64,000 nucleotides of DNA from NCBI GenBank assembly GCA_045837725.1, contig JBEWZL010000202.1, forward strand, positions 496,001 through 560,000. Reading direction: 5' to 3'. A program made the translations under genes and the position numbers. This document shows positions 1 through 64,000 of the stretch, in pieces (the first letter of the stretch is position 1; every line of letters begins with the position of its first letter). The notes under the pieces are model-generated. The model did not search any database, was not told the DNA's origin, and worked only from the letters and a program-made list of their open reading frames with translations. The DNA is from Vermamoeba vermiformis (lineage: Eukaryota).

Positions 1-816
1 AATTATTGGGTACCTTGAACGACTTTTTGTTTCGTGTAAAGTTGACACACGATGCCAACGCGAGTTTGTTGGTTGTCAGTTGGAAACGAAACAGTGTTCA
101 ACATGATAAAATCGACTCCCATAATAAAATAATCCGAGTCATTGGCCATCACCGCGAAATGATTGTTGGTCTTGCAGTACTTGGCAATGAACTGATCGGC
201 CTCACCTACATATGGTTAAATACAACTTCAACAAACTAGTAGAAGTTACCTTGCACGGTCATATGTCTAATAGTAAGCTCGTTGAGGATTTGAATTAGAA
301 GCAAGCGGTAAATCATCGTTGAAGTTGAGTCCGGATCTCGAGGAACATTATTGGAAGATACAAGCTCTGATCATCATTAGACTAATTATAATAATTAATA
401 TAAGCTTACTTAAAGCCTCCTTTATCAAATCCCAGCGATCTGCTCTTCTCTGCGTGCGAGTCGAATTTTTGATTGGCTCGAAAACAATCCATCAAATACA
501 ACAATCAGTTCGATTTCTTGTTGCAAAAACGGTCTTAAAAATGATCTGGTGCTCTCTGCAAATGTTTTAAAGCTCATAGGATGGAGCGAGGTCTGTAAAT
601 AATAACGTCAGATCCAAAAATTATTTAAAAATCAACAAAATTATTGCTTACTATTTCCTTCTTCTTTATAAAGTGTAGTAATGATAGGCCATCCACTACA
701 ATAGTTAATCGATCATTTGGATTATTTTGACGCCGAACTACATTCTGCTCGCACAAATCTACCACAATGTAGGCGCCGCAGCGTTGAAGATATGACGTGA
801 GACCCTTTACACCCAT
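1..816 (-). CDS. Asteroid/FAM120-type PIN (XPG-like) domain protein, 5' part; multi-exon, runs off the window start
   Basis: Starts MGVKGLTSYLQ...TIVVDGLSLLHF. A downstream exon (~100-205) reads GEADQFIAKYC...AVMANDSDYFI, the EAD and DSD motifs of FEN/XPG-like PIN domains. Confidence 0.75.
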
Positions 817-1250
817 CCCAAACAATAATGGGGATTATTGTGGTCACAGGCGCCATAATTCTTGAAAGAAGAACAAAAATGTCAAGGGTTTTTGGCCTTT
901 CCTTTGACCACTAATGATTTGCCACAACCAAAGCGTCTCGACTATTAATTAATACTTATCTGCAGCGCCAACTTACCGTACCTTAAGACAAAATTCGATT
1001 CTCAGCTCTACCTACATCAGTTCCGCTTAAGTACGCGCGCAAACTAGTCCTGGGGCTCGTACGTGAGAAAGGTTGCATCGGATAACAACACAACGCTTGT
1101 GTGACCTTAAGGTTCGTCTTGCAATTCCATTGGTTCTCATTGTTGCATAGATTGTAAAGCCAAATTTGCAGCTTTTGGCGTGCCCTTTTTTTTTTGTACG
1201 GACTTCATTTACCATTCAAACGCAACACAAACACCACACGTCTATCAATA

Positions 1251-1925
1251 ATGGCAAACACTCCTAAACTCTACCTACACTACTCGTCTTTTTCGACTTT
1301 TGTGCCAGTGGAAAAAGAAGAGTTCGCATCCAAGAAGTTCGCCGAGCCTGCAGTGCAACGAATATTAACAGAAAGCACGAAAAAAGCACTTAAAAATACT
1401 TGCGGTGTCGAATTGAAGCCTGACGAGACTCTAGTGTTCGAAGTAATGGGGGTTCCACCCCAGATGCAAGCAAAACTTAAAGTCTCGGACATAACGACAC
1501 CAAAGTTCGGGATTCTGGTCTCATGCAAGAAGCAAGAGCGACACGAGTGTCCTATAATTACGTCGTTGAAGCACCATCAGGTACAAAATGCGGAGCTGAT
1601 GAGCGAATCTCTTATACGTGAAGAAGGTAAGCCTTATTCCGTTTGAAGAACTAAACTAAAATAATCCTACAGAATTGAACGCAAAACCAAAAAAAGCAGG
1701 TAAGTGCCGGTTTCTGGCTTTTGCTGCTTCCGAATCTGACAAAATTGTTTTTCAGAATTGCCTGCCGAAGCTATGGACAACAGATCAATCTTGGCCCTTG
1801 TTCACGACCTGGACACTAAATATACCACGCTCAAGGCCGATCACGAGGCACTCAAGGCCAACCACGAGGCACTCAAGCAGAGAGTTTCTGATTTGGAGAA
1901 ATGTGCACTGGCAAATCATAGTTGA
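1251..1925 (+). CDS. Hypothetical protein with C-terminal coiled coil (3 exons)
   Basis: ATG at 1251 (MANTPKLYL...). Two short GT-AG introns (~1628-1672, ~1700-1756). Last exon ends ...LKADHEALKANHEALKQRVSDLEKCALANHS*. Confidence 0.55.
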
Positions 1926-2119
1926 AGTGGATTCGCAGCCTGGTTGCTTGTCAAAATTAATGAACAAAACCTTTCTTCTTCTTTTGCATCGCTCATAGTT
2001 TGAAACAAAAACTGACACTTCGGTCAAGAAGCCACGCTGTTGACTTATTAATTCCTTTCCAAATTCCATTAGGCACGAGTAAGAGCTGCTGATGTTAGTT
2101 ATTATCACCAAAACTGACT

Positions 2120-5100
2120 TTACTGCTTATTCGTCGCTGTTACATTTTTGTTATTATCTTTAGTTCCCTTGTTATTACTTCTATTATTGTTGTTCTTCTT
2201 AGCATTATTATTGTTAGTGTTGTTATTATTCTTTGTTTTGAAGTTCTGCGCAACGTAATTGTTGAGAGTTTTGTCGAATTTGTTGCTCTTAATCACCTTT
2301 GAACTGCCGGTATTCGTCTTGTTATTATCACTGCCCTTGTTATTAGCATTGCCAGGACCTTTGTTATTAGGCCCTCTATTGTTCGGACCTCTGTTGTTAG
2401 GACCCTTGTTGGCAAACTTGGCAGGTGGAGGACCGCGTTGATTGGACACTGGACCGCCTCGTCGTCTGTTGTGACCCTTGATGAGACCTTTGTCTTCTCG
2501 GTACCTATAAGCAATATGTGTTATTAACACGGATGAATACGATAAGGAAAGTCAGCTAGTGACCTCGGCGAGATCCCGATCTGCACACGAGTACTTACGG
2601 CTGCAATTTCTTCAGAGGGACGACTTGATTAAGCTCCTTATCATCCTTCTCAAGGATGTCAACAACACTCATGCCGTAGTCAGCTGCAGGTACAGTAGTG
2701 TATTTGAAGCGAGTCTTCAAACCGTCGGCGATCTACAAAAAAAAAATCAGATTCGGTTTCGATCAACAACATTTTGATAAGTATGAACTGTGCAATTGAT
2801 AATCAAAGATAGTATAAGAAATAATAGACCAAAGCTGAGAAAACTTACGATGTCCTCGTAGTCCAATTTGTAGATCTCGTCGAAGTAATCCTTCAACGGC
2901 AAATTCTTCAAATTTTTGCGTTCTTTGCGTTGTTTTCGCTTTGATTTGCGACCATCGCCTGACTCGTCATAAATAATATTGCCTTCAGGGTTCTCTTCGT
3001 CCTCTTCATTGTAATACTCTTCGTTATTATTATTCTCGTCGCCTTCATTCATATTTTCATCGCCTTCTTGATCTTCATTCATTTCTTCGTCTTGATCTGC
3101 ATCCGCTTCTGATTTTTCTTCTTTATTCTTAGCCAAGAATGAACTAGCAGTAGCAACGCTAGGCCCTTGGTAAGTCTCGGCATATGACCCTTCGTCGTCT
3201 GAATCAAACACAGGCTTTTCATTGTCATCAGCATTGTAGTACTCGTCGTTGAAAATTGATTGCATTTTTTTGTCCCATTGATCCGGATCAAAATCACCGT
3301 CCAAGTCCATATCTTTCAGCGTTGAATCCACTAATTACATTTGTTAAATATATTGTATTAATTTGCATCAGGATGATAATATAAAATACCTTCGATGCCT
3401 GCAGCTTTTTGGATCTCCAATAATTTGTCAACAATTTCGCGTTTCTTCTTCTTAATTTCGCGTTTTTTCTCGTCTTCAATCTTTTTAGCTTCTTTTGCTT
3501 TTCTTTCTTCGCGCTTTTTACGAGCATCAGCACGAGATGTGTCCTTCTTACGCACTGAATCGATGTCACGTGCGTAGGTCATAATTTGAGCGCCACCACT
3601 AGAATATAAGTCGCTAAGTATATTTTACGCAATTCTAATTATCGGTTGTATAATATTCAATAATTGAACGGAGATCAGTTTTCAGTTCCAAAAACAGATC
3701 TGTTACACGAACAACAATCAAAGTCAATTTGCTTCTTAACATAATATCACTGATCTATACTTACGGTTCTTCGAATCTAAAGTTATATTTGTGCTCAAAC
3801 TCTTCCTGTTTTTCATAAGCTTCCTCGTCCATATCATCATGGTGGATCTTAACAAGCTCATCGTACGAGGGAATTTTAGCTGATTCTTTGTCGAGCCATC
3901 GCTTGTTGGTAATATACCTATCATATATTATGAGTCCAAATAAGCAACAGAAGCTTTTAGGGTCGTGCGTGACCCGATCTCAAATTTGAAATTGTTTAAA
4001 TTAAGCTGAAAATATTACTACGTACTCTCGCAAGAATTTATCGCCCTCGTCCAAGTCATCACGCTCCCAAAATCCAGTCAAGAGCTCAACTTCGTGCTTT
4101 TCTCGCTCCTCATTGACTTGCTTTTGTTCAAGTTTCTTCAAGAAGGCTTTATACTCATTCTCTTCCTTCTCAATCTCTTCTTTAGTCTTTTCGCGCTTTT
4201 GAAGCAAATTTTCTGTTGCAAAAGAACGTTAGATCAGCACTGTTAGTGAATAGCAGATCCGGGTTTGCTAATTTGAATATTATCATTGTAGAAAATTAGA
4301 AAACCATTTGTATATTAAAAATATTACCTTCTTCAACCTCTTCGCCAGCTTCAGCGGCAGCAAACGCCCTCAAAAATTCTTCTTTGGCGAGTCGTTGCTC
4401 CTCAGCCAATGAAAGTACCTTTTTCTTCTCTTGTTTAATACTAGTACTCTTGCTGTCTTCGTCATCAGATTCATAACTCGCAGCTTCTCCTTTCGCGGCT
4501 TTCTCTAAGATCTGCTCTCTGAGCGCATCCTTGTATGTCATTTTTTTCTATTTCACCATCATTAGTACTGTAATTATTTCGTACAATAAATATGTATACC
4601 TCTTTCTTTTTGCCACGAGAGCCCTCCTCTTCGGAGACGACATCAGCAATTGGCTCGGCTAGATCGCAGTTAGTCAAATCGATCGCAGTAAAAATAATTT
4701 AAATAATTTGGAAAAAATCATTATTATAACTTACGCTTAAAGAAACGCTTTTCTTTGTTATAAATGTCCGGATGCTTCGCGCGGATGAGAGGAATGACTT
4801 TCATAAAATCGTCAGCAACGTATTTAGCCAAGCTAGCCTCTTCATCTTCATCTTCTGAAGAGGATTCATCTTCTTCTGACTCCTCAGACGATGATTCAAC
4901 CTCTTCTTCTTTTTCTTTCACTGCGATCGACGTGTTAAATCAGGATCCAAGATCAGATCGGCCAACAATTAATTAAAATAACGAACAAATAATAAGTGAA
5001 AATAATTGTCATGAATTATTTCTCGTTTTTGGCTTTTTCAAGCCTAAACTGAAAAGTCGATCTTACGTTTCTTGAGATCTTCCTTGGTCTCTTGCTTCGA

Positions 5101-5157
5101 AGGACCACTTTGCTTCTTATCTCCGTCTTTATTTGGCTTTTGATTCTTAGAGGCCAT
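2120..5157 (-). CDS. KRI1: KRI1-like 40S ribosome biogenesis factor (multi-exon)
   Basis: Acidic N-terminus and motifs IRAKHPDIYNKEKRFF, FEHKYNFRFEE, TYARDIDSVRKKD, DGDFDPDQWDKKMQSIFNDEYY, YFDEIYKLDYEDI, KELNQVVPLKKLQPYR. Confidence 0.9.
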
Positions 5158-5295
5158 TGTCGTGCTTCAGTTACAAAATTCAAGTGAAATAACGAGCAGG
5201 GCGAAACTTCTTTTAACCACAACGGGGAACTATACAAAAAAGAGCTCGTATATTACGCAAATCATTTATTTACAGTTAGAATTGTTGCAAGTAAT

Positions 5296-8182
5296 TTACA
5301 CGGCCGAGATGAGTTTCAACATCTCGCCAGCAGGAGTGCCCAATCGCTTGTTGCACATGAAATCAATCTCACGCAACACGTTGTGAGGCGAGGCACGCAA
5401 GAAGATCAATTGGTCGGGCTGATCTCGGTGTTGTTTGCACGAGTTGAAGATCAGGTTGATGCATGCCCGACGGAGACGAGGCGTCAAAGTGCGTTCACTC
5501 AACAACAGCAAGTCAACGACGTTTTCAGTAGCAATCGAGTCCTCGATCTCCGTGGCAATCAGCTGCTTCATGTCCTCGATCAAAAATCTGTCCGCACCCA
5601 TCAACAACTCGATCACGTTGTCAGCAGTCAACTCGGGCAAACAGTTCGAGTACAAATATTGCATCAAATGCACAAAGGTATCCTACGAAAGTTCGCAGTT
5701 AGTAACGCTGTTATTTCCATTTATGGTAATCGACTTACTTGATGAATTTCGTCCAATGGGAAGCTGCTGCGACCTCGCTCAGCGAATGCAGAGTTGGGGT
5801 CCAAAATTGTCTTGAAATAGTCGGATCGAGACACCAAGACGCATTTGTGGCCGTAGACAGTGATCATCGCATTCGAATCAGCTGATTCTTTCACCGTGAA
5901 AGTCACATCGGAGTATTGTTTGCTGTTCACTGCCTCCATCATTTGTTCAGCGAACAACGAAACTGGAATGGCAACGGAGGTACCATCTGACAAAAACGGT
6001 TAGTCTAAGGTTTGATAATCAAAAGCTAAGTGTCTCGTACCATTTTCAATTCTGCCCAAGCGAGCGAATCGTTTGCAAAGAGCGACGAGTCGTGGCAATC
6101 TGTAGCTCGCGGCCAAATCTTGCAACTTGGGCACGAGGTGAGGAGCGACCTTCAAGTGATCGGTGTAGAGGTAATACAACAGACCCAAGAACACGTTGTG
6201 GTCAATGTTCTTAAGCTCCACCTCTTCGTCGTACTTCTGACCCGCGAATCGATAGAGCATCAATGCAATTTGTTTCAAGTGCTGGCATCTGTTGTACACG
6301 ATCACACGGTGCGCGAAGATTGTCTTGCCGCCCACTCTGTACTTCAAGTCGCTGTATTGAGGATTGTTCACGAGCCACTTGAAGTCAAACGCGAAGCTGG
6401 ACGAGCTCGAGGCTAACCGAAAAATTAAATTTACGAATCGATTGGGAAGTGCCTTTGTACGTACCAGTAATAGCAATGGTGTGATTGCCCGAGGCAGCAG
6501 CTTCCAGGATAGGTTCACCACGCAAACGAGAGATCAAAGTGGGAGCTACTTGGAACTTTCTGTTACCGTGACCGAGCACACCTTGCATGCCCCAGCCCCA
6601 TGTGAAAATTTCTCCGCTTTCAGAGATAGCAATGTTGTGCAAGTTGCCGCAAGCAATTTTAATGATTTTTCTGCCTTCGAAATCTTCTTCGAGAGGTCGC
6701 GGCACTGAATAGAAGTAGTTGTGGTCTTTGACGCGCTCGTTTGTTCGCCAATCGCTGGCCTTGCTACCTCCTTGTTGACCATATTCTGAGCTACCAAAAG
6801 ACCATACTTGGCCGTTGTCTTCGAGGATCAGGCTGTGATGTGAGCCACACGCGATCCTAGTGATTTTTTTGGCCTCAATCTCCTTGATAATAAGTGGAAC
6901 TCCTTCATCAGACAAAACTCCGTGACCAAGCTGACCGAAGACACCCAAGCCCTGGTATAAGATCATGTTAGCACGAAGTAGATTTCTTGTTTTATGGCTA
7001 AAACATACCCATGAGTAGACCTGGCCGCGGTCAGTAAGTGCCAAGCTGTGCTGTTGTCCGCAAGCAACGTCAACTACTCGTTCGTGGCCCAACAACTTGA
7101 TTAACTGTGGCTCTTCTTGGTTCAATCTGTGACCAAAGCCGAGCTGCAATTTGTCGTTGTAACCCCAGCCATAAACACGACCTTCATCGGTGACTGCCAA
7201 ACTGAATGAATAACCTGCAGCGACTCTGACAACTCGTTCATGAATCAATGATTCGACGAGCAAAGGAACGTTTTGCAAATAGGACGTGAAGGTTCCAAAG
7301 TTTCCAAGCTGGTTGTTCTCGTTGTCGATGTGCGCCTTTTTGCCTAAGACCAAAAGAGTCAACTCTAGCGTCATATCAACTCCCCGTACGATTACAACAT
7401 ACCACTGTAATATTGCTGATGAGATTTATCAATCAATCGACGAGCCCAGTCGCTCATGCCAGGCATTTCAATTACTCCTCCAAAATATTGTTTGTCGTCA
7501 TTCAATCGTTGCAATTTGCCCCATTGGTATAATCTGCCATCGGCTATTAATTGGAAGTTAGTAATCAAAAATTATGACCTTGCTGAGAAAGTTTTTCTCG
7601 ATCGAGATTCGCAACGTACCCGTAACAGCTAACGAATGAAAACTGCCGCAACCAACATACACGACTCTATCACCTCTTAACGCGTCAATTCGTTTAGGAG
7701 CTGATTCGAAATTGCAGTTCTAAAACGAGATTTAATTAGATTATGCGACAAGATCAAGAAATCACGCGACAGTTACCTCGCCATGTCCTAATTGACCCTC
7801 TCGGCCACGACCCCATGAATATACATCACCGGTCTCTGTAATAAAAATTGTTTAGAATTTGTAGATCGACAAAGACATTCATTTTGCTTTTTCAATCTCG
7901 GATCAGACGCGCTTAATTCGCCGCGTTAACAAATATTTCAGAAACCACCAATAGAAAATTAATTATAACTTACCAACGAGTGCGAGGGAGTGATATTCGC
8001 CGGAGGCAATTTGAATAATATTTTTGCCTTTCAGTCCTTCGATAATCACCGGATCGAGTTGTGTTTCGCATACGCCAGTACCTAGCTCTCCTTTTTTACC
8101 GGTACCCCAAGTATAAACTAAATGGAAAGTTAGCAAGGTGGATCCAGCCGTTAGTGCTTTGTAGACGATACTTACCAGACAT
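5296..8182 (-). CDS. RCC1-repeat and tandem BTB/POZ domain protein (multi-exon)
   Basis: Spliced start MSVYTWGTGKKGELG. Many RCC1 repeats (VAAGYSFSLAV, VACGQQHSLAL, IACGSHHSLIL). Two BTB domains (YSDLKYRVGGKTIFAHRVI; YSDVTFTV...GHKCVLVSRSDYF). Confidence 0.9.
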
Positions 8183-8630
8183 TATGATCTATTATAATAT
8201 CAAAAATATTCCCTTTGGTGCTCCTCTTCAAATTTGTTACAAAAATGGTGAAATGACTCGCGGGTTTTTGTTTGGATCGAAAATTAAGGGACGAAATTCT
8301 AGGAAGTTCAAATAATTTGTATATTCGCTTCCTCTGTTTTCTTGTCAATTCTTGCTCAATATCTAACGCAACGAGATTTTTAGTCGGTTTTGCATTTAAA
8401 TTTGGCTTTGTTGTGAGTCTGTCATCTGAGCCGATATTCGTGTCGTTGAATACAGAGCTTTGGATAGCCCTGGTGAGACAATAGTACGTAACAATATACG
8501 GTATACTCCATTGTTGATCGTTCTTGTGGTGGTCGTGATGCAGGAGATTTTTGGATCTGACGATAAGTGCGAACTCGGCCGAAGGAAGAAATCAGTCTTT
8601 TTATATACAACTATCAAACTATCTACAATT

Positions 8631-9155
8631 TTAGCGATACTCCCAAGGTTGACGGCACATTGGACCTAGATCGGTGTTAGAGAAAAGAAAATTAATAAGA
8701 CACAGAATTACGGCCTTACACTCATCTTTTGACCGCGTCCACTTATTAATGCAGTGCATATGAAATACGTGATTGCATTTGCCCCAAGCTATATGAATAA
8801 CGGTTTAGTTAGGGTAGTTGGTAGCTCTGATCCCGCCAAATTTTCCAATATTGGATTAACAAATATTTTTCAATAATATTATAATAATGTTACAGCACCT
8901 CGTGCTTCGAAATTGAAATAATAATAAAATGCGGCATTCATGCCAAGAGTTAACAAAAATATTAATCAAAATTAACTTGTTGCTTTGGAAAAGCTCGCTG
9001 GCATTACCTGGGGGACAATCTTCTCCTGGTAATTTACAATCTGTACAATGGGCATCAAACTGCATTTGACAGATGCCGCAGTTCTCTTCGGATACGTTCC
9101 ACTTCCATTCGGCAATTGTGTGCCAGTTCTTGATGCGAATCTTAACGGCGGACAT
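8631..9155 (-). CDS. APC11: Anaphase-promoting complex subunit 11 (RING-H2), 3 exons
   Basis: KIRIKNWHTIAEWKW...CGICQMQFDAHCTDCKLPGEDCPP / WGKCNHVFHMHCINKW / CPMCRQPWEYR*. Confidence 0.95.
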
Positions 9156-9296
9156 AGATTAATCTAATAGCTGCGTTGTATCGCAGAAAAGATAATGTTC
9201 GACAAGCCCTTTTCCTTTAAAAAAAAACATTTATCTAATCCGCCAAACAAACCACAACAGCTGACCAATTATGCACACTATTTCGAGTTGATAACA

Positions 9297-10495
9297 ATGA
9301 CCTCTCCAAACCCCAACCCTCAGCAACAACAGCTGACAACAGAGTTAATTCAAAAGGTTTGTGACGTCATAGATCACGAATGCTAATTAAATGAATGAAT
9401 AATTTTTTAAAATATTAACAATAATTACCATGCAGTATTTGGACGAAAATCAACAGTTAATTTTAGCGATACTCGAAAATCAAAATATTGGCCGTCTTGA
9501 AGAATGCATCCAGTAAGTATTACCACCCAAAATTGACATTATTAAATTAAATTAAATGGCAATGCGCTCATTGGTTATAAATATTAGATACTCGGCACGG
9601 TTACAACAAAACTTGAAATATTTGGCAACCATTGCTGATTCACAGCCACAAGCCACGGGCTTAATGTATCCGCCAATGTACAACGTAAGATTGCCTACGG
9701 CGCTCGGTTGACAATACTTATTGTTTTGCTTCAGTATAATCAAGCGGCCCTGATGCCACAAATGCCTCAAGTGCCGCAAACACCGCCAATGGTCAATGTA
9801 ATGGATCCGCTCCAACAATACCCGCTGACAGTGCCAGCACCACCACCACAGGTAAAAAAACAAAAAAAATAGCAATACTCCATCCAACGGGAGGGCATGA
9901 AAAAAGGGCTATCACACAAAATTAATTGAGGGTGCATGGTGCACTTGGTAGCACGTCCGCTTTGCATGCGGGAGGTACGGGGATCGAAACCCTGTGCATC
10001 CAACTTTCTTTTTTTTTTTGGCTCCTTGTCGCTGACTCTCGTGCATAGAAAGAGAAAGGTCTTCATTGGACTGCTGAGGAACAACAACGGTTCTTGGATG
10101 CTTTGCAGATGTTCGGAGCCAAAGGTGGGATCAGCTTCTTTTTTGTTTTGTGTCTGTAAATGCCCACTAACGAGCATTTAGATATCAAGAAGATAACAGA
10201 GTACGTTGGCACGAGAACAGCATCGCAAGTGCGCAGTCATCTCCAAAAGCATCAGCAAAAGATGACAAAGGTGATCGGTCGGATCCCATTTACTCCTTCG
10301 GGCACTGCCAAGCGTGCTCCTCAACTGGTCATTACTGCGCCTACCTCTCCATTCCCGCAGTTCCATACGCCAATTACACCGCCGCACTTCACACCACAAT
10401 CGCCGATATTGATCGCGTCAACTCCTTCCACTCCAAATCCAATTCCGTTGTCGCCCATTCCGTCAAACACCAATCAGAACAACACCAATCAGTAA
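9297..10495 (+). CDS. SSXT/SS18(GIF)-type SNH domain protein fused to a SHAQKY-class Myb domain (about 6 exons)
   Basis: Spliced reading: LTTELIQK-YLDENQQLILAILENQNIGRLEECIQ-YSARLQQNLKYLATIAD (SNH domain), a Q/P-rich linker, then HWTAEEQQRFLDALQMFG-DIKKITEYVGTRTASQVRSHLQKH (Myb). Confidence 0.85.
9812..10034 (+). repeat. Copy 1 of a ~225-bp inverted duplication (exon end, splice donor, tRNA-Ala, terminator)
   Basis: Close match to the reverse complement of 12959-13188; the tRNA body is identical. Confidence 0.95.
9930..10002 (+). tRNA. tRNA-Ala(UGC), in an intron of the SSXT-Myb gene
   Basis: Acceptor stem GGGTGCA/TGCATCC with G3:U70. D stem GTGC/GCAC. Anticodon loop TTTGCAT. T arm with GATCGAAAC. 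Oligo-T terminator just downstream. Confidence 0.97.
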
Positions 10496-10851
10496 CCGCG
10501 AATTATCACCCTTAGGCTGATAGTTAAGGCACGACCGAAAGCATAAGTCAAGACAGTTAATTTTGCAAGCACTTGCACGAGGAGGCTTACGTAGTTGTCC
10601 TGCTCTCAAAATCAAGTAGAGCAGGGCTCTGTACACGCATGTTGTTCGTGATTTTTTATTATCACAAACTCAATGAAGCTAATAACAAACAACCAGTCTT
10701 GTAATGTGAAATGTAGTACGCAATAACGTAGGTAAAAATCGTCGACGGGTGGTACTTCGGTCCCATCCGTACTAAACAAATTTTCAGCAAGTTGGAGTGC
10801 TTATTTAAAGCGTACAGTTAGCACACAAAACTAGCACCTGGTACACTGAAG

Positions 10852-12631
10852 ATGGAGCAAACTGTAAGCAGATGCAATCGTTTTCAGAATTCAGATCTGA
10901 CTTCTAACATTTCTAAAATCAATAAATTAATTACTAAAATACTTTCTTATCATTCCCCGATTAATAGATAATTTACATCTACTTATTTGACTTGATAGTT
11001 AATTTTTGAATTTTGATAGTTTATTGGATACCCTGCCGCTGGGCTGCCAAAAGATGTATGGGGCCAAATCCTACAAAACCTTGGCATATTCGAGCTTGTC
11101 TTCATGCGAGCTACCAATTCAACGTTCTACAACTGGTGCAAAGAATACAAACCGTTCCCGAAGTATTTCGTGTTGGATCAAGACAAGTTCACCGAGTACT
11201 TGGTTGAAAATGGCTTCATATCGTGCCTGGACTATGTTAAGAACGTCTTAAACTTCGAATTGACCGACAAGCTTTGTTCAGTTGCAGCACGATCTGGTCA
11301 AGTTGAAATGCTGAAATATTTAAGGAACCAACGCCTTGCAATCGATCCCAACAAAATAATATTAGAATGCACGCAAGGCACCTGCAACATTGATATGGTG
11401 AAGTACTTGCATGAGACCGGAGCAATTTGGGGAGAAGTCAGAAACAATCGCTTATCGTATTCTGAAACAGCAATGGAAAACATGGCACGTCACGGTCACT
11501 TGTCATGCATGAAATATGCAATGGAGAATGGCTGCACTCAACGAGTCATTCCCTACACTCCTTCAATCGAGTGCTTGGAGTTTGCAATTCAAAACGAATT
11601 CGAATGGAACGCCATACAAATATTGAGCCCGAGAGTTGGTACGAGATCACCGCCGAAACTCAAGAATAATATTTGTGAGGAAGCAGCAAGGTTTGGTAAC
11701 TTTACAATGCTTCAGTACGCTCATCAGCACGGCGTTCCACTCAAAAACAGCGCTAGTTTAGCAGCACAAGCAGGGCATTTAGATTGCTTAGTCTATGCAA
11801 CGAACCCTTTACCGATAGGTGCTGATCTGCCAAACGGCGCAGCAACAATGGAATGTTTCAAATACTTGCTCGACAAGTACCCAAAACGCAATACAACGGT
11901 CATGTGGCGCTATCAAATACAAATAGGCAATATGGAAATTCTACGCTTCATGCTTGAAAACAAGTTTCCGTTGCCAGACGATCGAGAGTTGCTGGCATGG
12001 GCGACTAAGTTCGAAGTGTTCAAATTTCTCGTTGACGAATTGAAAGTGCCTTGTCATTCATTCAATCCGTATTCTCGATTTGCTAAAGAAGGCAATCTCG
12101 ACGGCTTGAAATTTGCATTCGAACGGAATTTACCTTTGTACGCGTCACAGCCCAGCTTTGTACCGATTCGTCCTTCATCTATTATCAACGAAATTATCTG
12201 CAATGCAATTCAGTCGAAGAATGTTGAAGTGTTGAAACTTGTGTGGGAAAAAATAATGCCAAAAGACGAAGTTGTTAATGATCAGTGGTGCAATTATGCT
12301 GTAACCAGCTCAACACCTGAAATTCTCGACTTTTTGAAACAAAAAGGAGCCAAATGGACATCAAAACATCTCACTACTGCATCTGAATCGAGCAATTTGC
12401 AAAATATGGCATACTTGACTCACATAGGCTGTAAGTAATGTACACTATTGTTTGAGAGATTATTAAAGTAGTATTTTAGGTCAATGGAATGATGCTGCTT
12501 GTATCAAAACAAGCGCGATGTGCGTCAAATATACACAACAGCACGGTTGTACTATCAGTCGTTACCCCGTCCTAGTTAAACCTATTGGAGCGGCTCCCAA
12601 TTCAGGACCTGACTATCAAGATTGTTCTTAG
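10852..12631 (+). CDS. F-box-like plus degenerate ankyrin-repeat protein
   Basis: LPKDVWGQILQNL near the N-terminus. Repeats CSVAARSGQVEMLKYL, MARHGHLSCMKYAMENGC, CEEAARFGNFTMLQYAHQHG, AAQAGHLDCLVYA. One ~1.4-kb exon. Start exon is tentative. Confidence 0.8.
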
Positions 12632-12958
12632 ATGACATTGCGAATACTTCGACATGTGTTGTACAAATGTAGTTCTTTAGAAATAAAAATAAATTCGTAA
12701 GCCAACCTGGCGAACGGTTCAGTTCCAACAACGGAATTAATTTATTTATCAAGTGACTCTTACAGCCACTATTGGCGCCACATCACCGCCAATCCTTACT
12801 AAACGTTACAAAGCTTAATGCTCGACTAAACATTGCGAGCCAAGTGGGGGATCGCACCACAAAAAGAAGCAGCTCCATCCCAGGTGTGAATCTTTGAGTC
12901 TTCCTATGAAGAACAACGTACGTCAGTTAACATGACGCGACAAGGCAAGAAAGAAGGG

Positions 12959-13188
12959 CAGCGACAAGGAGAGGAACCAAAAAAAATAAAAAAGAAAGTT
13001 GGATGCACAGGGTTTCGATCCCCGTACCTCCCGCATGCAAAGCGGACGTGCTACCAAGTGCACCATGCACCCTCAATTAATTTTGCTTGACAGCCCTTTT
13101 TTCATCCCGTCCCGTTGGATGGAGTATTGCTATGTTTTGGTTTTTTACCTGTGGTGGTGGTGCTGGCACTGTCAGCGGGTATTGTTGG
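12959..13188 (-). repeat. Copy 2 of the ~225-bp inverted duplication
   Basis: Reverse complement of 9812-10034 with a few substitutions and indels outside the tRNA. Confidence 0.95.
13000..13072 (-). tRNA. tRNA-Ala(UGC), second identical copy
   Basis: Exact reverse complement of 9930-10002, followed by an oligo-T terminator on the minus strand. Confidence 0.97.
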
Positions 13189-13288
13189 CGAGGAACAGGT
13201 TATCTTCTGTTGTCTGTTTGCGGTTGTGCTGCGGCGTCCTGACGTGTCTCGACTGGTACTGCCTGACCTCATTGCAATTAGCAGGCTA

Positions 13289-15353
13289 TTACTTCAACAA
13301 TTGCTGCTCCACTGCAACCACAGCAGATTGAAGTAAATGCACCGTGGTATCTATGTGCCTCGCACAAATCTGCAACATAAAATAGTAACTGCGGTGAAAC
13401 TCCCCTGTCTTGTCCTTCTTGTAGATGATGTACTGCTTCGCTGGATTAGCGTGTGAATTGTCCAACTTACTACAATAAATGTCCGTCGGCGACCATTCTT
13501 ATCTAAGCTTGATTACACTACGTACCGCCTCTTTCTGGCAGGTCCTTCATCGTCCATGTCATCAAATGACACGTCGTTTTGTGAGCCAAATGATGCGCGG
13601 CGTCGTACAGGAGAGCGAGATCTAGAAGGAGCTGTGCTTCGACCCAAGACCTCAAACAAATCACTGACCTCTCGCGAACCTGTTGGCCAATCTTCATTGC
13701 TGAATATCTGATTGCGACAGAAGTCCAAATACGTTTGTAATCCATCCTTAGGCATGCGATGCAACTCCCTACGTGGCATTAGCAAAGATAACATATACAC
13801 AATGCAATTACTAACGTACATTAAGTTCCAAGGATGAGTGATATGTGACTTAATTAACATCTTCATGCGCTGATCTATCCACTCGCGCAACGTGCTGAAT
13901 GGAAGCGAAGACGCCAATCTCTTGTTGCAAGGCGCAAGATCTCTGTCCCAGTCATCGTCGAACCCCAAGCACATCTTCATGGCTACAATCACATACGACA
14001 TTAGCACTGCTCGCATTGGCAGTGACGAGTGAATTGAGTCGCGCATTAGATGTCGCAGAGGATCCGATCGTTCGATTAACTTCAACGTAGGGCCATATAA
14101 TTGCTCTAAAGTCTATTAACGCCATTGTAACACGTGATGTTCAAGTCTTACGTGGAAAGCCCATGTCTTGAAATAAACGATAGATGAATGGTGGTGGATT
14201 AATAGGCGGTGGGTTGAAGTCTAAAAATACTGCCAACTTCTTCGAAGTGTCCGTTAAAAACGGGCAAGTCGGGAAGTATTGCTGCGAGGGAGTTAACGAA
14301 TGCAATAAGATCTCTAATATAAACCTACCAGCGACTTTAAGAACGATATTTTGTCGATGTTACGCGGCAATGAGTTGACTACTGAGACAAAGGGCAATTC
14401 ACCGGAGCGCATCCAGCGCATAATGTCTGAAATGTCGATGGGTTCACGGCACCATAGACAACCGAGGTAGATGAAGCAAACACTCAGCGAGAACTTGGGC
14501 TTCTTGCGCGATAAAAATGCAGTGATTGGAGGTGCTTTTTCTTTGTCTTCGGTCTTTGCAGCCTCGCCGTTATTCTCTCCGTGCTGTTGGTCAGCATTCA
14601 CATTGGACTTATCAGTAACGTTCGTATTGTTCAACGGATCACTGCTAGCGTGATTCTGTACGACCTCTTCTTCGATGGCGTCGTTATTCTTGTTCGCTAT
14701 ATTCTCCGGTGCTGGGCTCTCATTCGCAGCGGGATCCGATTGATCAACACTGTCTTGCAGCTCGTCGTTGTCTTTATTCTCGTCTTCACCGTCGACTATA
14801 ACCTGACTGGCTTCATCAGACTTGTCGGTGTCTGTATAAACATGTTCGTAGTATTTCTTCAGAAATTGCAACCAGAGCTGGCCCACGATCTGATACAAGT
14901 TCTCACTGCATCCAAAACGGCTAATCATCGTCTCAACTTGACTTTGTAGAACCATTTGAAACCCTTCTTCGTACGATAATAGTTCTACCTCCTTTTTTTC
15001 CACTGAAACAACGATAATTATTATTGAACTTCACGATCCGATCAGATCGCGCCAAGAAAAATTAGTTACCTTTTTTCTTCGTTTTTACGTGACGAGTAGA
15101 CGTAATATTCGACTCAAACTCGACGACTTCATTGGCGTAGTCCTTGAATATAATTATTAGTATTTTAATTAAATATTTTTAGTTAGATCAGAGCGCAACG
15201 CGGTAAACAAATTGAATTGGGAAAAAATACATTAGCGTATGCGAAAAAATAATGTTATAAGCTTACTTGAGACTGCGTTCCGCAGATCTCGCAAACGTAG
15301 TCACCGCCTTCAGTCTGCGAGAAAGACTCGCTGCGGCACACTCGACAAATCAT
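13289..15353 (-). CDS. TAF1B: RNA polymerase I initiation factor TAF1B/Rrn7-like (multi-exon)
   Basis: N-terminal zinc ribbon CRVC...GDYVCEICGTQSQ. Also YEEGFQMVLQSQV and SVCFIYLGCLWCREPIDISDIMRWMRSGELPF, typical of Rrn7/TAF1B. Confidence 0.85.
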
Positions 15354-15861
15354 ATATAAACAAGGATTAGAATATTATGCATAGACGTGAACGTTGTTGT
15401 GCCGGTTGTGGATCGATCAATAAAAATAAGTTGTGCCCGCGGAAATATTGGTGCTACTTCGTTTTTTAAAGACGGAGGCATTAAAACTAATACAAAACGA
15501 TTTCAGTGATATAAACGTACGTTTCCACTGTTTCTATTACATTGTTATTGCCCCACAGCCGTTCATCTAGATGTTGTCATAACTTTGTTATTTGCTCTTT
15601 GTCACGCTCCACTCGATGTATCATCCAATATATATTTATTGTTAGAGTTTTAATCACAAAATGTACAAAATTTCCGTCGTTTGTAGCTAACAGCAAGAAT
15701 CTGAAAATAATAACGTTATTAATTCCACGCCAAAATTGAAATTACGAGTAAAATATTGCTATAAAAATACTATTATCGACAATATACTCGATAATAATTT
15801 TGCACACGAGAAAGATAAACTGTGGCTTTATAAAAAATTATTATTGTTACCTTCAAATAAA

Positions 15862-16071
15862 TTAATGGTGACCTCCGTGGTGATCGTCGTGGCCATGTCC
15901 GTCGTGTTTTTTGCCACCTCTGAAGAATCCAGCAATAGTATCAAGAACAACATAGCCTGAGAACAGAACGACTGCAGTTCCAAATCCGGGCATGATATTT
16001 CGAAGTTTGGGCTTCAAGTCAGGATGAGCGCGCCATGACTCAGCTTTAACATTCCATTTGTGATCAGCCAT
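15862..16071 (-). CDS. NDUFB3: NADH dehydrogenase (complex I) B12 subunit
   Basis: 69 aa: AESWRAHP...MPGFGTAVVLFSGYVV, one TM helix, His-rich tail. Confidence 0.85.
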   Translation of the reverse strand: MADHKWNVKAESWRAHPDLKPKLRNIMPGFGTAVVLFSGYVVLDTIAGFFRGGKKHDGHGHDDHHGGHH

Positions 16072-16275
16072 GGTTGTGTTAATCTTAAAGTATCGTAGCT
16101 AGCTTCGTTGTTCAGCGTTCTCGCGTTTTGGTGCGCAAAAAAATTCAGGCCAAATTTTCTCGGCCAAAAACTTTGGCTGAAAATTTCTGCCAAATTTCTC
16201 TTCGCTCCCTTTGCTCCTGAATCTTGTTTCCATCAATCCCCGTTCTGCTCTTTTAACGAAACACACGAAGACAAA

Positions 16276-17037
16276 ATGGTACGCATCGTTTGATAATCGT
16301 CTAGGAGACGCTTTCGGAACATGTTAGAACGGCACCAGAACGAGATCGAGGATTATTTTAGTCGATGCAGCATTATTTTGATTATAATTATCAAGCGCGT
16401 TGCTAAACATAATAATAATTCACTATATTAATTATCCTTCGATGCTTGTGGTGCCCAATAATAATTTTAAAAACCGAAATGAATAATTTCTGATCGTCAA
16501 TTATTTTATTAGCCCCCAAAGGCCGCCGGAGGTAAAAGCAAGCAAATTCAAGCCGCCAAGGCTTCCGCTAAGGGAGCTGCCGGAGGTGGTTCCAAGAAGG
16601 AAAAGAAGAAGGTTAGTGTCGACGATCAACAATTATTGAAAATATTAGAATATTTATTATTCATAATACGAGCCAAATTAACTTACCATTGGAGTTAACA
16701 ATCAATTATTGGATTATTTAGAAGTGTATTATTTGTTGAATCGATTTTTGGTTACGTGAATCTGACATTCTATTATTTTTAGTGGTCAAAGGGTAAGGTC
16801 AAGGATAAGCAATCCAACAAGGTTGTCTTTGACAAGGAAACATGGGCCAAGCTCCAAAAGGAAATCCCCAGCGCTAAGGTGATCACTCCCTCCATTGTCT
16901 CTGACCGTCTTCGTGTTAACGCCTCATTGGCTCGTCGTGCCATCAAGGAATTGGCTGCCAAGGGTCTCATTAAGAAAGTTGCTGATCACAACAGAATTAC
17001 GATCTACACTCGTATCCCCGGCAAGGACGAGAAATAA
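16276..17037 (+). CDS. RPS25: 40S ribosomal protein S25 (eS25); first coding exon is only the ATG
   Basis: M|PPKAAGGK...[17 protein letters not shown]...[24 protein letters not shown]...IYTR. Confidence 0.97.
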
Positions 17038-17135
17038 GCTCGATCTGTCTTGTCAAAATAAACCCGAAAATTTAACAAAACCTAGGTCTGCTACCTTTCG
17101 AAAACGCCTAATTGCTAATGAACAAGCTAGTTTAT

Positions 17136-17959
17136 TTACATGGCGTTGAGTTGTGCAGCAGTCTCCTTCTTGTATGGCAACTTGCCTGCGAGTTTGAGCG
17201 CTTTAAACTTCTCCTCTGTGGGTAGAGCTATTAGTTATAAAGATCAAGCTTAGGACCGTACGTGTGATAGTAGCTCACAAGGTCGCTTGTTAGCACTTGT
17301 ACGTAGCGAAAGTAATTGTTTTTCACTTACCGAGCCTCAGCGTGTACTGATCCAAAAGAGCGACTGTTTTTTCGAGTTCGTTGACACTAGCTTCGATCTC
17401 GTCAATCTTGCTTAAATAGGGCAGGAACTCAGTATCTATACAAGAGATAAAGGATTAATACGGTGGTTTCAGTTCGTCGACAGGATCGAGCAAGATCGTG
17501 GCACTTACACTTCTGTTGCAGTAGTGTCATGTACTCTACGAGACCGTGCGCCGTGTTTGTCATGTCCACGTATTTGTCTTTTGTCATATTGTTCATCGTC
17601 TCTAACAGCTTGTAGTCCTCGGAGGTTGCTGAAGATACCGATCAGTCCAAAAGTCATTTGATATAAAAAATATTCGGTAAAAATTCTGATTAAGTATTGT
17701 GCATTCATACAATGTTCGCTGCTGTAAAAAGTTATGAAAGCGAGAATACAATTTGTAAAAATCAAATTCAATAGAACCAACCTGTAATTTCGCCTTGCAA
17801 ATATTTTTCAACGTTGCTAAATAATTCTTTAGTGCTATTTATCAAATTATTTTGAATATCTTGATTAATTTGTTGACGCTTTGATTTTTCCTTCTGTTTT
17901 TCCTCTTCTCGTTGCTTCTCAGCATCTTGATTAGGCACCACCTCCTTATTTGCCTCCAT
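17136..17959 (-). CDS. BLOC1S2: BLOC-1 subunit 2
   Basis: LFSNVEKYLQGE...TSEDYKLLETMN...KYVDM...PYLSKIDEIEASVNELEKTVALLDQYTLRLEEKFK. Confidence 0.85.
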
Positions 17960-18195
17960 TTGTAATATTGTCGATTGTTGTATGTCAACTAAAATAATAA
18001 AGTACCTGTGGTCGGGACCTAAATTTCGGGTTTGTTGAAAGATCCACAAATTTTGGCTATTTCTGTCAGATCAAGCAACGAGAGGCATCAACATTATCAC
18101 CAAATTAACGAAGACTTCTGTTTAACACAGAGTCACTATTTGCAAATCCAGTTCTAGGATTTACCCAATCGGACTTTTGAAGCGGGTACGGACAA

Positions 18196-21100
18196 ATGGA
18201 GCGGAGTATATTTAGAGCATCACTATTGGGTAGTAATGGCGGTGGTAGGTTATTTATTGGAGTTAGATCTGCAATTTTTCTTTTAAAACTTAGAAGAATT
18301 TAACGAAAAATTCTTATTTCATATAAAATTAGTCTATTATGTACAGAGTAATTAAATACGAAATTATTTATTATTTTTGTTGCAGATCAAGAAAAAAAGA
18401 GAAAAATTTCGTTGTCTACTTCTCAGTTTACTAGAGGCGAAAATAAGCCTGAAAATAGTGAATTAGAGAAAGGTGAGGACATTCTTTTCTTATAGACGCT
18501 CTCAATATTAACATTTTATTAGGGAATTCACCGAAACGAAAATTGGAGGTCACTGACAACGAAGAAGATGACAGACCATTGAAAAAGCAAAAATTAATAT
18601 CTGAGGAGAATATTGATAATTTGCAAGATCAAAGAGGACCCGAAGACGATTTTGAATCATTTTTTGAGACCACTCTTCCGACGTCGAACGATGATGTAAA
18701 TACCAACCAAGTTCCACGCGAAGATAAAAGCGAAGAAAATAGTAATAACAACAACACGAATGAAAGTGGCGATAAAGACGTCGATGAAGAGGGCTTAGAG
18801 TCGTTGGAAGAGATGCACTTATCACCAGCTTTGTTTGGCGACAGTGACGTGGACGAGCAAGACAACCAATCAGAGAATAATCAGAGCCTCAATGACATGA
18901 AACTCGTTGAGATCAAGGATGATGAGGTCTCAGTGACTGCTCACAAAAACAGTGCGGGTGTTATTGACCTCAAAAAGGCCCATCCAAATGACGACGATGA
19001 TTTTGACATGAAGCGCGAAGGCATATCGAATACAGAAGACAACAGAGTTGACCTGTCCACGGAACAAGAGACTGAAGGAGAAAAAGAACTGATTGGCGAT
19101 TTGATTCTGTCACCTGAAGGCGAAGAACCGGTGGTCAAAGTAGTTGCCGCTATCAATCGAAAGCTGCGACCTTATCAACGCGAAGGCGTTAAATTTTTGT
19201 ACGTAAATGCCGCTTATAATTTTATACGCAAGTCACTAACATTATAATCCGTTTTGTAGGTATAATTTGTATAGAAGTAATAAGGGGGTACGTACCACGA
19301 TATTTTTTTGTTTCGAGTACTAATGTTCATTTCTGCAGGGAATCTTGGGCGACGGTAATATACAATGATGACGCTAGCTATGATTTAGTCTAATAATTTT
19401 GATATTAGATATGGGTTTGGGAAAGACAGTGCAAACAATTAGCTTTATCAGCGCGATTTTGGCAGAGAGGAAGAAACCGACATTCAAATTCAAATTGGGT
19501 GGGAAGACTGAGCCGGTTAATAACGGCGATGAAGAGAAGGAGAAATTTCAACCAGTTTTAGTTATTGCGCCATCAGGTGTGGTGATGAACTGGGAACGAG
19601 AGTTTCAGAACTGGGGAAAATTGATGGGAAGGACATTTGCCGTGCATCGGTACATGGGACCGCAACGAGATCGTATCCAAACCACTTAGATATATCAACT
19701 TTATTATCATCTTTGATGTTTTTCTTTGACTCTAACGCGCCACAGTATCAACCGTTCAGAGGGGCAACAGTGACGTAGTGCTCAGCAGCTATGACACGTT
19801 CAGACGTGATTTTGACTTGATCAACACCATCGACTGGGCGTGCATAGTCTTCGACGAAGTGCATAAAGTTAAAGGTATGAATGCACTGGACGCGTTATTC
19901 GTTGTACTAACACTGTACAGATCGCAAAGCAAAGATCACAGTAGTTTGCAAGCAGCTACGCACGCAGAGGAGATACGGCTTGACGGGCACTGTAATGCAG
20001 AACAATTTTGAAGAGTTGTGGACCTTGCTGGACTTTGTACAAGAGGGCTGCTTGGAGACGCTTGATGTGTTCCGCAAAAAGTAAGTCAAGCACGCACTCT
20101 TTGGCCAATATCGTAACACTTGCTATTAGGTACATCAATGCAATTAAGAACGGGCAACGACGTGACGCTTCGCCCATGGAATTGGCTAAATCAAAAGTGG
20201 CTGTTCAGCGCTTGAACAGAATTTTGAAGGGAGTCATTCTACGGAGAGACCAGTCAATTATCAAAGACTTGTTGCCTGGCAAAGACGACAACATTGTTTT
20301 CTGCCAGTTGTCAGAACTTCAGCTCAAGATTTACAAGAAACTTTTGCAGTCCCAAGAGCTGCAAATGTTGATCAAACTCAAAGACAAATGCGCGTGTGGC
20401 TCAGGGAAAAAAGGAGGCGAATGTTGTTTGGAATCATCAGCTTCTGGTGTCCCTTGGAAACAGCTCGTCTTCCCAGCTATTTTGACACTACAAAAGATCG
20501 CCAACCACCCTGGTCTATTACTCGCCAAGTCAGAGTCCAAGGCGGATGCGATGCCCGACTTTGTACGCACCGCAATCGCCGAGTTTATTCCCGACATCAA
20601 GAATTTGCTTGGCGAGTCCAAGCACGACGACTTGTGCGGCAAGATGAGGACATTGGCCTCGCTATTGAACATTTGGTCAACACAAAACAAGAAGGTCTTG
20701 TTGTTCTCGTACTCGACACGAATGTTGGACATTCTGGAACAGTTCATTAAGCTCAACAACTACTCTTATTCACGGCTCGATGGTGCTATGGGCATTGTCG
20801 ATCGGCAGCGCGAGATGGACACTTTCAACAAGCAGAATGCTCAGAACAAGTTCATCTTTTTGATCAGCACTAAGGCTGGTGGCCTCGGATTGAACATCAC
20901 CTCTGCATCGATTGTCGTGGTTTTTGATGCTTCGTGGAACGTGACAAACGATCTGCAAGCACAAGATCGCGCTTATCGCATTGGCCAGACCAAGTACACG
21001 CACGTGTATCGCCTGGTGAGTGCGGGCACAATTGAAGAGATGGTATACAATCGACAGATCTACAAGCAACAAATGGCGAGTATTGGTGTTGAAGGGCGCC

Positions 21101-22785
21101 ACGAGCGGAGATATTTCACTGGTGTGTTGGGCGTCAAGGGCTCTGAAGGCGAGATCTTTGGTCTTGCTAACTTGCTCAAGCTCAACACGGACAAGATCCT
21201 CACGTCGGGTACGGTCATAAGCTCATCTTTGTATTAGTTTGCCTTACTAATGTTTGACCTCAGAAATTATCAAGGAAGCCAAGCAAGAGGAGACGCAATA
21301 TCGCATTGAGAAGCGACAAGCGACGACGACTAGTGACGGCATACAAGACTTGATGAAGCAAGTGCTCGATGAAAATCTGCCCGCGGAGCAGCCCACGGAG
21401 ATTTTAGACCTTGACGATCTTGAAGGACGCATCGCTCAGAACTCATATGACGAGAACCTTGCCAAGTTGATGCGCGAGAACGGTGTTGTTTATTCGCACA
21501 ATAACAAGGTAAGCCTAATCAATCTCATCCGCGCACATGGTCTAATTTGTAATCGCAGCAAATCCTCGGTGACAGCCAGTTTGAGCGAAAGATGGCCGAA
21601 GATGCACGACGGGTCTATGAACGCGAAGCGAGACTAAAAGCAGTACGTAACCGTGCCTTATTAATGCTGTGATGATGACTAATGACATGACGATAGGTGA
21701 TGGAGGGCAGGGACTTGTCAAAGGGGTCATTCTCAGCACGTGATTTGGACCTCAATCCGCAGCCCTACACGGGTCTCTCGCCAAACACGTACCGCCAATT
21801 GTCGCCCAACGTTCAAGCGATGATGGCACCGTATGTGCAAAAGACAACAATGGCAGGCCTGTCATCAAGTACGCACCCGGCAGTGTCCTCACTTCACCCT
21901 GAAAAAGGTCGACCGTTGCAGTTGAATCGGTTCTCACCACCAACGTCGTCATTTCTGCCCAAGAACTTTGAGAAGCAGCAGCAATTGATCACAATCTCGA
22001 GTGAGGAAAGTGACGATTCGGACGATGAAGTACAGATCGACAGCAATTTGAGCACTGCTCCGCGGCTAATTCGCGACTTCGACGCATATTTGGCACAACA
22101 ACGCGAACTGTTGTCACATCCGAGTGAAACGTCGCGCATTCCATTGCCGCAACAACAGCTGCACAACAACTTGAGCGGCGCGAGACCATTCATGCCCACT
22201 GTGCCGTTGCCTGGTGGCATGCATCAGGCCGTCCAAGCTGTGCAACATCGAGGCATTCCTCCTGCTGTCCTCGGACCTGCTCCAAACTTGGGCCTCGAGT
22301 AAGTATAACTTTGATTTAGTACGAGTAATTGCCCCTCTAACGCGTGTACTCGCAGCACGTCTCCTGCGTCACACAGGCTCACTCCTGAAGACATGGCACG
22401 GTTGAAAAAGTATGTTCCACTGCCAACACAAGCTCCTAATGCCAATGGCCAACAACCAACCGCTCCTCTATCACTGAATGCGCAATTACAAGGCGGAGCA
22501 GTTCCCATGGCACATCTGCTGATCAATAGCACCGCGGCAGCGAATAATAGTAGTGGCACTGCGGCGCCTGGTCTCACAGCGAACAGTAACAACTCCAGCT
22601 TGAATCAGTTCCGCGCCTTGTTCCCGCAGCACAACTTTGACAATTTGTTGCCAAAGCAGCCGCCTTCAATCGACGTGCTCTTAAACAATAACAACAATAC
22701 TCAAGCTGCTGCACCCACAACACCGCAGCCAGCGAGCAGTGCGGAGAAACAGAACTTGGCCGCACAAGTGATTGACATCGATTGA
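18196..22785 (+). CDS. ERCC6L2: SNF2-family ATPase, ERCC6L2/Rad26-like (multi-exon)
   Basis: LRPYQREGVKFL, GILGDDMGLGKTVQ, DEVH, LTGTVMQNNFEELW, LISTKAGGLGLN, DLQAQDRAYRIGQ, RQIYKQQ...ERRYF. Start codon is tentative. Confidence 0.85.
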
Positions 22786-23040
22786 AAGTACTCGTGGTAT
22801 TGTTTATGTACATAAACTTTTGTGAATTTATTTTTGGCTTCCTGACCCTCACGCTGTTGCAGATTGTTGTGGCAGGATTTTCGGGCCGCCCATCATAACA
22901 GGGACGTGAAACGCGTCCAGTGAGTGTCAGTGCAATCCGGATATGTACATCCGGGTCTGCGATTTACTCGTTGTTGAAATTCAATGTCAGCAACCTACTA
23001 CATCAGATTAATTACATAATACTGGTGGCATTAAGTGGAC

Positions 23041-26000
23041 TTACTGCTCCATTGACTTTTCTTTCTCCATGTCTCCAAATATTCCTTCGTTCTCTTCCTG
23101 ATCTCGTTTCGGAGATTTCCTTTTGTGCGGTGAACGAGTGCGCGCAGTGTTCGCACTGAGTCCACTTTTACTAGGACTAGTGCTGAACGAGAAGCTAAAC
23201 GCATTCGTCGTCGAAGGGGTCGTGTTTGGGTCATTCCTGTTGGGTCCGAGGCCGCCGAATGTGAAGCCAAACGCATTGACTGATGTTGCAGGACTCGTGC
23301 TGACGTCACTGTCGCTCGTACTGGCATTGAATGTCACGCCATTAGCAAAGACTGGCGTTGTTGTGCTCGTGTTGTGCTCGCTCTTGTTCGCCTCAGCATC
23401 GAGTGTGAATTCGCCAGTGAAGGGTGCGGTCGTTGGCGATGTGTTGGTGTTGTTGGGGCTGAGTCCGAGTGTGAAACTACTCGCGAGGGGAGGGGTCGAT
23501 GGGCTCGTGTTGGTCTTGCTAGGACTGGCGGTATCGAGCAGCGAGGAGCCAAATCCACTCGGCGTTAACGAGGGACTGGTGCTCGGTTCAATTTCGTTAG
23601 TGGCGTTGAATGTGATGCCACCTGCAAAGCCCGTGAAACCCGATGGCGAAGGACTGGAGCCAACACGACTAAAGTTAAAGCTTGGACTTGAACGCTTGCT
23701 GTGTCCTTTGCTGGTGTCTTTGTCGTGAGATTTGAAAGGGTTGTCGTTCAGTGAAGTGTCGGGCACGAGTGTTTCTTGAGGCTCTAAAGCTAGATCTGCA
23801 ATGGCATTGCCACCAAGTGTCAGCACTGCCATATTTGGTTGTTCGCCTTTCCAATTTGTTGCCATGCAGTCGTATTCGAAATCATTCGCGGTTTTTTTCT
23901 TCGGTGAACGGTACGATGGGCTCCAAGAGGTGGACTTGGGCGTAGGTTGTTTAGCAGGCTCTTCGTTGAGTTTCTTCAACACGTGCTCCAAGAATTTTTC
24001 CGTCTCTTCTTGGCCCGACGGAAGAACTTCACTTGGGTCTTTAATGTTATATCCCGCGAGTTTTCCCCACTCACTCGAGTTCCTCAGTTTGCCCGCCTCG
24101 CTCCAATAGGTGGCCTCTTTGATTCGTTCGGCTTCACTTTTATGCACCACCGAGCCCCGTTCACTCATAATTTGTACTTGTCTTTTCATGTGCGTCGTGC
24201 GCGATTTTAACTCTTGTGCGACTTGGTGCAGTTGTTGGGGCAATTTGCTAAACGCCTAGGTGAGACAAGTGTCAGCGGCACTTTACGTGTCAAAAGTGTC
24301 AAAAGTGTCAACATGTCATCATGCGTTACAGGCACGTACCTCTTGCGAACAGTGCTGCGAGGCATAATACGCGCAGTTCTCAATGAGCTGATGTGCGTTG
24401 TGTCGTTCAGCGGCCTCGTAAATCAACAACAAATTTTCTTCGTCCAGTCCTTCAACTAGCAGCTGCTCGCACCTTAATACCAGTCAATATTAATAAGACA
24501 TATTGCAGTCTATATGCTTGTTATTGAGGCTACTTACTGTTCCTTCAGCCGATCAATGTGGAACACATCCGCAATGGCCAACATTTCCATCACGTTCTCG
24601 CCTTAAGTGCGATTAATATAATAATACAGCCATATTATTAATAATGCAAGTATTAGTCCTTACCCGTGACCTCGCAATCACCAGCGTACAAGTACGCAAA
24701 CAACAATTCAACTGCTTCATGTGAAAATCCGCCCAAGTTCGCAGTGCTCTCGCGTGCCTCCTTCCATTCTGCGCACAAATGAGTCAGCGAATAAATTCAG
24801 CGTGTTAATGCCTCACTGACCTCCCGTGAAGAATGTGCTCAGTGTTTTACACGTGGCAGAAATAACGCATTTGTGGCCTTTAACTTCCTTGGAATCGACT
24901 AAATATGGCGTATATTAGCATTAATAGACAACCTATGATATTAGGAACTATATTAAAACAGTACCAGTGAATGAAATGTCCGAAAAGTCACCGGATTTGA
25001 GCAGGGCTGCGAGATCTGCCGAAAGCATTTGTTCGGCCTCTGACCCTCGTGGGCTCCCTACGATGTATTCTAAAAGGGATCAGTTATAACTACATTCAGT
25101 TTTACCGCTAGGACATACCTTGGATTGCCTCAAAGTTGGTCACATCCGCGACGTACAGGTAAGCAAGGACAGCTTCAAAAACAGTCGTGGGAACTGAGGC
25201 CTTAATCGTAACAATACAGTCCTTAGTCTTCATAACATCTGCTATATTCGGTTCATGCCACAACAAATCAGATCTGACTCGGTGCAAGCGCGCACTGATG
25301 ACGCACCGATGTCCGTTGTAGATCTGCTCGCCGTGCTTGAATTTCATGTCGGAGAAGGTAGGACTGTTCAATATGTTGCGCATGTCTCGCGTGAATGTCG
25401 ATCTGGACACGATAATATCTAAAACAAAGCGAAAAGTTAGGTACATCTGGATCTGAAAATTTAGGATTGGTAAAATGATTTAAAAGCTATAATATTAATA
25501 TCGCAAATAATATAAACTCGATGCTATTTTAAAGTTTAAGATTCAAAATTACCTGCAGGCAATGAGAACAAGTACTCTGCGACACTTGCAAATCTGTTTT
25601 TGTTTTCAGCGCTGTTGAACACGTGATCGTAGAGCGGAGTATTATCAAATTCCATCATTCGCAAGCGCGGAATAATTTTGATTAGTGTTGACGGCACGCG
25701 TTCCAGTGGGTTGTGGCTCAAATTGATCGACCACAAGTTACTCATGCTGCCGATCGATGGATTGACCTCACTTTCCATAAAAGGTAAGTGCCGTAATCGC
25801 TAATAATCTATGCGATGATAATTACCATACCGAATTTGGTTATGTGTGGCGATGATGGCTTCCAAATTTTGCAGTTTTCCGATCTCGGTCGGTAACGCGG
25901 TCAATTCGTTGTGTGAAATGTTCAAAAACTTCAAACTCGACAAAAAGCCTATAATATAATATTAAAAGACTATAATAGGTGCAAATAAGACATTAGAGTG

Positions 26001-26534
26001 GTACCATAAGTGCCAGGCAGCTCGCGCAAATTATTATAAGCGACGTTAAGTTCGAGTAGATTGGTTAATTTGCCTAATACAGACCAAATTAATAAAATTA
26101 ATAAAATTAATAAATAATTTTCAACGTAAGACGCACCAATAGTCTCGGGCAGAAACGATAACTCGTTGTGATCCAATATTAAGTACTTTAAGCTAACCAA
26201 ATTGCCTGTTATTTAATTACATTAGTAACCGATAGTTATATAATACTTTTTTACGAACCAATCGCCGGTGAGAGTTCTTTCACGCAACATCTGCTCATGT
26301 CCAGCGTTACAATGTGAGTGAAATCCTGTAGTGTCTTTGGAAATTTTGATATTTGAGTGTTGCTTAATACCACCGTCGAATAGTGCTTTAATCTTTGCAC
26401 GATTGATTCGGGAATATCGCTGATTTGTTTGTATGACAGATCTATTTTCGTAGAATTAAATTTAAATTGCAACAATATTTCTTATATTTTTAAAATACCC
26501 ACCTAATGGCCGCTCGACTGCTTCCGAACGCCAT
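23041..26534 (-). CDS. Leucine-rich repeat plus tandem BTB protein with a long S/T/F-rich low-complexity tail
   Basis: LRRs (LKYLILDHNELSFLPETIG, LLELNVAYNNLRELP). Two BTB domains (FSDMKF...GHRCVISAR; DFSDISF...GHKCVISATC). ~400-aa terminal exon. Confidence 0.8.
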
Positions 26535-27052
26535 AAAGTCGTAAGAGACGATTCAACTTGAAGAAAATTCGAAATTACGGAATGATCTGTCGAAAACAAG
26601 GGCGAATAAGCCAATTATGGTCGTTAAGCTATGCATTAAGCAACTTACTATCTAAATTATTTGTTTCCGCGGCTTCCATGGTGTTTCACGCGCTGAAAAA
26701 TAGTTGTATAATTTTTGGCCGTCAAAACTGTTCTGCAGGCAAATCTTCTTTTATTCCCGTGCATTTTCTACTGTGCGTGTTTCCACAACGAAGTAAGAGT
26801 TAATAAATAGATCTCACAGCAATTACATGTAGAGATCTAGCTGTGTGCGTACAAGGTGTCAAACGGGACCATTAGGCCTCACACAAAAAAATTCATGGAA
26901 CTAATTCGGATAACCATAGGACAATTAATGGGACGACCGGTCACTTCTTCTTTTACAATCCCAGCCCAGACCACACGGCGCTGTAAAAGATTGGATCTTT
27001 TCCTACCTCAATTTAATTCTGAGCTGCAGCTGCAATATCTTTAGAACCACAG

Positions 27053-30000
27053 ATGACGTCTGTTGTTATTAACTACTTTGATCTAATTTCAAACGAGCTC
27101 ATTGCTGAAGTGGTCAACTTCCTCGATCTCGTGTCATTATTTCGTCTGTCTTGCACTTGTAAACAACTATGTGCATTCAAAAATATTTCTAACGAACAAT
27201 GGCGACGATATTATGCCCAGAAGTGGTTTTTGGAGGACACAGAGCTTGCGATCTATCCAAAGTAAGATTCTCTCTCAAATAATATTTCTGGATGCGCTCA
27301 AAATTTAGATTTTTTTTAAAAATACGGTGAATTGCAACTCTAGTCAGTGGATTAATTAATTGTGTTTTTTCAATTCTGATTTTGTTTATTATTACCAAGC
27401 CACAACTGGCAACAACTGTATCAAGACCGTCTTAAATCAGAGAACGACTATTTATTGTGGGTGGAAAACGCAGCGTCGACACAAGTCAAAGCAAATCAGG
27501 TTCAGGAGATCAGCGAAGAAAGCGCTTACACTGCCATACTCGCAGACGTGAAGAAAACTTATAGAGCAGATGCTAGTAAACCAGACACTTATTACGACCC
27601 ACTCGTGGATCCTTGGGCAATTTTAATACAAGCAAATTCGCAGAAGCTCAACCCACCAATCGCAGTTATTAGAGCTTGTCTTCGATCAATTGAAGAGTTT
27701 TTTTACACCCCATGCAAGTATTATTATTAAGCGCGAGGATAGAGGCCTAACTATTCATTTGAAGTTACGCACGGAGACCAACTTCGTGAAGTTGAATCTG
27801 GCCGTTTTGGAATAGCAGTCACCACTATTGCGAAATATGCCGCAGATGATATCACAATACTAACCGAACTAACCTTATTCGAAATGTTTTTCTCTGGTAA
27901 GCAGCTACATCTCAATTCAAAAAAATTAGATCCGTTGTGGCCTATTATTCTGATATTAACTTCATTGTTAGACGATTTCAAAAATTCTCGCCGCAAGATA
28001 CCTATTGGCTTGTTAGGCCTTTTATCCAAGTATTTGGACTTAACGCTCCCCTTGGATGTGCTTATGGTCGTTACACAGCGATTGTGGGAAGCAGCAGGAG
28101 CAAGTAAGTCCACGCCAAGCAATCTCTGCAGCGATTAATTCTTTGTTGGCAGAGATCGAAGAGGAGTTCTTTGTGGGGTTGGAAATCATTCCCAAAACCA
28201 TCAACATACTACTGAAGAGCACTGACAATGAGATCAAACGCAATTGCATGTTCATTCTCACGTGGTTCTCTCCGACTAGTAAGTCTAACAATATTTTAAA
28301 GAGCGTTTATTAAATTGAGTGGTGGATGACTACTGTCATTATACCGTCATCCGAGCATGATGCGGTGCGATCAAAGAGAGTTTATTCGTCGTTAAATTAC
28401 GCTAAATTATAACCCATCGAATTTGTGGCTCTTAACCTTTTTTTTGCTTTTTGCCTCGCTAGTTGGCGTTGAGGCGTAAATATGTGGTACTATGTGAACT
28501 AGATGTGATATATGTATTTGTTTTTTTTTGCTCATTTCCAATGATTGTAGAGCCCGAACATAACAAGTTTTTGGTCAGCGCTCCGTTAATGCACTTTTTG
28601 ATCGGCGAATTGAATGAAGTGCCCGCTGAAGATGTGCGATGGATTCTGCAGCTCTTGGCGACTTTCGGAGAGTATAGTAAGTAATGCCTTATTTGGGGCT
28701 ATCTGTTAACTCACTTCGCGCAATTAGACGGCTCTGTTGTAGATGAAACTCGTCTCGTACATCGGCTCATGGATTTCATCCGTGACAAGTACTGCGACGA
28801 TCACGTGGTACTGCCGTACTTGTTGGGTGCAGCCAGTGATCTCTGTCTCGACAATTCAAGTACGACCAAGCAATGATACTACTCTTTGATGGTTTAACAT
28901 TCTCGTCGTAGATAATGGTTGCATCGAGTTAGCACAAAACGAGTCCGAGGTAGAATATCTCTTGAGTTGGGTCAAACAGTCCGCTGACCCTGACATTCAA
29001 AAGGTGTCACAACACGCACTGAGTGTCATTGACACACTTGCCAGAAATGGTAAGTCAATGGGTATTTCATCGATCTATTATGAAGTTAACAGTCGAATTA
29101 GAAATTGGTGCCGAGCGGCTGTTTGAAATGGGTGCAATCGACAGACTTTTGCCGTTTATCGAAGATCCAACCAACACGCATTTGTTCAAAGAGTTATACG
29201 ATGCACTCAAGCATTTGACTAGTTTTGCAAATGAGAGCGGTAAGTGCCAGGTTATGTACTCATTGAGCCGTTTATTGATTGTTCCAACTTAAGGATTCGG
29301 CGATGAAATCTTTCCGAAGTTATTGAAGTTCAAGGACGCCCTTCTTGACTGCGGTTACACCTCGGGTTCAGAGCCTACACGGGCAGCATGCGACGAGTTC
29401 TGGTTGACATTTTCATGCAGTACGTCTAAGTTTTGAAAAGTGACACGTGTCAAACTAACGTTACTTAGTGACTACGCCCCCACGCGATGTCTCGATCAAG
29501 CTGATTGACAGGGCCATGCCCCTCATTCTTGCAGAGAGTACCAAGATAAGGACGCGAATAGACGCGGTGTTAGTGCTCGCCAACCTCATGGAAAGCGACA
29601 GTACGTACATCATCATTTCCTCGCTGGACTTTAACGCTAATTTTATCATATGTGAAGTTGCTTTGTTCGAAAACAAATCGTTGACGCCACTGTTCGACTA
29701 CTTGGCCGAGTATTTGATTAACTATGATCACGACGCTGAGCTCCGCAAGCAAAGAAGACAGGAAGGCAATATCGATGAAAACACCTTAGAAGAAGATGAT
29801 GACGAGGATGGTAAGAACGTAGTTATATTAATATGAGTGGGTTCGTAAGTTATATTTTCTTCGCGTAGAAGACAAGGAAGATGAAGTCACCGAAAGTCCG
29901 TGGCCATTAAATTTACTCGTGCAGACTGTTCGCTTTGGTAAGTATATTGCCGTATACAATTTCAATGCGTTTCTTAATCCAATTCTATTTGCAGAGTACA

Positions 30001-30562
30001 TCCAGAATAACGCCCTCCAAAACAAAAGGCTCATTAACAAACTGTTCTCCCTGTTTGATGACGAGACATTGGAGTTTGAAGGTCGCTTCTTGGTCGTGTA
30101 TGCATTCAGCTTCTTAGTTCAAAAGCCTGGTAAGTCCGGTCAGTACTCGTTCGAGCACATCTGACGTGTTTGGCTGAGCAGGTTGGGATTCGGCAAAGGG
30201 CTTAAAATGCATAGAAGAATTTGCACTGGATGCCGAATACGATGTTGAATGGAATTTTGTGTTTGGTGACGTTGAGCCGTACTTACATCTGCTCCAAAAA
30301 GAGAATCCACCGCCGTTGGTTATTTTTGGCTCATGGTTCTTGGCTCATATGTCTATACTAGGTAATAACAAAAGATCATACGATGCATTAAGAACAATAA
30401 TCTGATTGAATTTAACGCATAGAGTATGGTCGTCAAACTTTGAAGAAAGATCTCGATCCAGCGGTCATCACGTGGATGAAAACATACCCTCATCCGCGCG
30501 TGCAGCATAATATGACTCATTTCACTCGAAACATGCAGAAAAAGAGTCGAAGAAAACAATAG
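27053..30562 (+). CDS. F-box plus ARM/HEAT-like helical repeat protein, tandem copy A
   Basis: F-box FDLISNELIAEVVNFLDLVSLFRLSCTCKQL, then helical repeats over many short exons; ends ...SRRKQ*. Confidence 0.75.
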
Positions 30563-30723
30563 AATTTTCCGCTTTAAGATAGGGTAGTGTCCGGTTTTAA
30601 TTTTTTTTTTTTTTTTTGTGGGTTATTTCCATGGTGTTTCACGCGTTTGTAAAAGAATGTTTGGCGCTTTTTGTCTTTTTTCCGTTCGTCAATTTCATTC
30701 TTATTATATCTTTAGGACCACAG

Positions 30724-33700
30724 ATGACATCTGTTGATATTAATAACTACTTTGATATTCTTTCAAACGAGCTCATTGCTGAAGTTGTCAACTTCCTCGA
30801 TCTCGTGTCATTATTTCGTCTGTCTGGCACTTGTAAACAACTGTGTGCATTCAAAAATATTTCTAACGAACAATGGCGACGATATTATGCCCAGAAGTGG
30901 TTTTTGGAGGACAAAGAGCTTGCGATCTATCCGAAGTAAGATTCTCTTAAAATATTTCTGGATGCGCTCAAAATTTAGATTTTTTTTTAAAATACGGTGA
31001 ATCGCAAGTCAAGTCATTTCGTGGATTAATTAATCATGTTTTTTTATTCTGATTTTGTTTATTTTCTAGCCACAACTGGCAACAACTGTATCAAGACCGT
31101 CTTAAATCAGAGAACGAATATTTATTGTGGGTGAAAAACGCAGCGTCGGCACAAGTCAAAGCAGATCAAGCTCAGGAGATCAGCGAAGAAGCTTACACTG
31201 CCATACTCGCAGACGTGAAGAAAACTTATCGAGCTACCAGAGCAGATGCTAGTAAACCAGACACTTATTACGACCCACTCGTGGATCCTTGGGCAATTTT
31301 AATACAAGCAAATTCGCAGAAGCTCAACCCACCAATCGCAGTTATTAGAGCTTGTCTTCGATCAATTGACGAGTTTTTTTACACCCCATGTAAGTATTAT
31401 TACTAAGCGCGAGGATAGAGGCCTAACTACTTATTTGAAGTTACGCACGGAGACCAACTTCGCGAAGTTGAATCTGGCCGTTTTGGAATAGCAGTCACCA
31501 CTATTGCGAAATATGCTGCAGATGATGTCACAGTACTAACGGAGCTGACGCTATTCAAAATTTTTTTCTCTGGTAAGCCACTACGTCAATCAATTCAAAA
31601 AACTTTATCAGATCCGTTTGTTGAGGCCTATTATTCTGATATTAACTTCATTGTTAGACGATTTCAAAAATTCTCACCGCAAGATACCTATTGGCTTGTT
31701 AGGCCTTTTATCCAAGTATTTGGACCTTACGCTCCCCTTGGATGTGCTTATGGTCGTTACACAGCGATTGTGGGAAGCAGCAGGAGCAAGTAAGTCCACG
31801 CCAAGCAATCTCTGCAGCAATTAATCCTTTATTCGTAGAAACCGTCGAAGACGAGTTCTTTGTGGGCTTGGAAATCATTCCCAAAATCATCAACATATTA
31901 CTGAAGAGCACTGACGATGATCTCAAACGCAATTGCATGTTCATTCTCACATGGTTCTCTCCGACTAGTAAGTCTAAAAATATTTTAAAGAGAGCTTATT
32001 AAATTGAGTGGTGGATGACTACTGTCATTATACCGTCATCCGAGCACGATGTGCGAGTTGTTTAACTTCAAGATCGGCGCAGGAAGTGCTCGCGTTCTTT
32101 GTTAGTACAGCAAGTAGTGACCCGAAGACGATGTTGCTCTCCATCTCGGGCACGACCACACTAACAAGAATGCACCGCTTCCCGTCCGATCAGCGAAGTT
32201 AAGCTTGTTCAGGCCTTCTTAGTACTGGGGTAGGAGACTACCTGGGAATCGGAGGTGTTGTGCTCTTATCTTTTTACTTTTTACCAACAACCTGTTATTG
32301 TTTTACTATCGTTACCTTTGTTTAGAGCCCGAACACAGGAAACTTTTAGTCAATGCCCCATTTATGCACTATTTGATTGGCGAATTGGATGAAGCACCAG
32401 CAGAAGAAGTCCGATGGATTTTGCAACTTTTGACGACGTTTGGAGAGTGCAGTACGTTTCTTATTTGGTCTAATGACTGTCGATTAACTTCGCGCAATTA
32501 GACGGCTCTGTTGTCAATGAAACTCGTCTCGTACATCTGCTCATGAATTTCATCCGTGGCAAGTACCGCGACGATCATGTGGTGTTGCCCTACTTGTTGA
32601 ACGCTGTCAGCGATCTCTGTCTAGACAATTCAAGTAAGCAGAACACTTCGAATTCAACTTGGCTAACTTTTTTACCACAGATAATTGTTGCACCGAGTTG
32701 GCACAAAGCGAGTCCGACCTAGAATACCTGCTAAGTTTGGTCAAGCATTCCGCTTTAAATGAAGTTAAAAAGGTCTCGCAGTGCGCGCTAAATGCCATCG
32801 ATACCGTCGCCCGAAATGGTAAGTCAAAAAGAATTTCATCCACGTGAATAAAGCTCACGCGCCGAATCAGAAATTGGTGCTGAAAGACTGCTCGAATTGA
32901 ATGCTTTAGATAGACTTTTGCCACTGATTGAAGATACTACCAATGCGTATTTGTTCAAAGAACTGTATTATACACTTAAGTATATGACTAGCTTTGGAAA
33001 TAAGAATGGTAAGAGCAAGGTTATGCTACCGTTTTAAAACTAATAAGCCCTTGAATTAGGACTCGGTGATGAAATCTTTCCGAAGTTATTGAAGTTCAAA
33101 GACGCGCTTTTTGATCGCGGTTACGCATCAGATTCAGACTTTATACGAGCAGCGTGCGACGAGTTCTGGATGACATTTTCATGCAGTACGTCTCTGTACT
33201 TAACAGTGACACGTGTCAAACTAACGCTGCTTAGTGACTACGCCCCCACGCGATGTCTCGCTCAGAATTATAGATCGAGTCATGCCTCTCATTATCGAAG
33301 AAACAACGCGATTACGAACGCGACTAGATGCTGCTATATTGCTCGCTAACCTTATTGAAATCGACAGTAAGATCCGCAAAAAATCGCGTCGTGTCTTCGC
33401 TGGACATCAGCTCTAATATCCTATTCGCAGTTGGTTTGTTTGAAGGCAAGCAGATGGTGCCGTTGTTCAGCTATTTGGCTGAGTATTTGATCACTTTTGA
33501 TCCCGAAAAAGAGCACGCTACGCTCCGCAAACAATGGAAAGAGGAAGATAAAAAAATGAAGAATGTTAACAACGAAGAAGACGAAGAAGACGACGAAGAC
33601 GATGGTAACCATACAACATGTGATATAATTGATTAATAAGTTGACTTGTTCGTAGAAAATGAAGAAGCAGAAGAATTGATATTTGAATGTCCTTGGCCGT

Positions 33701-34354
33701 TGAATTTGCTATCTCAGCTTGCTCGCTTTGGTACGCAGATAGTTTAGTAATATTTTTTTACCTACCATTTGTTAATCGAATTCTTTTTGATCCAGATTAC
33801 ATCCAGAACAACATGATCCACCACGAAAGACTTATTCAGAAGCTGTTTTCCTTGGATGAAGACGAATCATTAGAATTCGAGGGTCGTTTCATGGTCGCTT
33901 ACATATTTAGCTTCTTAGTTGGAATCCCTGGTAAGCTCTGTCATGAATTGCCAGTGCATCTGACTTTCCTCGGATCAGGTTGGGATTCGGCAAAGGCCTT
34001 AGAATGCATTGAAGAATTTGCCCTTGATGCCGAGTACGATGTTGAGTGGAATTTTGTGTTAGCTGCAGTTGAGCCGTATGTGCATTTAGTACGAAAAGAG
34101 AATCCGCTGCCATTAACCATTTTCGGATCGTGGTTCTTGGCTCATATGTCAACACTAGGTAATTACCTAACATCGGTTTTTCGAGTCCCTGTTATCTGAT
34201 CGCTTCTTGCACAGAGTCCGGTCGTCAAACTTTGAAGAAAGATCTCGATCCAGAAGTTGTTACGTGGATGAAAACATACCCTCATCCGCGCGTGCAGCAT
34301 AATATGGCTCACTTCACTCGAAACATGCAGAAAAAGAGTCGAAGAAAACAATAG
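30724..34354 (+). CDS. F-box plus ARM/HEAT-like helical repeat protein, tandem copy B
   Basis: Paralogous to copy A exon by exon, with the same intron positions; ends ...SRRKQ*. Confidence 0.75.
32148..32266 (+). rRNA. 5S rRNA gene, single copy, intronic
   Basis: ~119 nt. Helix I GGGCACGAC/GTTGTGCTC. Conserved CCCGTCCGATC, GAAGTTAAGC (box A), TTAGTACT, CCTGGGAA. T-runs downstream. Confidence 0.93.
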
Positions 34355-34582
34355 GGCGGTAATAAAGACTTCTTTCGACGATGATGTTAGAAGTCAGAGC
34401 TGTGAACGAGGATCTGACGTTGACGTCACTCGAGCACGATCATAATCGGTGCACTATGAATTCCCTTTTGAGCATTGACTCAGCGCCAGCGCTTCACTGG
34501 TCAAACTTTGGTCAAAGCGACAATTTTATGTTTAAAGTAGTTCGAACAAAGGAGAATAATAACAACAGCACCATTTAACACC

Positions 34583-36827
34583 ATGAAAGGAAAAGTCGTA
34601 TATTGGGTCGTATATAGACTCGTAGTCATCGCGCTCTACGCGTTTTTCCAAAAGATCGTAGTTGTGGGTCGAAGCAACATCCCCCGAAAAGGACCCGTTA
34701 TCTTCGCGCCGTAAGATATAAATAATTAAAATATTTTTCTTAATTTTTTTTGCTAATGTTTCCGAATAGGAACCACCCTAACATGCTTCTCGATCCCATC
34801 TGCGTTGGCTCCACTTGTAATCGTATGGATACTCATTTTTGGGCTAAAAGCACCATATTCAAAGGAGCCATGGGCTGGCTATTCCGTCAATTAGGCGCTG
34901 TAAGTTTATTTAACGGATCGGCGTCAAGTCTTTCGTACTTAAACGATCCAGTGCAACCCGAAAAATTATTTGCAATTAACATTGATATAAAACATTATTA
35001 TAAAGTCATGTTTCGAGAATTGCAAAGAAAAGATTGGCCTGAACTGAATTTAATTTTGTTTTCTCCAACAGATTCCAGTTGCACGCCGACAAGACATCAC
35101 CGGCGACCAAAAATATGATCCTCGTGCAAATGATCAATTATTTGAAAGCTCGTACGAAATTTTGCAAGAAGGAGGTACGAACTGAACGAAAGGTTATTCA
35201 CTCATCCGCATCTCGGTACTAATCCGTTCGTTGCAGCTTCATTGTTTATTTTCCCCGAAGGAAAAAGTTACACAGCTTCGCACATTCAAGAGATTAAGAC
35301 AGGTATAAATTTAAGCTACATGAAGAAGCCTACTTAAATTCTCGTTTGCCTTTGGCATATGAGTGAAGGACTAATATGACAATCCTATTATAGGCGCTGC
35401 AAGATTAGTGTTAAATTTGCTGAAAAAGACGGAAGGCAAGGTCGCAGTGCCTATTGTGCCCGTAGGATTGAATTACGTGCAAAAGAACAAGTTTAGAAGC
35501 AATGTGCTGATCAGGTACAGTATTACCAACTATGATATTACCAAATATGGTATCTAACGCACGTGATATAGCTACGGCAAGCCTATTACTGTCACTGCGG
35601 AAGATCTCGACGATCCAAACGCAGCGGAAAAATTGACCCAAAAGCTGCAAGACGCATTAGAACAGCTGACAGTGAATGCGCCTGACTTTGAGACTTTAAT
35701 ACTGATCAATTTGGCGCGGAATATTTACACTACGAATTACTCGCTCACTCTCGAACAACACATCGAATTGACGCAAAGGTAGAGTTGCCTTAATAATAGT
35801 GGCAATGTTATAATCGATATACTTACGTGCTTTGTAACAGATTGGCGACGAGTTACAAAGATCTGAAAGACAAAGATCCGGAGGTCAACGATGTCAAAGA
35901 AAAATTGGCGCAATATCATGCTGCGATCTCAGACTTGCATTTGAAGGTACGATTTTTCCAAACGATGATATCACTGTGATATTAAAGCTTGGTTTAGGAC
36001 AATTTGTTCGCGCAGAAGTTGAGTGCAGCACAGATCTTACGCCTCGTGTTCACACGCTCAACAAAGCTCATGTTCTACGTGCTGTTGTCACTGCCCGGTG
36101 CACTGATACACTTGCCTGCGTATTACCTGGCCAGATTAGGAAACAAACTCAAGGACGCTGTAAGTACAATCGACTTGTCGTGCTAGATTAGTTCAGCTCA
36201 TTATAATATATTATTAGGAAGATGTATCGCAATTCAAGTTCATCGTGCTGTTCTGCGTGACACCGGTGCTATGGGGACTGCTCAGTGGCTTTTCGTTGTG
36301 GTGGTGGGGACTTGGCGCTGCTATTCGAACAGCATTGCGTACGTACATTCGTGTAGTACATAACTGCGATATAACCAGTACTTTAGTGATGCCTCTATTC
36401 GCATGGTTCCACTTATTTGCGCTGCAAGAAGGTGTTTCGGAGGTAAAGCATTGCGTCGTTGTTTTTTTGACTAACGATCGTTCTAGCTGCGAACAGTATC
36501 GTCGCTGATCAGACTCGTTAAAGTGGCGTTTTCAGGCAACAAAACACGAATTCAAGAACTAGTCGACCTTCGTAAAGACATACACGACCGAATTAAGAAA
36601 TTGGTAAGGATCTAACTTAATTATTGTTGGCGGATTGGATCCGTTTTTTCGCACAAACAAGAATAATCTCGAGTGATCTCCCGCTCTAATATCGGCCATA
36701 TATACATGCTAGGTACCTAACGAATTCCATTTAGGCGGACAAGTACTTCCCGAACACTGGCTTCTTAAGTGGTGCTCTACGGACTGATAATGTATTGCGT
36801 GCAAATACCAATGAAAACTTCTTGTAA
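34583..36827 (+). CDS. Glycerol-3-phosphate/PlsC-family acyltransferase (multi-exon)
   Basis: GPVIFAPNHPNMLLD (HX4D motif), FWAKSTIF, LGAIPVARRQD, IFPEGKSY, IKTGAARL, C-terminal TM helices. Last acceptor is uncertain. Confidence 0.88.
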
Positions 36828-36944
36828 ATGAATAAAAATTCGGTGAGGATCGCCTCGTTGTTTTACTCACATGCAAATTTTGGCGCTTTTTTCCGGCAAA
36901 CCATTTCATCGTTATATTTTGTGCACAGTAACACGGTTCTCCAA

Positions 36945-39344
36945 ATGTCTGCCAGGGGAATCAAAAGGAAGGCAACTTCGAGCAGAAAAAAGGAAGCTTC
37001 ATTTGTAAAAAGACACAGATCTGAACAAATTTCGCTCGAAGAGCCAAAGACCGAGCAAGGGGCAGTGAATAAAATAGAAGATAAAATAGAAGATGAAAAT
37101 CATAATGAATTATTGGCCTTTATATCAGCTCTACTGGTTCAACAAAAAATAACAAAAACTCGTCTTGTGCTCAATGTCGTCGAAGCAAAAAATAACTGTA
37201 CAATATTCCATATAATAGCATAGTTAATTAATTATTAATAATTGAATTTTAATTCAGGGTTGAAACTCGCAGCTCGACGATTTTGTTTCGAAGTATGGTG
37301 GCACCCAAATAAGCGAGAAGGCCTTAGAGAAACGGTAAATTCGGAAATAGTGCACCAGCGCAAGTCCTAATATTACTCAGATGATTCACCGAGTTTTGAG
37401 AGACTTGAAAATTCCAAATCTGATGGTTGCTGATCTTGATTTTGCATTCAACGGCATCAATTATCTTCTACGACGAATACATTATGTGGAAATAAGCTTA
37501 TCGGACTATATTCAGAATTTGTAAGTTATTTTGTTGCATCGCTTTGGACCCAACTGTCGATATATATATATATAGAGATCCTTTTTACCAGCGATGCAAA
37601 GATCAATTTAACTATCAAGCATATCAAACACGGAGTCCAATCACTCGATAATTTGCGATGCGCATTATACCCGAGCAGAGACCTGAGCGTAACACACGCT
37701 GGCCTGTTTACAAACTACACCGCTGCAAATACTATCATGATCGTCACTAAGAAACAAATCGAATTCCATTATAAGGTGACTGACGAGTGTGATATGATCA
37801 TATCGACCGAGTACGTAATGTCAAATAGCATTATATTGTTATCTTGCAGACTCAGCCTAATTCAAATTTTAAGGGACAAATTAGGAAAACAGCTGTACTA
37901 CCGCGGTCTTGAAAAAACTTCGCGGAGTTATCCCGTATTCGAATCAATGGCCATAGGTACGACTGCGCATTAATGAGTCAATTCTTACATTAGTTTATTT
38001 TTAGCGGCTGAGCGGATCGGTGCCTCAGCGCAGCTCGCTCAACTCATTCGCGGTATACCTTCTGGAAGATCAAAAATCGTTGATGTTATGAACTGCGATG
38101 GAGAGCAACCACTCGCAGTGCCTCAGGTGAGAAATTATGCAGAAAGGCCAGAATTCAAGCGGCTAGATCCCATCGCTTTCACCGATAAGGTGCTTCAGGA
38201 CATAACAGAAGAGGTGGTCAAACACATCACTTTGTCAGAACGGCCTATCTTTACCGTCAAAGAAGCTCAAAAATGGCGTAAGTAATCGACATAGTAATTA
38301 TTGTTATTATTATGGACAGTGTTGACAATCTGACTTGTAGAGCATCACCTCGAAGACCAAAACGGCAATTGTTTTGAAATAGTTTGGTGCGACAACAAAG
38401 ACCAGGCGCGTATAACAACAGTAAGTTTCATTTAAGGGCGTGACCACCAAGATACAAACGAAGTTAATACAAATGACGTTTAGATGGTGCACAAAATAAT
38501 GCGAGAAGCCAAGGTACCTCATTTGCTCACCGCGGACTTTGGCTTCGAATACAATGACTATTACGTGATTGTACGACAGTACGATCCGAAGGATTAATTC
38601 CGCTCTCGTCCTCAATAAGCACGGCGCATTATCAGCCTATCTTGGAAAGGTGAAAACTCCTATGTCATGACTTATCTAATAATAACAACTATTTATAGGG
38701 TCCCTACAATGACACTGAAAGACGTTCTCAACGGTGTGCAACAGATGGCCGAGTTGTTCGACAGAGTCCTTGTGCCACTCGATGAGTTGTGTGAGTCACG
38801 ACCAGTTGCATTAACAAGCAGAAGCTTTGGCGGATATAACTTGTGGATCCTTCCCGATGATAAGGGTGGATACGACTTCAAATACTTGATCAATTGGTCC
38901 TGTGGTGCAATGAAGCTAGTCGAGTAAGTACGCGCACTTTTAATGACATCACTAATGCTTCATGCAGCGATGGTGTTGGAGTGGCGGTGTACACTAATCG
39001 ATACATCGATGAGCCATCGTTTGGAGTGTTTGGAGCACTGGGAGACGGTACGTATTTCAAACAAATGGACTCATTGTTGTTACACGTGTCATTGTATTTA
39101 CTGATCATTTACAGTTGCGGAGGACCTTGGCTATGTGGACCTGTGCTACGTCATTGGCAGTTTGAATCCTAACGACAAGGAAACATTTGCAAAAGAAGTC
39201 GCTGAAGTCACAAACTTGTTCTTCACGTGTTTATGTACCCTACAATGTGAACTAAACCCTGCTGTGATTATGTTTTCGAATTCTCTTGATGAATGCTCGA
39301 AGATCCTCATCCCCAATGCGATGAGCCACTACATATTCCATTAG
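36945..39344 (+). CDS. Hypothetical multi-exon protein with a basic NLS-like N-terminus
   Basis: Chain of exons separated by short GT-AG introns (MSARGIKRK...RVPTMTLKDV...MSHYIFH*); frame checked only for part of the chain. No family recognised. Confidence 0.55.
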
Positions 39345-39374
39345 CTGACTTGTTATATTAATGTACAAATGCTT

Positions 39375-39600
39375 ACATGTTTGGAGATCTGCCAGTCGCT
39401 CATTAATATTTCCTGTATCGGTATTGTTGCTCTTTGGGCCAAACTGTTCAGTATTATTCGCTCTTGCAGAAGAGTTGCCAAAGTCGCAAATTTTCAGAGC
39501 ATAGGTCTCTCCGTCTTGCACCCAAAGGAGTTGTTTTTCGTGCAAGTCATTGTGCGACAACCGTCATGGATGTTCAACGGAGGGCTCCCTGACCAGAAGG
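39375..39600 (-). pseudogene. Protein-kinase-like fragment
   Basis: HNDLHEKQLL...YALKICDFG resembles kinase subdomains VIb-VII, but an in-frame TGA lies just upstream. Confidence 0.35.
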
Positions 39601-39931
39601 CTCTGATAAATGAAATTTCATAACCGTTACTCAATGCCCACGACCACTTACGTTGTTCATGAGCAACTAATTTAAATAAATTAATTATTTCGAATTTTTT
39701 AAATAAATGTTGAGCTTACTTGGCACTTGCGCGCTTAACATAATTGACTGATAATAGAATATTTAGACATTGATCTCCTGCTTCGCTCTCTGTTTAATGA
39801 TACGTTAATGCATACATTTGTTGGTTAAATCGAGATAGACTTACGCTAACATTAAACAAATAGGAACTAAAACAAGGCGCCGCGTATAAAATGATGCGGA
39901 CTCAAGTCAGGATAACAATTGCAACTGCTTC

Positions 39932-40037
39932 GAAATGACTCTGGAGACACTCTCTAGGGACGTAACGGCAAGCGCGATTGATCAAATCATAAACAACGCG
40001 CTTGAGAGCCCCTAGAAAGTGTGTCGAGAGTCATCTC
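39932..40037 (-). ncRNA. Long imperfect hairpin, pre-miRNA-like
   Basis: ~28-bp lower stem plus a CAAGCGCG/CGCGCTTG upper stem. Plus-strand A-C mismatches become G-U pairs on the minus strand. Confidence 0.45.
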
Positions 40038-41202
40038 AAAGTGATCACAAAACAAAATGAGCCAACCAAGAATTATTTATGCGACTCAACACTTACCATA
40101 AATGGCTAATTCAATATCGCGCGACGATACTACGGAGCTGATTCATGAACCAAAGACTTGTAAACTGACTCGTGGTATTGTCGCGGAGCTTGATCATTGT
40201 CTCGGCGATTGATTCTCCGGCACAATCGAATAAACTGCGCAGTTATCCGTTGATCAATGCTCTTCTTCATCTCGCAGTACGTAAAGGCTTAAAATAGAGT
40301 GTCAAATCTTTATGATTTGGCGGAGATTGAAGCGAAGTCAAAGTTCAAGAAAATACTCTTGGGAAAATGACACGTGTCCTAAGAGCCAAAATTGAAACGC
40401 CTTAAATGGCAATTATATTGCGTTGTTATGGATAATCTTAGGGAGTCTCTTAGGGAGAATATTCAGAAACGAGCTATAATTGGAGATTGAGCACGAGGGT
40501 CTAAAGTAATTTCATGAAACGGCCTTAAAATAGCAATTTGTGTGGATTGTCGTACCTTACATATCTTTTGATATTCTTCCAAATAAGGTATCAATGGCTT
40601 GAAATTTGAATTACGTTTTGCATGCGAGTTGGTAACCGTTAAACGAGGTACCGTTTCTTGATCGAATATCGCCTGCCCTAGTCCAAGCAGCGGATTTACT
40701 ATGCTCAATCTACCGATTCAATGAAAGAACAAGATTTAGATAGCAAAAGTACTATTCTTAACTTAAAGAAGGCAATCTCGAACGGCTCCACCTAAACGCA
40801 TTAAATTATCAGCAAATCTCCTTCTATCATGCTAAAAAAATATAACTGCTCGAATAAACGCATTCGTTAATGTTTTTAAATAAGCTGCTGGTCCTCGAAT
40901 CTGATTGAAAACAAATAAGATTTTAAAAATTATGAGGCAAGGATTTGCGGTTAATTGCTTCATATTTTCATTACAAAATGAACGTTCATTTAATTATAAA
41001 ATTACTCAGAACGACTACGAGTAGTTTGTCTGACCTTACCTTAACCGAGATCGAGTCCTGTCTGTCTACTCGGGCTAACCCGATTAAGTAATGCATTTCT
41101 TTGGCATAAACGGAACTAGTTGCACTGTTAAATCCTTGCTTCTCATTTGCAAAGACATTATTAATACGTGTACAATTTAATCAACCCAGATTTTACATTA
41201 AA

Positions 41203-43002
41203 TTAATTATTGTTTGCGTTATTCTTCTTTGGCTGAGCGGCCATCGCGTTAAAGAAGTTGACCGGTGAGTTGAATACATTGCCCATGTCGTTAGGTGTAA
41301 TGTACACTGTCGCACCCTTCAACGCCTCAGCCTTGATGCGCAACATTTCGAGTTCAAGCAATTGAGGGTACTTGGTGTATAGTTCACCTTGCATCTCGGC
41401 TGCCTTGCGCTGTGCATCGGCGAGAATGAGCGAGGCTTCTGCTTCACGTTGAGCAGCATCGAGCTTGGCTTGGGCTTGTGAGATCAACGCTTGATTCTTC
41501 TGTTGCAAGGCGATGTTGTCAGTGTCCGCACGCAGCTTGGCTTCAGTGGTCTTGATGTCGTATTCCTTGACCAAGGTAGCTTGTTTGGTGGTGTACTCGG
41601 CAGAAGTGACGGATTGGCCGGCAAGTTTCTTGGCAATCTCTTCGTCCATGACCTTGATGGTCTCAATGTTCAATCGTGCGAGCTCAATGCCGTAGTCTTC
41701 CAAGTCATGAGCCAAGTTCTGCTTGACGTGATCTTGGATGGTTTGAAGTCCTTCTTGTGCGTTGTCCTTAACCTCATCCTTCGACTTGGGCTTGTTCTGA
41801 GTGAAGTACATGACCTCTTGCAAAGTGCTGAGTTGAATGGCTTTGCCCATGTCCGCGAAGGCGATGTTTTCGATGTGCGGCAAGATACCGTCTTTGCCCA
41901 ACTTGGTGATGGCAACGTCAGGTTGTTTGATCTTGAAAGCGACGACCAATTGCACACCAACACGCAACGAGTCACGCGTCTGCAAGATCTTGAGGTTTCG
42001 TTCGTCAGCAGTGACACGAGGGTTATCCTTCAAAGTCTGGTTCTTGGACTCTTCACTCGGGAACAAGCAAGTCTGCAAAGCAGTGCTGATGAAGCCGTCA
42101 AAGTTGTGTGTGGCTGAGTTGATGATGACGGGCTTGCTATCGACAGGAGGAGGAATGATGTGCAAGATACCGTTGTTGTAAGTGATTGCAACCTCTCCCG
42201 TGTGAGGAATGATGCGCTTGATGGAGCCGTGTTCGATGTACTGAGAAGTGGCGTTCTCGAACAGTTGATCGAGTTTGTTTGGAGCACTGTCGTGTGTAAG
42301 CAGCTTGAATTGCGAGTCAACAAACACGTAGGGATCACGTCTGGACTCCAATAGACGAGGCTCAGTGCCAACCCAAGCACGAGCGACCTTGCCAGCAGGT
42401 ACTCGAAGAATGTGGATGGTGGCGTGTTGAATGTAAGGCTCGATCTGGCTGACGAAACCAGTGTTTTCGTCGAACTTGAAGGTAGGATCAATAATGACGT
42501 GAGGACCTTCGCCGTAGAGCACAGGATGGTTCTTCGAGAAAGCCTTGGCATAATAGCCAGCAGGCACGTTCAAGACGTATTTGCCGTAGCAGCCGAAGAA
42601 TGGAGCGGTCTTGAGCACGGATCCCTTAGACTTGATGGTGATCAAAGGATCAGCAGTAAACTTGAGGGCAATACGACGACCATTGGGATCAGCCAATTCG
42701 GCGATCTGATTTCTGTGGCCCAAGAGGAACTTGCTAACGTCAACGCGGTGGAGGGCACGACCAGGAGCAGGATTGTATTCGAAGCAGCTGTCGTCCTTCT
42801 TGATACCAGCGTTGAAACTCTCCAAGATCGCCTTAGATTGCTCTTCGCTGCTAAGATCTTTCCATTCCGAGTCGATTATAACGTCATCCAAAGCAACTTC
42901 GGTTGACTTTTGCTTCTTGCGGGGGCTTAAAGAAGCACGGCTGCTGCTTTGCTCCATATTGCTCTTCTCTTCGCTGCTCGAGTCGTCTCTTCGTTCGGCC
43001 AT
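41203..43002 (-). CDS. Vacuolin-like SPFH/Band-7 (flotillin-like) protein, intronless CDS
   Basis: SPFH region ([18 protein letters not shown]...[14 protein letters not shown]) and C-terminal coiled coil. The N-terminal IIDSEW...FEYNP resembles Dictyostelium vacuolins (from memory). A 5'UTR intron lies upstream. Confidence 0.8.
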
Positions 43003-43475
43003 TTCCAATCTGCAGATTAAAAGTGTTAATGGCTTGGTGTTAGTCAATTACTTGATCTTGCGTTAATTTCGCGTAAAGAAAATAAGACCTAATTTCTAAA
43101 ATAAATTGTTGATGAAATAAAGAGCTGGTAGCAAAATTGTAACCGGTAACGGTTCAATCTGGGATCTTTTTAGGTTTTGATCGATGTTTGGAGCACCTTA
43201 CCTGAAGTAACTCTATGCCCGTTGGTGGACTTGTGTTCTTTTGTTGAATAAAGCTTCAAAACGCGATTCAATGATTTTATCAAGATTTTTTGGCATCACG
43301 TGCGGTCTAAAATTGGATTCGGGTCTGAAGGGAGGCTGTTTTTTCTGTATTTTCGTTTTTTCGAATGGGTAGGTCAGCGGATTAGTGCTGGCTTAATGCA
43401 GAAATTACCCGATTGGTTTATGGTCGAAACTTTAGAATCTCATCGGAACTTTGAATCTGAGAAAACCAGAATTCT

Positions 43476-45897
<2,422 letters not shown>

Positions 45898-45988
45898 TAT
45901 CTATAATAGTATTAGTACCATAAACAATGGCGTTTGTATCGCGCACTCACGTGTTGTCGCTTATTCAGTTTTAAAACGAACAAAAGAG

Positions 45989-46411
45989 TAGGGTTGTGGC
46001 GAATATTCGGGTTATTCGAATTTATTCGAATAGTGACTTATTCGATATGATTAACATCGAATATTCGCGCCCTGGGAAAAACAAGTTATTAGGCTGGATG
46101 ACTGCCATAGCACGCAGCATGGGAAGACTGAAGTGAATTATGTCTTTAGCTGAAAGGGCTTCCTCCGCAGAAAGAGACACCTTTTTATTGATCTCCAAAA
46201 AAAAAATGCCAGATAAATCCTCAAAATACATCAAAGATATGAGAAAAAGGGAAGATAAAAGGAGAATTCTGTAGGGGATATTTTGTAATATTGTAACGAA
46301 AAATTAATGTCAGATTTCCAACAGGAACATTAAAACACAGCTTGTGTACGAATATTCGAATAATTTATTATTCGATTCGAATACCTTTCCCCGAATAAAC
46401 CTTCAACCCTA
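45989..46411. mobile_element. Non-autonomous hAT-type MITE (423 bp)
   Basis: Termini TAGGGTTG...CAACCCTA. Perfect 8-bp TSD CAAAAGAG (45981-45988, 46412-46419). Clustered subterminal ATTCG/CGAAT repeats at both ends. Confidence 0.88.
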
Positions 46412-46657
46412 CAAAAGAGGGAACGTCAAAATTTAGTTAAAAATAAAACGATAGCCCGCATTGATCCAACGAACAATGGAACAAAGCGTGCGTATTTTTG
46501 CGGCATATGCACGTAATATATTTAGTACATGATATACAACTTTACAATTCAGTTTTGTATCAAAGCTGCATTTCGCCCTTAGAGAGCTGAATTGAGCCTG
46601 GAGTGTAATAGAGTGATTATTTATATGCACAATAGGTACGAATGCTGAATTATCCAA

Positions 46658-48133
46658 TTACTTCTTATGCGCAGGCTCAGGAATGACCCTTTCACCGTCA
46701 GGTCGTGCTTTGTCCATGTATTCTACGAGCCACTTGCCCATTGTGTCCAGAACAGCCTAAGTGCGACTATTAGCACGAGTCTTTATCTATAATGAACGAG
46801 ACGTACTTGTTTCTCAATGTCAAATAGAATCTCGTGCATTGACTCCTTAAAGAAGACGATCTGTTTGTTTTCTTCACCGCACTTGTCGAAGAACTCTTGA
46901 GCTCTGGCGGGGTCAACGATGAGATCTTTTTGTCCTTGGCACAACAAAAATGGAGTCTAAAAGTAGACAAAGGTGAGCTTTAAATGCGCAAGGGTAGAGA
47001 CACGTACTCTGAATCGCTTGGCGTGCTCGAGGTTGTACATGGCTGTGGTCAAAATCTCGGCGCCAACACGTGCACGGACCTTGCCCTTCCAGACTAACGG
47101 GTCTTCAAGGTACTCCTTAACTATTCATAAATGTTATCATGGTCATTCTTGATCAAGTACTAGTGCTGTACGTACTCATCTCTTGGTCGGAGCACAATGT
47201 CTTTAAATCCAGCGGTTGAATTCCAACGCTCGGGAGCAGTGCTGAAAGAGGTCTACAAAGAGATATTAGCACGTGCGCACGAGCATCATTGCTTAATACT
47301 GGTTACTTACTTGCTGAGTTTGTACAAAAACGGGCTCACATCAGGAGGCAAGCCAATGGCAGGGCCGCTCATCACTGCGTAGTAATATATTTAGCACCAG
47401 AGCGGTGATATGCTGGGCTGACTTACCAACACCGCGGAAGAAGTTTGGTCGTTGATAGACGCAATTCATAATTAAGCAACCTCCCATCGAGTGACTAAAA
47501 TGGTGCATGTTAGTAGATAGCTTGAATTATCTTATTGTTCGTAATGGATGTACCCTAAAGCGAACAAAGGCAGTTCTGGGTGCTTTGCGGCATTCTCGTC
47601 AATAAATTGGAAAATATCGGCGACGAGGCCACTCAATCGCTCGAAATACTCTTTCTTCACACCTTTGCTACGACCGTGACCTGTTTGCGATCAGCAAGTT
47701 CGATCTCGAGTGTAAGCTCATACCTTCATGGTCCAAGGCATATACGGCAAATCCAAGCTCGGCAAAGTGACGGCTTACGTTGTGGTAACGATTGATATGC
47801 TCTCCAAGACCGTGAATGAAATATAAAACTGCCCTAAAAATAACGTAAAATAAGGTAAATATATTAGCTGCGAAATCGGCTAATATTTAGCATTAAAAAT
47901 AATTTACTTGTATTCTAATAACATTCAAAATATAACAAACACGAATCATAAATAATTTCAGTACCCGGTAAAATTGATCGCTCCAATAAAAAAACCGCTC
48001 GAATAACTTACTTGGGATTTTTAGGCACCCAACTCAACGTGTATATTTCTAACTTGCGATTGTTTGTAAAGACTGTTTCGGTAATAGTGATACCATCGAA
48101 TGATGGCAAGGTATATTCCTCTTTCTTCTCCAT
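46658..48133 (-). CDS. Alpha/beta hydrolase, monoacylglycerol lipase/lysophospholipase family (multi-exon)
   Basis: LYFIHGLGEHINRY, GHSMGG nucleophile motif, EYLEDPLVWKGKVRAR. Confidence 0.88.
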
Positions 48134-48326
48134 TATGATAGTTCTGTGTTGCTGAAGTTAAATACTAAATATGAAGTTCAGTTCAGAAACAACTCCGAAG
48201 CAGCCAAATTTGCCCTGAAATTTTCGCGTTTGTTTCGCGCCTCTTAAATTTATTTATGTTCGTTTAAGAGCACATATCTTAGAGCTCTTGCAAAATCGCG
48301 TTTATATTTATTGTTGTAGGCTGAGA

Positions 48327-49316
48327 ATGGAGCAATCTCGTGAAATAGCCTCGATCGCAAATTGTGTATTTTGCAATGCTCACTTTGTAGTTGTATTATC
48401 AGCTGTCTCAATCACTGAAGGTGAAGGTGTCAATATTCAGATGTTACAAGATAGGTAAGTAATTTTCTAGAATTTATTTTAATTTTGATCTAATTACGTG
48501 ACAGAGGGTCCTGTCCCTTCGTTCAACAGATCCTGAAAATGAAATTAAACCATTTTAATAATTCAATTATTCATAATATCATACAGACTTGAAGGTCTCT
48601 GCAAAAAGCTCGCCCAACAGCCGTTCGAGCTTATCCGCTGCCCCTCGTGCACTGAACTGATTACAGGCATGTCTTTCGCCGAATGGTTATATTCTGATAT
48701 TAGTCCTGGTACGTACAGTATAAGAAGGACTCCACCGTGACAATATTAACGCCCGGGCGCAGTTTTCACATTGTGCGTGTTCGAGCACTTTAACTCCCCT
48801 GCTACTTTGTACGTGAATACCTCGTCTAATGTGCTCAATCCACAATGGCAATTAATATTAGGCAATGGTAAGCATAAGCGTGATTTACGAATGTCAGTGG
48901 CAAGTAATAATATCGTTAATGAAAGGTCCGAGAGAGCTGGTCTTGAAAGATCCTCAAAGTGGATTATTGCATCCATATACATTTGCTAATTGGGGCGTAC
49001 CATTTAATCCACCAACGTAAGTATCGAATAATAAATTTATTCGTAATGGGAAGAATTTATTTTCCGTACGACCGCAATGTTCGTACAGCAATCATAAAAC
49101 TGATTACTCATTATTGACAGTTATAACCCGCAACATCGCTCGAAAAGAGATCACCTGTATATAATCGACACGGTGCATCAAGCTGTGCGCAATAACGCAA
49201 ATGCAACTCAGTTCGTAGCGCAGCTGCATCCACACCGCCCACTGTTTACCAACTGGGAGCACGTTGCTAGCCATGTCGAAGCAACGAGCATCGATTTGAG
49301 CTTCATGAAGCTTTAA
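48327..49316 (+). CDS. Hypothetical protein with CxxC...CPSC putative zinc ribbon (5 exons)
   Basis: Exons join in frame through GT-AG introns: MEQSRE...CVFC...RCPSC...FMKL*. Confidence 0.55.
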
Positions 49317-49837
49317 AGCTGGATGAGGAAATGGGACAGTGTGCGAATTCGGTCTACGGCGTGCAACGGTATTATCGGCGGTATGTTTGAGGTGCAAAAT
49401 CTCGATTTATTCTTATTATTCCCACGAGCGAATATTACTAATTTGGTAATAACCGAAGTACTGAATGAGCAAACAGTATCGATAGTTCATTCTCAGATAC
49501 ATCGATACTTAAAATATGATAAACGAGTACTCCTAAGAATTCTTTGGTGGACCTTATCGAATAATTTTATGCACAAACGGACAAATTTAACCCGGACAAC
49601 TAAATTCGTTCAAAATTTTGATTTGCTTCTACAATTTACCAACATTATTTATCAATAGGAATCACGTTAGCACCCATTCGTGATGGATGATTATTCTAGT
49701 TCGGGCACGAGCTCACTGGAGATTCAATCCCGTCACGATTTGTGTCAGATCTAAATATAGAAAAAATCATGTCAGAAACGCAACCACAATTTCAGTCGAG
49801 CGATAGAGTTGCCAAATAACACCACAAAGCCTACAAA

Positions 49838-51576
49838 ATGCAGTGGCAAGAAGTATTCAATTCAATGACGGTCGTTGGGCAAAGCGATCCAACTAACGCA
49901 ACCGCGCCGGTAGCAGCACCAGTAAATCCGAACTTACTCACGAGAGACGAACTAGACAACATCCAAATGATTACAAAATTCACCGCCATGGCCTCAATAG
50001 TCGGCTCACTCGTAATCATCATTACTTGGGCAGCGTTCAAACACTTCAGAAATCCAACGACTCGTCTCATATTCTTTCAAGCTATTGCGGAATTGATGGG
50101 CTCAATAGCCTTGTTTATTGGACGATGGGCAGCTGATAGTGGCAATGGAGGCTTTTGTTTGTTTCAAGCTGTCTTAATCCATCAATTCGTCCTTGCATCC
50201 ATATTTTGGAGCGGGATCATCGCCTTCAATCTCTTGATCGTAGTATTTGTCGGGAAAAAAGAAAGGCATATCAGCCATTACGAAAAGTACTATCACATTG
50301 TGGCCTGGGGCATCCCTTGCGCTGGTTGGATCATTTCTCTTGCGATCGGTGCTCACAGCGATTTCCCTGTTTTTGGTGATACTACTCTATGGTGCTGGTA
50401 AGTACTTGCGTTTTTAATTGATCTTTCATATTGCAATCGTTGTTGTTTCATTTTCATGAAATTGACTGACAGGCACTGGACGCGATTGAATTGCGTCCTC
50501 TATTGTTTACCAAGTATTATCCGTATATATGTTACCTATAATCAATAATACCGTATCAGCGGAATTATTAGCATAATGCGCATATGTGTCACACCGTACT
50601 TTATTGTGTCCTCTAAATCGTCAATCTCTTTAAATCAAAATAAGACCTGAAATCATAGCTCATATATATAACTATATTTTAAGACGATTATTTTACTTAA
50701 ACTGCTCAAATTGAAAGCAAAGTACGGGTGCGGGACATTTTGTCCGCTCACATGGTCATGTCGTCGGCCGTTTTATGCCGCTATTCAAACAGTTTTGATA
50801 TCACTTAATATAATACCGCTAGTCCACATATCATATTTCTCGATTTCAATTTACTGATTCTGTTTGAATTGCAGGATCACCGCGAAATGGAACTCGTTGC
50901 AGATCGCGCTGTTTTATGTCTTTCCGCTCTGGATCACTTTCATCTTCGAAGTTGTGGTCTACATATTGGTAGGCATCAAGCTCTCGCGCACCTTCAAGCG
51001 CACCGAAGAGTTCAAGGGAAAGGCGGACAAAAGCTGGGCTACGAAGAGAAAACGCCGCTATATCTTAACTGTCAGGTATGTAGTGATTACACTCAACGTG
51101 CTCAAGGTTGCATTGGCCTCATACTAGTATTGACGGCACGCATCTCGATCGAGACCATTCGAAAACACACAACGTCTCAATTCTGGAATTTCAAGTTCTG
51201 CGGATCGCTAATTTCTATTTTTAGTTTGTACTCGCTCGCATTTTTTGTCACATGGTTGCCCGGTTCAATCAATCGTATCCATTTGTGGCAAGCTCCCAAT
51301 CAGATCTACTTGATGTTCGTCTTCCACGCGATTTTTACGCCTTTGCAAGGTATTAATTCTACACTGATAATTTATATTGTTTGATTTGTAATCACCACAT
51401 TGAAGCGCGTCAATATTCAATTTCAAAAGCTGGTTTTAATAGTCAATTTAGGGTTTTTAAATTTCTTGGTCTATTTTTGGATGACACTAGTCCATTATTG
51501 GCGTTACGGAGTTTCTGCCAAGAGCTCGACCACTGGATCCGCCAAGCGAAGTGAACAAACTGCTTCAATTTTGTAA
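49838..51576 (+). CDS. cAMP-receptor-like (CAR/CRL) G-protein-coupled receptor
   Basis: Seven hydrophobic segments: SIVGSLVII, RLIFFQAIAEL, CLFQAVLIHQF..ASIFW, EKYYHIVAWGIP, WCWI, AFFVTWLPGSINR, PLQGFLNFLVY. Confidence 0.88.
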
Positions 51577-51772
51577 ATAATACCGGTTTGTCAATTTTGC
51601 AACCACCCCCTTGTAATATTAGAGCCTTTATAACGGCAATTTATATCGTCAAATGTATTAAAATCATATTTATAAAATTATGTGTTAGTCTCCCTGACAT
51701 TTCACGGTCGCGCCTGATCTGGTGCCGAACATCTTTTTATATTTATTTATAACACCACACCTCCATGACCAA

Positions 51773-54700
51773 ATGTATTCTTGGGGCTTGAGTAAATTAT
51801 TAAAAGGTGCGACGAGGTATTCTTCAAGCTCCATCTCGCCCCCAACGAGACTGTTGAAAGGATGTCCCAAAATATCTCTAAATAATTCGCAAAAAATACG
51901 AGGTAATTATTCTTATATATTTAGGCATATTGTACGAGTGTTTTGGCACCACTAATTAAATTAAATAATTTGCTGATCTTCGATCCACATAACGATTCTA
52001 TTCTGATTAAACACAGGAATATCATGCACACGATTTTTGCGCGATGTTAATCAGGGGAATAATGACGATCTGGAGGCAGATCAGGTACGACAGATCTTTG
52101 AAACGGTTATTTTTCTGACACGTTCAGAATCGAATGAAAGTTGCCAAACTAGACATGAAGAGTTTCAAGCATGACAAAATTAGAAATTTCTGTATTATAG
52201 CACATATTGGTACGTACAAAGCGATATTGGATCTGACGCTCCTGACCAAATCCACACCACAGATCATGGAAAAACAACGTTGAGCAATCGATTACTGGAG
52301 TTTACAAGTAAGTGCCTGTTAATTACAAATATATGCACGGTGGAATCGAACCTTAAAGCAAGAGAAATTGTTGAGAACTGCGTGTCATTTGTGGGTCTGA
52401 GCTCCCAAAACCAAAATTTTGTCATCAGTTAGTCTCACTCAAAACTTTGCTGTGGTCGAGAAGTGTTTTGGAGATGTGGTCCTACAATTCATCATTACAT
52501 TATTGCTTCATTAGCGTTTGTGAGGCGTATGGTAATGTGGTGGTGAAGGGTGGCTTGGCGTGCTCTAATTCGTTATCCTAGCAATAGGACCATAGAGTGC
52601 GTCAAGTTAATCCCCGAATAAACGCGGGTGCACACGGTTCCTCGATTATATTGTTGGATCCGCGAGGATCCGATAGTACAATTCTCTGAATTCAAAGTAT
52701 TTTCACTCGAGACAATAGCTTGTGAATTTCTAGCTTGAAGGAGCAATCTGGATAGTTGGTTATTTCCGCCCCGTAGAGGTCGCATCTTCTTTTTTTGTCC
52801 CTGCTCCGATCCACGCCATTTTTATTAATCAACATTCAGCTTTATGGTGCTTGGTACGCAAATATATTGGCCGTTCCAGGCTTTTCAACCAAGTGACTTT
52901 TCAATTTCTTTTTGTCGAATGTCGTACTAGTACGACAACATTAGAAGCTCGACTGCTTTAAATACTTGGTCTTCGGAACTTGGGGTTTCGGTACTTGATG
53001 TTTTGGATCGCATAGTGATAATCTTAGCGAGTTAAACTGCTATGCTTTGTTAGATTCCTAAATAATCTTTTCACCGAGATTAATCCAAATATTCCTTTTA
53101 AGGCAAACGCGATTTATTTATGGTCTATTCCCTTGATTTCAGACTACACCGATTTCACAAAACCCTTACATCAGTCGGCTAATAAATTCTACTCAGAAAC
53201 AATTGATACCCGAGAAAGCAACGCGTTTTACATGGACAAGCTGCGCGTGGAAAAAGAACGCGGCATTACTGTCAAGGCACAAACAGCTAGTATGTTCTTC
53301 AAGTACAAAGGCGAGACGTATCTCCTGAACCTGATCGACACTCCGGTACGCTTTTTCTAAATAAGGAAACTTAAAATTTGAATTCAGCTTTAAAGGTGAT
53401 GCGTTATATACCTACCATTATTCCATTTAGGGCCACGTTGACTTTAACTATGAAGTATCGCGGTCTATGACGGCGTGCGAAGGAGCGGTCCTTGTCGTGG
53501 ATGTAAGAGATCATAAATCTATACTTGATTAGCGACTAAGCTTCCATGTTATTAAGGCAATTAAAGGAGTTCAAGCACAAACACAAGCCAATTGGTGGCT
53601 AGCTTTCGAAACAAATCTTCAAGTTATGCCGGTCATTAACAAGGTCGATCTGCCCACTGCACAACCCGAAGTGATTAAACAACAGTTAAAAGACACATTC
53701 GATTACCCTAAAGAAGATATTACTTTGGTTCGTTAATCGTTACTCGATCACTACGAGTTACTAACCAAATTGTACCAGATCTCTGCTAAAACAGGTCTCG
53801 GGATCAAAAACCTCCTGCCTGCGATTGTAAATAAGATTCCACCGTAAGTCAAAGTCTTAATTGCATTTCATTAGCTAACTTCCACAGGCCACGAGGAGAT
53901 GTAGATAAGCCATTCAAAGCTCTGCTGTTCGACAGTTGGTTTCAAGATGTACATAACGGCGTGATCTGCTTGATCAAAATTGTCGATGGCAGCGTCAAGA
54001 AGGGTACGTACACTATGATATGGATATGCGTGTATTAATAGACGCGCAGGTGACAAAATTATGAGTGCGTACACGAAAGAACAATACGAAGTGCTTGACA
54101 TTGGCTTGATCGGGATATCCCGAACAGACGCCGACTGGAGCATTGTAAGCCCTTGTATTATTGACCTATTCGGCACTGACACGCGTTCAGATATTCAGGA
54201 CAAGTCGGCTACGTTCGTCCAGGCATGCGCACATCACGTGAAGCACGAGTCGGAGACACTTTTTATCACGTAGATAAGCCCGTTGAGGCACTGCCTGGCT
54301 TCAAACCCGCCAAGCCCATGGTACGAATAGATGCGACACAAATATGGTTCTTATCGTTTTGCGTTTAGGTCTTTGCAGGTCTCTACCCCGCTGACCAGAG
54401 CGAATTCGATGCCCTGCGCGATGCACTTGAAAAGTTGACACTGAACGACGCCAGTGTAACCATGGTCAAAGAGTCCAGGTAATTTACTCGCCTTTAGTTC
54501 TATTATTACCACTGCTAACTGAGTGCTAGTGATGCCCTCGGCATTGGTTTCCGTTGTGGTTTCTTGGGTCTGTTGCACATGGACGTGTTCATGACGCGCT
54601 TGAAACAAGTACGTGATAGGTACAACTATATTCAATTGCTCACTATGGCTCGTGTAGGACTTTGGCGCCACAGTTATTGCAACGAGTCCAACAGTGCCTT

Positions 54701-55516
54701 ACAAAGTGACCAAGCGCAGTGGTGAGAATATTGACGTGCAAAGTCCAAGTCAATACCCAGATCCAGGTGAGATCACTGAGACATTAGAGCCCATTGTCAA
54801 TGCCACCCTCGTGACACCTAAAGAATACATGGGTGAAATCTTCAAGCTTTGTCAAGACCGTCGTGGTGTACAAAAGAATGTCGAGTTTGTTGACGAAGAC
54901 CGAGTGAAATTGACGTACGTGATGCCCCTCAACGAAATCATCAGCGATTTCTACGACAAATTGAAGAAATTGAGCTCTGGATACGCGTCGTTTGATTACG
55001 AAGACAGCGGCTATCAACAGAGCGATATGGTCAAAGTCACGATCATGCTCAACGGCAAGGCGGTAGATCCGCTCTCAATCATCACGCACAGATCTAAAGC
55101 CAACGAACAAGGCAAGATACTCACTGAGAAATTGAAGTCGTTGATAAGCCGACAAATGTTCGAGATTGCTATTCAAGCTGCCATTGGTAACAAAGTTATT
55201 GCGCGGGAAACGTAAGTGAGCGGATTGGGACATAAACTGGTACCGGCAATGTCCTGTCCTAATTTATATCTTTCCTCCATTGTTTAGAGTGGAAATTCAT
55301 TAGTGTAGTGGCCTTCGTAATCATATCTAATGTCATTTTTTACGCAGCGTGAAAGCGTTCCGCAAGGATGTGACTGCGAAATGTTACGGAGGAGACGTAA
55401 CGCGCAAACAAAAGCTGCTGGAGAAACAAAAGGAAGGCAAGAAGAAAATGAAGCGCATTGGCAACGTCGAGCTGCCTAATGAAGCGTTTTTGAGCGTTTT
55501 TAAATTGGGAAAATAA
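51773..55516 (+). CDS. GUF1: Mitochondrial translation factor GUF1/EF4 (LepA), multi-exon
   Basis: [90 protein letters not shown]. Start codon is tentative. Confidence 0.96.
52340..53158 (+). ncRNA. Large structured intronic RNA with RNase P/MRP-like core topology
   Basis: P1-like GTGGAATCG/CGATTTCAC, P2-like CCTTAAAG/TTTTAAGG, P4-like pseudoknot GGTCTGA/TCAGACT. Several long G-U-containing hairpins, two with GNRA loops. Lies inside the 889-nt GUF1 intron 52308-53196. Confidence 0.6.
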
Positions 55517-55766
55517 TTAAATTGCGTCATCTTATCAATCTAACTTTGACAACATCAGCTACGAGATTGAATGGATTTTGATTCGTTTCAAATTTGCAAG
55601 ATGCAATTAAAGGCCTTGAGACAAAGTCAAAGTTTACAATGCACACAATATACAGGGTACTAAAATACAAGAAGCCGGCCACATCCAACCAAAAAGTAAT
55701 CATATTACAAAGGATAGTAGCCGACCAGATAACAATAAATAGGGTTAAAGCTGGAATCGCCAAAGC

Positions 55767-57508
55767 TTAGAAAAGACGAGGCACGTTAAAAGTTGCAACA
55801 GATTCGTACTTTGAGATCGCGAACTTTTCGACCACTGCTCTTTGTGGCCTTGCGTGTGCAGTCATCAGAGTAACGTAAACCTCTTCCAAATGTCCACGCA
55901 TTTCATTAATTCGGCAATCGGTGAGTCTTTCCAATTTTGGCAACTGACATATTCAACCGATTAGTTCCCAGCCCAAAATAAAAATTATCGGGACCAAAAA
56001 AATCTTCGTGTTTTTTGAATTTAAATCTCGTGCTTGAAATCTGGAATAGGCGTGATTCAACTTACGTGTTCCGCAACACCACCGTCTTGCAAGGCATGAA
56101 CACCAACAGCAATAACCATCAAGGCTAGTTCTGAGGGCAAATAGCGATTGTATTTGTAGTCAACAAAAGTCAACTCGAGTACATACTAGACAATAAAACA
56201 CGTGTTAATCTCGATGTTGCATGAAAATAGCGTTAATGAATGGACCACTTACGCGTGCAAAGTTATGAAGAGTGGAGTGATTCGGGGCAATGTAGTGCAG
56301 GTACTTGCGCAGGAAGTGGAACGGTGTGGCGACAGTCAATTTGAACTCTAAGGCAATGAGGATATCACGTTCGCAGCTAATAATCTGTAAAGAAGAGGAT
56401 CAGCCAATAAGTCCGGTTCTGAGATGTGATCGGAATTTAGCTCGGAGAATATCTTACCATCTCACGTTTGTAGGTGTTGTCTGTAATGAAGACAAAATCG
56501 TCTAGCGTCGGCGGATAAATTTCTTCGTATTTACTATGTACAAACAGAGTTAATAATTTGAAAACTTTGTGCGCGCCAAAAACAAGACTTAATTTTTTGA
56601 AATATCTGAAGCAATATCTCTGTTACTTACGCAGCTATGAACATGCAAGTGATGCCTACTAATTGTAGAGACTGTCGTGCAACATGGCGGAGGGTCAAGT
56701 ATCGATCCAGGTAGTCAATGGCCAAAAAAAGTGTTTGAGGACGTAATCCATATTCCTCAGCAACTTCCACCAGCCAATCCACTAAAATAGCCCGCATATT
56801 GTGTGTGACTTCCTTTTGTGTGGCTTCAAACGTAGCGCGCTCTTGCTTTTCCATACTGAATTGCGCCTAAAGATAGTAACATTTTAGATCGATCTACATA
56901 AAAAAATAGCCCAAAAAAAATGAATCGGCTTCGAAACTGCGTCGGTTCGTGTATAGTAACGCCCAATCTAACGTATTGAGGTTGAATTAATTGAATATTA
57001 CCTCATTCTCTTTCAGTGAAGTAAAAGTTTCTTTCAGAAACTCTTCTTTAACCTCCAATTCACTGTTCTCACCGTGTTGTTGTTCATTAATATCAGTATC
57101 ATTATCTAAGTCCATTTTCTCAGCCGAGCCTAAAGAGTTAAGGAATTATTTAACGTGGGAAGTAATTTTAAATAATTTGAATGGATTAAGTTATCCAGGA
57201 GCATTGCGTTACCTGAGCTTAAATCCATGGCCTTAGGGGAATTGCATACTTCAAATGATGGTGAGTCATTGTTCGTTTTAGGGCGTTTGGCTGCTGGTTG
57301 ATCAGGATTTTGATCACTGGTGTCATTGGGTCTTTTCTGCACAACCTGAAAAGATTTCGCCTTGTTAATTATTGATACAATAATATCTTATTATTATAAA
57401 CTGATTTACCCTTGGATTTGGTTGTGTACGATTGGCGGCAACATTGGCGGGGATCTGTTTCAGAGCGTTGTTTTTCGCGGTTCTAGGCAAGTGTGCACGT
57501 GAGGCCAT
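55767..57508 (-). CDS. Cyclin A-like (multi-exon)
   Basis: Cyclin box MRAILVDWLVEVAEEY..TLFLAIDYLDRYL..LQLVGITCMFIAA|KYEEIYPP. Confidence 0.92.
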
Positions 57509-57831
57509 ATTGAATTAGAATACAAATAAATAAATAAACTCTATAAATATAAATATACAAAGATACAGAAGAACAAATAACACTACGAAATCAATTAAGG
57601 TGAAATTAATTAAGCAGTGTCGTTTGTCTTGCGAAAAACAAAAGAGATAATGCACCAGATAGCTATTTATCCTATTTTTTTTTTTTTTTTGTTCCAACTC
57701 CAAAAGTACCACGTGACTACGTGATTTTTTTTCGATCTGGGGATAAGTTTGGGCGCCCAAAGAAAAAAAAAAAAATATTCGTATCTCAATTAACTATTAA
57801 CAGAAGATCTTTATACAATAGCTTTATAGCT

Positions 57832-58367
57832 TTAGTGTTTTTTCTTTTTCTGATCTCGTCCACGTACAACTTTCTTTTTCTGTACGCCTCCACCCTTCAC
57901 TTTGGATAGATCGATTTTGCCTACAGGTTCGACTTCCATTTCTGTAACTACTGCTACTTTGGCTGGCGATTCTTTCATTTTCTCGTCTTTCAACGGCACA
58001 AGCGGTTTCATACCGTGTGTTTCGGTTTCTATTTTTCGATCAAAAAATTAATTGTTGCTTAGATCAAAACAAAAATTATTCTCGTCTTCAATATAATTTA
58101 TGACTATAATTTTCACAGCTAGCAAATATATTTTAAAAATTTTCACTAACTACCGCCTGAAGTATTTATTGAGATTTGATCGAGATCGCGTGGGTGAATC
58201 AAAATAATAATTTGTCATTACATACCCATCTGAATAATATTAGAAGCTAATTCTTCCTCCATCTTCTTAGCCAAACGCTCGTTACGAAGCGTGTCGTGAA
58301 CGTCCATCTTCTTGCGTTTTTCAGCACGCTTTCTCTTTTCGCTCTTTGCTCTTAATCCCTTCGCCAT
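57832..58367 (-). CDS. LLPH/YBL028C-like small basic nucleolar protein
   Basis: N-terminus MAKGLRAKSEKRKRAEKRKK and a Lys-rich C-terminus; 2 exons. Confidence 0.7.
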
Positions 58368-58536
58368 TTTAATTATATGTGGTTGTGATCGTACTTGGTA
58401 ATCGTAGAACTACTAAATTCTAAACCAACAAATTTTATCGATCGCGATCAACCGAAAAAGAACAATGACTCAAACACTACAGCTAACAAAAACAACCTAA
58501 AATTTATTCGCCTAATGAGCGCTACGAGAAAAGCGT

Positions 58537-61072
58537 TTACTTTCTTCTTCGCTTCTTGTTGACGTTCAAGACGGGCTTGTTCTTGCTGCCAGGAGGTGGT
58601 GCTTGATTCTTGCCCGCGGCGTCTTTAGGCTGTGCCAATTTCTCTTGAGCTGCGGCTTGCTTGCGCTCTTCTTCTTTGCTATAATACGAAATTAGGATGC
58701 GTTACGGGGTGGAGAACAAGATCCGATCCTGGCTACTTACACAAGATGAGCTGCACCTTGGGCAGGACCCTTTTGAGGACCTTTCTTGCCGCGTTTGCCT
58801 CCCTTTGTTCGTTGCCAGCGAGGTAACCATCGCTCGGGATCTGCACGAAGAGGTTAGAGAAGGATAACGCAAAAAAAGGAAATAAAGAAGGATCGTACTT
58901 GGCGGGATGCGCGGATCGAAGTGCTTGGGTTTTTTGTTGTGTCTCTTTCTCTTTTTCTTAGTCTTAGCGATTTGATTTTCTTGTGCCCTATGGAAGGCAT
59001 AAGTAAGCAGAACTTTCATCAAAACTAAATCTAGATGTAACGTGCCTGTAACGACGGGTGGAAACAACGGGAATAGTTTCCAATCGCTCTACATCAATGT
59101 CGTGGTGTTCTTCAGCCAATTGTGGCAATTTAGTCTCGAGTCTAGAGTGTGTGTCAGTACTGTAGTGGCAGAAAGTGTCGCGTGTGCAACTTACTTTTCA
59201 GCCGCATCTGGGTTGTAGTGAGCGGTGGCAATGACAGCCAAGGGCAGAGCTTCTTTGTCGTTCTTGTTGACCTCCAATATCTTGTTGTACCACTCAGCAG
59301 CGTCGCGGTACTTCTTGTATTTCATCTTGAAGTCAGCATTGCGCTTGACCAATTGACGGTAGTTCTCATCACTCTTCGACAATTTGCTCACGCTCTCGTC
59401 GAGGAACTTGAGTGCGTTTTCAACGTCGCCTGTGCGCTCGTAGAGTGCGGCGAGTTTGTTCAACAGGGCAGGAGAGCTGTTGATCTGATCGACGTTGGAT
59501 TGCAGCAAGTTGTTCAGCTCGGTCATGTTGCGTTGTTGCAAGTAGATCTGCGCCAAACTCAACTTGACTTCGATGCTGCCCTTTGGGTTCTGTTTGATGT
59601 ACTCCTTCAACACATTGGCGGCTTGGTTGTAGTTCTTTTCAGCGTGGTAAATGGCGGCGTTGACAATCGGCAGGAACTCTGATTGCGGGAATTCTTTTTG
59701 AAGCTCGTTGGCGAGTTGACGACTTTCCTCCATCTGCAGGGTGAAGTTAGCACGAGGGTTTAACTATAGGAAAGAGCTTACTTTTCCGAGGAGAATGAGC
59801 AGAATTGAGCGGTTGAAGCCGATGCTCTTGCGCTGCTTAGTTGACAACTTTTCAATGACGGAGGGATTGCTTGCAACTTGCTTCAATTTGTTGTACGAGT
59901 TGACCTTGTCTCCCTTTCTAATAACAGCCAAGTTGTTCATGCACACGGCTTGCACGGACAAGTCAGAGGGCCTGTTGATTGCAATGCATTTGTGAGTCGC
60001 ATTTGCATCACACGAAAAGTTACGTACTTTGTTTTCAACACTTTTTCGTAGATTTCGGCTGTTTCCTTGCCGCGGCGCTGTTGAGTGTAAGCTTGTTGCG
60101 TGAGAATAATGTTCAGTTCGTCTTGGATCTCCTCTTCACTGGCACCATCCTTCTTCAACGTGTCCTCGCAGAGGGCTAGCTCATGATTAGTTATCATATT
60201 TATACTGTTATAGCTAACGTACTTTGAGCAGCCTGTAGGTATTGATCACCCGTGTCCAAGTCACCCATTTCAATGTAGCAGCACGCTCCGTTGTACGTCA
60301 GTTCGAACGACTTGCGCAGGGTTTGCTGTGTCGCACGTTAGCTTCAAAATATCAAATAAGACTTGGCATTACCTTGTACTTGGCAAGCACGTCTAAGCAA
60401 CGCTTGCTGCGACCAGCAGCAGTCAAAGCAGCGGTCAAGTTGGTCAAAAGTTCAGCAGATCCAGCTGAGGTAAGGTTAGCTCTCAATAGATTCATTACAC
60501 GTGAAAAACGTACTCTTTGACTCAGTGAGCATTGCTTCGTAAATCTCAACAGATCGATCGTATTGCTCTAAACGGAACATCTTCAAAAAAGGTTAGTAAA
60601 TCCGATCTGGTGCCTGTGTGACTGGAAAACTTTCTAAAATTATAATTATCATAACTTACAATTTGTGCTTCGAGTTCCTGTGTTTTTTTGCTTTTAGGTG
60701 CATTTTTGAGCGCATCCAAAGCTTCTTTGTATTTGCGCAAACGATACAGGGCATAAGCCTTTTCGAAAGTTAATTCCTTTGCGATGGATGATTTATCAAT
60801 GGCTGTGACGGCTTCATCAAATTTGTCTTGTTGGATAAGTGCTATTATTTTGCAGCGGATTGCATCGACTTCTTTTGGATCATGGCCAAGAACTGTTCGT
60901 AATAATAAATAAATATTATCCAAAATAAATAAATAATAATTATCATATTATAAATGTTTTCAAAGCTGCAAGGCTTACTTTTATTGCAAATCTCTACGAC
61001 AGTCGTAAAATTGCCTTCTTTAATAGCGTCATCAACTTGACGATATAATTCATATAGTTTAACTTCACTCAT
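58537..61072 (-). CDS. SRP72: Signal recognition particle subunit SRP72 (multi-exon)
   Basis: TPR-like N-terminus (CKIIALIQQDKF...FEKAYALYRL) and C-terminal KKKRKRHNKKPKHFDP...PDPERWLP RNA-binding motif. Confidence 0.95.
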
Positions 61073-61220
61073 GGTATTGAATTATAATAGGGTCCTTGTT
61101 TTGTCACACTCATCGTCAGCCAAATTGATTTATTGACCAACATTGACCGAGCGGAATTTCCTCGAACCCGTGCCGCCAAATTCGGCTTACCGTTTTGAAC
61201 GATGCACCACTGCAGATCAG

Positions 61221-63244
61221 ATGGAAGATAGCGAAGGAAATTATTTAGCTGACTTGGGAGACCACCTGAGGTGCCACATCTGGTAATTGTTCACTTGACC
61301 TCCTGTTGGCGAGTATTATTCTAAATATTTTTTTTCAGCTTATCCACGCTCGTGGATCCACATTCATTACCTTGTAACCACTTGTTTTGCAAGTAAGAAA
61401 ATGCATAAGTAATTTTATTAATTTCTAAAAAATGTCGGATCTCACCCGCTCTGCACAAAAGGCTAATAATAATGTCGAATTATATTAAATATCTATTTTA
61501 GAGAATGTATTTCGCGTAGTATAACGCAGAAGGCTCAATGTCCAGTATGTCGCATTCCATGCTACAAGCGCGACATTAAGAAAAATCATCAGCTGAGCGC
61601 TATTGTATCATCGTTCGATAAATTAGTCGCTTTGCAAAAGAAGCGAAAGCGCGAGCCAGAAGATGATGATGGTAGCGAAGAACCATTTTTTAAGAAACCA
61701 AAGCGCAGCCCGAGTGTACGTCTCTAATAATAGCAGCATGCGGGAACAGATTATAATTTGCGAAATATAGGCGAAGGAGACGAAGAAAAAGACCGAAGTT
61801 AATGGTGACAGTCCTAATCACCCGCCGTCGAGCAGCGAAATGCAGTCCTTGTTGAAGCAATTAAAGGCGCACGACGAGCATTTAGACGAAATAGATAAGT
61901 TGCTGGCACAGACAGGTACGCCACATTAAGAAATTCATTGGTTTGTCTAATGACGGAAAAATATTAACGGCTGTAGTCACTCCATTGGATGGTTCACCGG
62001 TCAAGTCGCTGCCAAACAGCCGCAAGAATTCAGACCTCAATTCACAAGAGTCGATCAACGGCTCGGAGCGAAAGAGAGTGTCGCAGCTCAGTTTTGACGG
62101 GCAACAAGAATCAGAACAGTTTGGGAATGACAGTCTACCACAAGACTCCAATCGTAGCGCGATTGATACACCTGTCAGGAAGTCACCACGACGACCGGGT
62201 GGCAATAAAAAGACACCACCAAAGACTAAAAAGAAGGAGTCGTCCTCGGTTGTTGAATCAGATGAAGAAAAAGAGAATAACGAGGCATCGAGTAACAAGG
62301 CTAAAATCAGTACCAGAGCAGTGTCAGCCAAGTCATCTTCGAGCAAATTTGTGTTGTTGCCGACGAGTCTCAATGACGAGGCATTGGTAAGTCCATTAAT
62401 GTAAGGTAGACGTGCTCGTTAACCATAGTTGACAGATGGAGTTGAAAGAAGTGGCCAAGCAACTCGGAGGCTCAGTGGTGAAGCATTTCAACGCCAAAGT
62501 GACGCACATTGTCACTGACTATGTAGCACTGCCTGCAGCGAGTATCAAGCGGTCACCGAGCGGATTATCAAACAGCACCAACAACAGTCTGATGCCGCAG
62601 CAGAATGTCGACAAGAACAAAGTTTTGAAAGCCGCAAAAAGAACTGTCAAGTTTTTAATGGGCATTTTGCAAGGGAAGTGGATGGTCACGATGGATTGTA
62701 AGTGTCATTGTCGCTAGCTTTAGCTTTGTGTCTTTAGTTAACCTCGGAAATCAAGGGATAAAGCAGTGCAGAAAAGAAGGACAGTGGGTCGCCGAAGACT
62801 CGTTTGAAATTGAATGCGATACACTCGGCAATGTCGGAGGACCGCAACGAGGGCGTATAAGCATTGGTCAAAAGGTAAATATAATCCAAATATATCAAGT
62901 CAAGTAATGTTCCTCCGCTCATTATGTGTTTGTCGCAGACTTCACCGCTGTTCAATAACTACACAGCGACACTTTTGGGAGATTTCCGTGGTCCTACTAA
63001 ACCCGAATTTCGACAAGTGTTGGAGTCAGGTGGTGCGGAGGTTGTGAATAGAATAACCAAAAATGACACAGATCGTGAAGGATTTATTACACTTGCAATA
63101 CTAGACGCGCAGCTATCGAGCGACAAAGTTGAAAAGCTAACGAAGACATTGGGGGAGGATGTTGAGGTGATTAAATCTTCGTGGGTCTTGGATTCGATCA
63201 GTTGCTACGAAATTTTGCCGTTTGCAAATTATCGATTTGCATAG
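61221..63244 (+). CDS. BRCA1/BARD1-like RING plus tandem BRCT protein
   Basis: C3HC4 RING (CHIC...PCNHLFC..C...CPVC). BRCT repeats (VTHIV...RTVKFLMGILQGKWMV; SSWVLDSISCY). Confidence 0.85.
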
Positions 63245-63418
63245 TAGTTACCAAACTTAGTAAAATAAAGATGTAAATAGTGGAAAAATAATGAAATGTA
63301 ATTTTCAACCAACCGCAGGATCGCTAAATTTTGGAATTTCTTAACGGGTCGTGTCAAAAATCGGACAAACGACTTTTTCGTTGGCAAATTTGACTGACGA
63401 AACAACCACTCAGCAACA

Positions 63419-64000
63419 ATGGAAGCACCACAGATCGACGTGTCTGTGGGGTCCTTCGCCCTTCTCTCCGACGAAATAGTTTTGCACATCCTTCAAGTAT
63501 GCTTTGCTAAGAACAAATAATTTCCTGGTGCATTATAACTAATATATAAATAAATATTGTTTTAATAGTTTTTGAAGCCTGGACCAAGTATTGGAGCAAT
63601 ATTTCAAACTGCAAAACGATTTGGTGCATTTTATGCAAGTCAGCATTTTTGGTAAGTATTATTTATGATATCCAACGGCTTTTGTAATATTATTTTGCAA
63701 CCAGCTATTTTTTTGGTTGCGTTGTAAAAATATAGACTGGATCTTGACAGATCTTTAAAGTTGCAACGCGCTTCCAAGCTATCGAAATTAGAATCACACA
63801 AAATCCTTTATTTGCTCTATTTTCCAGAAGATTTAAATTCAGATTTATCCTCATTTTGAGAAAACGTTAATTAATTGTAGATCCCGTGTAAAATTACTGA
63901 TTTTTTAATTATTCTATCAGGAGAGATTTGCACACGAGATTTTACGGTTCACCAAAACCGCCCACAAGATCATGGCGAGATTTTGCTATTGAATCTTATT
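63419..64000 (+). CDS. F-box protein, 5' part (runs off the window end)
   Basis: MEAPQIDV...FALLSDEIVLHILQ|FL...; GT-AG introns. Confidence 0.6.

Follow-up and report, generated by a model that had tools for sequence, protein, structure and literature searches.

A 5S rRNA gene in a predicted F-box gene intron of Vermamoeba vermiformis, preceded by a degenerate inverted fragment of its own 5' half

The 5S rRNA gene and its host

The 64,000-nucleotide stretch of Vermamoeba vermiformis DNA analysed here (the window) holds a full-length 5S rRNA gene, placed in sense orientation within a predicted intron of an F-box protein gene and preceded by a short conserved motif and by a degenerate inverted copy of the 5S 5' half, here called the leader (Table 1). 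The 5S gene scores 104.7 bits with Rfam model RF00001 against a gathering score of 38, covering 120 of 120 model positions, and folded alone it gives a three-domain structure with a minimum free energy (MFE) of -41.6 kcal/mol. The segment 32144-32267 is 100% identical across 124 nt to the 5S of a metagenome contig, L001. Two T5 runs, the Pol III terminator expected for such a gene, follow it; loose ends at 32275 and 32282 are the points where other 5S copies diverge, and the summed contig depth is high through bin 32262-32295 and drops from 32296. Reads from RNA runs X21 and X23 cover the 5S, which belongs to a multi-copy family, and as most of these reads diverge in the flanks they are unassignable to this copy.

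The host gene is one of two tandem paralogs, copy B, and its F-box (PF00646) was recognized with an E of 2.7e-5 and 24.3 bits against a cut-off of 20.5, while no further Pfam family was found in the 10 exon-sized frames scanned. The initial annotation called the 5S gene intronic; the gene itself is real, and the intron stands as a gene model that is supported by reading frame and paralog junction. In this model GTAAGT lies at 31968 and the AG at 32324-32325, the flanking open frames join in frame (...SPT-K-PEHRK) in phase 1, and copy A has the same exon junction (28280-28549). In X21 and X23 the depth on the two flanking exons was 0, so that the splice found no confirmation in RNA. No read of these two runs covered either host paralog, which is why no pre-mRNA hairpin of the kind described below was seen, and the host gene may be unexpressed in both. 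A simple insertion of a leader-plus-5S block into copy B was considered and rejected, as copy A has 185 unrelated bases at this place and presents no clean empty site. A marginal, partly T-rich match to the 5S 3' end and terminator lies in copy A at 28415-28455, where 23 of 1000 and 47 of 500 shuffles scored as high.

Table 1. Features of the locus, in window coordinates
Feature	Position	Strand	Basis
Tandem paralog, copy A	27035-30562		Identity to copy B 91.9% as far as 32051, 73.0% from 32323 on
Host gene, copy B, F-box protein	30706-34354	+	Pfam F-box PF00646
Predicted 358-nt phase-1 intron, GTAAGT...TTTAG	31968-32325	+	Frame continuity, paralog junction
Weaker repeat of the upstream-motif region, GTCATCCGAGCACGATGT	32035-32052	+	Direct repeat D1
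Degenerate inverted copy of 5S nt 13-55, 5' half (leader)	32062-32106	-	Local alignment to 5S
Conserved upstream motif GCAAGTAGTGACCCGAA, -38 to -22, probable promoter element	32110-32126	+	Recurrence at other 5S copies
Full-length eukaryotic 5S rRNA gene	32148-32266	+	RF00001 match, model positions 1-120
Two T5 runs, expected Pol III terminator	32271-32275, 32278-32282	+	Read from sequence

The inverted fragment and the conserved upstream motif

The leader is a degenerate reverse complement of 5S nt 55 to 13, aligned to the 5S with 36 of 47 columns identical (~77%), 5 mismatches and 6 gap columns. In local alignment, the reverse-complemented 118 nt upstream of the gene scored 30 against the 5S. 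Shuffles of these 118 nt had a mean score of 14.4 and a maximum of 25, so that none of 2000 reached 30; a further 2152 pieces of 118 nt, taken from both strands of the window, did not reach it either. The inverted similarity is confirmed as real and beyond chance. It was missed when MAFFT was used to align the 5S with the reverse-complemented leader and was recovered by the local aligner. RF00001 gave no minus-strand 5S match at the leader even at E up to 10, and the other weak Rfam matches admitted at that threshold (ceN30, MIAT, ceN40) were below gathering and were treated as chance. The fragment stops at 5S nt 55 and is without an intermediate element or box C. Because the 5S gene is invariant over the 124 nt shared with L001 and the leader is degenerate, the leader must evolve much faster than the gene, and it has the properties of a pseudogene fragment, namely partial 5S similarity, a sequence not recognizable as 5S, and faster evolution than the gene.

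The initial annotation described five upstream blocks as reverse complements of successive 5S segments. All five are sited as it stated, and each pairs with its named segment in the MFE fold: 32062-32069 with 32195-32202, 32072-32077 with 32186-32191, 32082-32088 with 32176-32182, 32092-32106 with 32160-32173, and 32114-32125 with 32146-32156. The fifth and innermost block, however, proved to be something other than antisense 5S. This block, GTAGTGACCCGA, falls within a 16-nt motif found 5' of other 5S copies, and 32114-32125 corresponds to the conserved sequence GCAAGTAGTGACCCGA that recurs at two 5S loci without an antisense leader, L001 and L002. Since the fifth block belongs to the shared motif, the antisense fragment proper is confined to 32062-32106. 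The two loci came from a scan of metagenome contigs with a 5S 20-mer; the same 20-mer and a second 23-mer had 0 matches in prokaryote genome contigs and 0 in viral contigs. L001 carries the motif at -81 with 16 of 16 nt exact, and L002 carries two copies, exact at 14/14 and 13/13 nt, at about -38. The sequence GTGACCCGAAC is also present just 5' of the 5S in 6 of the 9 loose ends listed.

Within the window the motif has a single match, on the plus strand, when up to 3 mismatches are allowed. A head-to-head pair of complete 5S units was considered as the origin of the arrangement and rejected, as there is no reverse-strand motif copy in the window. The direct repeat D1 resembles 32117-32134 at 14 of 18 nt and lies in the part of the intron that is common to copy A (28345-28362); in the predicted fold of the read-through RNA, 32042-32051 is paired to the strand of helix I that the 5S 3' end supplies.

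Its recurrence at other 5S copies suggests that the motif is probably a promoter element. In Dictyostelium, many ncRNA genes transcribed by Pol II and Pol III have an element named DUSE, [AT]CCCA[AT]AA, about 60-63 nt upstream (PMC3188802, PMC7919456), and its conservation outside Dictyostelia was not expected (PMC7919456). Like DUSE, the motif of the 5S units is a short, CCC-containing amoebozoan sequence found 5' of small-RNA genes at several loci, and another 5S locus of the source genome (loose end at 32139, run X2) shows GACCCATAA, an exact 8/8 DUSE match. The window copy ACCCGAAG and the L002 copy, in contrast, agree by eye with DUSE at 6 of its 8 positions. Whereas DUSE lies at about -63, their CCC core is near -31 and that of L001 near -71, and the conserved block of the 5S units is longer, at 16 nt.

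The complementarity between GTGACCCGA of the motif and the 5S 5' end TCGGGCAC allows another reading of the innermost pairing, in which the two form a processing stem in a precursor initiated upstream and the antisense stretch merely extends this stem. The predicted pairing of 32114-32125 fits such a stem, the two partners are conserved in L001 and in L002 alike, and RNA reads at other 5S loci, which reach beyond the 5S by 49-103 nt (median loose length) on its upstream side, include the motif. We nevertheless hold a processing stem to be very improbable, given that the spacing between motif and gene varies from -38 to -81, that the motif pairs elsewhere in the L001 fold, and that it resembles instead the promoter element DUSE (PMC3188802). 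Covariation between the motif and the 5S 5' end is not visible because both sides are invariant.

The initial annotation asked whether other 5S loci have antisense leaders. Neither of the two fully readable ones has one: at L001 and L002, 692 of 1000 and 877 of 1000 shuffles, respectively, score at least as high. L002 has a forward 5S copy truncated near nt 52, with T5 behind it and with the same upstream motif, which indicates that 5'-half fragments arise in this lineage; its 5S-derived sequence is in sense orientation within a probable intron. Leader-like sequence was found on three contigs of X5, a run of a related organism. Record 10 can be aligned to 32051-32122 with 4 substitutions and an insertion of 3 nt; among the changes listed, G32088A would disrupt a G-C pair and the remaining two lie in a bulge. 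Record 11 is antisense to 5S nt 13-42 at 24 of 30 positions, judged by eye from a 30-letter consensus, and its stretch lies directly 5' of the motif, with the same junction as in the window and with substitutions unlike those of the window. Record 12 has a weaker likeness to the leader, also judged by eye from a 30-letter consensus. The architecture thus recurs, while the leader sequence decays independently and the 5S remains unchanged. Judged from the sequences compared, the leader is neither a general nor a constrained feature of 5S loci, being present at 0 of 2 fully readable other loci.

That antisense nt 13 adjoins the upstream motif in both the window and record 11 implies that the composite unit was copied as a whole. 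The inverted repeat could then be a functional part of a subfamily of 5S units irrespective of the host gene, either because its long imperfect hairpin in read-through RNA supplies the RNAi machinery and gives 5S-directed small RNAs, or as a DNA foldback that drives or marks the spread of the units. Read-through RNAs over other 5S units exist, as the RNA reads extending upstream of these units indicate, and a 45-bp hairpin with bulges would resemble young inverted-duplication hairpins. We consider such a role unlikely. In the DNA run of the source genome the leader, at 90% likeness, is single-copy, with a depth of 309.6 in bin 32058-32091 against 215,000-334,000 over the 5S; the same bin has zero reads in the RNA runs X21 and X23, and L001 and L002 carry no leader.

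Predicted folding of the read-through RNA

A Pol III transcript starting at 32148 excludes the leader, as the initial annotation had stated, and is predicted to adopt the native 5S fold, with mean pair probabilities of 0.99, 0.86 and 0.91 for helix I, helices II/III and helices IV/V, respectively. Read-through RNA, as in the context of the host pre-mRNA, is predicted to fold differently. Here the probability of pairing between the leader and the 5S 5' half is about 1, the mean pair probability of helices I-III falls to 0.00, and helices IV/V are kept at 0.94. The leader thus accounts for the predicted absence of helices I-III, and because helices IV/V stay folded, part of the 5S surface remains unmasked. 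The suggestion that the leader blocks the 5S fold is supported in prediction, with helices I-III lost and helices IV/V kept. The joint fold of leader and 5S is about 21 kcal/mol better than the two apart (-93.3 compared to -72.5), the hairpin has a z of -5.41 relative to shuffles, and a prefix ending at 32202, where 5S nt 1-55 have been transcribed, already has 46 hairpin pairs.

The initial annotation noted two differences from a perfect inverse that are G-U-compatible on the plus strand. G-U pairs make up 3 of the 45 leader:5S pairs, and the hairpin energy is -60.6 kcal/mol for the minus strand compared to -56.2 kcal/mol for the plus strand. With the minus strand folding no worse than the plus strand, G-U compatibility carries no strand signal.

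These predictions bear on whether the leader is a selected 'anti-5S' element, which by pairing in the host pre-mRNA would keep L5, TFIIIA or La off the intron, or would tune splicing in the manner of the plant element P5SM, the proteins and the hairpin competing for the 5S. The loss of helices I-III in the pre-mRNA context, set against 0.86-0.99 in the Pol III transcript, is what such an element would produce, as is a hairpin that can form as soon as the first 55 nt of the 5S are transcribed; leader-like sequence occurs at other loci of X5, and L002 too has 5S-derived sequence in sense orientation in a probable intron. Several observations argue against it, and we regard it as quite unlikely. 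The fold has no plus-strand bias, one of the blocks is a shared promoter-like motif, and the leader is absent from both other readable loci, the probably intronic L002 included. Copies of the leader vary in sequence while the 5S is invariant. As an F-box gene the host is unconnected with 5S supply, its transcripts number zero in two RNA runs, and the persistence of helices IV/V would leave the 5S surface partly unmasked. The functions that the initial annotation offered, shielding from 5S-binding proteins, compaction of the intron and a P5SM-like switch, consequently find no support, given the missing G-U bias, the shared motif, the differences among leaders and the lack of host reads.

P5SM is a plant 5S mimic in a suicide exon of TFIIIA (Hammond et al. 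2009, as described in PMC3378873); it is exonised, conserved across land plants, and bound by L5, which leads to exon skipping. Both cases involve a 5S-related RNA structure within a pre-mRNA and the idea that 5S-binding proteins could read it. At our locus, however, the 5S gene is a true one, located in an intron predicted for an unrelated F-box gene rather than in a TFIIIA exon, and the leader is predicted to hide the 5S fold rather than to present it. No conservation or regulation of the leader was found at L001, L002 and the X5 loci or in the two RNA runs.

A subfamily of the dispersed 5S units in this amoebozoan lineage might also carry a built-in 'anti-5S' leader that is silent in Pol III transcripts and forms a hairpin in Pol II read-through RNA or in intronic copies. 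We give this reading little credence. If it were true, the leader would prevent stray 5S sequence in pre-mRNA from titrating 5S-binding proteins or being taken into ribosome assembly, or would direct it into RNAi, and the transcription start site alone would tell, in cis, a 5S 'gene product' from a 'passenger copy'.

Origin of the arrangement and its meaning

We think it probable that the leader is a decaying inverted fragment of a 5S 5' half, joined to the promoter-like motif that belongs to a dispersed 5S unit, and that the masking hairpin is incidental. A neutral remnant of an inverted duplication, which the initial annotation had named as the outcome contrary to its own proposal, fits the data best. 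The amoebozoan genome would contain many dispersed 5S units, each made up of an upstream motif of about 16 nt, a 119-nt gene and T-run terminators, one of which would have come to lie in sense orientation inside the predicted intron of the F-box gene. A duplication at the DNA level, by inversion or template switching, of a 5S copy truncated to its 5' half could then have given rise to the leader fragment. Judged from the classical type-1 promoter layout, the leader is without the internal control elements downstream of box A, and it would therefore be transcriptionally dead. It would be free to drift, with the 5S gene and the motif remaining fixed. Transcripts made by Pol III from 32148 would exclude the leader and fold normally, and Pol II read-through RNA would form an imperfect 45-bp hairpin, the hiding of 5S helices I-III being a side effect and not a selected property.

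Three points speak against neutrality of the fragment. The hairpin is strong and specific, as seen from its z and from a pairing probability close to 1; after about 25% decay the leader still fully blocks the 5S fold in prediction, as a masking element would; and a leader is present at more than one 5S locus, a persistence that could reflect selection.

An origin as a decaying fragment has parallels in known systems. Fungal 5S pseudogenes are reportedly mostly 5' halves. Truncated 5S pseudogenes occur in filamentous fungi, fish and humans, as stated in PMC3215682, which cites Rooney and Ward 2005. Like these, the leader is a partial copy that could be neither folded nor transcribed as 5S, has dispersed functional copies around it, and diverges, the gene itself being fixed, and the same lineage has a forward 5'-half copy in L002. 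It differs from them in being inverted and in abutting the promoter-like motif of an intact gene, an arrangement that would allow a read-through hairpin with the 5' half of the live gene. The locus also resembles the inverted duplications attributed to template switching at quasi-palindromes, in that an antisense 5S copy next to an rRNA gene is judged non-adaptive. Among such duplications, the case in the window would be an old fragment of 45 nt with about 77% identity, in a eukaryote, and a template-switch mechanism for it is putative. A literature search of limited breadth on intronic 5S genes and antisense 5S leaders did not find this arrangement described.

Should the masking hairpin turn out to be selected, it would represent a new way in which the transcribing polymerase decides what becomes of an embedded small-RNA gene. 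With a neutral leader, which we favour, the locus is an example of how dispersed 5S families shed truncated and inverted fragments. For amoebozoan genomics, these observations indicate that a conserved, DUSE-like motif lies upstream of 5S units and that 5S units in sense orientation can occupy predicted introns.

The 5S gene in a predicted intron and its F-box host

An Rfam search found a single 5S rRNA gene in the window, with 104.7 bits (gathering score 38) over model positions 1-120 and followed by two T5 runs (see the table). Folded alone, the gene adopts the three usual domains (-41.6 kcal/mol), and 124 nt including it are identical in the 5S of L001, an unrelated metagenome contig. The initial annotation had called the gene intronic, and the gene model agrees: an intron is predicted around it, the flanking frames are continuous, and the tandem paralog upstream has the same exon junction. 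At its N-terminus the host protein has an F-box domain (PF00646, E 2.7e-5), and the other nine exon-sized host frames scanned against Pfam gave no family above its cut-off. Elsewhere in the window, two identical inverted tRNA-Ala(TGC) genes flank an intronless open frame, and the named relatives closest to a vacuolin gene are from Arcella and dictyostelids (65-69% identity), which points to an amoebozoan outside Dictyostelia.

Identity between the two paralogs is 91.9% as far as 32051 (28362 in the upstream copy) and 73.0% from 32323 (28548) on. This step looks like a gene-conversion tract stopping exactly where the 5S-bearing part of the intron begins, at which point the upstream copy has 185 unrelated bases against 271 that contain the leader (the sequence directly upstream of 5S), a motif and the gene. 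A segment of the upstream copy's intron bears a marginal resemblance to the 5S 3' end plus its T-run terminator (23 of 1000 and 47 of 500 shuffles were as high), with a motif-like AACCCATCGAA just ahead of it, and possibly marks where a 5S was lost.

Coordinates of features in the window and on the metagenome contigs L001 and L002
Feature	Location	Strand	Remarks
tRNA-Ala(TGC) genes	9930-10002; 13000-13072	+; -	
Open frame	11020-12438		472 aa
Upstream F-box paralog	27035-30562		
Candidate 5S scar	28415-28455		in paralog's intron
F-box host gene	30706-34354		
Predicted host intron	31968-32325	+	358 nt; GTAAGT start, TTTAG end; flanking open frames join in phase 1
Degenerate motif-region copy	32035-32052		
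Antisense fragment	32062-32106		
Upstream motif (16-mer)	32110-32125		GCAAGTAGTGACCCGA
5S rRNA gene	32148-32266	+	
T5 runs	32271-32275; 32278-32282		3' of 5S
L001 5S locus	13-461	-	identical 5S ~260 nt downstream of tRNA gene, same strand
L002 truncated unit	1224-1375		two tandem upstream motifs, truncated 5S, T5 run

Inverted similarity and predicted folds

All five leader blocks that had been described as antisense 5S are present where they were placed. Reverse-complemented, the 118 nt upstream of the gene align locally to 5S with a score of 30. Not one of 2000 shuffled leaders attains it (mean 14.4, maximum 25), nor does any of 2152 other 118-nt stretches taken from either strand of the window. 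Because the score exceeds all of these while only 36 of 47 columns are identical (5 mismatches and 6 gap columns, over 5S nt 13-55), the inverted similarity is real but degenerate.

The fold of 32040-32270 is predicted at -93.3 kcal/mol (z = -5.41; 0 of 200 shuffles as good), against a summed -72.5 kcal/mol for leader and 5S folded separately. Its long hairpin holds 45 leader:5S pairs, three of them G-U, and each of the five blocks pairs in the minimum-energy fold with the 5S segment proposed for it. In a read-through context, the intron in full with 60 nt of flanking exon at each end, pair probabilities (means, for helices) are 0.00 for helix I, 0.00 for helices II/III, 0.94 for helices IV/V and mostly 0.93-1.00 for leader:5S pairs; in a transcript from 32148, from which the leader is absent, they are 0.99, 0.86 and 0.91, with no leader:5S pairs. 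Prefix folds complete the hairpin (46 pairs) once 5S nt 55 has been transcribed. The structural prediction therefore stands in silico: the leader would abolish helices I-III but spare helices IV/V, and the RNA starting at 32148 is predicted to fold as normal 5S. The degenerate motif-region copy, which precedes the antisense fragment and shares 14 of 18 nt with 32117-32134, lies in the intron part common to both paralogs; when the read-through RNA is folded, it pairs with the 5S 3' end, displacing the 5' strand of helix I.

The initial annotation suggested that the leader may mask the 5S or act as a P5SM-like splicing switch in the host pre-mRNA, and noted two G-U-compatible differences on the plus strand. 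G-U compatibility gives no strand signal, the same hairpin being slightly more stable on the minus strand (-60.6 versus -56.2 kcal/mol), which counts against the masking or switch model. P5SM, as described in PMC3378873, resides in a TFIIIA suicide exon and presents a 5S fold, whereas the window element lies in a predicted intron of an F-box gene and its leader is predicted to hide that fold; a P5SM-type element was rejected on these grounds, the host not being TFIIIA nor the intron a suicide exon.

The upstream motif and other 5S units

An exact copy of the motif precedes the L001 5S, starting at -81 and not at -38; this 5S is situated past the 3' end of an Xaa-Pro-peptidase-like gene. In L002, another metagenome contig, the motif occurs twice (14/14 and 13/13 nt), at about -38, the window's spacing. 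When reads and contigs of four runs were mapped onto 31650-32650, nine of the loose-end rows listed fell just upstream of the 5S start (32139-32148); among these, six carry GTGACCCGAAC and the motif was not seen in two, and a loose end at 32139 from X2, a DNA run of the source organism, has GACCCATAA in place of GTGACCCGAAC. This recurrence across L001, L002 and the six rows indicates that the innermost block belongs to the 5S unit of this lineage as a conserved upstream motif and is not antisense 5S, a further point against masking; the antisense assignment holds for the four outer blocks. The motif resembles the upstream sequence element of Dictyostelium ([AT]CCCA[AT]AA), which many small-RNA genes have some 60-63 nt upstream (PMC3188802, PMC7919456). 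This is kept as a lead, because the fit by eye is just 6 of 8 positions and the window copy sits at about -31. That a processing stem forms between motif and 5S 5' end is very improbable.

Summed contig depth in X2, which is not a copy number, is about 300-1200 in the flanks, 310 over 32058-32091, 3,900 over 32092-32125 and 86,000-334,000 over 32126-32261; this shows that the 5S unit is multi-copy with a common part starting near 32110, and the leader is single-copy at 90% likeness. At the two other loci readable in full, L001 and L002, the antisense leader is absent by the same alignment test (692 and 877 of 1000 shuffles score at least as high). On this comparison 5S loci do not generally have such a leader, which again weakens the masking model.

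Flanking single-copy contigs of a water-metagenome run (X5) differ from the window by 4-6% (13/221 nt in record 9, 15/358 nt in record 16), and its 5S contigs are identical to the window's 5S. Record 10, an ortholog or another locus, has four substitutions and a 3-nt insertion relative to 32051-32122; among the changes listed, G32088A would disrupt a G-C pair, and both C32091T and the insertion lie within a bulge. Record 11 departs from the window at 32110 and has a 30-letter stretch matching perfect antisense of 5S nt 13-42 at 24 positions (by eye), ending ...CTTGTTAGT; as in the window, this end adjoins the motif, but the substitutions are unlike the window's. Record 12 shows a similar, weaker resemblance. 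The same junction with different substitutions indicates that the composite unit of antisense fragment, motif and 5S was copied, the fragment decaying independently and motif and gene staying fixed. If an element had to pair with an invariant partner, it should itself be nearly invariant, and the drift of this recurrent leader-like sequence therefore speaks against masking.

In L002, downstream of the motif, come 5S nt 1 to about 52, at 96% identity across 52 nt, and then immediately a T5 run. Just ahead, another motif copy carries no more than 7 nt of 5S. The truncation falls near the end of the window's antisense fragment (nt 55). Because it follows a GTAAGC donor ending a PIP5K-like exon, the unit is probably intronic and in sense orientation. 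Truncated 5'-half copies thus arise in this lineage, another argument against masking; truncated 5S pseudogenes are described from fungi, fish and humans in PMC3215682 (citing Rooney and Ward 2005). The antisense fragment behaves like such a pseudogene, showing all of the features of this kind that were tested. The promoter-bearing L002 unit could be a source of half-5S RNA, and there is a slim chance that the window's foldback acts in small-RNA production or unit spread.

RNA coverage and origin of the leader

In about 46-48% of each of two RNA runs of the same species label (X21, X23), examined at 90% likeness, depth is 0 on both flanking host exons and on 32058-32091, so these runs give no evidence of a hairpin in pre-mRNA. 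The upstream exon would also have attracted reads from the 92%-identical paralog, so neither F-box paralog is detectably expressed in these runs. Their 5S reads derive from the whole 5S family. Position 32268 is A at this locus and T in most other copies (29/34 X21 and 11/14 X23 reads), and a few X21 reads have 18 A's joined after it, which suggests oligoadenylated 5S transcripts in poly(A)-type libraries. RNA reads from other 5S loci extend 49-103 nt (median loose length) upstream of the 5S start (loose ends at 32142-32146 in both runs), so some 5S units are covered by longer transcripts, with Pol II the probable source.

The observation is thus confirmed with one block re-assigned, and the structural prediction is confirmed in silico; strand comparison, locus comparison, leader drift and the RNA runs leave the functional interpretation unsupported, and we regard masking or splice switching as unlikely. 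Literature searches on intronic or antisense-flanked 5S genes gave no description of this arrangement, which is not proof of its absence.

We lean towards a dispersed 5S unit whose upstream motif is promoter-like and which is preceded by a decaying inverted 5'-half remnant, the hairpin being incidental. An inverted 5'-half fragment would have been fused to the motif by rearrangement at the DNA level and later copied along with it, and would now be decaying upstream of it. The Pol III RNA from 32148 would be unaffected by the fragment, and the hairpin would form in any RNA that Pol II reads through the locus, as a consequence, not a purpose, of this history.
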